Assembly: GCA_964016885.1 (NCBI GenBank)
Contig: OZ024743.1
Span: 26,412,001-26,476,000 of the forward strand
From: Eledone cirrhosa
Taxonomy: Eukaryota
DNA: 64,000 nt
Reading direction: 5' to 3'
Shown here piece after piece: positions 1 to 64,000 of the stretch (positions within the stretch are counted from its first letter, which is position 1; the number at the start of each line of letters is the position of its first letter). The notes under the pieces were generated by a model. That model had not been told where the DNA came from. It made no database searches and worked only from the letters and a program-made list of their open reading frames with translations. The position numbers were made by a program, and so were the translations under genes.

Positions 1-264
1 ATCTACAACAAAATATTGCTCTACCAACTGAAACATCATGGTTTAGACAGTTTCTGCAAATTTGTTAATATATACACACTGGGCTTCTGTACAGTTTCTA
101 ACTACCAAATTTAACTTCCAATGTGGCTTTAGGTTATGGTAGAAGACAGCTTCCCAAAGTATCAAGTTGTGGGATCAAATTCCATTGTACAATCGGAACT
201 TGTGAAATGTATGATTTCTTTTTTCCTCCTTGCACTCATTTATTCTTTTCTGTGTTCCAGTACT

Positions 265-455
265 ACAGATCTGTCAACCCTCTCCGTCGGACGGAGCGAC
301 CCACCCACTTTGAGGTGGGTGAGAGATGCCTTCACTTGTGAAAATGGGTATAGCTTTCATTATGTAAAATCTCCCCATTTTGCCTCATTTCTCTCCGTTT
401 TGTGGCACTTTTTTCATGGTACTCTCCGTTTGGGTTTTTAGAGGTTGGCAGGTCT
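265..455 (-). mobile_element. Second fragment of the Tx1/L1-like element
   Basis: Aligns by eye to about 10360-10540 (ggtgagagatg...aaaatgggtatagc...tttttcatggtactc...gggtttttagag). Confidence 0.6.
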
Positions 456-1779
456 GGTACTATGTCCATACCGAGGTTTCAAAAACAATGCTATAATTGA
501 TCTAAGTAATCTACAAGGTCTTACTTCTGTTGTTAAGTTTAATCGATATTTCAACTTAGATTTCTGAAATGTAAAGTAAATAAGAGACAAAACTTGCCCT
601 GGTGGGAACACTAGTCTATTCAAGTGAGTTATTCTCCAGAAATATCAAAACTGCAGCAACCAAGATTTAAAATACTTTGTTGTTTCAACATTTAACTATA
701 TATTCATCAGCAAGTCCGGTGCCGGGATATTTAGCGCCCTTGGCTAACCCTACAGCATGCTCCCACTTCTCCAACTTCTAAGCTGGCAAACCTAATTTTG
801 CCACATCTTTCTAAGTTTGCATTTTCTACCAAACACTGTCTACACTCATCCACACAAAATTATGTAATAAGTCATAATACTATACGACTGACTCCGCCAT
901 TTTGGATATTTTTACAACACTTGCTAAACGGCAAAGATCTTTAATGATTTATTTGTTGATCGCAAGAAATTATTATATGTTTAAATTTCAAATTAATTAT
1001 ACAAATGCATCTCTCTGGGGTCTGCGTCCAATATGTAAAATTAAGCCCAGAGAGGGAAGGGCTCCGCCGAGCTGTATTTACCCAAGAAACAGCACCCCAA
1101 CGACTCTGGGTATCAAAGGAAAAATGAAGTGAAGTGAATGGAAAATAGACAAATATCTGTAGCGAAAGAAATCTTTTCCTATGGTGTTTTTCCTTTATGG
1201 CCACGACTACCAAAAGAGTGAACTGCGAGCCCGTTGGTAAGACAAAAGATAAATTTCCCTTGTGGAAGGACCTACAGCACCAATTGTACGAATGGATGAC
1301 ATTTTCTAAGATCATCTGTTTCTGTAAAGGAACTACCGGTCATTGAGGGTCGGACGCCATGCAGCATTGAGTTACGGCCCATTATGATCTGAGTTCAAAT
1401 CCCACCGAGGTTAACTTTGCCTTTCATCCTTACGGGGTCGATAAAATAAAGTATCAGTAATGCACTGGGGGTAATTGCTGGCCTTGTGTCAAAAGTAGAA
1501 ACAATTATAAATACGCTGTCATTTGGCACTAGCATCAGATATTTTCTGTCACATCACCTTGTCACTATTTTATGGGAACACTGCAAAGTAAATAAAGTGA
1601 TTCCACAGAAGCCTTAGTGAACACTATAATCAACGATTGTATTTACGATTTTTTATTGTACTTGTCGTGTTCGTCTTTTCTTCCACATCAAATAGACTTT
1701 ACTTCATATCTATCTGGAGTGCAATCTGTGTTAGTCTCAAACTTACTGTTTAGGTTAATGCTTGGATTAGTGTCTAGTC

Positions 1780-1930
1780 CAGTAGTTCCCAAAGTGGGTT
1801 CCGCAAAGGGGTGTCTGGAGTAAAGGAGTATATTTATATTACGACCATATAACAGTATTAAACTTTGGGGTTCCCCAAACGTTTCTGAACCAAAAAGGGT
1901 TCCTAGTTTGAAAACGATTGGCACACTCTG
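1780..1930. mobile_element. hAT (Charlie-like) MITE
   Basis: CAG...CTG ends with imperfect TIRs; perfect 8-bp TSD GTCTAGTC (1772-1779 and 1931-1938). Confidence 0.85.
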
Positions 1931-2422
1931 GTCTAGTCAAATATTTGTATTAGCACCTAGATTAGTATATGGGTTAATCACCTGATTGTCAGGTTACTGT
2001 TTGGATTAATATATAAATTAATCTGGATCAGTGACCAGACTGATACATTATTGTACACATTTTAACACTTCTCTTATAATAATTCCAAACACCAGTAATA
2101 CTGGTTGTTATAATCACCGCCACCACCACCACTATTATTGCCGTCGTCACCATAACAAACTTAACTACCTTAATCATTAAGACCTAATAATTTTTGGTAA
2201 TTATACTAAACTGCAAAAAATTACTCATTAATTATTTGTTAAATACAAAACATTACATTCCTTTCTACAGTAACAATTATTAAAAATATAATGAGGTATG
2301 ATACACGGCTCATTACATTAACAATCCCGCAGACCTTCCTTTATTATAGTTAAGCTAACTACTGCGATCTACAATACCGTTTAATCGCTATATGAAAGAA
2401 AATTTGTTCCATTTTTTTACAG

Positions 2423-2865
2423 ACTCCCCAAAAGACTTGTCGCACTCCGTCAGGTTTGCGGTCGTGCCCTTGGCAGTGGAGACTTCTGGTGTCCTTGGCC
2501 CTAGGGCTACCTCCCTACTCACCACCATAGGTGCTGAGCTGGCCAGCCGCAGGTGTGAGCTTCGCGAGTTGGAATGGTTCTACCAGCGCTTCTACCTTAC
2601 CATCCTCTGGGGAAACGCCTTCTCCATTCTGTCCGCCGGGGCTGTGGGGAGGCTAGCACGTGGTACCCCATTTGCTCACCAGAGATAGAGGCGATGACAG
2701 TGGGAGTTGGGCTCTTCCACGTTCGGACCATTTCCTTGTGGTTGTGTTCATTATCTATAGAGTTCATCCCTTCATTATCAAGCCTTTCCCCCTCTTTTAA
2801 TCACTGCATTATCATTCGACCACTTCTTCCCTATATTTATGTCAACATTTACGTCCAACATTAGA
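2423..2865 (+). mobile_element. 3' end of a CRE-like (restriction-like endonuclease) non-LTR retrotransposon
   Basis: GC-rich island translating to FAVVPLAVETSGVLGPRATSLLTTIG...RELEWFYQRFYLTILWGNAFSIL, resembling the P.AVET.G..G ... QR.S..I.RGNA C-terminal signature of CRE-clade RLE domains. Confidence 0.6.
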
Positions 2866-3015
2866 AATTAACAAAACGAGGTGACTAAAGGAATAAGATA
2901 ATGTAGAACAAAAGTCAAAATCTAATTTTATTTTTGTTGTTTCGATATTTGTCGTTTCTTTTCTCACTATGTAAGTCATTAACACTTTCCTTCATATCAA
3001 ACTATATAAATAATT

Positions 3016-3651
3016 AGTAAATATCTTTAAGTCGTATGGAAGCCTCGACAATGCAAATGGGTAAATCTCCGGGTAACAAGATCCGGTGGTGGAGAGAGAG
3101 ATGTAAGTGGGTGTACGTTGAGATGCGTGGTGTGTATAAGACGTGTAGAAGAATGAAGGAAAGAGTATAAAGGATAAAATAAAAAAAAATAAAAATAACA
3201 ACACGAGAGAGAGTTACCTTGGGAGAGATTTAATTGTCCCTATATATTTCGGATTCACATCCATCAACTGGGGTTTTTTTCCGGGAAGGGGAAAGGTTGT
3301 CTGTCGGCAAGGTGCGAAACGCGTCCTCCGCTGTTTGTTGTTTTGAATATTCAAAACAACAAACAGACAACCTTTCCCCTTCCCGGAAAAAAACCCCAGT
3401 TGATGGATGTGAATCCGAAATATATAGGGACAATTAAATCTCTCCCAAGGTAACTCTCTCTCGTGTTGTTATTTTTATTTTTTTTTATTTTATCCTTTAT
3501 ACTCTTTCCTTCATTCTTCTACACGTCTTATACACACCACGCATCTCAACGTACACCCACTTACATCTCTCTCTCCACCACCGGATCTTGTTACCCGGAG
3601 ATTTACCCATTTGCATTGTCGAGGCTTCCATACGACTTAAAGATATTTACT
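3016..3651. repeat. Perfect 289-bp inverted repeat with a 58-bp structured spacer
   Basis: 3016-3304 is the reverse complement of 3363-3651; the mirrored ORFs 2992-3204(-) and 3463-3702(+) have the same translation over the arms. Confidence 0.95.
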
Positions 3652-5802
3652 TATTATTCCACAATGCTTCAAGCAAACTTCAATACTCTCTTATATAAAT
3701 AATTGTTTCTACTTTTGGCACAAGGCCAGAAATTACCCAGTGCATTACGGGTACTTTATTTTATCGACCTCGTAAGGATGGAAGGCAAAGTTAACCTCGG
3801 TGGAATTTGAACACAGAACGAAAAGGGCCATAACTCTATGCTGCAAAGCATGGCGTCTGACGTTTAAATAATTGTTTCTACTTTTGGCACAAGGCCAGCA
3901 ATTATCCTGGTGCTTTATTTTATCGACCCCGTAAGGATGAAAGGAAAAGTTATTAAATAATATAATTTATTCAAGTTATAACATATATAATAACACAATG
4001 TTTACAGAACGAAAGAACAAACAAATATGATATAAAGGAAAGGGAAAGGAAAAACAAAAAAGAAGGAAAGGAACAAAAAAATCAAGCATGGTACAAACAT
4101 TGTAATTTGGATCTACATGAAGATTTTGTAAAAATGAGGGGAAAAAATAAAACGAAAATGATAACAATAAAATTCAAAACAACGAAACTTCCATTTGCCA
4201 AACGAGAGCCTGTTACATAATAATAACAGAAGTTAATTATACTTGAAATACTAAATAATACTTACAATAATACACATGTAATTGACATTTAGTTGTCTAA
4301 ATTCAGCAACATTATAAATTGGAATAGTAAAATTTTCTTGTCTGCCCAATTTCAAAATTAATTATGTGCATGAGGAGGGGAAAGGAGGGGTGTAGCGAGG
4401 AGGGGAATGGGGGCGGTGAAGAAAGCGCGGTGAAGGATAGGCGGTGAAGGAGGGGGTGAATTGGGGTGGTGAAGGAGGGGCGGTGAAGCAGAGGCGATGA
4501 AGGAGGTGGAGGTGAAGGAAGGATTGAAGGGGGAGGAAGTGGAGGAAGGGAGAGGAAGATCATACAAGAATTATGGCCAATAAAGAAATAATAATAATTA
4601 TTATTATTTGTTCGACCATTCTGTCTGTCTGAAGTGTATGACCTCAAATGGATGTTGCTTATCGTCCCAGTGGACAGAATTGCGCACACGTTACTCCAAC
4701 AGATAACGAGAGATACGCTGAAAGAACCAGTCTTAACCCCCGGAGTTCATTATTGCTGTTAACCATCTCCGTTCCCGTAGCAGTAAATAGGGAGAACCCA
4801 GACGGCAGACTTCCACTACTGTGAGTATTGACGGAGAATGACCAGTACTTTGACAGCTTATCATCTTCAGCTTGTCTAAAGCAAGAAATGATTTCAAGTT
4901 ATGTTATCTTCACTGGCAGCTCGCCTAACTGAGGTAACTGATGCTCGTGAAGGCGCTTAACTGTTCCAACACGTCAGCCTCGCCATCACCTGAGGTAACA
5001 CTGCGAGCGTACTGGCTTGCCTCAAAAATTATTAGAGAGGTTTTCCAGTGCTCCTCGCGATATTGTTATCTTCTGTTCTGGCAGCGGTTCGTTTGCCCAC
5101 CCCTTTCGTCTGCCTTTTGTTGTATGTGGTCCTAGATGTATGTATTACCTGTTTTGTATATATTATATGTTTGTGTTTTCGTTCTGTAACCAATACATTA
5201 TTATATTTTTTATACAACTGAGAATAAAAATATTTTCAAGTTTTGTTAATATTTTAGCTCTTTTAAAAAAGGGATTTCTAGATTACTGAAACATCTCTGT
5301 CCCCTTTAGACTTACTAATTATTTAAGAAATACAAGTTGTTTGAAGTTATTTTCATATGCCATATTTCCACTCTTACATACTTCTTTTGACAAGATATAT
5401 GGAAAGGTGAGACGATTGACACCTCTCATTTGCAACATCTCCTTATGTTTGCCTTAAAAAAACAACTTTATGATGCCCTAAAAGTAGGCTTCGAAGTTAA
5501 TCAATGAACGTAATGCCAGAGTAATATTGTTACAATGAAATAAAAATTGAATTAGATACCCCACCCCCTCGATAATTATATTTTTCTCCCCAAACTACCC
5601 CAAAACACATCTATTTGGATATGCGCTACAATTTGTGTACATGTTATGTTTATCGCATATTGACGTTTTCTGACCATTTTAGAGTGCAAAGAGCTAAACT
5701 AATCACTACAACTAAATATTTTATAAATATTCATATTCTCAATTTAGCAGTAATAAAACTAAAATGACCAAGGTAACTATACTATTCTGTACGTGATCTG
5801 TA

Positions 5803-6135
5803 CAGGGTGGTCCGAAAGTCTTGTCACCCCCTACCAAAAAGTAATGAGAAACAGTTTATGTCCCTATCGCAGTATCGTCCTCTTCGGAGGAGCTGGTTTG
5901 CTGAATCTTGAAGTGAAGTCATGTTGCACATCCTCCATGCACTTGCCAGAATGCACACGATCATGTGTCCATACACTTGCAAGTAGCCTCTCTTCTAAAC
6001 TGTAGGATCTCTGAAATAGAAAATTATATTATTATTATTATATATTATAATTAATGATATTATATATTATTAAAACAAAAAATGAAATTTAAAACAATAT
6101 GTGACAAGGTGTGACAAGACTTTCGGACCACCCTA
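5803..6135. mobile_element. Tc1/mariner-type MITE
   Basis: 24-bp TIR agggtggtccgaaagtcttgtcac (5804-5827 and 6111-6134), flanked by TA. Confidence 0.85.
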
Positions 6136-8198
6136 TATATTGTCTGTTACTCTCTAACCTACGAATTTTGTCTAAAAATACTGAACATTTTGAGGAGTGA
6201 GTTTAATTAAATATAATTGACCTCTACTCTGTAGTTATAGACCTAGTTTTGAGCAGTTATAAGTCTGATTTTATGAAATAAGCTTTGTGTCAAATACTAC
6301 TGTAAATGCGCTAACATTGTAAATGATGGTTAAAAGACGTAAAACACACATAAAACGTTAAAAACGGCCATTACAAATGCTTCTCAAATTCAGAGAATGT
6401 CAAACACTGGGTCATTGCACCCACCTCAAAGATTTATGCAGTTCTAAAATTTCCTTAAAATAAAACCTGATGCGAATAAAAGCATATAATGTAATATAAT
6501 AAACATGAGTATATTCCACCCTGACACCAATTTGAAAGTATATAATGTCATAAGCAATGTTGATAATTAAATCATTATTATAACATGAAGAAATCATTAT
6601 TGCCAAGAATGTAACATAAACGAATCTAAATACTCTGATCTCTATAACGCTGTTCTGCTAATAATAATAGTTTCTACTTTTGGCACAAGGTCAGCAATTA
6701 TCCTAGTGCATTACTGGTACTTTATTTTATCGACCCGTAAGGATGAAAGGCAAAGTTAACCTCGGCGGGATTTGAACTCAGAATTGCAAGGGCCGTAACT
6801 CTATGCGTCAAAGCATGGTGTCCGACCCTCTACCGATACTGCCAATCCACCGCCCTTTCCGAATATGCTATAAGTTCAATTCCCGTTTATTTTTCTGGAG
6901 TCCATGAAATAAATATGTACTGCTAATAATAATGGTTTCTAATTTAGGCACAAAGCCAACAATTTTGGGCGAGGGGAAAGTCGATTAAATCGACTCCAGT
7001 GCGTTACTGGTACTTTATTTTATCGACCCCGTAAGGATGAAATGCAAAGCTAACCACGAAGGATTTGAAACTAAATTTCAGAAAGTATTTTGTCCGACGC
7101 TCTACTGATACTGCCAATCCACCGTCCTACTGCTAACAATAGTTATTTATATTAGAGACACACTAGTCCAGTTACTGTAAAGTGATTTTAAAGTCAATAC
7201 TAGAATATTTATTTCATGGACTCCAGAAAAAACGGGAATTGAACTTATCGCATATTCGAAGGAAATTAAATACCATAGGTTTGCAAAGATTTGAGACAAG
7301 CGGTTTCTACATGGCGAGGAGCTTTACATGAAATGAATGCTCGAGAAACTTAGGGATGGAATATTTTAGGGGCCACTAAAAGACAGGATTACCTGTTCTT
7401 TTAGAACAAATTTAGTAGTATCTCCTTTTTTCTCTGCCTGACATATTGGGTACTTGTTGGGTATATTGGATACTTGTTGAACTATCTCAGGTTGCTCGGT
7501 ATAAATGTAATAGCCATCAACAAGATTATAACTTCTAAAACACACACACTCAAATCGTTGAACAGTGTTTGTTTTGAAAATATCTGGATCTTGAGGTAAC
7601 GATGGTTGTCCAAGACATGGATGATAGGTCGGTGTTCCTGAGCGAGAACAGTAGTGAAGACAGTTTTTGCTTACATCTTAAGGTCTTCATGATATGTAAG
7701 TTTTTTTTTTTTTTGTTTTTTTTTAAGTTCTTGATAGATTTTACCTCAGCCACCAGCTTCTTCAACAACTTATTTGAAAATGCGATAGAGGTAGAAGACT
7801 TGTGGATTAATACACAACAAGGCATTGGTAGGGCAATATTGATATGTCAAGAAATAATAACTGAACTTTGACATTGATAACGTTTATGCACCTATAATAG
7901 GAACTCTAATAAACAAGGCTGTTGATTATGTTAGAATTAAAATAAGATACATTTTTGAGGAGTTATATTGCAGGCCAAGAAAAACAGTTATCATTTTTCA
8001 TTAATCACTTTCGATTTTAAGATCACCCAGTACAGATATCAATTTCAGCTCTCTGAGTTCAAATCCCACCGAGATCAACTTTGCCTTTCATCCTTTCGAG
8101 GTCGATAAAATAGCACCAGTTTAATACTGGAGTCGGTTCTTCCTCTATATCTTTTTCTCATTTCCTCTCTCACTTTCTATCTTTCTCTGGAAGAAATC

Positions 8199-8760
8199 TG
8201 TAGTGACCTACATTCCGCGGGCTCACATACATTCTCTGTGCGTGATTTGGCTCAGTTCAGCCAATCAGCGCCAGTAGAAGAGGATGTATCCCTACGCGCC
8301 CTGGGAAAGAAATTCCCCGCGAAGATTTGAAGATTGAAGAATCTTCCTCTTGTACCAGAAACTTCGAGCCAGCAACACGCATAATGTAACGGTGAGATAT
8401 TGCACCCTAGCCTCGCCGGCTTAACGGCGCAATGGCACATTCCCTTTTGTAACCTCTTTTTATCTGTAACTTCAACCATATAAGTTAACAAACATTGTTT
8501 GTGCTACATCAAAAATAAACATACATTTCATCTCTAATTTCTGCTGTTGAAATCATTATTATGTTACTCGTGTCTCAATAACATCTATAATCCATGCTGC
8601 TGGAATTGGCGACCTGACGAAAGGGATATTATAAATACTAAGATGGTAAATAGATCGAGGGACCTTCCCTCACGTCTATGTCGACAAGATAATCCAACGA
8701 GGATACTATCACTTACGACACTGGCAACTAACGACCTTCATTCATACAACCCTGCTAAAA
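8199..8760 (+). mobile_element. Possible LTR plus PBS/leader fragment
   Basis: Begins TGTAG, has AATAAA at ~8514 and PBS-like TGGCGACC at ~8607. Splits a flanking repeat, with AAATCTG present on both sides. Confidence 0.4.
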
Positions 8761-9479
8761 ATCTGCTGTATTCAGGCCCGGGGAGGGATGGGCTCCGCCA
8801 GGCTTTAAAATGCCCAAGAATCGCTGTATGTCAATACGGCGCCTTTACAACTCTATCAGGAGTTACGGGACCCCACATACATACAGATATCAATAGAGGA
8901 GTGAGTGATTTACGGAGGCAACTAATTTGAGTGGATTGTTTATATTTCATTGAGGTAAAATAACTTTTCTTATGTTTAAGAGATTTTTTTATCAAGACGA
9001 TGGGTTAGTAATATTCACTAATTCCACCCGACATTCTACAGGTAGAATTAGAAAAAAAATTCGATATATTATTTAAGAATATAACCTTTCGGGACTAATA
9101 TTAATTCAGTTAATTCTTTTTGCGTCCATCCCACGCTTCCCAGGACAGGTCGCAGGCCCATCGCCAGTTTTTACAACATGAGATGGAGACTGCAATATAT
9201 TTTTCACACAGGCTCCTCTACCTAGGGTGTCGACACGTCCCTTGTTAACCCACGCGAAGGACGATATGGTATGATAGTCTTTGTTGTATCTCACCATACT
9301 GCAATGGGTTGATGGTCTCTTTTGCGCCAGTCAGCAATCTGGTTCTTTTCTCGGACACACGGAAACTAGTCTTGTTTTAAAGGCAGCTTTTACTCGACTC
9401 GTCGTAGCTACATGACTGGGTTATGAGGGTTTTCTTGGGAGTTATATCTTTTGCACCATCTCTCCTAGTAGTTTACCGC

Positions 9480-10900
9480 CGTTGGTCCGTATTTGCTTAT
9501 TCGGCCAACAGGTGCCCGCTTTTATCGCAAGCAGCCACAATGCCTGGTGGACGTATCGCTATCCGTCACATGCGACCCGTTCTCTAGCAGAAAAGCTCTG
9601 CTAAAGAAACCCACAAAACTGACAGGTCCAGGGCGACCTACATTATAAAGTGGGAAGCTTTGGCAGATAAGGAAGTCAGCATCAGGTATGCGAATACTCG
9701 CATATTGGAGATATCCTGTCGTTATCTCAAGCAATTGGAATTATCTGAACAGGTTTGTGAAGTTTTTGCATCCCCCTCGCCTGTCTTCAAAACCCCACTG
9801 TCCCAGCGAGCATCTAAGATCCCGTCCTAGTCACCTACTAACATAAAAAGCAGAGCGTTCCCAGAAACCTTTCCAGACACCTGAAGAAATCCGGTCGTCC
9901 TGCTCCTGTTGAAGCATAGACGGCAACTAGCCTGAAAGCATGTCCTTTGCTGCTGGTCGGGTCCAGCATCCCCGACTTACCTTCTGGTTCCAGGGAGATG
10001 GTCTGTATCACAAGACTCGGACCCTTCCGAAACACGGTGATTCTGCCTCCTGCTCTCGGAAGAATTGGGGGTGCATGGACCTCATAGCCTCCGAAGATAG
10101 GTGCAGTCTCGTGGCTCATAAATTCTGGTATTGCTAATGTCCACTACATGTCGTTGATCAGGTGACCCTGCTCCTTAGGTGACCCCAGGCCACATGCATT
10201 CGCACTACCTATTCTGAGCAAGGTCATGTTGTTGGGAAAAGAAGAGAAGTGAGAAGGGACACTTATTTGGTTTTGTGTGGAAGGGTGGTTTGTCCGTCCT
10301 TCCAGTTGTTCTGGGGTGTTTCCACCAGCAGATCACCAGCCATACGCATGGTGATGTCCCCGACGGGGCGATCTCCCACCCATTTTGGAGTTGGTGAGAG
10401 ATGTCTTCTCTTGTAAAAAATGGGTATAGCCATCATTATGTAAATCCCCCCCCCCCCCCCCCCATTTTACCTCATTTCTGCTCGTTTGGGAACACTTTTT
10501 TTTTTCATGGTACTCCCCATATGGGTTTTTAGAGAATGGCAAATCTGTGGTTGCGCTGATGTTTCAGATGTTTGTGGTGGTGATGTAGTGTTTCTTTGTT
10601 GTGCTTTTTGCCTTGGGGCTATTATATATTTTCTCTCACCTTTATGTGTGTGTGAGGTTCGTTCATTGGTTTTTACAGCTGTTTTTCTTTTTTTTTTTTG
10701 TTGTCCTTTTTCCTATATTTGCTCACCATTTTCTACTCCTCGTCCTGGTCAGACTCGACGCAGGTTATGTCTGACCTTTGGGGATCGGGCAGTGGCATGT
10801 CCTCTATTTGATTGGAGACTGGGGTAATCTTTTGTTGCTGGGTGGGTATTGGTGTTACTGTGGTTGTTGTTGTTGGAGTTCCTGTTGATTTTTGTTAATG
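9480..10900 (-). mobile_element. Tx1/L1-like LINE remnant (ORF1-ORF2 junction and endonuclease)
   Basis: Minus strand from ~10228 reads MTLLRIGSANACGLGSP (APE start), followed by FRLVAVYASTGAGRPDFFRCLERFLGT. Degenerate. Confidence 0.65.
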
Positions 10901-11719
10901 TTGATGATGATGTTGTTGCTGTTTAGAGCCGTGTTTTCAGGAGTTACTGTAGTTGCCTGCTAATCAAAATTATTATTGAGTCAAAATATACCACAGGTAA
11001 TTGAGAATCATCTCTTCAAACCAAAAAGAAAATAAAAATAAAAAAAGAGTCGTTAGTTAATGTGAGAAGACAAAGGGCAATAACTCTAAAGTTACAGAAT
11101 TTTTATTTGCGTTTTCAGATGAATCTGGCCGCAATCAAATGCTTCTGAACAGAGGAAAAAAGAATAAGAAAATTACTTATAACCGCACACACACCGCTTC
11201 TTTAATAAGTTTTTCTGTTATTATTTCTAGGCCATTTAAAACTATTGTAGACTTTTAGACTTTTTAGCAAAAAATTGCCCTACTTATGACTAACCAAATA
11301 CACCAATTTCAATAATATGGTGGTGTCACAAACACCTCCTGATAACTACAAGATGAGGTAGACGTATAGAATAATTGTTTCTACTTTTGGCACACGGCCA
11401 GCAATTACCCAGTACATTACTGGTACTTTATTTTATCGACCCTGTGAGGATGAAAGGCAAAGTTAACCTCGGCGGGATTTGAACTCAGTCGGTAAAGGGG
11501 CGTAACTCTATGCTGCAAAGCATGGCGTCTGACCCTCTACCGATACTACCAATCTACTAGAACAATGAACCGATGTAAGGGACGTAACTTGAAAAAAAAA
11601 ATTTTTTTCGAAATGAGTGAGTGTATTAAAAGAACACACATACACATATATATATGTTCTTTCATTACACTTACTCATTTCGAGACTATTGGAATGTTGA
11701 AAGGTCAAAAAGGTAAACA

Positions 11720-11883
11720 CTTTTGCTGCGTTGTCACCTAATACACACGCACACATGTATATCATGACTCATACACTATTCACTTCCATGACATTTGTAT
11801 ATTATTCTATGTACTATACTTGCACCTTTGATGAGTTGTAGTGCACCTGAGCACTGTACACAATAATTTCATTATTATTATTA
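11720..11883 (+). mobile_element. 3' UTR fragment of the same CR1-type LINE
   Basis: catgactcatacact...gagttgtagtgcacctgagcactgtacacaataatttcattattatta matches the 3' end at 52940-53053. Confidence 0.8.
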
Positions 11884-12737
11884 AGAAATGTGAAACGCTG
11901 CCACTTCAGATTATAGAGGAAGAAATCCAGAATGTGGGGTAACTGGTGATGGCCTGCCTCGGCAACAATTTGACTATAAAAGAGTCCATTGAAGACTTTG
12001 ATGAGTTCATTGCTGTTAGGAATGAAGCCTGCAACGTTTCGGGATTTTTCCCTTCATCTGGAGAAGAGAGCGGAAGTTTTATCACTTTAATAACAAGCTA
12101 ATAACTGAAATATGGAATGGACTGACGGTTTTCGGAAGAAAGCCATTTCTGAGTCCCAGTGAGGGAACCTCTACGTGTTTATTCGATCTGCTATAAATAA
12201 CAGCCAAATCACTCCTTAATATTATAATGTATTAAAAAAAGAATACATTTGACAATGGTAGTTTTCGATACACTGCCTCAAACAAAAGAAGGTGGAATTT
12301 TCATCATTGAACACCTTTGATTACAGCTCTTTCCAATCAGGATTGGCAAGGAGCTAATCAACAACTAGTTTTCAAATAACTGGTGGCTGAAAAAATATAT
12401 ATATCTAATTAACTGTGATAATATGTGTGGGACTAGACAATATGCCACGTGTGTTTATAACCACCTGTAATTCTTCAGCATTTATACACATTCACATACG
12501 CAATATGCATTTTTTAGTTATTTTACTACAATAAGAAGTCTGTTTTCCAATTACAAGTTCCTGGGTTCTAACCCTATATTTGTCCCTGGAAATAGCTATT
12601 TCTCCAAGTTTACTGATACATTTAATCATGAACATTTATATAATTATATTATTTGGAGAAATGGAGAAAAAATGACAATAAAACATTACTGACAGCACTT
12701 CTGTATATGACTTGCACTGCTTTCAAACTCAGGTTCC

Positions 12738-12968
12738 TTAACCCTTTAGCATTTAAACCATCTATATATCCAGCCAGAATTCTCTAACTTCTTTCTATTC
12801 AAACCGCCCATAACCGGCGACTCATACTGACATTAGGTTATTGTTCTCAAAATAAATAATAACATCATCAAAATCTCGTAGATTCCATATTATATAAGAT
12901 GATTATGTGAGGTAAAGCCTTTACCATGAAAATATAATAGTTGAGTAATGTAAATGATAAAGGGTTAA
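12738..12968. mobile_element. piggyBac-like MITE
   Basis: TTAA-CCCTTT...AAAGGG-TTAA ends. Related copies at 47760-47920, 48219-48642, 60913-61118 and 61578-61763. Confidence 0.7.
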
Positions 12969-13570
12969 GGACCACAAAAAGCCTTCTCCAGATCAATGAA
13001 AGCTAGATATAGTGTCTTAGTCTTAGCTAGGAACTTCATTTGTAGAAGGCATCTGTAGTGTCCATTCTTGGCATAAAACTAAACTATATTTCATTTAATT
13101 TGACTCTTTCCTTAATTAGTTGAGCTAAAACTAAATTTGTCACTTTCAGAACTTCATCCATTAGTTTTATATCTGTGATTGCTTCTTTCTCAAGTATCAC
13201 ATTCTCCCTTGTAACAATTAAGGATTATACAACTATTCCAACCATTGGATGACACCATCATGTATTACCAATATAAATGACTCCAATTTTCTCAGATTAT
13301 TTCAGCATCTCAGCAACTATCTCGGACAATCCAGCAACTTTTCCATTTTTTTTTTCAGCTCCCTGGCTGCTGCTTTGGTCATGTTGCTGTCAACTTTGTG
13401 AGTCAACTTCCTTCTATTCATTCTCCACATTCCTCAAACTCTCATAACATTTTCAAGCCTCTTTCTTTAAAGAGTGTGGCTAAATGTACCAATGTCATTC
13501 CAAACATATTATTCCGACATCCTGATTCACAATATATCACATCTAACACATTTTATTCCATAACTACTAT
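12960..13570 (-). pseudogene. Older degenerate RTE-like RT remnant
   Basis: Minus-strand translation gives KVAGLSEIVAEMLK (~13300-13345) and FIDLEKAF (~12980-13000), with stops in between. Confidence 0.6.
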
Positions 13571-13574
13571 CTGC

Positions 13575-13811
13575 ATCAGTTGTTAGCTGCCGAGATACTG
13601 CATCCTTTAAAACCTCCATGCTTCCTGAAATTCGCCAACACTCTACCTAATAACACTCACACATACACACTCACACATGTATATCATGACTCATACACTG
13701 TTCATTTATTTTCCTGACATTTGTACATTATTCTATGTACTATACATGCACCTTTCATGAGTTGTAGTGCACCTGAGCACTGTACACAATAATTTCATTA
13801 TTATTATTATA
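13575..13811 (+). mobile_element. 3' fragment of the same CR1-type LINE
   Basis: Matches 52825-53053 (catcagttgttagctg...gcacctgagcactgtacacaataatttcattattatt). Confidence 0.85.
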
Positions 13812-13836
13812 ATGGCATGAGTTTGAATATATATAT

Positions 13837-15505
13837 CATCATCATCATCGTTTCATGTCTATCTTCCACGCTAGCATGGGTTTAGACGGGAATTGTACCA
13901 CTTGAGGCAAGATTTGGTTGTCTTGCTAGTATAGGACTGTCTGGCAGGTTTTCTACAGCTGGATGCCCTTCCTAACATCAACCACGTTTACAGTGTGGAC
14001 TGGGAGGTTTTTACCGTGTTACCTACACGGCCACATTACAGCGTGGACTGTGTATTTTTTTGTTGTGACACCTACACGACCTCATTTATTTTGGATTGGA
14101 TGTTGTGGTACCAACATAACTTTACAGAGAAAGGGGTGGTGAAGATGGAGGTTGGAGTAGGGGAAGTGTGGATGGGGGTGTATTTTTGGTTAAGAGGTGC
14201 CTACTGACTGTAGGTTTCGCTTTGTACATAGGCAAGGCGGGTCTTCTGTATTACTGTGTAGCGCCAAAGATCTCGGTCCAGTGACATTGTCTTGGAGAGG
14301 TGTAAGTGTGTAAGGTCGGAATTTATCAAATCGTCCCAGGTTTTTCTGGGTCTGCTTACTCCGTAGCTTCCATCAATTTTGATCGCCCTGCCCTTTTTTA
14401 TACAGCTGTCGTCTTTCATGCGCATCACATGACCATACCAACATAGTCTTCTCTCGAGTAAACAGCATCTGATCCCTCTTATTTCTAATTTCTCACTTAG
14501 TTCATTTATGCTTTGCCGTTCACGTATATTACTATTACACATCCAACGGAGCATGCAAGCTTCGTTCCTCTCCAGTCTGCGCAGATCCTCTGCACACAAT
14601 GCCCATGTCTCACTGCCATGTAACATTGCTGTTCATATACAGGCAGTATACAGTCTACCTTTCATTTTTAGAGAGAAACCTTTAGCGGCCAATAATGGTA
14701 TAAGCTCTCTGAACTTTTTCCATCCCGTTCTGACTCTGGCTACTGTACTTTCAGAGCACCCTCCACCACTGCTGATTTTGTCACCCAGGTAACGGAAGGT
14801 ATCCACTATTTCTATAAAACCATCTGGACAATGGAACGAGCTAGTATCCTGTGGGCACTTGCTACTTATTGCACCTGAGCACTGGCCACATATAAAATAT
14901 ATGTTCTTAGTTAGCTTGCCTGTGATCCCATTACATCTTTTATGCACCCATATTTTGCATTTGGGACATAAAATGGAGTTTCTGCCTACTCCTTTCCTAC
15001 ACACTGAGCATGGCCATTTCCCAGAGGGGACCAGTGCCCTATTTTCTTTCCTACATAATAGAACTTTAGTCTTAGCCAAGTTAACTTTAAGGCCTTTTGA
15101 TTCTCGGCCATGCTTCCATGTTTGGAATTTCTTCTCTAGTTCAGCCAACGATTCAGCTATGAGCATTAGGTTATCTGCATATAGAAGTTCCCATGGGCAG
15201 CCGGTCTTGAACTCCTCTGTTATAGTCTGAAGGGCAATAATAAATAGTAGGGGGCTAAGGACAGAGCCCTGATGAACACCAACTTTTACGTTAAATTCTT
15301 CACTATATTCGTTGTTAACTCTAACCTTGCTGGCTGTTTCTTTATACATGGCATTCATCAGCACCTAGTTTTCTAAGGGCCCACCAGATAATGGAGAGGG
15401 GACTCTGTCAAAGGCTTTCTCCAAGTTGACAAAAGCTAAGTATAGGGGTTTACTTTTAGCTAGGTACTTCTCCTGTACTTGTCGTACAAGGAAAAGAGTG
15501 TCTGT

Positions 15506-15508
<3 letters not shown>
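13837..15508 (-). mobile_element. 5'-truncated RTE LINE copy
   Basis: ORFs 14633-15364 and 14201-14626 encode the RT C-terminal half (GVHQGSVLSP, LLYADNL, FRYLGD, WYGHV). Same 3' UTR and (GAT)n tail as the other copies. Confidence 0.92.
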
Positions 15509-15543
<35 letters not shown>

Positions 15544-15707
15544 GTGACAAAATCAGCAGTGGTGGAGGGTGCTCTGAAAGTACAGTATATATAGTTAAAT
15601 CTTAGAGAGGAACAAAAACAGAGAGGCAGTACAAATAGTGGTTTATTAGGTTCACGCTTTTGAAAGTGTGTGTGTGTGTGAGGGGTGGGGGTGATATATA
15701 TATAAAT

Positions 15708-16042
15708 GGAGGCACATGGCTTAGTGGTTAAAGCATTGGCCTTGCAATCGAAAGGTTGTGAGTTCAATTCTCAGACCGGGTGATGTGTTGTTTCCTTCAG
15801 CAAGACACTTTATTTCACATTGCTCCAGTTTACTCAGCTGTAGAAATGAGATGATAGGACTGGTGTCCATATTATTCCACTGCAAAGTGGTCGTGGAGAT
15901 GCCACGGCAAAAAAAGCACCCAGCACTCACTGTAAAAATGAGGTTGGTGTTAGGAAGGGCATCCAGCTGTAGAAATCAAGCCAGAATCAGTTCCCATCCT
16001 ACCCTTGCAAGCAGGGGAAAAGCGGACATAAAATGAAATGAT
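15708..16042 (+). mobile_element. tRNA-derived SINE family A (RTE-like tail)
   Basis: A box TGGCTTAGTGG, B box GAGTTCAATTC; tail ttaggaagggcatccagctgtagaaa resembles the RTE 3' UTR. Confidence 0.85.
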
Positions 16043-16061
16043 ATATACACTGTATCTCATT

Positions 16062-16110
<49 letters not shown>

Positions 16111-17420
16111 CAATAAAAACATACATGGAGAACAAATTACTAAAGATCTTATTAAGGTTAATGCTTAGGGAAATGAGGAAAAAATTGTCTTCAATGTATT
16201 GAATGTTAGTCCTTCATCGGGGAAAAATGAGAGTGAGAGCGAGGGTAGGGACAAAGATGTGAGTGCATCAAGATGGAGATGTGCGTTTTTCATACATGAA
16301 AGCTTGTTTGAAGTAGCAGAGGCTAAGTGTGTGGGTCCATCAATGGTGCTGGTGTGTGTATGTATCCCTCTGCCTATAAGTATGTGCTGATTTATCTATA
16401 ATTGTGAGGATGTGTGGTGTGTGAGTCCATATATGTGTATGTTCATGTGTGCCTATATCTGTATCTTGTTTACATTTTTGTGTGTGTCGGGGCGAGTTTA
16501 TGCCTGTGTGTCCGGGCATGTGTCTATATATGTATGTGCGTGTGGAAGACTGAAAGGTGGTCAGAGAAGTGGCCAGGTAAGTTGAAGGGTTGACTTATTA
16601 GTTTCATCAACAACATTTAGTTTACCAGCTTAGGTCAGCCAGTAAAGGTTATATATACTGTCCCTCTACTTTATATTAATACAGAGGTAGGGAACCTGTG
16701 ACCTCCTGAAAGACTAAATGTGGTTTTCTGAATGAAGCCCAACATTCAAAGGCAAACCTTCATATTGGAGTACATTCTTGCTGATTTCATTATATTTAAC
16801 TTCTATCTTTTCAACTCATTATTTCTCATAAAAAAAACACACTTATATTTGTTTATTTACATGTTGTGGGCCCCAGGTCCATCTGAGCACTCAGAACATA
16901 TGAAAGCAAAAATGTTCCCCACTACCACTACCACCCACTCAGTAGCTCTGCTTGAGTACTGACTTGATCTGTAACAAGACATCCAACTCTGACTAACAGG
17001 GAGAAAAGGTAACGATGTTGATGATGATGATGATGATTATAATGATGATGATGTGAGTTAATTTCAATGCAGCCTTCCAGTGTAAAAACGTTCACTAATC
17101 CTGGCAAATATATTAAAAATTTAGAATCCTAAATTTGTGACTTTTGACAAATTATAAAACTGAGTTTACATTCTTCTATTTATAATGATCTTGACAAATT
17201 TCTTATCTCTTATTGCTCCTTGTGTAGTTACATGTAAGCAAGGGCAACACTTTGAATAAACAAAGCTGGTATGACAGTTTCCAGAGTGTTTACTGATAGC
17301 AAAAGCAGATATCTAATCAAAAATATGGTCATAATAATATGTCAGAAAACAAACTATATCTTTTACACATGAAATGGCTGAGAAATACAAAACCTGTTAC
17401 AGATTATAAAATCAAGATCT

Positions 17421-17800
17421 ATCATCATCATCATTTTACGTCTGCTTTTCCCTGCTTGCAAGGGTGGGACGGGAACTGATTCTGGCTTGATTTCTACAGC
17501 TGGATGCCCTTCCTAACACCAACCTCATTTACAGTGAGTGCTAGGTGCTTTTTTTCCGTGGCGCCTACACGTCCACTTTACAGTGTGGGCTGGGTGCTTT
17601 TTTGCCATGGCACCTCCACGACCACTTTGCAGTGGAATGATAGGGCCCCCAGTCCTATCATCTCATACAGCTGAGTAAACTAGAGCAATGTGAAATAAAG
17701 TGTCTTGCTCAAGGAAACACCACATCACCCGGTCTGAGAATTGAACTCACAACCTTTCGATTACAAGCCCAATGCTCTAACCACTAAGCCATGTGCCTCC
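17421..17800 (-). mobile_element. SINE family A copy
   Basis: Full head-to-(GAT)n copy of the 15708 element. Confidence 0.85.
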
Positions 17801-18239
17801 ATATGTCTGTATTTTTCATAAAATATTCACTCTAAGACATTTTCTGAATATATATTAGTTTCTGCAGGCAGCAAATTGGCAGAAGTGTTAGAATGTCAGA
17901 TAGAATGCTTTGTGGTGTTTGTTATGGTTTTCCAAGCTCTGAGTTCAAAATCCATTGAGGTCAACTTTGCCTTTCATCTTTTCATGGTCGATAAAAAAAA
18001 TGCCAATCCAGTACTGAGGTTGATTCTTCCTCTATATCTCTTCTCACTTCCTTCATATCATTCTTTCTGTCCTTCTCTGGAAGAAATTAGCAGTGTTCAG
18101 ACCTAGAGAGGTGATGGACTCCAGCAGGTTTTAAATGCACAAGACACACTGTATGTTACTATGGTATCTCTACAAATCCTTTAGGAGTTACAAGACCATA
18201 CATACATTAGTTTCTGCACTTTTGTATTAGGTGAAGTGT

Positions 18240-18820
18240 CCAGTACATGAAATAGGAAGAGTGTCAGTTAGCTTAGTAAGGATTTTGTTATGAGGAAGTA
18301 TGCAGCTTACATGTCTGGAAGAGAAAAGTCTGTTGTGGTGTTAGTAGAAGAGACAAGGAGAAAATACAACTTGGGTAATGTAGGATAATGGTAGAGTGCA
18401 AGCTTGCAAATCAGGAAAACTATGCTCTTCTGGGTAGAGATACAGTCCAGAATGTTTGTGTGTGTACGATCAAGTCCACCCAGATATGTGAGATGTATAC
18501 TATTCTACAGTGGATTGTAATTCTGCCTTGAATAAAGTCAATAGCTGTTCAGGGCAGTAAAATCTTCTCCCCCAAAAAGAGAAGATCTAGTCTTTGAGAA
18601 ACAGTTTTGTGGTCTCCATGAAAGGTCAACAGAAATTATAAAGCCTGGCATTTGTAAAGTTTGAGAAAGTTTCAAGTTTTTCATGAGTGAGGAGAAGGTA
18701 ACATTGTGAGTTGTTTCCTTCATATGTTGGAGTGTTTTTGGTACTGTTGAAAGATAACAGGTTTCTATGCCTTTGTTAGATGGTGTAAGGTTCTGCTCCC
18801 TCCACTCCTCTTTCAAAAAA
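18240..18820 (-). pseudogene. Highly degenerate LINE RT remnant
   Basis: Fragmentary similarity to LINE RT C-terminal motifs (..PGFIISVDLSWRP..). Confidence 0.35.
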
Positions 18821-20449
18821 TGATGTAAAAAAATAGTGTAAGAGACAGAAGAAAACTATGAAGCACACCAGATTTTGTAATAAACAATATTAGTGTGATG
18901 CTGTAAAATACTAGCACTGTTTATAAAAGGAAGTTAGATTTATTTTATATTGTATCAACCTAATATGGCAGCGAATTGGCAGAGTCATTAGGACGTCGGA
19001 TAGAATGCTTTGTAGTATTCATTTCGGCACTCTGCTCTCTGAGTTCAAATCCCGCCAAGGTCAACTTTGCCTTTCATCCATTAATGGTCGATAAAAAAAG
19101 AACCAGTCAAGTACTGGGGTTGATTCTTCCTCTTTATCTCTTTCTCATTTCCTTTCTCTCACTCTCTCTATCCTTCTCTGGAAGAAATCTACTGTATTCA
19201 GGCCTGCAGAGGTTTAGAAAATGCCCTAGCAAAGCCATATGTCAATATAGCGCCCCTACAACTCCCAGGAGTTATGGGTCCATACCATACCATACCTTCA
19301 ACCCTAAGATATTACTGTTATCTCTTGTCAATCACTGAAAGGTGTCATTTATGCTTTTTTATTGTTGTTGTATAGGAGGTAACCAATTAAATGTTTAACC
19401 TGAAAATATATTTGCACATCTCATAGGATATTTTATTTTACACAGCATCTAGGGGTATGTTTTTGTCTAATACACATACACACACATGGATGTAGGCAGG
19501 CCTCCAAGAGAAATTTTGCAAGGCAGTACAAGACCCATTTGGGGCCCGAAGCAGGGAAAGATTTTTCTCAAAATGGATATTGAGTGGTTGCTATGGGGCC
19601 TTTTTAGCTCTTGGGCCCTGGAACAAAGTACAGGCTGGATCCCCCACCCCTCTCATAGGCCCTGGAGGTAGTTATGGTCAAGAAGTTTGTTTCACAATTG
19701 TGAGGTTCTGGCATCTTGGAAAAGTATATTCTATTATAATCTAGAGTCATCTCAATGCTTTTGAGTGAAATTTGGTATACAGAAACAGTGTGAAGCCTGT
19801 CAAATGAACTATAGCTGTAACTCAAAAGTGCAGTTTTGTCATTCTGTGTCATGCTTATTTCACTTAAGAACTACATTAAGGATGCATGAGTCTATGGAAA
19901 CTACAGGTACTATTCATGCTAAACTAAATGGTAGGTTGCTCAGTTCATCAAAATCATGGATATTCATACATCAATGTTGATGAAAAATTATCATATCAAG
20001 GGTGGTGGAAGCATTTCTGAAGGGGGGGGGGGGGGGGGTTCAATTTAGTTGTAGTAATTAGTTTAGCTGTTATTATCAAATATCAACCAGGATATAAAAA
20101 AAAACTTTGATATGCAATAAACATAACATGTACACAAATTGTAACGCATATTCAAATAGATATGTGTTTTGATAGTTTAGGGAGAAAAATATAATTATTG
20201 TGTGGGGAGTTGGTCCATAGCCCCACTGCCACCCCCCCCCCCCCCCACCCCCACCCCAACCGCCCCAGTTCCACTGTCCCTGCATATATATATATTTGTA
20301 AGCAAGTATTTTTTGTTGTCAAAATATTTTTACATATTGTCTCACAGTGACAAGGCCTTTGATCAATTTACTTTGATAATGCCGACTATATAGCTTGTGT
20401 ATTTTTACTCAGTGTAGATTCCTGACATTAATGTGTATATTTATATTAA

Positions 20450-20637
20450 GGCGGTGGATTGGCAGTATCGGTAGAGGGTCGGACGCCATGCTTTCCAGCA
20501 TAGTTACGTCCCTTTACGATCTGAGTTCAAATCCCGCCGAGGTTGACTTTGCCTTTCATCCTTACGGGGTCGATAAAATAAAGTACCAGTAATGCACTGG
20601 GTAATTGCTGGCCTTGTGCCTAAAGTAGAAACAATTA
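20450..20637 (+). mobile_element. tRNA-derived SINE family B (representative copy)
   Basis: ggcggtggattggcagtatcggtagag...B box GAGTTCAAATCC...gtagaaacaatta. Further copies at about 1345-1508, 3700-3952, 6662-7127, 8050, 11371-11553, 17866, 18967, 24470, 47246-47351 and 57917-58033. Confidence 0.85.
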
Positions 20638-20861
20638 ATGTGTATATTTATGTATGGATATCATCATCATCATCACCATTTTACACCCGTTTGTCCATGC
20701 TAGCATTGGTTAGACAAGTTGTCCTGTTGTGGGCAATGCTAGGTCAGATGACTATGTCTTGCTCAAACAGAACTGATTAGGGCTTGGTTTCTACTGCTGG
20801 ATACCCTTCCTAATGCCAACCTCATTTACAGTGAGTACTATATATATATGTGTGTGTGCAT

Positions 20862-21180
20862 ATCATCATCATTTTACGTCCGCTTTTCCCTGCTTGCAAG
20901 GGTGGGACGGGAACTGATTCTGGCTTGATTTCTACAGCTGGATGCCCTTCCTAACACCAACCGCATTTACAGCGAGTGCTGGGTGCTTTTTTTTCCGTGG
21001 CGCCTACACGTCCACTTTACAGTGTGGTGCTTTTTTGCCGTGGCACCTCCACGACCACTTTGCAGTGGAATGATAGGGACCCCAGTCCTATCATCTCATT
21101 TCTACAGCTGAGTAAACTAGAGCAATGTGAAATAAAGTGTCTTGCTCAAGGAAACAACACATCACCCGGTCTGAGAATTG

Positions 21181-21181
<1 letters not shown>
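20862..21181 (-). mobile_element. SINE family A copy, head truncated at (TA)n
   Basis: Near-identical to 17421-17745. Confidence 0.8.
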
Positions 21182-21228
<47 letters not shown>

Positions 21229-21236
21229 TTATATAT

Positions 21237-24148
21237 AGATCAGGGGAACACGCCAGTCAGATAGATTATATCCTTACCAGAAGATGTGATAGAGTGTCTG
21301 TTCTAAACACTAAATCCCTCCCCCAGGAAGAATGCACCTCCCAACATAGACTCATAGTCAGCGACCTCATAGTCAAAACAAGACGTACTCGACAACAGAG
21401 GAGGACTATCCTCGGGAGAAAAATATGGAAGCTAAAGGACCCCACAGCCAGTAATAAATTTAAAAGCATATTACTTGATGCTTTCGACAGTAAGGAAGAG
21501 CAATTACAGTCGTACAATATAGAAGAACAGTGGAAATTCCTGAAAGCTAACCTGCTGAAGGCGGCAGATGAAGTCTGTGGCTGGAGCAGGCCTATAGGCA
21601 GGAGGAGAGTAATGTGGTGGTGGAACAGTAAGGTGGAGGAGTCAATTAAGGCCAAAAAGCAGGCTTGCAAAGTATGGCAGGATGGGGGAAGTAGAGAAGA
21701 CTATCAAGTGGCCAGGAGGGAAGCTAGGAGACAAGTGTATTTCGCAAGAAGGGAAGCAGAGGAAAGAAAGTTCAAGCATGTTCTACAACGCGAGGCAATG
21801 TGTCAAGGAAAACCATGATATTGTCGGGAAGAAGTGTGTCCTTAATGATGATGGTGTACTTGCCATCACTGACGCTGATAAGAAGGTAGCTTAGAAGTGT
21901 CACTACGAAAGGCTACTAAATGAGGAGAATAAATGGGAGAAAGACAGTCTCCTCCACATCGATCCAATAGAGGGACCAGCAGTGCTAGTTGAAGGGAGTA
22001 TAATAAGTCAGGCAATCAAAAATATGAAGATGGGTAAGGCAGCTGGGCCTTCGGAAATAGTTGCTGAAATGCTGAAAGCATCTGGAACGGTGGGACACAC
22101 TATGGTCACCCGGATAGTAAACCAAGTCATACAGAATGAGGCCGTTCCGAAGGACTGGAGTAGCATCATTAACTGCTACAAGGCTAAAGGAGATGCCCTA
22201 GATAGGGGTAACTATAGAGGCATTAAATTAATCGACCAGGTCATGAAGGTCACAGAAAAAGTAATAGCGCAACTAATCAGAGAACAAATTGATCTAGATG
22301 AAATGCAGTTCGGGTTTGTATCAGGTAAAAGTACCACAGACGCTCTCTTCATTGTACGACAACTACAGGAGAAGTACCTAGCTAAGAGTAAACCCCTATA
22401 CTTAGCTTTTGTTGACTTGGAGAAAGCCTTTGACAGAGTCCCCCACTGCATTATCTGGTGGGCTCTTAGAAAACTAGGTGTTGATGAATGGCTTGTGAGA
22501 GCTATACAAGCCATGTATAAAGAAACAGTCAGCAAGGTTAGAATTAACAACGAATATAGTGAAGAGTTTAGCGTAAAAGTTGGTGTTTATCAGGGCTCCG
22601 TTCTTAATCCCCTACTATTTATTATTGCCCTTCAGGCTATAACAGTAGAGTTCAAGACCGGCTGCCCATGGGAACTCCTATACGCAGATGATCTAATGCT
22701 CATAGCTGAATCAATGGCTGAACTAGAGAAGAAATTCCAAACATGGAAGCATGGCCTAGAATCAAAAGGCCTTAAAGTTAACTTGTCTAAGACTAAAGTT
22801 CTAGTTTGTAGGAAGGAAAATAGGGTACCGGTCCCATCTGGGAAATGTCCATGCTCAGTGTGTAGGAAAGGAGTAGGCAGAAACTCCATTTTATGTCCCA
22901 AATGCAAAGTATAGGTGCATAAAAGATGTAGTGGGATCACAGGTAAGCTAACTAAGAATATAGATTTTATATGTGGCCGGTGCTCTGGTGCAATAAGTAG
23001 CAACAAGTGCCCACAGAATACTAGCTCATTCCATTGCACAGATGGTTCTATAGAAATAGTGGACACCTTCCGTTACCTGGGTGACAAAATCAGCAGTGGT
23101 GGAAGGTGCTCTGAAAGTACAATAGCTAGAGTCAGAACGGGATGGAAAAAGTTCAGAGAGCTTATACCATTATTGGCCGCTAAAGGGTTCTCTCTAAAAA
23201 TGAAAGGCAGGCTGTATGATGCCTGCATACGAACAGCAATGTTACATGGCAGTGAGACCTGGGCATTGCGTGCAGAAGATATACGCAGACTGGAGAGGAA
23301 CGAAGCTTGCATGCTCCGCTGGATGTGTAATAATAATATACGTGAACGGCAAAGCATAAACGAACTAAGGGAGAAATTAGGAATAAGAGGGATCAAATGT
23401 TGTTTAATCGAGAGAAGACTACGTTGGTACGGTCACGTGATGCGCATGAAAGACGACAGCGGTATAAAAATGTTGAGGGCGATAAAAATAGACAGTAGCC
23501 ACGGAGTAGGCAGACCCAGAAAAACCTGGGACGACTTGATAAATTCCGACCTCACACTTCTCCAAGACAATGTCACTGGACCGAGATCTTTGGTGCTACA
23601 CAGTAATACAGAAGACCCGCCTTGCCTAAGTTCAAAGCGAAACCTACAGTCAGTAGGCACCTCTAACAAAAATACACCCCCGTCCCACTACCCCCACCCC
23701 ATCCACACCACCCCCTTAAATGTGAAGTTATGTTGGTACCACAACATCCAGTCCGAAACAAATGAGGTCGTGTAGGTGTCACGACAAAAAAACACACAGT
23801 CCACGCTGTAATGTGGCTGTGTAGGTAACACGGTAAAAACCTCCCAGTCCACACTGTAAATGTGGTTGGTGTTGGGAAGGGCATCCAGCCGTAGAAAACC
23901 CGCCAGACATGTTGGTGTCACGACAAAAAAACACACAGTCCATGCTGTAATGTGGCCGTGTAGGTAACACGGTAAAAACCTCCCAGTCCACATTATAAAC
24001 GTGGTTGATGTTAGGAAGGGCATCCAGCCGTAGAAAACCTGCCAGACAGTCCTATACGAGCAGGACAACCAATCTTGCCTCAAGTGGGAAAACTCCCGTC
24101 CAAACCCATGCAAGCGTGGAAGATGGACGTTAAACGATGATGATGATA
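21237..24148 (+). mobile_element. 5'-truncated RTE LINE copy
   Basis: Nearly identical translations to the 27.8-31.7 kb copy (ORFs 21982-22914 and 22915-23775). Starts right after a (TA)n tract and ends in (GAT)n. Tandem duplication of ~139 bp in the 3' UTR (about 23775-24046). Confidence 0.93.
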
Positions 24149-24614
24149 TAAAACCAAAAATCAGTGATGCATCTGGACTCAATTTATTGCGTGCTACAAT
24201 TGTTTTGCCAGCAGGTACCTCGAGACATGGTCCCTGTATGGATCTGGCTGATTCTATGGCTGCAGATTCCTTCGGACACGGGTAGTTCGTTCAGAGCAAA
24301 TTTTATCACTATATATATATATGTATATATATATACACACACACACACATCTATGAGTGTGCAAAGGTACCTGATATAGTGGTTAGATAGTTCAGTTCAT
24401 GGTCCAGTTGTTCCATTAGTCAAATAGATGGGACACTCATTGTAACAATCAACAGAAGTCATTCTGGTTCTCTGAGTTCAAATCCCGCCAAGGTCAACTT
24501 TGACTTTCATCCTTTTGAGGTGGAAGAAAAAAAAGTACCAGTCTAGTACTGGGTGGATTCTTCCTCTACTTTCTATCTTTCTATAAATCTGCTGTACTCA
24601 GGCCTGGAGAAGGG

Positions 24615-25820
24615 TGCCATTAAGTGTTTCAAAATTTGATGCCAATAATGTTTTTCTAACCTAATTTTCTGTTGGTCAATATCATGAATTGTTTTTCCTT
24701 TAGCTAAGTGTAGTTGAAGTTCACGCTAAGATTGATAGTTTTCTAAATGATCAGCATTTGAAGAAAGAATTGACCAAATATTCTTCCAGTTTTTTTTAAT
24801 CTGGTTGTTGGAGAGATGATGCACCATTTATTTTGCTGAATAACTTACAGCAAAAACAAAACACCACATCTTTTGAGGTTGAATATCTCAACCATTGGTG
24901 GCGTACTTCATCGTTTGTCAGTCTCCTCTTGTAGTGTATAGGAGAAAATCTGTTTTTTTAGTCTTTGGGAAAATCATCTAATACAACCTGTTGTACTAGA
25001 AGCTGTCACAAATTATCATTAGAACAGGAGGGTCATGTGGCAGGATCATTGTAATCCAAGTTTGGTGCTGTAACATCTTTTTTTGTGAGACTTTGCAGCT
25101 GCATCTTCTTTCCTATAAGACTTCGAGAAATATCCTCATGTTGAGCAATGATGATATCCTCATGTTGAGCAATGATGATACAAAACTTACCAAATGTTCC
25201 CAGACCTTTCTTCTTGTCAAGTTCCTGAAGCATAAGTTCCTAAAAGCAGACATGGCAGCCAAAATCATTGGTTTGGCCCTTTGATATCACTCCATCCAAA
25301 ATATGATTTCAGTAGAAATGACACGTTTAAAACCTTATCTTACGATAAAATATTAATTCACAGCAGAATTGCCCCAGCAATAATTTTAAAAGATTGTCGA
25401 GGCTTCCAAACGACTTAAAGAAATTTACCTTATTATTCCACAATGCTTCAAGCAAACTTCAATACTCTCTTAAAAGATTTATTTTCAACATCTTATACAA
25501 TCTACAAGGTAAAGATTTTTCTATCACGGACGTTAAAATACTCCACACAGGCCATTTCTTTTCTTCTCTATACCATTAAAATATAAAGTTATCCACTTCA
25601 ATTTGGTGTCCGCAGCAAACTGAAGTTTTCGTATACGCATGATTCCACGGAAAAACTCGGTCTATAAAAACACGCGAACGTAATTGCGTCCTGAAAGTTT
25701 CATATATGCGTGATTTTCACTCACTCATTTTGCTTGTTCCAGTCCAACTGAATCTACCCACTTATTTCTCCCTGTGTGAAATAAAACAGGATAAAAAATG
25801 ACTCTGAATAAAATTGAAAT

Positions 25821-25852
<32 letters not shown>

Positions 25853-25960
25853 TTTTCAAAATTTTGTTGATTTAGCCTAGGTGGCTGAGTAGTTTGCCTA
25901 TATGGTAGCACCGACCCTGCATACATACATATATTTGCCTATATGGTAGCACCGACCCTG
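24615..25960 (-). mobile_element. hAT (Tip100/ZMYM1-like) DNA transposon remnant, 5' part
   Basis: Minus strand ~24955-24615 reads NRFSPIHYKRRLTNDEVRHQWLRYSTSKDVVFCFCCKLF...NWKN...RELQLHLAKGKTI...EKHYWHQILKHL (TTF-type zinc finger region). hAT-like terminus CAGGGTCGGTGCTACC at 25960 and again at 25919. Confidence 0.75.
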
Positions 25961-26112
25961 CATACATACATATATTTTCCTTTCACGTATAAGAAAGGAG
26001 GCAATTAAAAAAAATGATATCAAGTTAGAATTGTCAAAATCCTATGAGCAGAATGACAGTAAAAAAAAAAAAAGGCACTACAACGAAAGCAGGCGAAGGT
26101 GACGTCATTTGT

Positions 26113-26825
26113 CATCGTTTATTTCCGTATTACTACCACCACGCGTAAGTGGAGTTTTCACGCGTTTTTTTATTTTTTTTATTAAAGCATATCGATGTAA
26201 GTGGAGTTACTTAAATGAAAATATAGGTGGCCCTTAAAAGGGCCAAATTGTTAATGGAATTAACCATCGCGATCTTTCCATCGCTACCGCTACTACAGCA
26301 GATACCATCAATCTCCATGGGGACTGTATCCATGCTTTTGAATAAGGTTGGTGAAAAAAATTTGTTTTCTAAACATTTCTTCATAAAGGGTTGGTGAAAA
26401 AAATTTGATAACTATAAATTTGTTTTCTAATTTGGCCCTTTTAAGGGCCACCTATATTTTCATTTAAGTTAACTCCACTGTTGGTGAAAATGCCTTGTTT
26501 TCTACATTGATAACCATGACTATGAAAATATAAATGATTAAATCCAATTTATTTGATAACCATGACTTGTTTTCTGATTAACTTAAATTTGTTTTCTAAT
26601 TTGGTCCTTTTAAGGGCCACCTATATTTTCATTTAAGTAACTCCACTTACATCGATATGCTTTAATAAAAAAAATATATATATAAAAAAACGCGTGATAT
26701 TTTCATTTAAGTAATTCCACTTACATCTATATACTTTAATAAAAAAAATCAAAAAAAATCCACTTACGCGTGGTAGTAATACGGAAATAAACGATGTTTT
26801 GCTTTCATCGGCTACTTCGACTGAC
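26113..26825. repeat. Rearranged cluster of a repeat carrying histone-type stem-loops (one minus, two plus copies)
   Basis: GGCCCTTTTAAGGGCCACC at 26244-26226(-) and 26434-26452(+); GGTCC variant at 26603-26621(+). Shared downstream sequence tatattttcatttaag...gtagtaatacggaaataaacg. Confidence 0.85.
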
Positions 26826-27204
26826 AGCTAATAGCGTTGCACCTCTGAAAGGCAATGTCACAGGATCAAGATCTCTGGCATTATGAGGTAATACAGAAAC
26901 CCCAACTTCCCACGGGCCCAGGCCAAGGCTGAAACATACATACAGTATGCACCACTCCATCCCACCCTCCCATATATCTTTCATGAGAACAGGCCGAAAC
27001 ACTGTAAAGTGGTCGTGATGGTGACACGGTAAAAAACACCCAGTCCACACTGTAAAGTAGTCGTGGAGGAATCACAACAAAAAACACCCAGTACTCACTG
27101 TAAATGAGCTTGGCATTAGGAAGGGCATCCAGCTGTAGAAACCAAGCCAAAATCAGTTCTTTATGAGCAAGACATGGTCACCTGACCTAACATTGCCAAC
27201 AATA

Positions 27205-27569
27205 GAAGGCACATGGCTCAGTTGTTAGAGCATTGGGCTTGCAATTGAAAGGTTGTGAGTTTAATTCTCGGACCGGGTGATGTGTTGTTTCCTTGAGCAA
27301 GACACTTTATTTCATATTTCTCCAGTTTACTCAGCTGTAGAAATGAGATGATAGGACTGGGGTCCCTATCATTCCACTGCAAAGTAGTCGTGGAGGTGCC
27401 ACGGCAAAAAAAAAAAAAAACATGAGGTTGGTGTTAGGAAGGGCATCCAGCTGTAGAAATCAAGACAGAATCAGTTCCCGTATGAGCAAGAAAAGGTCAG
27501 CCGACCGGACACTGCCCACAACAGGACAACCCATGCTAGCGTAGAAGAACTGACATAAAATGATGATGA
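27205..27569 (+). mobile_element. SINE family A copy
   Basis: ggcacatggctcagttgttagagc head, ending in (GAT)n. Confidence 0.8.
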
Positions 27570-27802
27570 AATATAACAGAGTTTTATAGCTTGCTTGAAG
27601 CATTGATGAATAGGAAACACAAATTTAAATTTTGAAAACCAAGTTGAGGGCCTTTGAACCCCAGGCTATTGCAATATCAGCTCCTAATTCTAGATGTGGA
27701 AGACGGGACCTTTGGTACCACACAGTGATGTCCTGTTCGAGAATTGGTCCAGCTCTCAATGCGAAGGTTTGGTCTTAGTCCCCCCAGGATTTTCCATATG
27801 TA

Positions 27803-30800
27803 TCATCATCATAGTTTAACGTCCATCTTCCACGCTTGCATGGGTTTGGACGGGAGTTTTCCCACTTGAGGAAAGAGTGGTTGTCTTGCTCGCATAGGAC
27901 TGTCTGGCGGGTTTTCTACGACTGGATGCCCTTCCTAACACCAACCACATTTACAGTGTGGACTGGGAGGTTTTTACCGTGTTACCTACACGGCCACATT
28001 ACAGCGTGGACTGTGTGTTTTTTTGTCGTGACACCTACACGACCTCATTTGTTTCAGACTGGATGTTGTGGTACCAACATAACTTTACATTGAAAGGGGT
28101 GGGGGTAGTGGGACGGGGGTGTATTTTTGTTAGAAGTGCCTACTGACTGTAGGTTTCACTTTGTACTTAGGTAAGGCGGGTCTTCTGTATTACTGTGTAG
28201 CACCAAAGATCTCGGTCCAGTGACATTGTCTTGGAGAGGTGTAAGTGTGTGAGGTCGGAATTTATCAGCTCGTCCCAGGTTTTTCTGGGTCTGCCTACTC
28301 CGTGGCTACCGTCTATTTTTATTGCCCTGCACTTTTTTATACAGCTGTCTTTCATGCGCATCACGTGACCATACCAACGTAGTCTTCTCTCGAGTAAACA
28401 ACATCTGATCCCTCTTATTTTTAATTTTTCCCTTAGTTCGTTTATGCTTTGCCGTTCACGTATATTACTATTACACATCCAGCGGAGCTTGCAAGCTTCG
28501 TTCCTCTCCAGTCTGCTTATATCCTCTGCACACAATGCCCAGGTCTCACTGCCATGTAACATTGCTGTTCGTATGCAGGCATCATACAGCCTGCCTTTCA
28601 TTTTTAGAGAGAACCCTTTAGCGGCTAATAGTGGTATAAGCTCTCTGAATTTTTCCATCCAGTTCTGACTCTCGCTACTGTACTTTCAGAGCACCCTCCA
28701 CCACTGCTGATTTTGTCACCCAAGTAACGGAAGGTGTCCACTATTTCTATAGAACCATCTGTGCAATGGAATGAGCTAGTATTCTGTGGGCACTTGCTGC
28801 TACTTATTGCACCAGAGCACCGGCCACATATAAAATCTATATTCTTAGTTAGCTTACCTGTGATCCCACTACATCTTTTATGCACCTATACTTTGCATTT
28901 GGGACATAAAATGGAGTTTCTACCTACTCCTTTCCTACACACTGAGCATGGCCATTTCCCGGATGGGACCGGTGCCCTATTTTCCTTCCTACAAACTAGA
29001 ACTTTAGTCATAGACAGGTTAATTTTAAGGCCTTTTGATTCTAGGCCATGCTTCCATGTTTGGAATTTCTTCTCTAGTTCAGCCATTGATTCAGCTATGA
29101 GCATTAGATCATCTGCGTATAGGAGTTCCCATGGGCAGCCGGTCTTGAACTCTACTGTTATAGCCTGAAGGGCAATAATAAATAGTAGGTGATTAAGAAC
29201 GGAGCCCTGATGAACACCAACTTTTACGCTAAACTCTTCACTATATTCGTTGTTAATTCTAACCTTGCTGACTGTTTCTTTATATATGGCTTGTATAGCT
29301 CTCACAAGCCATTCATCAACACCTAGTTTTCTAAAAGCCCACCAGATAATGGAACGGGGCACTCTGTCGAAGGCTTTCTCCAAGTCGACAAAAGCTAAGT
29401 ATAGGGGTTTACTTTTAGCTAGGTACTTCTCCTGTAGTTGTCGTACAATGAAAAGACCGTCTCTGGTACTTTTACCTGACACAAACCCGAACTGCATTTC
29501 ATCTAGATCAATTTGTTCTCTGATTAGTTGCGCTATTACTTTTTCTGTGACCTTCATGACCTGGTCGATTAATTTAATGCCTCTATTGTTACCTCTATCT
29601 AGGGCATCTCCTTTAGCCTTGTAGCAGTTAATGATGATGCTGCTACGCCAATCCTTCGGAACAACTCCATTCTGTATGACTTGGCTTACTATCCGGGTGA
29701 CCATAGTATGTCCCACCGTTCCAGAAGCTTTCAGCATTTCAGCAACTATTTCCGAAGGTCCAGCCGCCTTACCCGTCTTCATATCTTTGATTGCCTTACT
29801 TATTATACTACCTTTGACTAACACTGCTGGTCCCTCTATTGGATCGATGTGGGGGAGACTGTCTTTCTCCCATTTATTCTCCTCATTTAGTAGCCTTTCG
29901 TAGTGACACTTCCAAGCTACCTTCTTATCATCGTCAGTGATGGAAAGTACACCATCATCATTAAGGACACACTTCTCCCCAACAATATCACGGTTTTCCT
30001 TGACACATTGCCTAGCAATCATGAACACCTCACGTTTTTGGTCCTCGCGTTGTAGAACATGCTTGAACTTTCTTTCCTCTGCTTCCCTTCTTGCGAAGTA
30101 CATTTGTCTCCTAGCTTCCCTCCTGGCCACTTGATAGTCTTCTCTACTTCCCCCATCCCACCATACTTTCCAAGCCTTCTTTTTGGCCTTAATTGACTCC
30201 TCCACCTTACTGTTCCACCACCACATTACTCTCCTCCTGCCTATAGGCCTGCTCCAGCCACAGACTTCATCTGCCGCCTTCAGCAGGTTTGCTTTCAGGA
30301 ATTCCCACTGTTCCTCTATATTGTACGATTCTAATTGCTCTTCCTTACTGTCGAAAGCATCAAGTAATATGCTTTTAAATTTATTACTGGCTGTGGGGTC
30401 CTTTAGCTTCCATATTTTTCTCCTGAGGATAGTCCTCTTCTGTTGTCGAGTACGTCTCGTCCTGACTATGAGGTCGCTAATTATGAGTCTATGTTGGGAG
30501 GTGCATTCTTCATGGGGGAGGGATTTAGTGTTTACAACAGACACTCTGTCACGTCTTCTGGTAAGGATATAATCTACCTGGCTGGTATGTTCCCCTGATC
30601 TGTAGGTGATCAAGTGATTGTCTCGTTTTTTGAAGTTAGTGTTACAGATATATTTCTTTATTAGCCACAGGGGCACAAAAGAAGGGGACAAATACAAAGG
30701 GGGAAGTTTACATACAATAAAAACGTGTAAAATGTTATCACAGATGGAATTTAAAAGTTAGTCGATTTTCCCCAATAGAGGGAGACAGTTTATATGGGTA

Positions 30801-31700
30801 TGTTACAGATAGTTAGGTTATTTGCGTCACAGAATTCCAGGATTCTGGAGCCTTCCTCATTTCTAGTACCAAACCCATAGCCTCCATGGATTCCGTCATA
30901 GCCGTCACAATGTTGTCCAACGTGACCATTTAGGTCGCCAGCAATAATTATATTGTCACTGTCGGTTATTTGGGAGGTAGTGAGCATCAGTGTCTCATAG
31001 AATATGTCTTTTATAGCGCCAGGAAGTCCGGATTGGGGTGCGTACGCAGATATTACTGTCACAGTAGTTCTATTTAGAACAAGTCTTATTTTAATTATTC
31101 TGTCATTCACTCTATTTACGTCTATTATCTTAACCACCCATTTGTCTGCTAACATGATTCCTACCCCACCCAGCCCATTGTCATTTCCCACCCAGAAAAG
31201 CTTATAGCATCGTTTTTTACCCACAATGAATCTAGCAGACCCGCCCCTCCACCTGGTCTCTTGAATACAGCAAACATCAACCTCCTTACGTTCAAGCATT
31301 TCTACAACCTCGTTAGAGCGGCCTTTTAAGGTGCCTACATTCATGATACCAACTCTGAAGTTTTGGATTGCGTTTGGTGGGTGGGGCGCGGGGAGGGGTG
31401 AGGGGGTGGGGTTGGGGTTATGTTGGCCATCCGTGGCCGAAACAAAGAGGAGGAGTCCTTGCCCTTTCGTCCGGCAGCATGAGGTGAATTTGACGTTATC
31501 TTTGGCATTGTCTCCGAGTGTCCAGATTCTTCAGACTCTCCAGAAATTCCTTAGTCCATCCATCATATCGAAAAACAACCAGGAGAAGTGATAGCATAGG
31601 CCGCTGACTTATGATTGGTCCAAATAATAGTGGTGGAGAGTGGGGGCGGGCGGGAGGGGTATGGGGTAGTTAGCGAGGAGAAGGTTTTAAATAAAGCAAT
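27803..31700 (-). mobile_element. Near full-length RTE-clade LINE (APE endonuclease, RT, PHD-like finger), disrupted
   Basis: ORF 31344-30790 has APE motifs (NVGTL, CCIQETRW, SAYAPQ, AGDLNGHVG). ORF 30697-28886 has QVDYIL, SQHRL, QFGFVSGKST, FVDLEKAFDRV, GVHQGSVL, LLYADDL. C-terminus has RRLRWYGHV and GRPRKTW. (GAT)n tail at ~27803. Disrupted by a 150-bp insertion, an amber stop and a frameshift near 28650. 5' end approximate. Confidence 0.93.
30651..30800 (-). mobile_element. Short 5'-truncated LINE 3' end nested in the RTE ORF
   Basis: Flanked by the 11-bp duplication TGTTACAGATA (30640-30650 and 30801-30811). Minus-strand end is ...gtggctAATAAAgaaata. Confidence 0.8.
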
Positions 31701-32035
31701 AAACAGTAACAAGCGATATACTGGGATTTTAAAATACACAAGATTATTTAAAACAGCCAGACAGAATTATAGAATAGCATTGAGAAAGTAGGATTGGATT
31801 CTGGGCGATTATACAGATATATGGATGGATGAACCGAAGGGTGGGGAGACAAGAAGAAAATGATATCATTGCATATCTCTCCCGTCTTCATTCCGAGGAG
31901 TAGAGTTTCAGTTCTTTTAGACTCTCCCAGTAGTTTATCTCCTTCATCGTGGCAACCTTCTTGGTGTAGCTTCATTGGATTGCTTCAAGCTCCATGGTTA
32001 GTTTGATACTATGGAGTGACCACTGCTGGGAACAT

Positions 32036-32399
32036 TCATCATCATTTCATTTTACGTCCACTTTTTCCCCTGCTTGCAAGGGTGGGACAGGAACTGATTC
32101 TGGCTTGATTTCTACAGCTGGATGTCCTTCCTAACACCAACCTCATTTACAGTGAGTGCTGGGTGCTTTTTTCCCGTGGCACCTCCACATCCACTTTACA
32201 GTGTGGGCTGGGTGCTTTTTTGCCGTGGCACCTCCACGACCACTTTGCAGTGGAATGATAAGGACCCCAGTCCTATCATCTCATTTCTACAGCTGAGTAA
32301 ACTGGAGCAATGTGAAATAAAGTGTCTTGCTCAAGGAAACAACACATCACCCGGTGTGAGAATTGAACTCACAACCTTTCGATTGCAAGGCCAATGCTC
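32036..32399 (-). mobile_element. SINE family A copy
   Basis: Same sequence as 17421-17780, followed by (CA)n. Confidence 0.8.
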
Positions 32400-32411
32400 A
32401 ATATGTATGTG

Positions 32412-32506
<95 letters not shown>

Positions 32507-32520
32507 TAATAATAATACAT

Positions 32521-33078
32521 ATGAAGACTAAAATCCAAAGAGGGCTCGATAAGGATAAATATATATAAAATATATAAGAACCGTAGAGCAAATATTTATT
32601 AAAATAACAGATTAAAGTATAAGCAAAGAATCAGCTGCTTTCACCCTTAATGGGATCTTCTGAAACTAAAAAAAAAATCAATCTGCGAACGCAGAAGTAA
32701 ATATTTCGAAAAACGTTGCAACCGAAATGAAGACAGGAAGGCGATACTTTGGTTCGTGGAGACGTAGTTTTAGGTATTTCTTCCTGCTTGGTACGGGTAT
32801 GTTCTTTGTAGAAATATTCAGATGTTTCTACATGATGAATATAAGTCAATAGAGTACTCAATCAAGGGAGCCAAATAGTAATAATAATAAATTTGAAGAC
32901 TAACATCCAAAGAGAGATCGATAAGGATAAATATATATCAAATATATAAGAACCGTAGAGCAAATATTTATTAAAATAACAGATTAAAGTTTAACCAAAG
33001 AATCGGCTGCTTTTACCCTTAATGGGATCTTCTGAAACTAAAAAAAAATCAATCTGTGATCACAGAAGTAAATATTTC
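32521..33078 (-). mobile_element. Penelope-like element 3' end with direct pseudo-LTR repeats
   Basis: ~186-bp direct repeats (32521-32707 and 32893-33078), each with a degenerate hammerhead (CAGAAGA TCCC-loop-GGGT GAAA in the first). The spacer translates to ..DLYSSCRN.., like the ELxSxCRH end of Penelope GIY-YIG ORFs. Confidence 0.55.
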
Positions 33079-33216
33079 TAAGCCGACCTTTCCCAATTGC
33101 ACCTCTCAAGGGCAATGACACACGACCATGACCTCTGGCGTCACACAGTAATACAGAAGACCTGACTTTCCACAGGAACATATAGACAATATTTGTTTTC
33201 CTTTGTTTTTTTATAT

Positions 33217-36200
33217 CCTATCAACTAATCCGACCTCCAAAATGCTTACAATTGACTAATTTTTTAGCATATTAACAACAAATATGATTTCCACTGCAAT
33301 TAAAAATGACTAGCTTTGTGAATGGTTTTTCCACCCACTTTCTGCCTTCAGTTTTCTACAAAGCTAATCATTGACAATAGGTTTCAAAGTTAAATTCATT
33401 CATAATATGTGAAAAAAATAGTCAACTGCGAGCATTGGTGTGATGTAAATGGTAGGAGTAGGTGTTCTGTAATAAATTTACCATATGGTGAAGTATGGTT
33501 ATGGTGAAGTATATGGTGTGGATTGGGGTAGATTAATGTGGTGTGGTGTGCTTTGTTATAAGTAAGGATTTAAATTTCCACTTTGATTTATGTTAGAAAA
33601 ATAATTTTTCCTTCATTTTTGCATGTGCTGTCAACTTCCAAGAAGCTCGCAGTGGACTATGCTTTTAGCATATTAACAAAAAATATGACTTCCGCTGCAA
33701 TAAAAAATGGCTAGCTTTGTAAATGGTATTTCCACCCACTTCCTCCCTCTTTTTTCTACAAAGCTAGTCATTTTCATCAGGTTTCCATGTCATAACTATT
33801 GATAATATGCGCATAAAATAGTAATTTGCAAGAACCATTTATGTCAAATTGGGTGGTAAGCACAAAAAAAAAAAACAAAAAAAAATGCCAAATGAAAATT
33901 TGTCACACCAAAATCAATAGCTTGGTGTGATGTAGTATGGTGTGGTTTGGTGAAGTTTCTACAAAGATAGTCATTTTCGACAGGTTTCCATGTCATAATT
34001 ATTGATAAGTGGAAAAAAATAGTCAATTGGGAGCACCTTTAATGTCAGAAAAAAAAAAGGAAACGGGAAGAAAATTTTTCACACCAAGATCAATAGCTTG
34101 GTGCGATGTAGTATAGTGTAACTTGGTATGGTGTGGTTTGGTTCGGTTTGATGAAGTTATGAAATGGAAACCAATTGTAAATGATAGATCCCCATGTCAT
34201 ATTCATTGATAATGTGTGGGAAAATAGTCATTTGCAAGCACCTTTGATGTTAGTTTGAGGTAGTAACCACAAAAAAAAAAAGCAGGTAACAAATTTGTCA
34301 CATTGATGTCCATACCATGGTGTGATGTAAATAGTAGGAGTAGGTGTTCTGTAATAAATTTACCATATAGTGAAGTATGGTTATGGTGAATTTATGGTGT
34401 GGAATAGGGTAGATTAATGTCCTGTAGTGTGCAGTGAGGATTTAAATTTCCACTTTGATTTATGTTAGGAAAAAATTTTTCCTTCATTTTTGCATGTGCT
34501 ATCAACTTCCAAGAAGCTCGCAGTGGACTATGCTTTTAGCATATTAACAAAAAATATGACTTCCGCTGCAATAAAAAATGACTAGCTTTGTAAATGGTAT
34601 TTCCACCCACATCCTCCCTCTTTTTTCTACAAAGCTAGTCATTTTCATCAGGTTTCTATGTCATAACCATTGATAATATGTGCATAAAATAGTAATTTGC
34701 GAGCACCTTTTATGTCAAATTGGGTGGCAAGCACAAAAAAAAAAAAAAAAAAAAATGCCGGATGAAAATTTATCACACCAAAATCAATATCTTGGTGTGA
34801 TGTAGCATGGTGTGGTTTGGTGAAGTTTCTACAAAGATAGTCATTTTCGACAGGTTTCCATGTCATAATTATTGATAAGTGGAAAAAAAAAAGTAAATTG
34901 GGATCACCTTTAATGTCAGATTGGGTGGTAAGCACACAGAAAAAAAAAAGGAAACGGGAAAAAAATGTTTCACACCAAGATCAATAGCTTGGTGCGATGT
35001 AGTATGGTGTAACTTGGTTTGGTGAAGTTATGAAATGGAAACCAATTCTAAACGATAGATTCCCATGTCATATTCATTGATAATCTGGGAAAATAGTCAT
35101 TTGCAAGCACCTTTGATGTTAGTTTGAGTGGTAACCACAAAAAAAAAAAAAAAGCAGGTAGCAAATATCACATTGATGTCCATACCATGGTGTGATGTAA
35201 ATGATAGGAGTAGGTGTTCTGTAATAAATTTACCATAAGATGGTGCTGTTTGATATGGTGTGGTTTGGGGTAGATTAATGTGGTGTGGTGTGCTTTGTTA
35301 TAAGTAAGGAATTAAATTTCCACTTTGATTTATGTAAGAAAAAAAATGTTTTCCTTCACTTTTGCATGTGCTATCAACTAATACAACTTCCAAGATGCTC
35401 GCAGTGGACTATGCTTTTAGCATATTAACAAAAAATATGACTTCCGCTGCAATAAAAAATGACTAGCTTTGTAAATGGTATTTCCACCCACATCCTCCCC
35501 CTTTTTTTCTACAAAGCTAGTCATTTTCGACAGTTTTCCATGTCATAATTATTGATAATATGTGCGAGAAATAGTCAATTGCAGCACCTTTGATGTCAGA
35601 TTGGGTGGTAAGAACACACACAAAAAAAAAAAAGAAACAGGAAGAAAATTTTTCACACTGAGATCAAAAACATGGTGTGATGTAGAATGGTATAGTTTGT
35701 TATGGTGTGGTTTGGATTGTTGTAGTTATGACATGGGAACCTATTGCAAATGATAGGTTTCCATGTTATATCCATTGATAATGTGTAAAAAAATAGTCAT
35801 TTGTGAGCACCTTTGATATCAGATTGGGTGGTAAGCACACACACAGAAAAAAAAAAACAGGAAGAAAAATGTTCTCACTGAGATTAATAGCATGGTGTGA
35901 TGTAGTATGGTGTAGTTTGGTGTAGTTTAATGTGGTATGGTTTTCCAACCTCCAACATGCTCACAGCCGACTATGCTTTTACCATCATCATCATCATTTT
36001 ACGTCCACTTTTCCCTGCTTGCAAGGGTGGGACGGGAATTGATTCTGGCTTGATTTCTACAGCTGGATGCCCTTCCTAACACCAACCCCATTTACAGTGA
36101 GTGCTAGGTGGTTTTTACCGTGGCACCTACACAACCACTTTGCAGTGGAATGATAGGGACCCCAGTCCCTATCATCTCATTTCTACAGCTGAGTAAACTG

Positions 36201-36700
36201 GAGCATGAAATAAAGTGTCTTGCTCAAGGAAACAACACACCATCTGGTCTGAGAATTGAACTCACAACCTTTCGATTGCAAGGCCAATGCTCTAACCTCT
36301 AAGCCATGTGCTTCCATTACCATATTAACAACAAATATGACTTTCACTGCAATCAAAAATGACAAGCTTTGTGAATGGTATTTCCACCCACTTTCCGCCC
36401 TCTTTTTTCTACAAAGCTAGTCATTTTCAACAGGTTTCAAAGTCTTCATTGATAATATGTGCAAAAAATAGTTAATTGCGAACACTTTTAATGTCAGATT
36501 GGGTGGTAAGCACACACACAAAAAAAGACAAAAAAGCAGGTGTGATGTAGTATGGTGTAGTTTGTTATGGTGTGGTTTGGTTTGGTATGGTTTAGTTAGG
36601 TGTAGTTATAACATGGAAACCTATCATAAATTTACCAAGGTATGGTATAATCTGGTTTGGTGTAGTGTAGGTTAGTGTGGTGTGTTATTGTGTTGCATCG
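33217..36700. repeat. Tandem array of ~870-bp composite units
   Basis: gcatgtgct(g/a)tcaact...gctcgcagtggactatgcttttagc recurs at 33621, 34492 and 35364, with partial units on either side. Confidence 0.85.
35983..36315 (-). mobile_element. SINE family A copy inserted in the 870-bp tandem array
   Basis: Interrupts the array unit between ctatgctttt and catattaacaa. Confidence 0.8.
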
Positions 36701-37402
36701 TATAGTGTGATTCTCTTTAAATTAAAATCATTAAATTGTAATGCCTATCTTCTATATCTTAAAGAGTGACCTTAAATGTGATTGCAAATGACTTTTTTCT
36801 CTGGGTTAATGTTAGATTTAGGGTAAGTTTTACTGTTAATGGTAAGTTTATTGTTAGTGACTGTGTTACTGTTAGCATTACTGTCACTGTTAGTGTTACT
36901 GTAACTGTTACTCTTACAGTTACTGTTTGCGTTACTGTCTGCATAAGCGTCTATGTAAGCTTTTGTGTTAGTGTCTATGTAGACTGGTGTTAGCATCTGC
37001 GTTAGTGTTTGCGTAAGTGTCAGCATCTATATCAGCATTTGCGTCAGCGTCTGCACTGGTGATAGTGATTGTGTCAGCATTTCCCTTAGCGTCTGAGTCA
37101 ACATTAGTGTTAGTATTAGTGTTTGTTTCAGTGCCTACGTCTACGTCAGCTTCTGAGCCAGCATTATCATTAGCGTCCACGTCAGCACTTGTGTCAGTGT
37201 CAGTATTTCCCTCAGTGTCAGCGTTTGCATCAGCATGCACGTCAGCATTTGCATTAGTGTTTGAGTCAGTGTTAGCATCAGCGTTTGCATTTGTGTAGGG
37301 GTTAGCATTTGCGTCAGCATCTGCATCAGCATTCACATTAGCATTAGCGTTTGCGACAGCGTTTCCTTTAACGTCTTTGTCAGCATTTCCGTTAGCGTCT
37401 GT

Positions 37403-37960
37403 GTCAGCGTGTACGTTAGCTTCTACGTCAGTGTTTACGTTAGCATCTATGTCAGTGTTTACGTTAGCTTCTACGTCAGTGTTTCCGTTAGCATCTATGT
37501 CAGTGTTTCCGTTAGCTTCTATGTCAGTGTTTCCGTTAGCTTCTACGTCAGTGTTTCCGTTAGCATCTATGTCAGTGTTTCCGTTAGCATCTATGTCAGT
37601 GTTTCCGTTAGCTTCTACGTCAGTGTTTCCGTTAGCATCTATGTCAGTGTTTCCGTTAGCTTCTACGTCAGTGTTTACGTTAGCATCTATGTCAGTGTTT
37701 CCGTTAGCATCTATGTCAGTGTTTCCGTTAGCATCTATGTCAGTGTTTCCGTTAGCTTCTACGTCAGTGTTTCCGTTAGCATCTATGTCAGTGTTTCCGT
37801 TAGCTTCTACGTCAGTGTTTACGTTAGCATCTATGTCAGTGTTTCCGTTAGCTTCTACATCAGTGTTTACGTTAGCATCTATGTCAGTGTTTCCGTTAGC
37901 TTCTACGTCAGTGTTTACGTTAGCATCTATGTCAGCGTTTCCGTTAGCTTCTACGACAGC
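37403..37960. repeat. Homogeneous 24-bp minisatellite (~23 units)
   Basis: Unit gtcagtgttt(c/a)cgttagc(a/t)tcta(t/c). Confidence 0.95.
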
Positions 37961-39437
37961 GTTTCCGACCGCGTCTGTGGCAGCGTCAGTATTTACATCT
38001 ACATCAGCGTCAGCGTTTCAGTTAACGTCAGTGTTTACGTTAGCGTCTGTGCCAGCGTTTACGTTAGCTTCTACGTCAGCGTTTCCGTAACGTCTACGTC
38101 AGCGTTTCCGTTAGCGTTGGCGTTTCCATTAACCTTTCCTGTGGCGTCCGCATCATTGCAGCGTCTGCATATCTCATGTAAGCGTTAACTTCAGCATTTG
38201 CGTCAGCGTTAACCCTAGCGTCCGCATCAGCATTTGCGTTAGCGTCAGAATACACGTCAGCGCCGGCAAAACTGCCTCAACATTTGCGTCAGCGTTAGCT
38301 TTGGCTTTGGCTTTAGCAATCCGCATCAGCAATTGCGTTTTGGAGATCAGCTTCAGCGGTAAGGGTAAACGCTAATTTCTACGCCTGCTTCTACGTTAAC
38401 AACTACGTCAGCGTTTTGTTAGCTTCTACGTCAGCGTTTACGTTAGCTTCTACATCAGCATCTACGTTAGCTTCTACGTCAGCGTCTACGTTAACATCTA
38501 CGTCATCGTTTACGTTAGCTTCTACGTCAGCATCTACATTAGCTTCTACATCAGCGCTTACATTAGTGTCTGTGTCAGCGTTTGTGTTAGCTTCTACGTC
38601 AGCGTCTGTGTCAGCGTCTGTATTTACATCTACATCAGCGTCAGCGTTTACATTTGCGTCTGTGTCAGCGTTTACGTTAGCTTCTACGTCATCGTTTACA
38701 TTAGCGTCTGCGTCATCGTTTACGTTAGTGTCTGTGTCAACGTGTGTTAGCATCTGTGTCAGCATTTATGTTAGCGTCTGCGTCAGTGTTTATATTAGCA
38801 TCTGCGTCAGTGTTTACGTTAGCATGTGTTAACGTGTGTTTGCGTTTGTGTCAGCGTCTGCATCAGCATTTTCATTAGTGTTTGCATCAGTGTTTCCTTT
38901 CGCTTCTACGTCAATGTTTACGTCTGCGTTAAGGTTCACATTAGCATCGCTGTCATCGTTTGCGTCAGCATTTGCGTTTGCTTTAACATCTGCATCAACA
39001 TTTGCGTCTGTGTTTGCATTAGTGTCTGCATTTGCTTTAGTGTTTGCATCAGCGTGAGAATTTGTGTCAGTGTCCACGTCAGCGTTAGAGTGTGTAGCAT
39101 TTACATCAGCGTGTACGTCAGAGTCTTTGTCAGCATTCGCCTTTGCACCTGCATCAGTATTCACTTTAGTGTTTGTGTCAGCGTAAGTGATTGTGTCAAC
39201 ATTTGCGCTAGCGTTTGTGCCAGCATAGCCATCTTCGTCAGTGTCAGCGTTGGCATTAGCGTTAGTGTTTCCATTAGTGTTCGTGTTAGTGTTTGATTTT
39301 GTATTAGTGTTAGCATTTTTGTTAGTGTTAGTGTTTGTGTTAGTTTTCAGGTTAATGTTGACTTAGTTTTCTGGTTAGTGTTAGTTTTCAGGTTAGGGCT
39401 CGTGTTACTTTTAGTGTTAGTGCTCAGGTTAGTGGTT

Positions 39438-39971
39438 TGTAGCGACGCTGGTTGGTCAGTCTAGTCACTACTTCTGGTCAGATCCGAGAATAGTCCTTAG
39501 GACTGTTATCGCATACGGTCTGATCAGATATGAAGATAGCCCTTAAAAGGACTGTTGTCGCATATAGCCCTTAAAAGAACTGTTGAGGATGGACAGACGA
39601 AAGCACAAGTTGAAAGGACGAAGCAGGGCGAGATGTAAATTCGATCAGCTATTTATTTTCACATGAAGCAACGATACGGGGTACAAGGCAATGCGTGTGT
39701 GAATGACAAAGCGTGGCAGAGTAAAGAAACAACGATGCGCTAGCTGACTCTGCCAAAAGTCGACTAGCGAAAGTATTAGGAACCACTCTATTTATACAGG
39801 AACAATCCTTTGTTGTTTAGTCGATGTGCAGGCGTTTATTCTGGTAGGTTCTAATTCTAGTAGGTTCTAATTCTGGTAGGTTCTAAGGGTTCTCTTGTTT
39901 CACGTTGAGTAGCTAGCTAACAGGTAGATGGCGCTGTATATTTCACAGCTGTTATTTCCGGTGGCTGTACA
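39438..39971 (-). mobile_element. Solo LTR (Gypsy-like) inserted in the low-complexity tract
   Basis: TGTA...TACA termini; 4-bp TSD GGTT (39434-39437 and 39972-39975); minus-strand TATAAATA (39796-39789) upstream of AATAAA (39657-39652). Confidence 0.85.
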
Positions 39972-42950
39972 GGTTTATGGTAGTGTTAGTGTTCAGGTTA
40001 ATGTTCGTATTAATGTCAGTTTTAGTGTTAGTGTTAGTGTTCAGGTTAGTGTTAGTGTTTACGGTAGTGTTAGTTTTAGTGTTATTTTTTCCATTAGTGT
40101 TAGTGTTTTATTTTGTGTTAATGTTTGTGTTAGTGTTTCCATTAGTGTTAGTGCTAGTCTTTGTTTTTCTGTTAATGTTAGTGTTTGTTTTAGTGTTGGG
40201 GTTAATGTTAGCTTAGTTTTCTGGTTAGTATCAGTTTTCGTGTTAGTTTTAGCGTTAGTGTTCAGGTTAGTGTTAGTTTTTATGGTAGTGTTAGTGTTAC
40301 TGTTAGTGCTCAGATCAGTGTTAGTGTTTGTGTTACTGTTTATGGTAGTGTTAGTTTTAGTGCTAGTGTTTAGGTTAATGTTAGTTTTAGTGTAAGTGTT
40401 CAAGTTAGTGTTAGTGTTCAAGTTATGTTTGTGTTAATGTTAGTTTTAGTGTTAAGGTTAGTGTTAGAGATTGTGTTAGTGTTTGTTTTTGTGTTAGTAT
40501 CTCTGTTAGCATTAGTGATTGATGTTTCCATTAGTGTTAGTGATTGTGTTAGCGTTAGTCTTTGTTTTTGTGTTAATGTTAGCATTAGTATTTCTGTTAG
40601 TGTTAGCATGAGTGTTTGTGTTAGTGTTCAGGTTAATGTTAGCTTAGTTTTCAGGTTAGTGTTAGTGTTCAAGTTAATGTTAGTTTTAGTGTTAGAGATT
40701 GTGTTAGTGTTTGTTTTTGTGTCAATATTTGTGTTAGTATCTCTGTTAGTGTTAGTTTTAGTGTAAGTGTTCAGGTTAGTGTTAGTTTTAGTGCTAAGGT
40801 TAGTGTTTGTATTTGTTTTTGTGTTAATATTTGTGTTAGTATCTCTGTTAGTGTTAGTTTTAGTGTAAGTGTTCAGGTTAGTGTTAGTGTTAAGGTTAGT
40901 GTTAGTATTTGTTTTTGTGTTAATATTTGTGATAGTATCTCTGTTAGCATTAGTGTTTGATGTTTCCATTAGTGTTAGTGATTGTGTTAGCGTTAGTCTT
41001 TGTCTTTGTGTTAAGGTTAGCATTAATGTTAGCATTAATATTTCTGTTAGTGTTAGCATTAGTGTTTATGTTAGTGTTCAGGTTAATATTAGCTTAGTTT
41101 TCAGGTTAGTGTTAGTGTTCAAGTTAATGTTAGTTTTAGTGTTAGAGATTAGTGTTAGAGATTGTGTTTGTGTTTGTTTTTGTGTTAATATTTGTGTTAG
41201 TATCTCTGTTAGTGTTAGTTTTAGTGTAAGTGTTCAGGTTAGTGTTAGTGTTAGTTTTAGTGTTAAGGTTAGTGTTAGTATTTGTTTTTGTGTTAATATT
41301 TGTGTTAGTATCTCTGTTAGCATTAGTGTTTGATGTTTCCATTAGTGTTAGTGATTGTGTTAGCGTTAGTCTTTGTTTTTGTGTTAAGGTTAGCATTGGT
41401 ATTTCTGTTAGTGTTAACATTAGTGTTTATGTTAGTGTTCAGGTTAATGTTAGCTTAGTTTTCAGGTTAGAGTTAGTGTTCAAGTTAATGTTAGTTTTAG
41501 TGTTGAGGTTAGTGTTAGAGATTGTGTTAGTGTTTGTTTTTGTGTTAATATTTGTGTTAGTATCTCTGTTAGCGTTAGTGTTTGTTTTAATGTTGAAGTT
41601 AATGTTAGCTTAGTTTTCTGGTTAGTATCAGTTTTCAGATTAGTGTTTGTGTTAGTGTTACTTTTAGTGTTAGTGCTCAGGTCAGTGTTAGTGTTTATGG
41701 TAGTGTTAGTTTTAGTCCTAGTGTTCAGGCTAATGTTTGTGCTAATGTTAGTTTTAGTGTAAGTATTCGGGTTAGTGTTAGTGTTTGTATTGGTGTTTAC
41801 GGTAGTGTTAGTTTTAGTGCTGGTGTTCAGGTTAGTGTTAGTGTCAGTTTTAGTGTTAGTGTTCAGGTTAGTGTTTGTGTTAGTTTTCAGATTTTGTGTT
41901 TGTGTTAGTTTTCATGTTAGCGCTAAGTTCACTGTTAGAGCCTGTGTGAGTGCAAGTGTTAGGGTAAGTTATTTTTAAAGTTCGGTTTTAGCTTAAAGTT
42001 AGGTTTTCTACTTTCCAGGAAAAAAGTTGATCCTCTCTAACTTGAGTGGTGTGATATAGTGTGGTAAAGTATAGTGTTTCATAGTCTTGTGTAGTGTTGT
42101 CTATTGTTGTATAGTGTAGTATGGTATATTGTTTCATAGAATGGTCTGGTGTGAGGTCGTACAGTGTTTCGTAGTGTGGTGTTGGATAATGTGGTATGGT
42201 ATTATGTTTATCAGTGTGGTGTGGTATGGTATAGGTTGATGTAGTGTGGCTTAGTTTGATTATAATAATACAAATAATAATAACAATAATAATAGTAATA
42301 ATAATTGTTCTTGTTCATTTTCTTTGTCTTCTTCTGTGCCTTTGACTTCTTCTGTGCCTTTGACTTCTTCTGTGCCTTTGACTGCTTCTGTGCCTTTGAC
42401 TTCTTCTGTGCCTTTGACTGCTTCTGTGCCTTTGACTTCTCCTCTGCCATCTAATCTAAATACCAAAAACAAAGAATGTAAAACATATATGTTGCCTATC
42501 TCTCAGACTTTACAAAGTGCTGAGGAGATAAAGTTAATTTAAAGAGCAGTGTGCTCATGCATTGTGATCCTATAATGTAGCTTATAAGCTATTTCATAAC
42601 TAAAAAACAATGTCAAACATCAACAAAAGTATATACAAATATCTTTGAATGTTTAAGTTAAACCTAAATAGATCGTATCTACAGGTCATTAGGTTAAGAC
42701 TGAACTAAGATCATATCTATAAATCATTAGGTTTAGACTGAACTGAGATCATACTTTCTTCTTCTTTTCATCATCTTCGTTTCCCGTGTCTTCTTTGTCT
42801 TTGTTGTCATTTTCATTTTAGTCGTCTGCTTAGTCGTCTTTTTCTTCTTTTCCATCTAAACATAAAAAAAAATTGTAAACAAATATATAGCTGATCTCTC
42901 AGACTTTCACGAAACACCGAGGAGATACAGTTAATATAACGAGTGGGGAG

Positions 42951-43013
<63 letters not shown>

Positions 43014-43374
43014 TATAGCATGGTGTTATGTGGTCTGGTGTGGTACAACATGGTGTGATATGGTGTGGTATGATATGGTGAGGCGGGGGGGGGGGACACA
43101 ACGTTAGATTAATGTTAACAATACACATGTAGCATCCACATGTGATGAGAAGGGGGAAACAGTGTTTAACTAATTTTAACATTACATGTAGCATCCATCT
43201 ACAGGTGAGTTAAGACTGAGGTGTAATCATATGAAAAGGTCAATTTAAAACTACACTGAGATTCTGCTTAAAATGATGGTCAATGAAGTGTTTACTTACT
43301 CAGATCCTTTGAAATAACTTTCTCTTACTGTAACTGCACATACCTACGAAATAGAAAACAGTCAAATAGACAGT

Positions 43375-43990
43375 CGTGTGGTGTGGTGTGGTGTAGTGTG
43401 GTGTGGTGTGGTGTAGTGTAGTGGAGTGTGGTGTAGTGTAGTGGAGTGTAGTGTAGTGGAGTGTGTTTTAGTGTAGTGGACAGTGGTGTGGTGTAGTGTA
43501 GTGGAGTGTGGTTTAGTGTAGTGGACAGTGGTGTGGTGTGGTGTGGTGTAGTGGACAGTGGTGTGGTGTAGTGTAGTGTAGTGGAGTGTGGTTTAGTGTA
43601 GTGGACAGTGGTTTGGTGTAGTGGAGTGTGGTTCAATGTAGGGTGGGGGATATGGTGTAGTGGAGTGTGGTGGGATGTAGTGTGGTAACAGGTGGTGTGA
43701 TGGCATGTGATGTGATGAAATGTGATGTGATGAAATGTGGTGTGGCGTGGTGAAATGAGGCGAGGCATGGTGAAATGAGGCGAGGCTTTGAAAGGCTTTG
43801 GGAGGCTTTGTGAAGTGAGGCGTGGCGTTGCGAGGCAAAGCGAGGCTTTACGAGGCGAGGCGAGGCGTGGCGATGCGAGGCGAGGTGAGGTTTGCGAGGC
43901 GAGGCGAAGTTTTGCGAGGCGAAGCGTGGCGAGGCGAGGCGAGGCTTTGCAAGGCTTTGCGAAGCAAGGCGAGGCGAGACGAGATGAGGT
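43375..43990. repeat. Pentamer satellites (GTGTA/GTGTG, then GAGGC)
   Basis: Direct inspection. Confidence 0.9.
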
Positions 43991-44360
43991 GTGCTATCAA
44001 CTAATCCAATCTCCAAGATGCTTGAAACTGACTTTTTCCCCCCAGGAAAACGGCGGGATGAGGTGGTTCCCCCTTCACCCGGATAACCCCTGCTTACTCG
44101 GAATTTTCTCTTTGATTCTATTTTCATGCGTTATCAGTGAATATGACTTCCAAACCAGTCAGAAACAACTAGCTTTGGAGAAAGAGGAGAGGGAGAGGGG
44201 AAGAGTTTTGCAGATCTACACCCCACTCACATGTTGTGGGACTTAATCATTTTCGGTATATTTCCTGTGCTATTAATTTCCTATGCTATTTCCTATGCTA
44301 TTTCCTGTGCTATTAATTAATCTGACCTCCTAGATGCTTCCAATCAACTTATTTCCCTGG

Positions 44361-44660
44361 GTTAGGTTTAGGGTTGGGGTAATGTTTAGGGTTTAGTTTT
44401 AGGGTTGGGGTAAAGTTTAGGGTTTAGTTTTAGGGTTGGGGTAATGTTTAGGGTCTAGATTTAGGTTTGGGGTAAAGTTTAGGGTTTAGTTTTAGGGTTG
44501 GGGTAATGTTTAGGGTTTAGTTTTATGGTTGAGGTATAGTTTAGGGTTTAGTTGAAGGGTTGGGGTAATGTTTATATTTAGATTTAGCTTGGTTTGGTTT
44601 AGATTTAGAGTTTAGGGTTGGGGCTAGATTTAATGTTATGTTTAATTTAGTTTTAGTTTC
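44361..44660. repeat. Telomere-like 30-bp repeat containing TTAGGG
   Basis: Unit tttagggttggggtaa(t/a)gtttagggtttag, about 7 copies, then degenerate. Confidence 0.85.
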
Positions 44661-45829
44661 CAAATCCCAGGAAAAAAATTGATTCAGAGCAACTAAAAGG
44701 TCAGATTAGTTGATAGCACTCAAAAGGAGACCGAAGAAAAATCATTAGGGTATATATCTACAAAACGACAATGGCTTTTCCACCTGCTTTACCCCTCCTT
44801 TTTTCTAGAACAACTAATCATTTCCAACTGGTTTGGAGATCATATTCGTTGATAACATACGAGAAATCTTAGAAAAATCTCTGGGGTTAAATGAGAGAAG
44901 TGCATCCACCTAAGTTTTCCATGAAGAGAGAGTCAATAACAAACATCTTGGAGATCAGATTAGTTGATAACACATGAAAAAAAGATGAGGAAAAAATTTT
45001 GGGTGTTATGTGGTGTGGAGTAGTGTGGTGTGTTTTTATGTGGTGTGATGTCGTAAGGTGTGGTGTGTTGTGTTGTGGTGTTATGTGGTGAGGAGTAGTG
45101 TGGTGTGTTTTTATGTGGAGTAGTGTGGTATGTTGTAGTGATGAGTGGTGTGTTGTGTTGTGGTGTGGAGTGGTGTGTTGTGTTGTGGTGTTATGTAGTG
45201 TGGTGTAGTGTTGTATGTTTTTATGTGGTGTGGTGTGATGTGGTGCGGTCCACTGCGATGTGGTGTGGTGCAGTGCGGTGCGGTGCAGTGTGGTGTTGTG
45301 CAGTGAGGTTCTTCATCTTTATCTTTCTCTTCTTCATCTTTGTATTCATCTTCTTTGTTTTGTCTTCCATCTAAACAAAAAAAAAATATATAAAACATAT
45401 ATGTAGCCAATCTCTCAGACTTTTACAAAGCTCCAGGGAGATAAATTTAATATAAGTGGTGTGTTCCTGAACAGAGATACTACAAAATAGCTTAAAAGCT
45501 ATATATATAAAGAAAAAGAGATGAAATCGAAAATGCAACTGAAGTCTTATTTTTTTTTTAAATATATATATTTATTTGGTTCCTTTACCGGTTTCGCAGT
45601 TCTTCTGCTTTTCAAAAGGTGAGTTGAGATGGAGGGTCTGTGGTTTTTCTCACATATATATATATATATATATATATATACACGGGTGTGTATGATTGTG
45701 TATAGAAGATTATATTAATAAAAGGAATTCCAACTTTGTCTGATTTACTCGTTTTATTTACAATCCTTTAAAATTATAATGGTATTAGAATGAAATAGTA
45801 TGGTAGAATATTAAGTGTTAAGTGTTAAT

Positions 45830-45868
45830 TGAACAAGTAATTTCATGCTTTCGCAATCTTCAGGTTCA
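45830..45868 (-). ncRNA. Second, inverted hammerhead copy with a stem III mismatch
   Basis: Reverse complement is TGAACCTGAAGATTGCGAAAGCATGAAATTACTTGTTCA, one G>T change from the 46210 copy. Confidence 0.6.
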
Positions 45869-46209
45869 TAGCTAAATGAACAATAATAATTCTTAGGGGT
45901 ATAAAAACCCTAGAAAATGTTGGTGCCCCAGCATGGCCTCAGCCGGATGGCTGAAACAGGTAAAAGAGTAAAAGAGTACATCATTTCTAAAAATAGTAAA
46001 ACAATTGATGCTGCTTCGGATAGAGCCAAATAGAAGTCGTTAGACATGCTCAATCAGCTTCAGTAATCCAGTGAAACTACACACCAATTGGTCGAAATAC
46101 AGTTTGCAAAATTTAGCATTCTGTAGCCGCTTTTCACTGTATATAAGGCACAAAATTTACCCATCTCATTACAGTTGAAAATTGCAAACTTGACTGTCAC
46201 CACAGAATA

Positions 46210-46248
46210 TGAACCTGAAGATTGCGAAAGCATGAAAGTACTTGTTCA
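46210..46248 (+). ncRNA. Minimal type I hammerhead ribozyme (Penelope pLTR type)
   Basis: TGAAC CTGAAGA TTGCGAAAGCAT GAAA GTAC TT GTTCA: stem I TGAAC/GTTCA, core CUGAAGA, stem II UGC-GAAA-GCA, GAAA, palindromic stem III AGUACU, predicted cleavage after CUU (46243). Confidence 0.75.
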
Positions 46249-46317
46249 ATTAACATTTAACACTTAATATTCTACCATACTATTCAGATTACATCTATAA
46301 AATTCAGATTACATCTA

Positions 46318-46324
46318 TATATAT

Positions 46325-46360
<36 letters not shown>

Positions 46361-46401
46361 TCATATATATACATACATACATACATACATACATACATAC
46401 A

Positions 46402-46435
<34 letters not shown>

Positions 46436-46785
46436 CAAATACACATATAAATGCATATATATACACATATACATATATATATATACATATACAATATGTA
46501 TAGGATTCCTTTCCCTTTGAGCACATAATTTACAGGGAATAACGCGACTCTATGGCTCCGTTAATTTATCTTCATATATATATATATACATATATATACA
46601 TACACACATATATATGCATACACACATATATATATATATGCATACACACACATATATATATATACATACACACACACACATATGCATACACACACATATA
46701 TGCATACATATACACATATACATACACACATATATATATAGATATACATACATATATATACATATATAGAGATTCATACATACAT

Positions 46786-46846
<61 letters not shown>

Positions 46847-46862
46847 TATATATATATATATA
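46318..46862. repeat. Compound microsatellite (TA)n/(CATA)n/(CA)n
   Basis: Direct inspection. Confidence 0.95.
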
Positions 46863-47353
46863 TGAAGTACTTGACGATGAGCATTCTAGTTGTTCAATAA
46901 ACTGATTGAATAATACAAACGATGTTTTAATATACAGATTCATTACTTGTGTATATATAATATATACAAAGCATATAAATAAATTTACAGTAGAATAACA
47001 GCAAATATGCTTTAAATATATACATAAATAACATTACCAATGCTTAAATAACATTATAAATTGCTCGTGATTCTTTCAGAAGGATATATTCCTTTAATGT
47101 TGCAATATTAAAGAAAATATACGTATATATATATACATACATATATTTATTCAACTAAGGAAAGTTGGTTGATTGAAAATCTGCCGACTCTTTCATAAGA
47201 GATGACAAACACTCAACAGTTTATGTTTATCCGGAGTTTTATTATAATAATTGTGTCTACTTTGGCACAAGGCCAGCAATTACCCAGTGTATTACTGGTA
47301 CTTTATTTTATCGACCCCATAAGGATGAAAGGCAAAGTTAACCTCGGCGGGTT

Positions 47354-47620
47354 ATAATAATAAACAAGAAAGACGGTATCATTTGCCCATCCCTATTTAT
47401 TTTATTATGCGTATTTCATTTGTATAACATCTGCCCTACGTGTTCTCATGTCAACGGATATCAACGAATATCTCATATCAACGGATATTTACATCTTGCA
47501 TGGATTTTTGTCGGAAGAAAACACGTAGGGCAGATATTATACAAATGACATATGTCTTCGAAATAAGTATAATAAAATAAATAGGGATGAATAAGTGATA
47601 CCGTCTTCTTTATTATTATA
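47354..47620. repeat. MITE-like imperfect inverted repeat (~85-95 bp arms)
   Basis: gacggtatcatttgcccatccctatttattttattat...atctgccctacgtgtt is mirrored by aacacgtagggcagat...aaatagggatgaataagtgataccgtc. Confidence 0.65.
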
Positions 47621-47625
47621 TATAT

Positions 47626-47660
<35 letters not shown>

Positions 47661-47685
47661 TAATATATATACACACACACACACA

Positions 47686-47737
<52 letters not shown>

Positions 47738-48218
47738 GTTGAAAAGGTAACACACTAAAGGCTTTATCTCACATAATATCGAGTCTATGATATTTTGATA
47801 TTATTTATTTTGAGAACAATATCTTAACATCAGTATGAGTAGCTAGTTATGGCCGGTCTGAACAGAAAGAGCTGAAAGAATTCTGGCCGGATACAGCCAG
47901 TTTAAATGCTAAAGGGTTAAATTATATTCCAAACACCAGCTTAATTATGAAAAAGTTAGTTAAATCACTCCAAATTCTTGATTATTTATAAAGATTATTT
48001 GAAACATAAACAGTGTCTTTCATTAGAAATATGGAAACAAAAGGGTTTATCTACCTAAAAATCTTCCACCATATTTTAAGAATCTTCGTTAAGTTATGTT
48101 CCAAATACCAGTGTAATTATGAGAAAGTTAGTTATATTACTAAAACACTCAAAAGTCTTCATAAATTTCGAAATTATTTGAAACTCATAAGCAGTAACTC
48201 TCCTGGTAATGAAAGGAT

Positions 48219-48642
48219 TTAACCTTTAGCATTTACATTACTCTATATATACTCTTGTATTTTTATCTAACATTATATAAAATCTATGAGATTTTGATAT
48301 TATTTATTTTGAGAACAAAACCTTAGCATAAATACAAGTGGCCAGTTACAGCTGGTTTCAACAGAAAGAGGTGAGAGAATTCTGGCCAGATACGGCCAGT
48401 TTAAATGCTACAGGGTTAACCCTTTAGCATTTACATTACTCTATATTCACTATTATATTTTCATGGTAAAGGCTTTACCTCACATAATTATCTCACATAA
48501 TATCGAATCTGAGATTTTGATATTATTTATGTTGAGAATAATACCTTAACATCAGTATGAGCAGCCGGCTACAGCCGGTTTGAACAGAAAGAGATGAGCG
48601 AATTCTGGTCAGATACAGCTGGTTTATATGCTAATGGGTTAA
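48219..48642. mobile_element. Two tandem piggyBac-like MITEs sharing one TTAA
   Basis: Junction cagggTTAAccctttagc at 48416-48419; outer TTAA at both ends. Confidence 0.7.
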
Positions 48643-49137
48643 GTAAACTGTATTCCTCAATGTTTTATCAGTAAAAAATGGAAGTATATTCGGTACTAAA
48701 TATAATTAGAGTGTGACTTTATTTCTGGAGAATTTATTTACAAATATTCAAGTTTCAAGGAATGGAATCTTGCCTAATTAGAACAAATACATGAAACCTT
48801 TTTTTTTTTTCTTCAGATCTTTCAATTTTTCCAAATATAACATGTTTTGACATAGTTTTGGTATAATTTTACTGGCTTGATAAATGTTTGTATTGAATCA
48901 TAACAATATAGTGTAGGTTGAGCTAGATACCCTTTCTAATACCAATCAAAGTAGTTGGTACTAGAAAGAGTATCTAGCTGTAGAAACCATGCCAAAACTG
49001 ACAGGAATGTATATGAAATGTGTCCCCTGTTCTATCTTAGAAAACAGTTGCTCTATTTAAGTATTTTTAACAGAGATAATTGGATGTAATATTATGGTTA
49101 TGCCCTTCTTATCACCAACAGAAGTTTGGTGAAAAGA

Positions 49138-49511
49138 GATACAAATGATCTGGAAAAACAAGAGAAGCTTGTCATGGGGTCTGTAAAGTCTAACCACTGT
49201 TTAATAAGGATGACACAAATGATCTGGGAAAACTAGAGAAGCTTGTCATGGGGTCCGTAAAGTCTAACCACTGCTTTAATAAGGATGATACAAATGATCT
49301 GGGAAAACTAGAGAAGCTTCTCATGGGGTCCGTAAAGCTAACCACTGCTTTAATAAGGACGATACATATGATCTTGGAAAACTAGAGAAGCTTGTCATGG
49401 GGTCCGTAAAGCTAACCATTGCTTTAATAAGGATGATACAGATGATCTTGGAAAACTAGAGAAGCTTGTCATGGGGTCAACAAAGCTAACCACTGCTTTA
49501 ATAAGGACGAT
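49138..49511. repeat. 74-75-bp tandem repeat, 5 units
   Basis: Units start at 49138, 49212, 49287, 49361 and 49435 (gatacaaatgatctgggaaaactagagaagcttgtcatggggtccgtaaag...aataaggat). Confidence 0.95.
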
Positions 49512-50174
49512 GTGCAGTGAACCAGTGGCCTCTGAGGGACGAGCTGCTAGAAAGGGCAGCCCAAAACCACTCAGAGAAGTGTGCTCAACCAAACAGAGGG
49601 ATAGGAAAGACTGTTATAAGGAGCGAAATATCACGATAAATTAACGGAGCCATAGACCCTCGCCATTCCCTGTAAATAATGTGCTCAAAGGAGAAGAAAT
49701 CCTGAGCTCTTTAAAATACAATATGTTGAAAAGGTAACACACTAGAGAGAGATATACAGTGCGCTATCAATAAAACAGGGAACAAACCACCAGTGTATAG
49801 AATCTATAACCTATGAAAGGCAGACTATAGATACGATAATTAAAAATATAAATTAAAGCGTAAATAAATACCTCTATAACTATATAACACACGTACAAAT
49901 CCAAAGAGATCTGTTTCGCCAGTAAGTTGTTGACAGAAATGGAATAACCCCGTTTCCTCAGCTTCAGACAACACTAAGAGAATTTTGGCGCTAAACCTTT
50001 CCTTTTGAAAGAAAAATGGCGCCAAACTTTTCCTTTTGAAAGAATAATGTGATTTGTCACGTGATTGTGTTCACGTGATATTACCTCTAAATATGTGAAT
50101 ACGTACACAGCATTCTCCTCACGAAGGGCGAGAGTGGCGATCGAAAACATATATACATATACACACAAATACAC

Positions 50175-50258
<84 letters not shown>

Positions 50259-50450
50259 TACACTAACGACCAGTACTACGATTCTGGAGGAGCGAATGAT
50301 GGAGAAGATGAAGCTCTCTGCCGCAGAATAAATGGTATTTAATTTTAATAATAATATATATATATTTCTTAATTGAATTGATTATCATTATCATTTTTAT
50401 GGCAAAAGATAGACAAAGAGGGAAAGAGATAGACAGAGGGAAAGATTTTG

Positions 50451-50507
<57 letters not shown>

Positions 50508-50699
50508 AGAAAGAAGAGAAAAAAACAAGACCCTTAGAAACGAATAAGAGTCATCAAAGCGATCATATGCATTGCTTTAAACTGTAATGCGAAGGGATAC
50601 GCTAGTATTTGAGGTACCATCATTTGGGATTTTAACCCTCGGACTTTTCCCTCCCGGTTTTGAAATTTAGGGAAAATTTAGGGGTGACTGGGAATATTA

Positions 50700-53053
50700 G
50701 TGAACGGTCATTAGTGTTACTGCTGAGGAACCTTTAGGGGACTCTGATCATGCTATGATCATTGCCAATGTATCCCTCATGGGCAGTAACAAGAACCACA
50801 ACCATCTCCAAACTGCTCACTTTGACTGGAATAAAGCAGACTGGAACTGTTACTGCACATCGTTGCAACGGCCAAACTGGCTTGAGTTTTACAACTCTGG
50901 AGATGTCAACACTGTACTCCAGAACAAACTGAGCTCAATATGAACAGCATGTGCAGCATCGGTGCCACGTAAGCGGAAAAAACATCCCAAAAGTGCAATT
51001 TGGGAGACTGCAGCAGTCCGTCTTGCCAGAAAAGAACGGCGCAATGCTGAACGTGAGTACAAACTTCACAAATCAGACATTAATAGGAAGAGGCGAAATA
51101 GATCGTCCAACCACCTCAAACAGGTGACAAAAAAAGGTAGTGCTTCAATTTGAGCAGCGCATAGCAACCAGCCCTGACAGTAAGGTGTTCTGGAAGTATG
51201 TTCACTCAAAGCAGAGGCCTCACTCTCCAGTTGGTCCTCTTCGCAATCCCCACACAAGCCAGGTTACTGACGGTCCCAAGGAATGCGCAGAGCTCATTGC
51301 TGAATGCTATGCAGGCATTTTCACTATTGAAGACCAGAATGTACCATCTCCACCACCTATGACACCGGACTCTATTACAACCATGGAATTTACACCTGCA
51401 ATGCTGCGACGTCACCTAAAAAATAAACGCAACCATGCCTCTCCTGGTCTTGATGGTGTTACGTACCTGCTTCTTAAACGTGGTGGGTACTTACTTCTGC
51501 ACCAGTTATCACGCTTCTTCCAATTCTGTCCAAACAACAGTGCTACTCCAGAACAGTGGAAAACTGCCAGTGTCATTCCTCTGTTCAAAAAGGGTGACCG
51601 CACATCACCTGTGAACTATCGTCCAGTCAGTCTTACTAGTTGCATCGCCAAACTGATGGAATCCTGTGTCAGAGAAACACTTTGGAACTTCTGGAGCTCT
51701 CACAGTCTTATCCGGCCCTCGCAATTTGGATTTATCCCCAACTCCAGCTGCTGTGATCAACTTATAGAGTTTCTTGAGGACATCACCCGGATCACTGATG
51801 GCGGCTCATGGGTGGATGTTGTTTACCTTGACTTTGCGAAAGCCTTCAATTCTGTGCCACACAAAAGGCTTATGGGAAAACTCTCTGCAATGGGTGTGAA
51901 GGGTGATCTTTTTAACTGGTTGAAGTCCTTCATTCTCAGTCGAAGAGAGGTAGTCACGGTTCTGGGACAGCATTCCTCACCATATTAGATGTCATCTGCT
52001 GTACCACAGGATCTGTTCTTGGCCCCCTTTTGTTTGTGGCATATATTAATGACATAGATGCCAACTTAAAGAATGCCACAGTACTAAAGTACGCAGACGA
52101 CATCAAGCTGTACCTTGAGATAAAAAGGACAGATCCTGAACACTATAGATCTTGCTTGCAGTCTGGCCTGGACACAATGCAACAATGGATCTCAGACTGG
52201 CAACTCAAGCTAGCTGTGGACAAGTGCACCACCATGCATTTTGGGAGTAAAAACCCAGCGTCCACATACTCCCTCCACAGCACTAATATCAAGAAGTCTT
52301 CTTGTGAACGTGACCTGGGCATTACGGTCAGTAGCGATTTGCGTTGGACGAGGCACGTCTCTAAAATTGTCAAGAGGGCCGAGGGTGTCTTAGCATCACT
52401 CAGCAAGACCTTTGTCAGCCGCTCTCCAGATATCTATTTAAGGCTGTACATGGCTATGGTGCGACCACAATTAGAATTTGCATCACCAGTCTGGAACCCT
52501 TATCTTTCTCAGAACATTGACCGCCTGGAAACTGTTCAGAGACGTGCAACCAAGCGAATACCCTCCATCAGGCATCTACCATACTCTGAGCGCCTTGCTT
52601 CCCTGGGCATGGATACATTGAAGCTCCGACGCCTGGCAACTGACTTGGTAAACACCCACAAAATTGTTAACCATGTTGCCAACAACAACCCTGAGTACCT
52701 TTTTGATTTCCATGTGTCTAACACACGTGGACATGCCCACAAAGTCAGAAAACAGCACAGTTCCCATGACTTTCGGAAACATTTTTTCACGCTCAGAGTT
52801 GCTGAAGCATGGAACAAACTACCTGCATCAGTTGTTAGCTGTCGAGACACTGCATCCTTTAAGGCCTCCATGCTTCCCGAGATCCGCCAACACTACAGCT
52901 AATGTTCCCTCTCCATACACATACCCACACGTATACCATGACTCATACACTGTTCACTTCCCTGACATTTGTGTATTATTCTATGTACTATACATACACC
53001 TTTGACTAGTTGTAGTGCACCTGAGCACTTTACACAATAATTTCATTATTATT
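50700..53053 (+). mobile_element. CR1/L2-type LINE, 5'-truncated ORF2 with stops and frameshifts
   Basis: EPLGDSDH, KVFWKYV, ASPGLDG, NYRPVSLTS, QFGF, YLDFAKAFNSVPH, KYADDIKLY, ERDLGI, VRPQLEFASPVW, TRGHAHK, FFTLRVAEAWNKLP; 3' UTR ends in (ATT)n. Confidence 0.92.
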
Positions 53054-53228
53054 ACATAATGTAGGGATTTTCTTTTCCTTTTCTATCATTTCTTATTTAT
53101 GTATTTATATATTTATTTATCTACTCTCGTGATTGATATTCCGACAAATGTTATTTTGGTTTTTTATTATGTCAGGTATAGCATCCCAAAATTTCTCCCT
53201 TCCCCGAATATATATATATATATATACA

Positions 53229-53310
53229 AACACAGTGTCCCAAAAAATGTATACACACTTCAACAGCAAAGTAATCAAAGTTTGTATATATTTTGGAGGG
53301 GACACCGTGT
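53229..53310. mobile_element. Tiny Tc1/mariner-like MITE
   Basis: Imperfect TIRs acacagtgtcccaaaaaatgtatacacactt / aagtttgtatatattttggaggggacaccgtgt, in a TA tract. Confidence 0.55.
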
Positions 53311-53374
53311 GTATATATATATTTGTGTGTGTGTGTATGTGTAACTAGTAAAACTGTAAAAACGCAGCGGTATA

Positions 53375-53563
53375 TTCTAATTTGGCCCTTTTAAGGGCCA
53401 CCTATATTTTCATTTAAGTAACTCCACTTACATCTATATGCTTTAATAAAAAAAAATAAAAAAACGCGTGAAAAATTTTTTTTTTTCATTTAAGTAACTC
53501 CACTTACGCGTGGTAGTAATACGGAAATAAACGGTTTTGCTTTCATCGGCTGCTTCGACTGAC
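53375..53563 (+). repeat. Dispersed copy of the histone-stem-loop repeat
   Basis: Matches about 26594-26825, with the stem-loop at 53384-53402. Confidence 0.85.
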
Positions 53564-53685
53564 GTAATGGGGATTGTTTCAGCTACAAGTAAAAATATTA
53601 CGATGTTATTTAATATATTTCTAAATATATTAAATAACATCGTAATATTTTTACTTGTAGCTGAAACAATCCCCATTACGTCAGT
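53558..53685. repeat. Perfect 63-bp-arm palindrome with a 2-nt loop
   Basis: 53558-53620 is the reverse complement of 53623-53685; the spacer is CT. Confidence 0.95.
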
Positions 53686-53912
53686 TGATAAGTTTTATCA
53701 AGTGTCAGAAATAATCTGAATATGGGGTGCATCACGTATATAATATATTTTAAGTTTAATTAACTTACAAATAATAGTTTTATTTATTAAAATAAAAATT
53801 ATTAAATGTTTCCGTACTTCGTATAAATATTTGTTAACAATTATCATGCAATCAGTGAAAATACTGATAACAAGTATTAATATAGGTATGTGATGCATCA
53901 TGTAGATTAGGC

Positions 53913-53966
53913 TATATAACAAGTTCTGGATATCACGTGGTATTATTTGTTGTTAACGACACATGA
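53913..53966 (+). promoter_or_regulatory. Candidate proximal promoter of the ASAH1-like gene (TATA-like motif, E-box, M-box)
   Basis: TATATAA 53913-53919, TCACGTGG 53933-53940 and CACATGA (reverse strand TCATGTG) 53960-53966, all within 100 bp of the ATG. Confidence 0.35.
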
Positions 53967-54010
53967 CTGCTCTCTCACTTCAGCTTTGATTGCCATCTCA
54001 GTTGTTGACA

Positions 54011-55177
54011 ATGTATGTGAAATTAATAACTGTCTTAATCTGTGTAGTTGTTACCGTCTCTGGATTTGCTCTAAATCCATTTGATGGCAAATGCGTTGAA
54101 AATGCTTATCCACCAAAAGCTTCTACCGCTGTTCCCAGCCTGACTATCAACTTAGATCTACCTGCTCATGATCGATGGAAGGAAGTGGCTCTAAAATATA
54201 AAGATTCTATGAAGAACCTCATCGGACTTATCAAAACCCTGGTAAAAAGCATACCTTATGGAGGCGACCTGATCATCACTCTTATTGATAAGTATCTTGA
54301 TAAAATTATTCCTACACTTCCTGCTCCTTATGCTGATGAACTGATTGGCATGGCAGACTACTCAGGAGTCAATCGTGGCGAGATACTTTTATATAATATC
54401 TTCTACGAAGTTTTTACAGTATGTACGTCTATTGTTGCTGAAGACAAAAATGGTGAGTTGTTTCACGCTAGAAATCTTGACTTCGGTCTGTTAATGGGGT
54501 GGGACATAAAAAACAACAGCTGGGCCGTCACAGAGGCTCTTCGACCCATGATTATGAACTTGGATTTCCAAAAGAACAACAAAACTGTTTTTAAATCTGT
54601 AAACTTCGCTGGTTATATCGGGGTCCTGACCGGTGTCAAACCTGGTGTAATTACATTAACTTTAAATGAAAGATTTCAACTTCAAGGTGGTTATATTGGA
54701 ATACTTAAATGGTTGATGGGCGACAATTCACTTAAATGGTCAGGTTTTTTAACCAGGGACACTCTTATGACTGCAACCTCCTATAAAATGGCTGAATATA
54801 TGCTTTCTACGCCGAAACTGCTAGCACCCGTATATTTCATCTTGGGTGGAACAAAGCCAAAAGAAGGATGTGTGATCACAAGATCTCTAGAAAAGTCTGA
54901 TATATGGGATATGTCTGATGCGCGTAGCTGGTACATATTGGAAACAAATTACGATCATTGGACAGATCCACTGGTTATCGATGATCGCAGAACACCGGCC
55001 AAAATCTGTATGAATAAAATCACTAAAAATAATGTCACCATGGCTAGAATTTACGACGTTCTCAGTACAAAACCAGTCCTCAACAAACTTACAACATATA
55101 CATCCTTAATGCAGGCAAAAACTGGACATTTAGAAACCCATATCCAAAATTGTCCAGATCCTTGCTGGCCTTGGTAA
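54011..55177 (+). CDS. ASAH1: Acid ceramidase (N-acylsphingosine amidohydrolase, Ntn-hydrolase), single coding exon, 388 aa
   Basis: Uninterrupted ORF from ATG 54011. Hydrophobic signal peptide MYVKLITVLICVVVTVSG; INLDLPAHDRW; autocleavage/catalytic Cys motif EVFTVCTSIVAED (Cys codon 54422-54424); HARNLDFG; ETNYDHW; DDRRTPA; C-terminal CPDPCWPW. These match animal acid ceramidases. Confidence 0.95.
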   Translation: MYVKLITVLICVVVTVSGFALNPFDGKCVENAYPPKASTAVPSLTINLDLPAHDRWKEVALKYKDSMKNLIGLIKTLVKSIPYGGDLIITLIDKYLDKIIPTLPAPYADELIGMADYSGVNRGEILLYNIFYEVFTVCTSIVAEDKNGELFHARNLDFGLLMGWDIKNNSWAVTEALRPMIMNLDFQKNNKTVFKSVNFAGYIGVLTGVKPGVITLTLNERFQLQGGYIGILKWLMGDNSLKWSGFLTRDTLMTATSYKMAEYMLSTPKLLAPVYFILGGTKPKEGCVITRSLEKSDIWDMSDARSWYILETNYDHWTDPLVIDDRRTPAKICMNKITKNNVTMARIYDVLSTKPVLNKLTTYTSLMQAKTGHLETHIQNCPDPCWPW

Positions 55178-55479
55178 TATAAAACAAAACTTCATTCAAA
55201 AGAGTGAATATAAAACAAAACTTCATCCAAAAGAGTGAATTTTTAATTTCAGTGCTTTCTATATTATACACGATTAAACACTGAACCAGTATCTTCATTT
55301 TTAATGTTATTTTCTAAATTAATTTGTCATACTTATTATTTTTTTTATCGAGCAATCTTCCTTTCCCATTCCCCACATCAAAAAAATAATCGATTATGTT
55401 ACTTATTTTACTTTGAATTTTTTAAATGTAAATATTTGGCACTTTTGTAAAAAGCTTTCCAAAAACAAGCTATTTTTCT

Positions 55480-55485
55480 AATAAA
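55480..55485 (+). promoter_or_regulatory. Candidate polyadenylation signal of the ASAH1-like gene
   Basis: AATAAA ~300 nt after the stop codon, followed by a GT/T-rich tract near 55526-55542. Confidence 0.4.
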
Positions 55486-56486
55486 TATTTACTATATCAC
55501 TAATTGTAGATAAAATTTAACGCACGTTTTGTTTGTCTTTGGATGCTCACTACAGAAACAATTTCAGTCTTAGAAAAAAATTCTACTAATCTTCGACCAC
55601 AACTTAGCCTCCATCACCCCTTAAAATTAGTGTTAGGTCGAAGCTTTGAAAATTCTTTGGTGATGCTGATATAATTCCGAACACCTTCCTCTGAAATTAC
55701 GCAGTTAATTAAATAAATCCCATTTAGATACCGAAAATTCATTGAACATGCTTGTTTACATATTTGCTTAGAAGTTATTCAATAATCAATGTGGTCTGGC
55801 ACGAGATTTTGTGGGGGAAATAAAATGGGCGAGTCATGTTGAAGGTTTCTGTTGCATCTATCTACTTCTAAAATTCACTTTATTTGAGGGACTAGCGCAA
55901 CTTCTGATCTTTTCTAAACATATAGGACTAAGAATGAATAATGTCATCTTGTAAAGCATGTCTGATATTTGCCTATAAATGGTAATGCTGCGAGTGTGTT
56001 GGCTTGCCTCAAAGTGTGTAGTTAACCCTTAAGGTGTGAAGTGCGGCTGATTGTCACACTTGATGGTGAATTTGCCCCCCCCCCTTTTTTTTTCTCTTTA
56101 TTTTATCATTACTGTTTAATGAATTATATATATATATTTTTTATACACCTTGATAAAATGATGTAAATTAGAGAAATCTACTAGGAGCCGAATGGGGGTT
56201 GTACAAAAATAACTTAGTTGTCTTGAATTTCCGAAACCAATAAATCTAGTTTTAGCGATTACTATGTGTGTTTACATTTGTAAATTACATTTTCATCTTT
56301 GCAAGCAAAATATACTTAACGTTTCATGTGATGTAGAAATAATTTCATTTTAAAAGCACCTGTATTACGAAAAAAAAAAAAAAGAACTTTAGTAAACGCT
56401 AAAACTAAACTTATTAGTTCTGGAAATTCAAGAAATTTTAACATGATAAGGTGTGTGTTTCTACAACTTCGCATTTTTCTCATTCT

Positions 56487-56518
<32 letters not shown>

Positions 56519-56545
56519 TGGATTTTAAAACCTATGCTGGGATGT

Positions 56546-56608
<63 letters not shown>

Positions 56609-56639
56609 TGTGTGTGTATGTTTACATCCCAGCATATTA

Positions 56640-56950
56640 GTGAGTTCAAATCCCGCCGAGGTTAACTTTGCCTTTCATCCTTACGGGGTTGATAAAATAA
56701 AGTACCAGTAATGCACTGGGTAATTGGTGGCCTTGTGCCTAAAGTAGAAACAATTATATTAGGACGGTGGATTGGCAGTATCGGTAGAGGGTCGGACGCC
56801 ATGCTTTGACGCATAGAGTTACGGCCCTTGCCATTTTGAGTTCAATCACGCCGAGGTTAATTTTGCCTTTCATCCTTACGGGGTCGATAAAATAAAGTAC
56901 CAGTAATACACTGGTTAAATGCTGGCCTTGTGCCTAACGTAGAAACAATT
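56640..56950 (+). mobile_element. Head-to-tail pair of SINE family B copies
   Basis: Truncated copy 56640-56757 directly followed by a full copy 56762-56950. Confidence 0.8.
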
Positions 56951-59347
56951 GGCATAGGTAAAATATATTACCTATGCCGAAACAATTATTATTATTATAT
57001 ATATATATAACTTAAAATTAAGTAGTGGCACCCCAATTTGAACTTGTTTATAGAATTCTTTCTGCCTTTGTCACTCTAAATATAAATTATAGCTTTTAAT
57101 GAATTCCCTTTTCTTTCAACCAATGACCTCCACCCATCCCACTCCCCCCTCTCTCCTACCACCAGAAAAGATATAAATACCACCATATTTATTGAGACAG
57201 TCAGATTCCTGATGTTTTCTCAAAACTGAAACAGTTCTAGTCCTGTAGAATCTCATCTATATTAAAACTTTTATACTCTGCTATGTATTGAGTACCTTAC
57301 TTACTGTGGTTACCTCCGATTCAACCCGGAATAACTTACCTATATATATAGTGTGTATATATATTGGAAGTGGGTTTTTAGAACTATGTAAGATGAACAT
57401 TTCATTACAAAGCATATTTTTACATAATAAAAATATTCGGGTGAGAGGTAAAAATACAAGTTGCACTACAATTTTTTAGGCATGGTTTAAACTTAATTAT
57501 TTCGGTAATTCAATAGTGTTAGGTTATTTATTCCCATTGTCGTTAGTTTGATTTTTAATTGCACCAAATCTCCACATTTTACAACAAAAATTAAATAAAT
57601 AAATAAGGCTTTTTACATATCACCGGATGCAAGGTCACAAATGCGTTTTAAGTGTGACTCTCTCTTTTGTGTGTGTGTATATATATATATATGACTACGT
57701 TATCCAATGTCTTTTCATTACCTTTATTTTTAAGGTGGTTGGTTGTGAAAGAGTTTGACTGTTATTTCTAGCGCTTCCCTCGTTTGCTCGAGGTAGTCGT
57801 AGTAGATTCTGCATAAGTGCTTGTAAAAAGAGCGTTTTGTAAGCTTGCCGTACTCTGTTTAATTCCATGTCTGAGTCATGATATAAACTTTTAACATTAT
57901 GTATCTTCTTTCCAATCTGAGTTCAAATCCCGCCGAGGTTAACTTTGCCTTTCATCTTTTCGGGGTCAATAAAATAAAGTACCAGTAATGCACTGGGTAA
58001 TTGCTGGCCTTGTGCCAAAGGTAGAAACAATTATATATCTTCGGGAATCCTTGACAATAGATCTCGATATAAGAAAACGAAAATACCATGTCTGAGCCAC
58101 CTGATTCATTGTGTGGTCCCCTCGTCGACTTGTGCGCGCATATATATATAATACGCATATGCGTATGTATAACCCAAACGGGGAGTGCCGTGAAAAAAGT
58201 GCCCCAAAACAAGAAGAAAGGCAAAATGGAGAGATTTTACATAATGAAAGCTTTACTCATTTTCACAAGAGAAGACATTTCTCACCCACCCCAAAGTGGA
58301 CAGAAAGAGTTGACAGGTCTGTGATAGACATGATATTCGTGAGAATCTGGTGAATCATTTTCATTTAGATAGTTCAAGATCTATTATCTGCAATACTCCA
58401 GCATGGCCTCAGCTGGAACAGGTAAAAAAGTAATATCTTCATTGGAAATGAATATGCCACGCCTAGCATCAGGTCCCATTCATTGATTTAAATTGTACAT
58501 TTGCTTCTTGTTTCTTCATAGCACTCATTTGCTTGCTGAGTGGGGTGGACCTCGTCAAATCTCTCCATTGCTGATACTATCTACCAGTCGCAACTACTGG
58601 TAGAAGGAACAAAGTGAATTAAAATGTCTTGCTCAAGAACACAACGCATCACCCAGTCCAAAAATTGAACTCACAACCTCACGATTGCAAGTCCAACTCT
58701 GTAACCGCTAAGTCAAGTGCCTTCTGAGCACTACTACCCAATATTTATATTTTTAATTTTAACCAGTTGAAGTATTTTACAATTTGTTAAAGAATCTGTA
58801 TTTATGAATTAGTCCTATTTTTAATTGAAAGCTCCTTATCACATCATTTAAACTAAATTTTAAAAGAAGAAAATAGATTAGTTTAAATTTTCGTGTATTC
58901 AATGTTCTCATCAATTTCAAGCCATCAAAAGATTAAGAATTTGCAAAGGTATATGATTTACATAAGAATTTGTATGAAAATAACAAAAATTAGTAAAAAA
59001 AACATACATTCAATAAGAAACTGACACTTCCATCCGAAAAATTTTTTTGCCATTTTAATACCAAACCGATTGAAACTGCCTTTGGTTCTATGATAAGCTG
59101 TTTATTTTAAAGTGTTTATATTTATCTAAAAACTTTCCATCATAATTTTATGTAAGAACTTTTGTTAAGCTATGTTCCAAACACAAATTTAATAACAAAA
59201 TAAAAATAGTTATATTACTAAATCACTCTAAATTATTCATTATTTTCAAACCCATAGCCAGTGTCTTTCCTTAAAAATATGGTAATGAAAGGGTTAGTCA
59301 ACTTAAAGCAAGGCATTATTACAGCGGTTACGTCCTCCCTTTACAGT

Positions 59348-59667
59348 CTGAGTTCAAATCCCGCCGAGGTTAACTTTGCCTTTCATCCTTACGGGGTCGA
59401 TAAAATAAAGTACCAGTAATGTACTGGGTAATTGATGGCCTTGTGCCAAAAGTAGAAACAATTATTACAGCGGTGGATTGGCAGTATCGGGGGGGGGGGG
59501 GCGGACGCCATGCTTTCCAGCATAAGTTACGCCCCTTTACGATCTGACTTCAAATCCTGCCAAGGTTAACTTTGCCTTTCATCCATACGGGGTCGATGAA
59601 ATAAAATAAAGTACCAGTAATGTACTGGATAATTGCTGGCCTTGTGCCAAAAGTAGAAATAATTATT
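59348..59667 (+). mobile_element. Head-to-tail pair of SINE family B copies
   Basis: Truncated copy 59348-59468 directly followed by a full copy 59470-59667. Confidence 0.8.
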
Positions 59668-59998
59668 ACAGATGATCACAAGGATGAGCATTCTCACTAG
59701 CATCATCTGATACTCCACTAAGACACAATGAGGCATGCAATACTCCAACCACTAACTGCCTAAAATTACCCGTTTCTATGATACAAAGATGTTTGTTTTA
59801 AAATGTTTATATTTATCTAAAATCTTTCCATGATAATTACATTCAAAGAACCTTTGTTAAGTTATATTCCAACACCACCATGATAAGTTATATTACTATG
59901 TTCCTCTAAATTCTTGATTATTTGAAAATCCTAGGTAGTGTATTTCATTAGAAATATGGTAATGAAATGGTTGTGTAGTGTCATATATGAGGTACATG

Positions 59999-60550
59999 CA
60001 GGGCTGGATTTAACAGGGGGTGAATGCCCTGGGGACCCCTCATCACACAGGGCCGCCTCTTCAAACTGAGCTCCAGCTACCTTTTAAGAACAAGGTCCTG
60101 ATCATAAACCTAATTTTATCTTTTAGAGAGTATGTTTCTAAAAATGTAATTGATGTCCCTTTTGTGTCAATTTATCAAAATATCTTTACTTTAATGACAT
60201 CAGTTGGCAAAAGTAGGGAAGCTGCTATATATGGTGTATGTATACATGTGAATGTATATTTTATCAATGATGGTGCTTGATGTGTATATATATTTATGTA
60301 TGTGTATGTGCGATTATATGCTTGTGTGATCTTTTCTTTCCTACCTCCATCTTTTGACCTCATGACCTGATAGTGCACAGATATATTTGAAGTAATTCAA
60401 ATCTTTTTATCTCTATTCAATCTCTACTGTCTTTCTCCCAATCTTCCTGATTATGTGTGTGTATATATATATGCACATATATGTGTGTGTGTTGTTATGT
60501 GAGGGACCCACCAAACCAGAACTCCCTTCCCAGGTCTAAATCTGGTCCTG
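59999..60550. mobile_element. hAT (Tip100-like) MITE
   Basis: TIRs CAGGGCTGGATTTA / TAAATCTGGTCCTG; perfect 8-bp TSD GGTACATG. Confidence 0.85.
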
Positions 60551-63479
60551 GGTACATGTTATATGGGACTCCACATCTAACTGTGATTCTGTTTGTCTTT
60601 TTGACCAATGTACAAAATTTTCAGCTATGTATTCAAATAACCTAGCAAATTTAAATATAGAATATATTCCCACTTTTGTACTACATAACAAAAAAAAACA
60701 ATATTACTACTCTGAAGAAGATACTATAACATGTTATGTAACACAATAGAAGGAATATAATCTATTTTAAGTTTCAAGTTGTGGTTTTGTACTAATGTTA
60801 GTAATAACTGTTGTTATAAAAACTATAATAAACGTGAATATAACAGAGTGTCTTTTAATTGATACAATGACTCTACCATGATACAATTCTTTTATCCCAA
60901 CACATAATCTGTTTAACCCTTTAGCATTTACATTACTCTGTATTTACTATTGTATTTTCATGGTAAACACTTTATTTCACATAATTATCTCACATAATAT
61001 CAAATCTATGAGATTTTGATATTATTTATTTTGAGAACAATACCTTAAAATAAGTATGAGCAGCCAGTTTGAACAGAAAGAAGTGAAAGAATACTGGCCG
61101 GATATTGCTGGTTTAAATCATTTGCCAAACATGCAACTCAAGAATATTTTACAATAATTACATAACTAAATATGAATAATGTTCAAACCCTTACTGCATC
61201 ATTATTTATGAATACATAGGTGAAATCAGACAAAGAAAGTCTACTGTCTAGGTGAAAACCAGTGGCACTGCTCCTCTTCTGAGATATCCAGAGCAAAGCA
61301 GGGAAAGGAATGTAATATCAGCTTTGAACTAAAACAGCTCAACATCAATGTTCTTCTGACACAAGATATCATCATCATCATCACCATTTTTCCATGCTAG
61401 CATGGAATATGATCTTATTAATTAAATCATGATTTACATTCCTCATGTGTGAAGACACGTGTCTCAGTGGTTTGGCTCAGGATCATATGGTTCTGAATTC
61501 AATATCCAGCAGTGCATTGTATTCTTCAGCAAGACACTTTGTTTCCTGTTGTTCCAGTCCACTCAGCTGGCAAAAATGAACCCCTTAGCATTTACATTAC
61601 TCTATATATACTATTATATTTTCATGATAAAGGCTTTACCTCACAATTATCTCTCATAATATCAAATCTATGAGATTTTGATATTTATTTTGAGAATACC
61701 TTAATATCAGTATAGGTGAGAGAATTCTGGTTGGATATGGCCAGTTTAATACTAACTGGTTAAGCTTAAAAAAAACCCAGCCTTTACACACCTTGTGTCA
61801 TGCTAAATCTCCCTGAGAACTATGTTAAGGGTATACATGTCTATGGAATGCTCGACCACTTGGATGTTGATTCCACAAGCAGGCTGTTTCTTTGATTGAA
61901 TCAACTGGAATACTCATCAGAATCAACAGAGACCCAGTACACACACATACATTCCGTGTGTAGAGAACAGATAAAAATCTATGTAATTAGAGTTCTTATT
62001 TGTTTTTGTTTCATTTCCTTTCATCACAGCTAAGGTTATGCTGGAGCTCTGCCTTATAGTAGTTAAGTGTTATGATATTTTTTAATAAAATACAAGTGAC
62101 TCTGTAATGTGGTTGATGGTAGGAAGGGCATCCAGCTGTAGGAAACCTACCAAACAAAGAGTCAGGAGTACTCTTCTGCTGTGTCTAAGACATGACAACC
62201 TCCCTATTGCTGGTACCATGATACATTACACTTGAGAGAGCACAGGAACATTTGTAAACAAGATGCTGGCTCCCAGTGGGAACATAAGTAAGTGAAATAC
62301 AGGCTTCCAGCTGATGTAAGAGGCCAGTAGCTCCACTTGAGTACTAACTTCATCTGTAATGCCTTGTCCAACCCTTGTTAGCAAGAAAAATGGATGTTAA
62401 AGGGTGATGATGATTAAGTCAATATATGTGTATATTTATAATATAATGAGAATAAACCTTCAAAATAGTATAATACTACCAAACAAATTTTAGCAAGAAA
62501 TATAGACAATTGACACAAGAACTTTGCCTTTGAACTCTGAAACATGGCAAAATTTGAATTCAGAATGTAAAGGTTTGGAGTTAAATACCAAAAACTGTTG
62601 TTTCTCCCACTTTCTGCTCCTGTGGATTGAAATATTAAATTACTAGAGTTTGCCCCACCGTACAATGAATAATTTTTGGAGTATTATATTTTTATCAATG
62701 AGTAACATCAAGTAATGTTACATAGATAAGATAACTCTAATTTCATGGTGCTTATATAAACAAAAAATGAAATGAATATAGCTATAACTTAAACAAAGAT
62801 AAAAAAAAATTCTCATCTGAATATTTGTTATCAATAAAAATAATACTATGATATTCTGATATTGAGGTAGGGGTGGTTTTCAGGTGCATGTGTTTTTATT
62901 GGCAGCATGACCCTCCAATGTATAACAATATATATATATATCATCATCATCATTTAATGTCTATTTTCCATGCTTGCATCAGTAAGGCTGTCATGTTATG
63001 AGGCTAGACAAGTCAGATGACCATGTCTTGCTCATACATGTTTTAGCTTGGTTTTCTATGTCTGAATTAACTTCCTAATACCAATTGCTTTACAGGGTAG
63101 ACTGGGTGTTTTTTATCGTGTTACCAGCATGGCCACCATATATTTGGAATGTGTATGACCAAATGCAATAACCGTAATAATAATTGTGAAAATCAGGTTA
63201 AGTAACTCTGAAGGTGGAAAAAAGTGGACAGAAGTGCCTCTCTTCACTTTATTTATAGGTGAGAAACGATAATGATGTGTAATATTCATGCCTTTAGTAG
63301 AAAACATTAACAAGGCATATTTAACTGGAGATTGAAAGTTTGTAGAATTGGTTTACTAAATAGTTCACCTTTGAACTAAACTAAAATGTCTACAGAAGGT
63401 CACTCAAACTGTGTGATATTCATGCCTTTTATAATGATATTAGTAACATAGCTAAAGTTAAATGGCTTTAACTAGAATC

Positions 63480-63900
63480 AAGCTGTTTCTGCCATGTTTT
63501 CTAAAACCAAATACATTCACCATCAACAAACATCAAGTAGATGAGTTTAATTACCTTGGCGTATATACCAACTCATCAAATGATATAAACAACAGGATAG
63601 CACAAGTATGGCCTGCTGTGACCTCGTTAGATAAGGTGTGGAAATCTGACATAATCACAAAAACAAAAGTTAGATTATTCAAAGCTACTGTGGAATCAAT
63701 CTTACTGTATCTCTGAATCATGATCAGTGACAAAACTTATCTCCAAAGCTTTAGATGGTTTTTACACTTGAATGCTAAGAAGGATAACAAAACATCAAAC
63801 ATCTTGACTGTGTTACAAATAAAATTCTCTACAGCGACCTCCCACTCATTAGCCATACCAAGAGAAGCCACAAATCTGCTACAAAACCTTACTATGGGAG
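63480..63900 (+). pseudogene. Old RTE-like RT C-terminal remnant
   Basis: VDEFNYLGVY...DINNRIAQVW...VWKSDIITKTKVRLFKATVESILLY. Confidence 0.7.
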
Positions 63901-64000
63901 CCCACTAATGTGAAACACAAATTCAGAAGACCTCTCAAGACATTAAAAAGAATCACTGAAGAAGATACAGAATTGACCAGTGAAGGTAGTTAATGTTGGA

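Follow-up and report, generated by a model that had tools for sequence, protein, structure and literature searches.

Histone H4 mRNA 3′-end stem-loops in Eledone cirrhosa are probably passengers in the damaged ends of a likely giant Merlin transposon

The Merlin superfamily, related to IS1016/IS1595, is described in part of PMC8101967 as having terminal inverted repeats (TIRs) of 24-462 bp with a terminal 5'-GG, an 8- or 9-bp target duplication and a DDE_Tnp_IS1595 transposase. The Eledone cirrhosa elements analyzed here have GG TIRs, the 8-bp duplication and a single DDE_Tnp_IS1595 transposase of ~300 aa in common with that superfamily, and differ from it in having copies of 23-28 kb, cargo, two like ends and a captured histone 3' end. 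Histone mRNAs are stated in part of PMC10388802 to be the only metazoan mRNAs that carry the histone hairpin instead of poly(A). With the metazoan histone mRNA 3' end (RF00032; SLBP, U7 snRNP) the Merlin hairpin shares the stem, the loop, the ACC and the host-type downstream motif of a host H4 gene; unlike it, the Merlin hairpin has no histone ORF, has an AATTT flank, lies 140 nt from the stop codon in sister copies, has inverted partners and is preceded by an upstream AATAAA.

Pack-MULEs are capture-prone DNA transposons. Other composite or capture-prone systems are the Drosophila Ising TE, which lies between foldback elements (part of PMC6431247), and MITE birth, with filler-DNA capture by template switching in abortive gap repair (part of PMC3814204). 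The present elements share with these three systems two ends mobilising host DNA, filler capture with 1-2 nt microhomology and inverted subterminal re-copying, and differ in their Merlin chemistry, mostly repeat cargo and an RNA-processing signal behind the transposase. Dada transposons at multicopy small-RNA genes (part of PMC3706591) are likewise DNA transposons at multicopy gene loci, whereas the Merlins lack a fixed target sequence, insert at distances from histone genes that range from tens of bases to kilobases, and have most of their copies elsewhere. Term searches did not find 'histone' in the available text of PMC8101967 or 'Merlin' in that of the giant-transposon review PMC6431247. 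No description of a Merlin bearing a histone hairpin was found in a search of mainly open-access literature.

The window is the whole stretch of Eledone cirrhosa DNA that was analyzed (64,000 nucleotides). The original prediction was that it holds four orphan histone stem-loops carried by a dispersed repeat. All four motifs of the GGCCCT-TTTA-AGGGCC-ACC type were located as predicted, against 0.09 expected by chance, and their common downstream sequence was borne out by sequence comparison. The Rfam Histone3 profile (RF00032, cut-off 34 bits) recovered three of the four at or above cut-off (37 bits at 26429, 34 bits at 26249 on the minus strand and 34 bits at 53379); the GGTCC copy at 26603 was not listed. 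A search by tblastn with five host histones found no histone coding sequence in the window ±10 kb, in agreement with the absence of one upstream of the hairpins. The left cluster is an inverted mosaic, as had been described, with 79-nt arms that are 99% complementary, and the data fit the proposed template-switch reading of it. The features are as follows (TIR, terminal inverted repeat).

26074-53563, no strand: likely giant non-autonomous Merlin, 27.5 kb, both ends damaged; six sister giants together align to 74% of it at ≥85% identity
26074-26085, plus: outer TIR remnant, first 12 nt followed by a deletion; full TIR in sister copies
26087-26170, minus: Merlin subterminal segment; matches the terminal segment of a copy with transposase at 87.5%
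26183-26244, minus: captured piece of an H4 3' end, its stem-loop at 26229-26244; aligns to the H4 gene at locus L141 with 96.8% identity in 63 columns; Rfam 34 bits
26246-26312, plus: transposase gene remnant, codons 9-29; 90% amino acid identity
26312-26531, minus: corresponds to sequence 5' of the transposase in sister copies; contains the second hairpin, inverted; 87.6% over 226 columns
26434-26479, plus: second H4 piece, its stem-loop at 26434-26449; 97.8% identical to H4 across 46 nt; Rfam 37 bits
26522-26664, plus: re-copied transposase 3' region with the third H4 piece (26603-26664, GGTCC variant); 96.5% to the element, 95.2% to H4
26697-26738, plus: further re-copy of the H4-derived tail, without stem; from sequence comparison
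26754-26839, plus: terminal segment and truncated inner TIR; from sequence comparison
26837-47311, no strand: cargo common to sister giants, consisting of low-complexity arrays and SINE and LINE fragments, with no histone gene
53050-53563, plus: right end of the giant, TIR without its last ~21 nt; 90.6% over 530 columns to the right end of giant F
53384-53445, plus: fourth H4 piece, its stem-loop at 53384-53399; 95.2% identical to H4 across 63 columns; Rfam 34 bits
53555-53688, no strand: 134-bp palindrome starting in the right TIR and replacing its tip; 66-nt arms, 98% complementary

The segment 53376-53565 was searched against the 3.0-Gb Eledone cirrhosa genome, giving 964 candidates, of which 40 were scored, and at least 41 matches. 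The flanks of these matches defined an element end with a GG-starting TIR, ~28 bp long in sister copies and shortened at both outer ends of the window copy. Small copies are flanked by an 8-bp duplication, exact at L020 and 7/8 at L030. Full copies of the hairpin family encode a transposase of about 302 aa with domain PF12762 (DDE_Tnp_IS1595; E 5e-20; 68.8-72.5 bits, cut-off 27), the closest named proteins being those of Octopus bimaculoides and O. sinensis (73-85%). With its GG-starting TIR, 8-bp duplication and PF12762 domain, the carrier family is a Merlin. Helitron2/Helentron ends carry a hairpin a few bases from the tip, without a GG TIR or an 8-bp duplication; this identity was rejected for the present hairpin, which lies ~200 bp inside a GG-TIR element with an 8-bp duplication. 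The exact 28-mer comprising the hairpin and its flanks occurs 489 times in the genome, compared with 0 for the reversed control, and the exact TIR 23-mer 396 times. Among the 30 best transposase loci, the hairpin follows the transposase stop on the sense strand within 700 nt in 28 and at 84-190 nt in 23, the commonest position being +140, so that it does lie directly 3' of a transposon ORF in sister copies; the original prediction had missed this transposase just upstream. An inverted second hairpin is present ~1.1 kb upstream in most of these loci.

Both clusters, 27 kb apart, are likely the ends of one giant Merlin, and the original prediction likely missed that its far copy is the other end of the same element. 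For the window this claim rests on the match to sister giants, without a target duplication, the right TIR being cut. Sister-giant cover of 26074-53563 is in largely the same order over 26837-47311 and 53050-53563. Facing TIR pairs 20-30 kb apart are frequent among the first 100 of the 396 TIR matches listed. Six such pairs were fetched; they span 23.6-28.1 kb, and all six have an exact 8-bp duplication, one of which lies in a TA run and is uninformative. The transposase is kept at the left end, pointing outward, in three of the six giants, and the same cargo follows the transposase in 14/30 transposase copies. No histone gene was found in the cargo of seven elements. The cut left TIR, the reduction of the transposase to codons 9-29 and the palindrome replacing the right tip together make the window copy likely immobile.

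Within the cargo, arrays at 36968-38017 and 42322-42448 (both minus strand) read as acidic 8-residue and lysine-rich 6-residue repeats and are common to the sister giants. Broken LINE copies with reverse-transcriptase-like frames were recognized by eye at 20955-23775, 28167-31530 and 51128-52902, and the LINE at 27.8-31.9 kb has the opposite orientation and a shifted position compared with the sister giants. Divergent mirror-image pairs of transposase genes were seen at L048/L049, L051/L052 and L079, in the hairpin family and in another Merlin family.

The Merlin piece was aligned with the 3' end of the H4 gene at L141; the alignment begins with the initial G of the stem and has 95% identity in 64 columns. 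The window pieces match this one host 3' end over 46-63 bp at 95-98% identity and lie inside a Merlin transposon, and the proposed capture of a histone end by a mobile element was thereby upheld. L141 lies on another chromosome than the window. Diverged forms of this flank are present in other H4 paralogs; it is therefore native to H4, and the transfer went from H4 to the transposon. Histone mRNA is cleaved ~5 nt after the stem; the match extends ~40 nt beyond the expected cleavage site, which suggests DNA rather than mature mRNA as the template. Older Merlin copies (83-90% nucleotide identity) were compared at the insertion site, utilizing the five of 20 loci with a followable 3' end: the stem-loop is absent from 5/5 and the site is unbroken in 4/5. 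The junctions of the captured piece show 1-2 nt of microhomology. The 5' flank native to H4 is retained in sister elements that have other TIR variants, one of which also has a longer tail; the first capture was therefore longer, and the hairpin lineage lost the flank. Capture of an H4 3' end by a Merlin lineage is thus nearly certain.

Related small elements (L366, L371, L372, L328-L351) carry two divergent H4 hairpins 69 bp apart with the native flank kept, and among 100 of 175 matches listed these elements are concentrated on one chromosome, C18. At L367 and L368 (C28:124.69-124.95 Mb) a large tandem array repeats an H4-flanked hairpin at intervals of ~30-45 kb, and no histone ORF was seen alongside.

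Merlins were then counted around histone genes and around tubulin and actin controls, which differ from histone genes in lacking expression matching. The counts are small and clustered, and a Merlin had already been seen in three of the histone stretches when they were fetched. TIRs lie within 1.5 kb of 4/30 histone loci, 0/30 tubulin loci and 0/30 actin loci. Any Merlin piece is present in 13 of 28 histone-containing 10-kb stretches vs 1 of 20 for tubulin/actin (Fisher p 0.003), and the hairpin family alone in 9/28 (p 0.03); by cluster, a Merlin is present in 8/16 histone clusters vs 1/18 controls (p 0.006). In 390 kb covering histone clusters and their surroundings the exact 28-mer is found 7 times vs 0.06 expected, the matches being clustered, and a hairpin-less Merlin family gives 5 TIR matches near histone genes vs 0.12 expected. 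L417 was left out of these counts as it had been chosen for its known element; L144 was dropped, its five-residue motif match being unconfirmed by tblastn, and L142 was added by the same test. From this enrichment we infer that Merlins insert preferentially near histone genes. Since the hairpin-less Merlins are enriched too, the preference is likely older than the capture and would explain it. A histone-carrying composite in L130, with an H2A/H2B pair between two Merlin pieces, was considered and rejected, as the pieces have no shared target duplication. An H2A gene at L137 has two tandem stem-loop ends 183 bp apart (5852 and 6035, minus strand).

Taken together, the hairpins are best explained, with good probability, as H4 3'-end pieces captured by a Merlin through template switching and now passengers in the broken ends of one 27.5-kb element. 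Following preferential insertion near histone genes, an aborted gap repair would have copied H4 DNA behind the transposase stop, and repeated re-copying of the element ends would have carried the piece into both arms. With the inner TIR gone, the transposase may then have come to use a second end ~25 kb away, after which the window copy would have lost its transposase and both TIR tips. In the window, the left-end piece at 26183-26244 (minus strand) occupies the place that in sister copies is taken by the hairpin after the transposase stop. Two other accounts were weighed against this one. The palindrome might act on DNA, as a fold-back point or a subterminal binding site for end re-copying, with its histone origin incidental; the hairpin is indeed inverted near both ends and repeatedly re-copied, and many junctions lie in or beside it. 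Three of the six giants, however, have no match to the H4 piece at their right end, and older relatives have complete ends without the hairpin, which is therefore not needed for mobility, leaving a DNA-level role quite improbable. The near identity to the H4 flank would also suit debris of a true histone cluster, or a chance look-alike. That reading was refuted by the H4 comparison, the copy count and the histone tblastn, with no histone coding sequence in the window ±10 kb or in the six giants, 489 exact transposon-flanked copies vs 0 in the reversed control and a donor on another chromosome, and its probability is close to nil.

A stronger rival to passenger status is that the captured end functions. 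SLBP and U7 would cleave the transposase pre-mRNA after the hairpin, and the transposase would be produced mainly during S phase, or else kept in oocytes. Cut-and-paste in S phase, followed by repair from the sister chromatid, gives a gain in copy number; the family would profit from this, and the window copies would be dead by-products of the lineage. As an account of the hairpins this is doubtful, and for the transposase copies of the family a functional end is, judged from sequence, a minority possibility. Position, strand, folding and downstream motif are as in host genes. In a start-to-hairpin transcript the predicted pair probabilities of the hairpin are 0.85-1.0. Host histone genes have an N-W-W-G-T motif starting 15-16 nt after the stem in 38/51, and the Merlin hairpin has a W-W-A-G-T-type motif at +16, the host spacing; this speaks to the earlier caveat that no clear HDE is present, and the motif is a candidate HDE. 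A profile search for U7 with RF00066 gave no match and has no weight either way. The hairpin-bearing lineage also dominates the best transposase matches, a point against passenger status.

The 5' flank argues against function. An A is present at -2 or -3 before the stem in 51/51 host histone genes, whereas TTT directly precedes the stem (flank AATTT) in 27/28 transposase copies, as had been cautioned; this count is unbiased, unlike flank counts from a set of 89 distinct hairpin copies that were chosen by that flank. Full SLBP affinity is reported in part of PMC10388802 to need two 5' adenines. An AATAAA lies at +73/74, ahead of the hairpin, in 18/30 transposase copies, and the distance from stop to hairpin is 140 nt vs mostly 19-40 nt in host histone genes. 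In transcripts that include the upstream inverted copy the hairpin is predicted to be lost, and arm-to-arm pairing is predicted to consume two of the three left-end window hairpins. The G-U pair kept by the GGTCC variant is no sign of selection; covariation was rejected, because the 89 copies comprise 63 exact, 18 with a broken pair, 8 keeping all pairs and 0 compensatory, a decay count that covers inserted copies only and has selection on active parents outside its reach. Contigs of two sequencing runs, of either RNA or DNA, cover the element and show no ends. The hairpins of the window itself are very likely passengers, and S-phase, poly(A)-independent processing of the window's own copies is unlikely because they have no transposase, have lost the 5' flank and have inverted copies predicted to pair mutually.

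Distant Merlins bear on function in both directions. Outside loci were taken from the best 80 of 500 metagenome relatives plus one viral relative (81 in all); in 64 of them the sequence continued for at least 100 nt past the stop. Under a strict pattern these 64 yielded one hairpin (L282, +59 after the stop), and a relaxed pattern, adopted only once the strict one had been applied, added two (L247, +87; L303, +21). The hairpins (L247:1241, L282:2436 and L303:1041) are all sense and have A-rich flanks, two have C as the first loop base, and a C-G to U-A change is present at pair 4 among them. They amount to three in 17.7 kb, whereas no hairpin in 375 kb of control positions has all six pairs intact. 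Against function, their scores of 28.7-32.2 bits fall short of the Rfam cut-off (34), two come from the post-hoc pattern, and there is no hairpin behind the stop in 61/64 distant Merlins or at 20/20 loci of other Merlin families in the Eledone cirrhosa genome (0 Rfam Histone3 matches). Viral contigs gave one weak relative (24%), without a hairpin. On a quick tree, which includes database proteins without hairpin scoring, the three distant hairpins and the hairpin family fall on four separate branches with four changes.

Hairpins were also found in three Helitron families of the Eledone cirrhosa genome (L358; L359/L360; L361; Pfam PIF1/Helitron_like_N; helicase identity 51-68%). At 200-285 nt past the helicase stop they have in common an island of ~30 nt with a histone-type hairpin and an A-rich flank; apart from one 56-nt match, they share little else there. 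This shared island counts in favour of a functional end, and the three families would be better candidates for function than the hairpin Merlin lineage; the Helitron hairpin may act at the DNA level. Further loci of the Helitron-family hairpin are L362, L363 and L373-L375. Across nine aligned hairpin ends the adenine at -3 is missing only in the hairpin Merlin lineage. The recurrence of hairpins with A-rich flanks in distant Merlins and Helitrons looks like selection. A broader proposal is that DNA transposons have made repeated use of the histone 3'-end pathway. The Merlin lineage, several distant Merlins and the three Helitron families would each have put an SLBP/U7 signal after the transposase gene, giving a non-polyadenylated mRNA timed to S phase or the oocyte, and Merlins would favour histone loci and acquire such signals there. 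This proposal is tentative and rated below even on these comparisons.

If the transposase mRNA did end in the hairpin, it would be an exception among metazoan mRNAs and would give a direct mechanism timing cut-and-paste to replication. One genome holds relatives from before the capture, a sister lineage with the native flank and a lineage without it, which makes the family a natural experiment. Even as a passenger, the hairpin documents a 25-kb Merlin and a Merlin preference for histone loci, and it carries a warning for annotation in that at least 489 Histone3-like matches in the Eledone cirrhosa genome mark no histone gene.

Beyond the element, an intronless acid ceramidase/NAAA-type ORF of 395 aa (53990-55177, plus strand; Pfam CBAH and NAAA-beta), possibly a retrogene, starts ~430 bp past the right end of the giant. 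Weak Rfam tRNA matches at 15717-15774 and 17734-17791 are the heads of a frequent tRNA-derived SINE.
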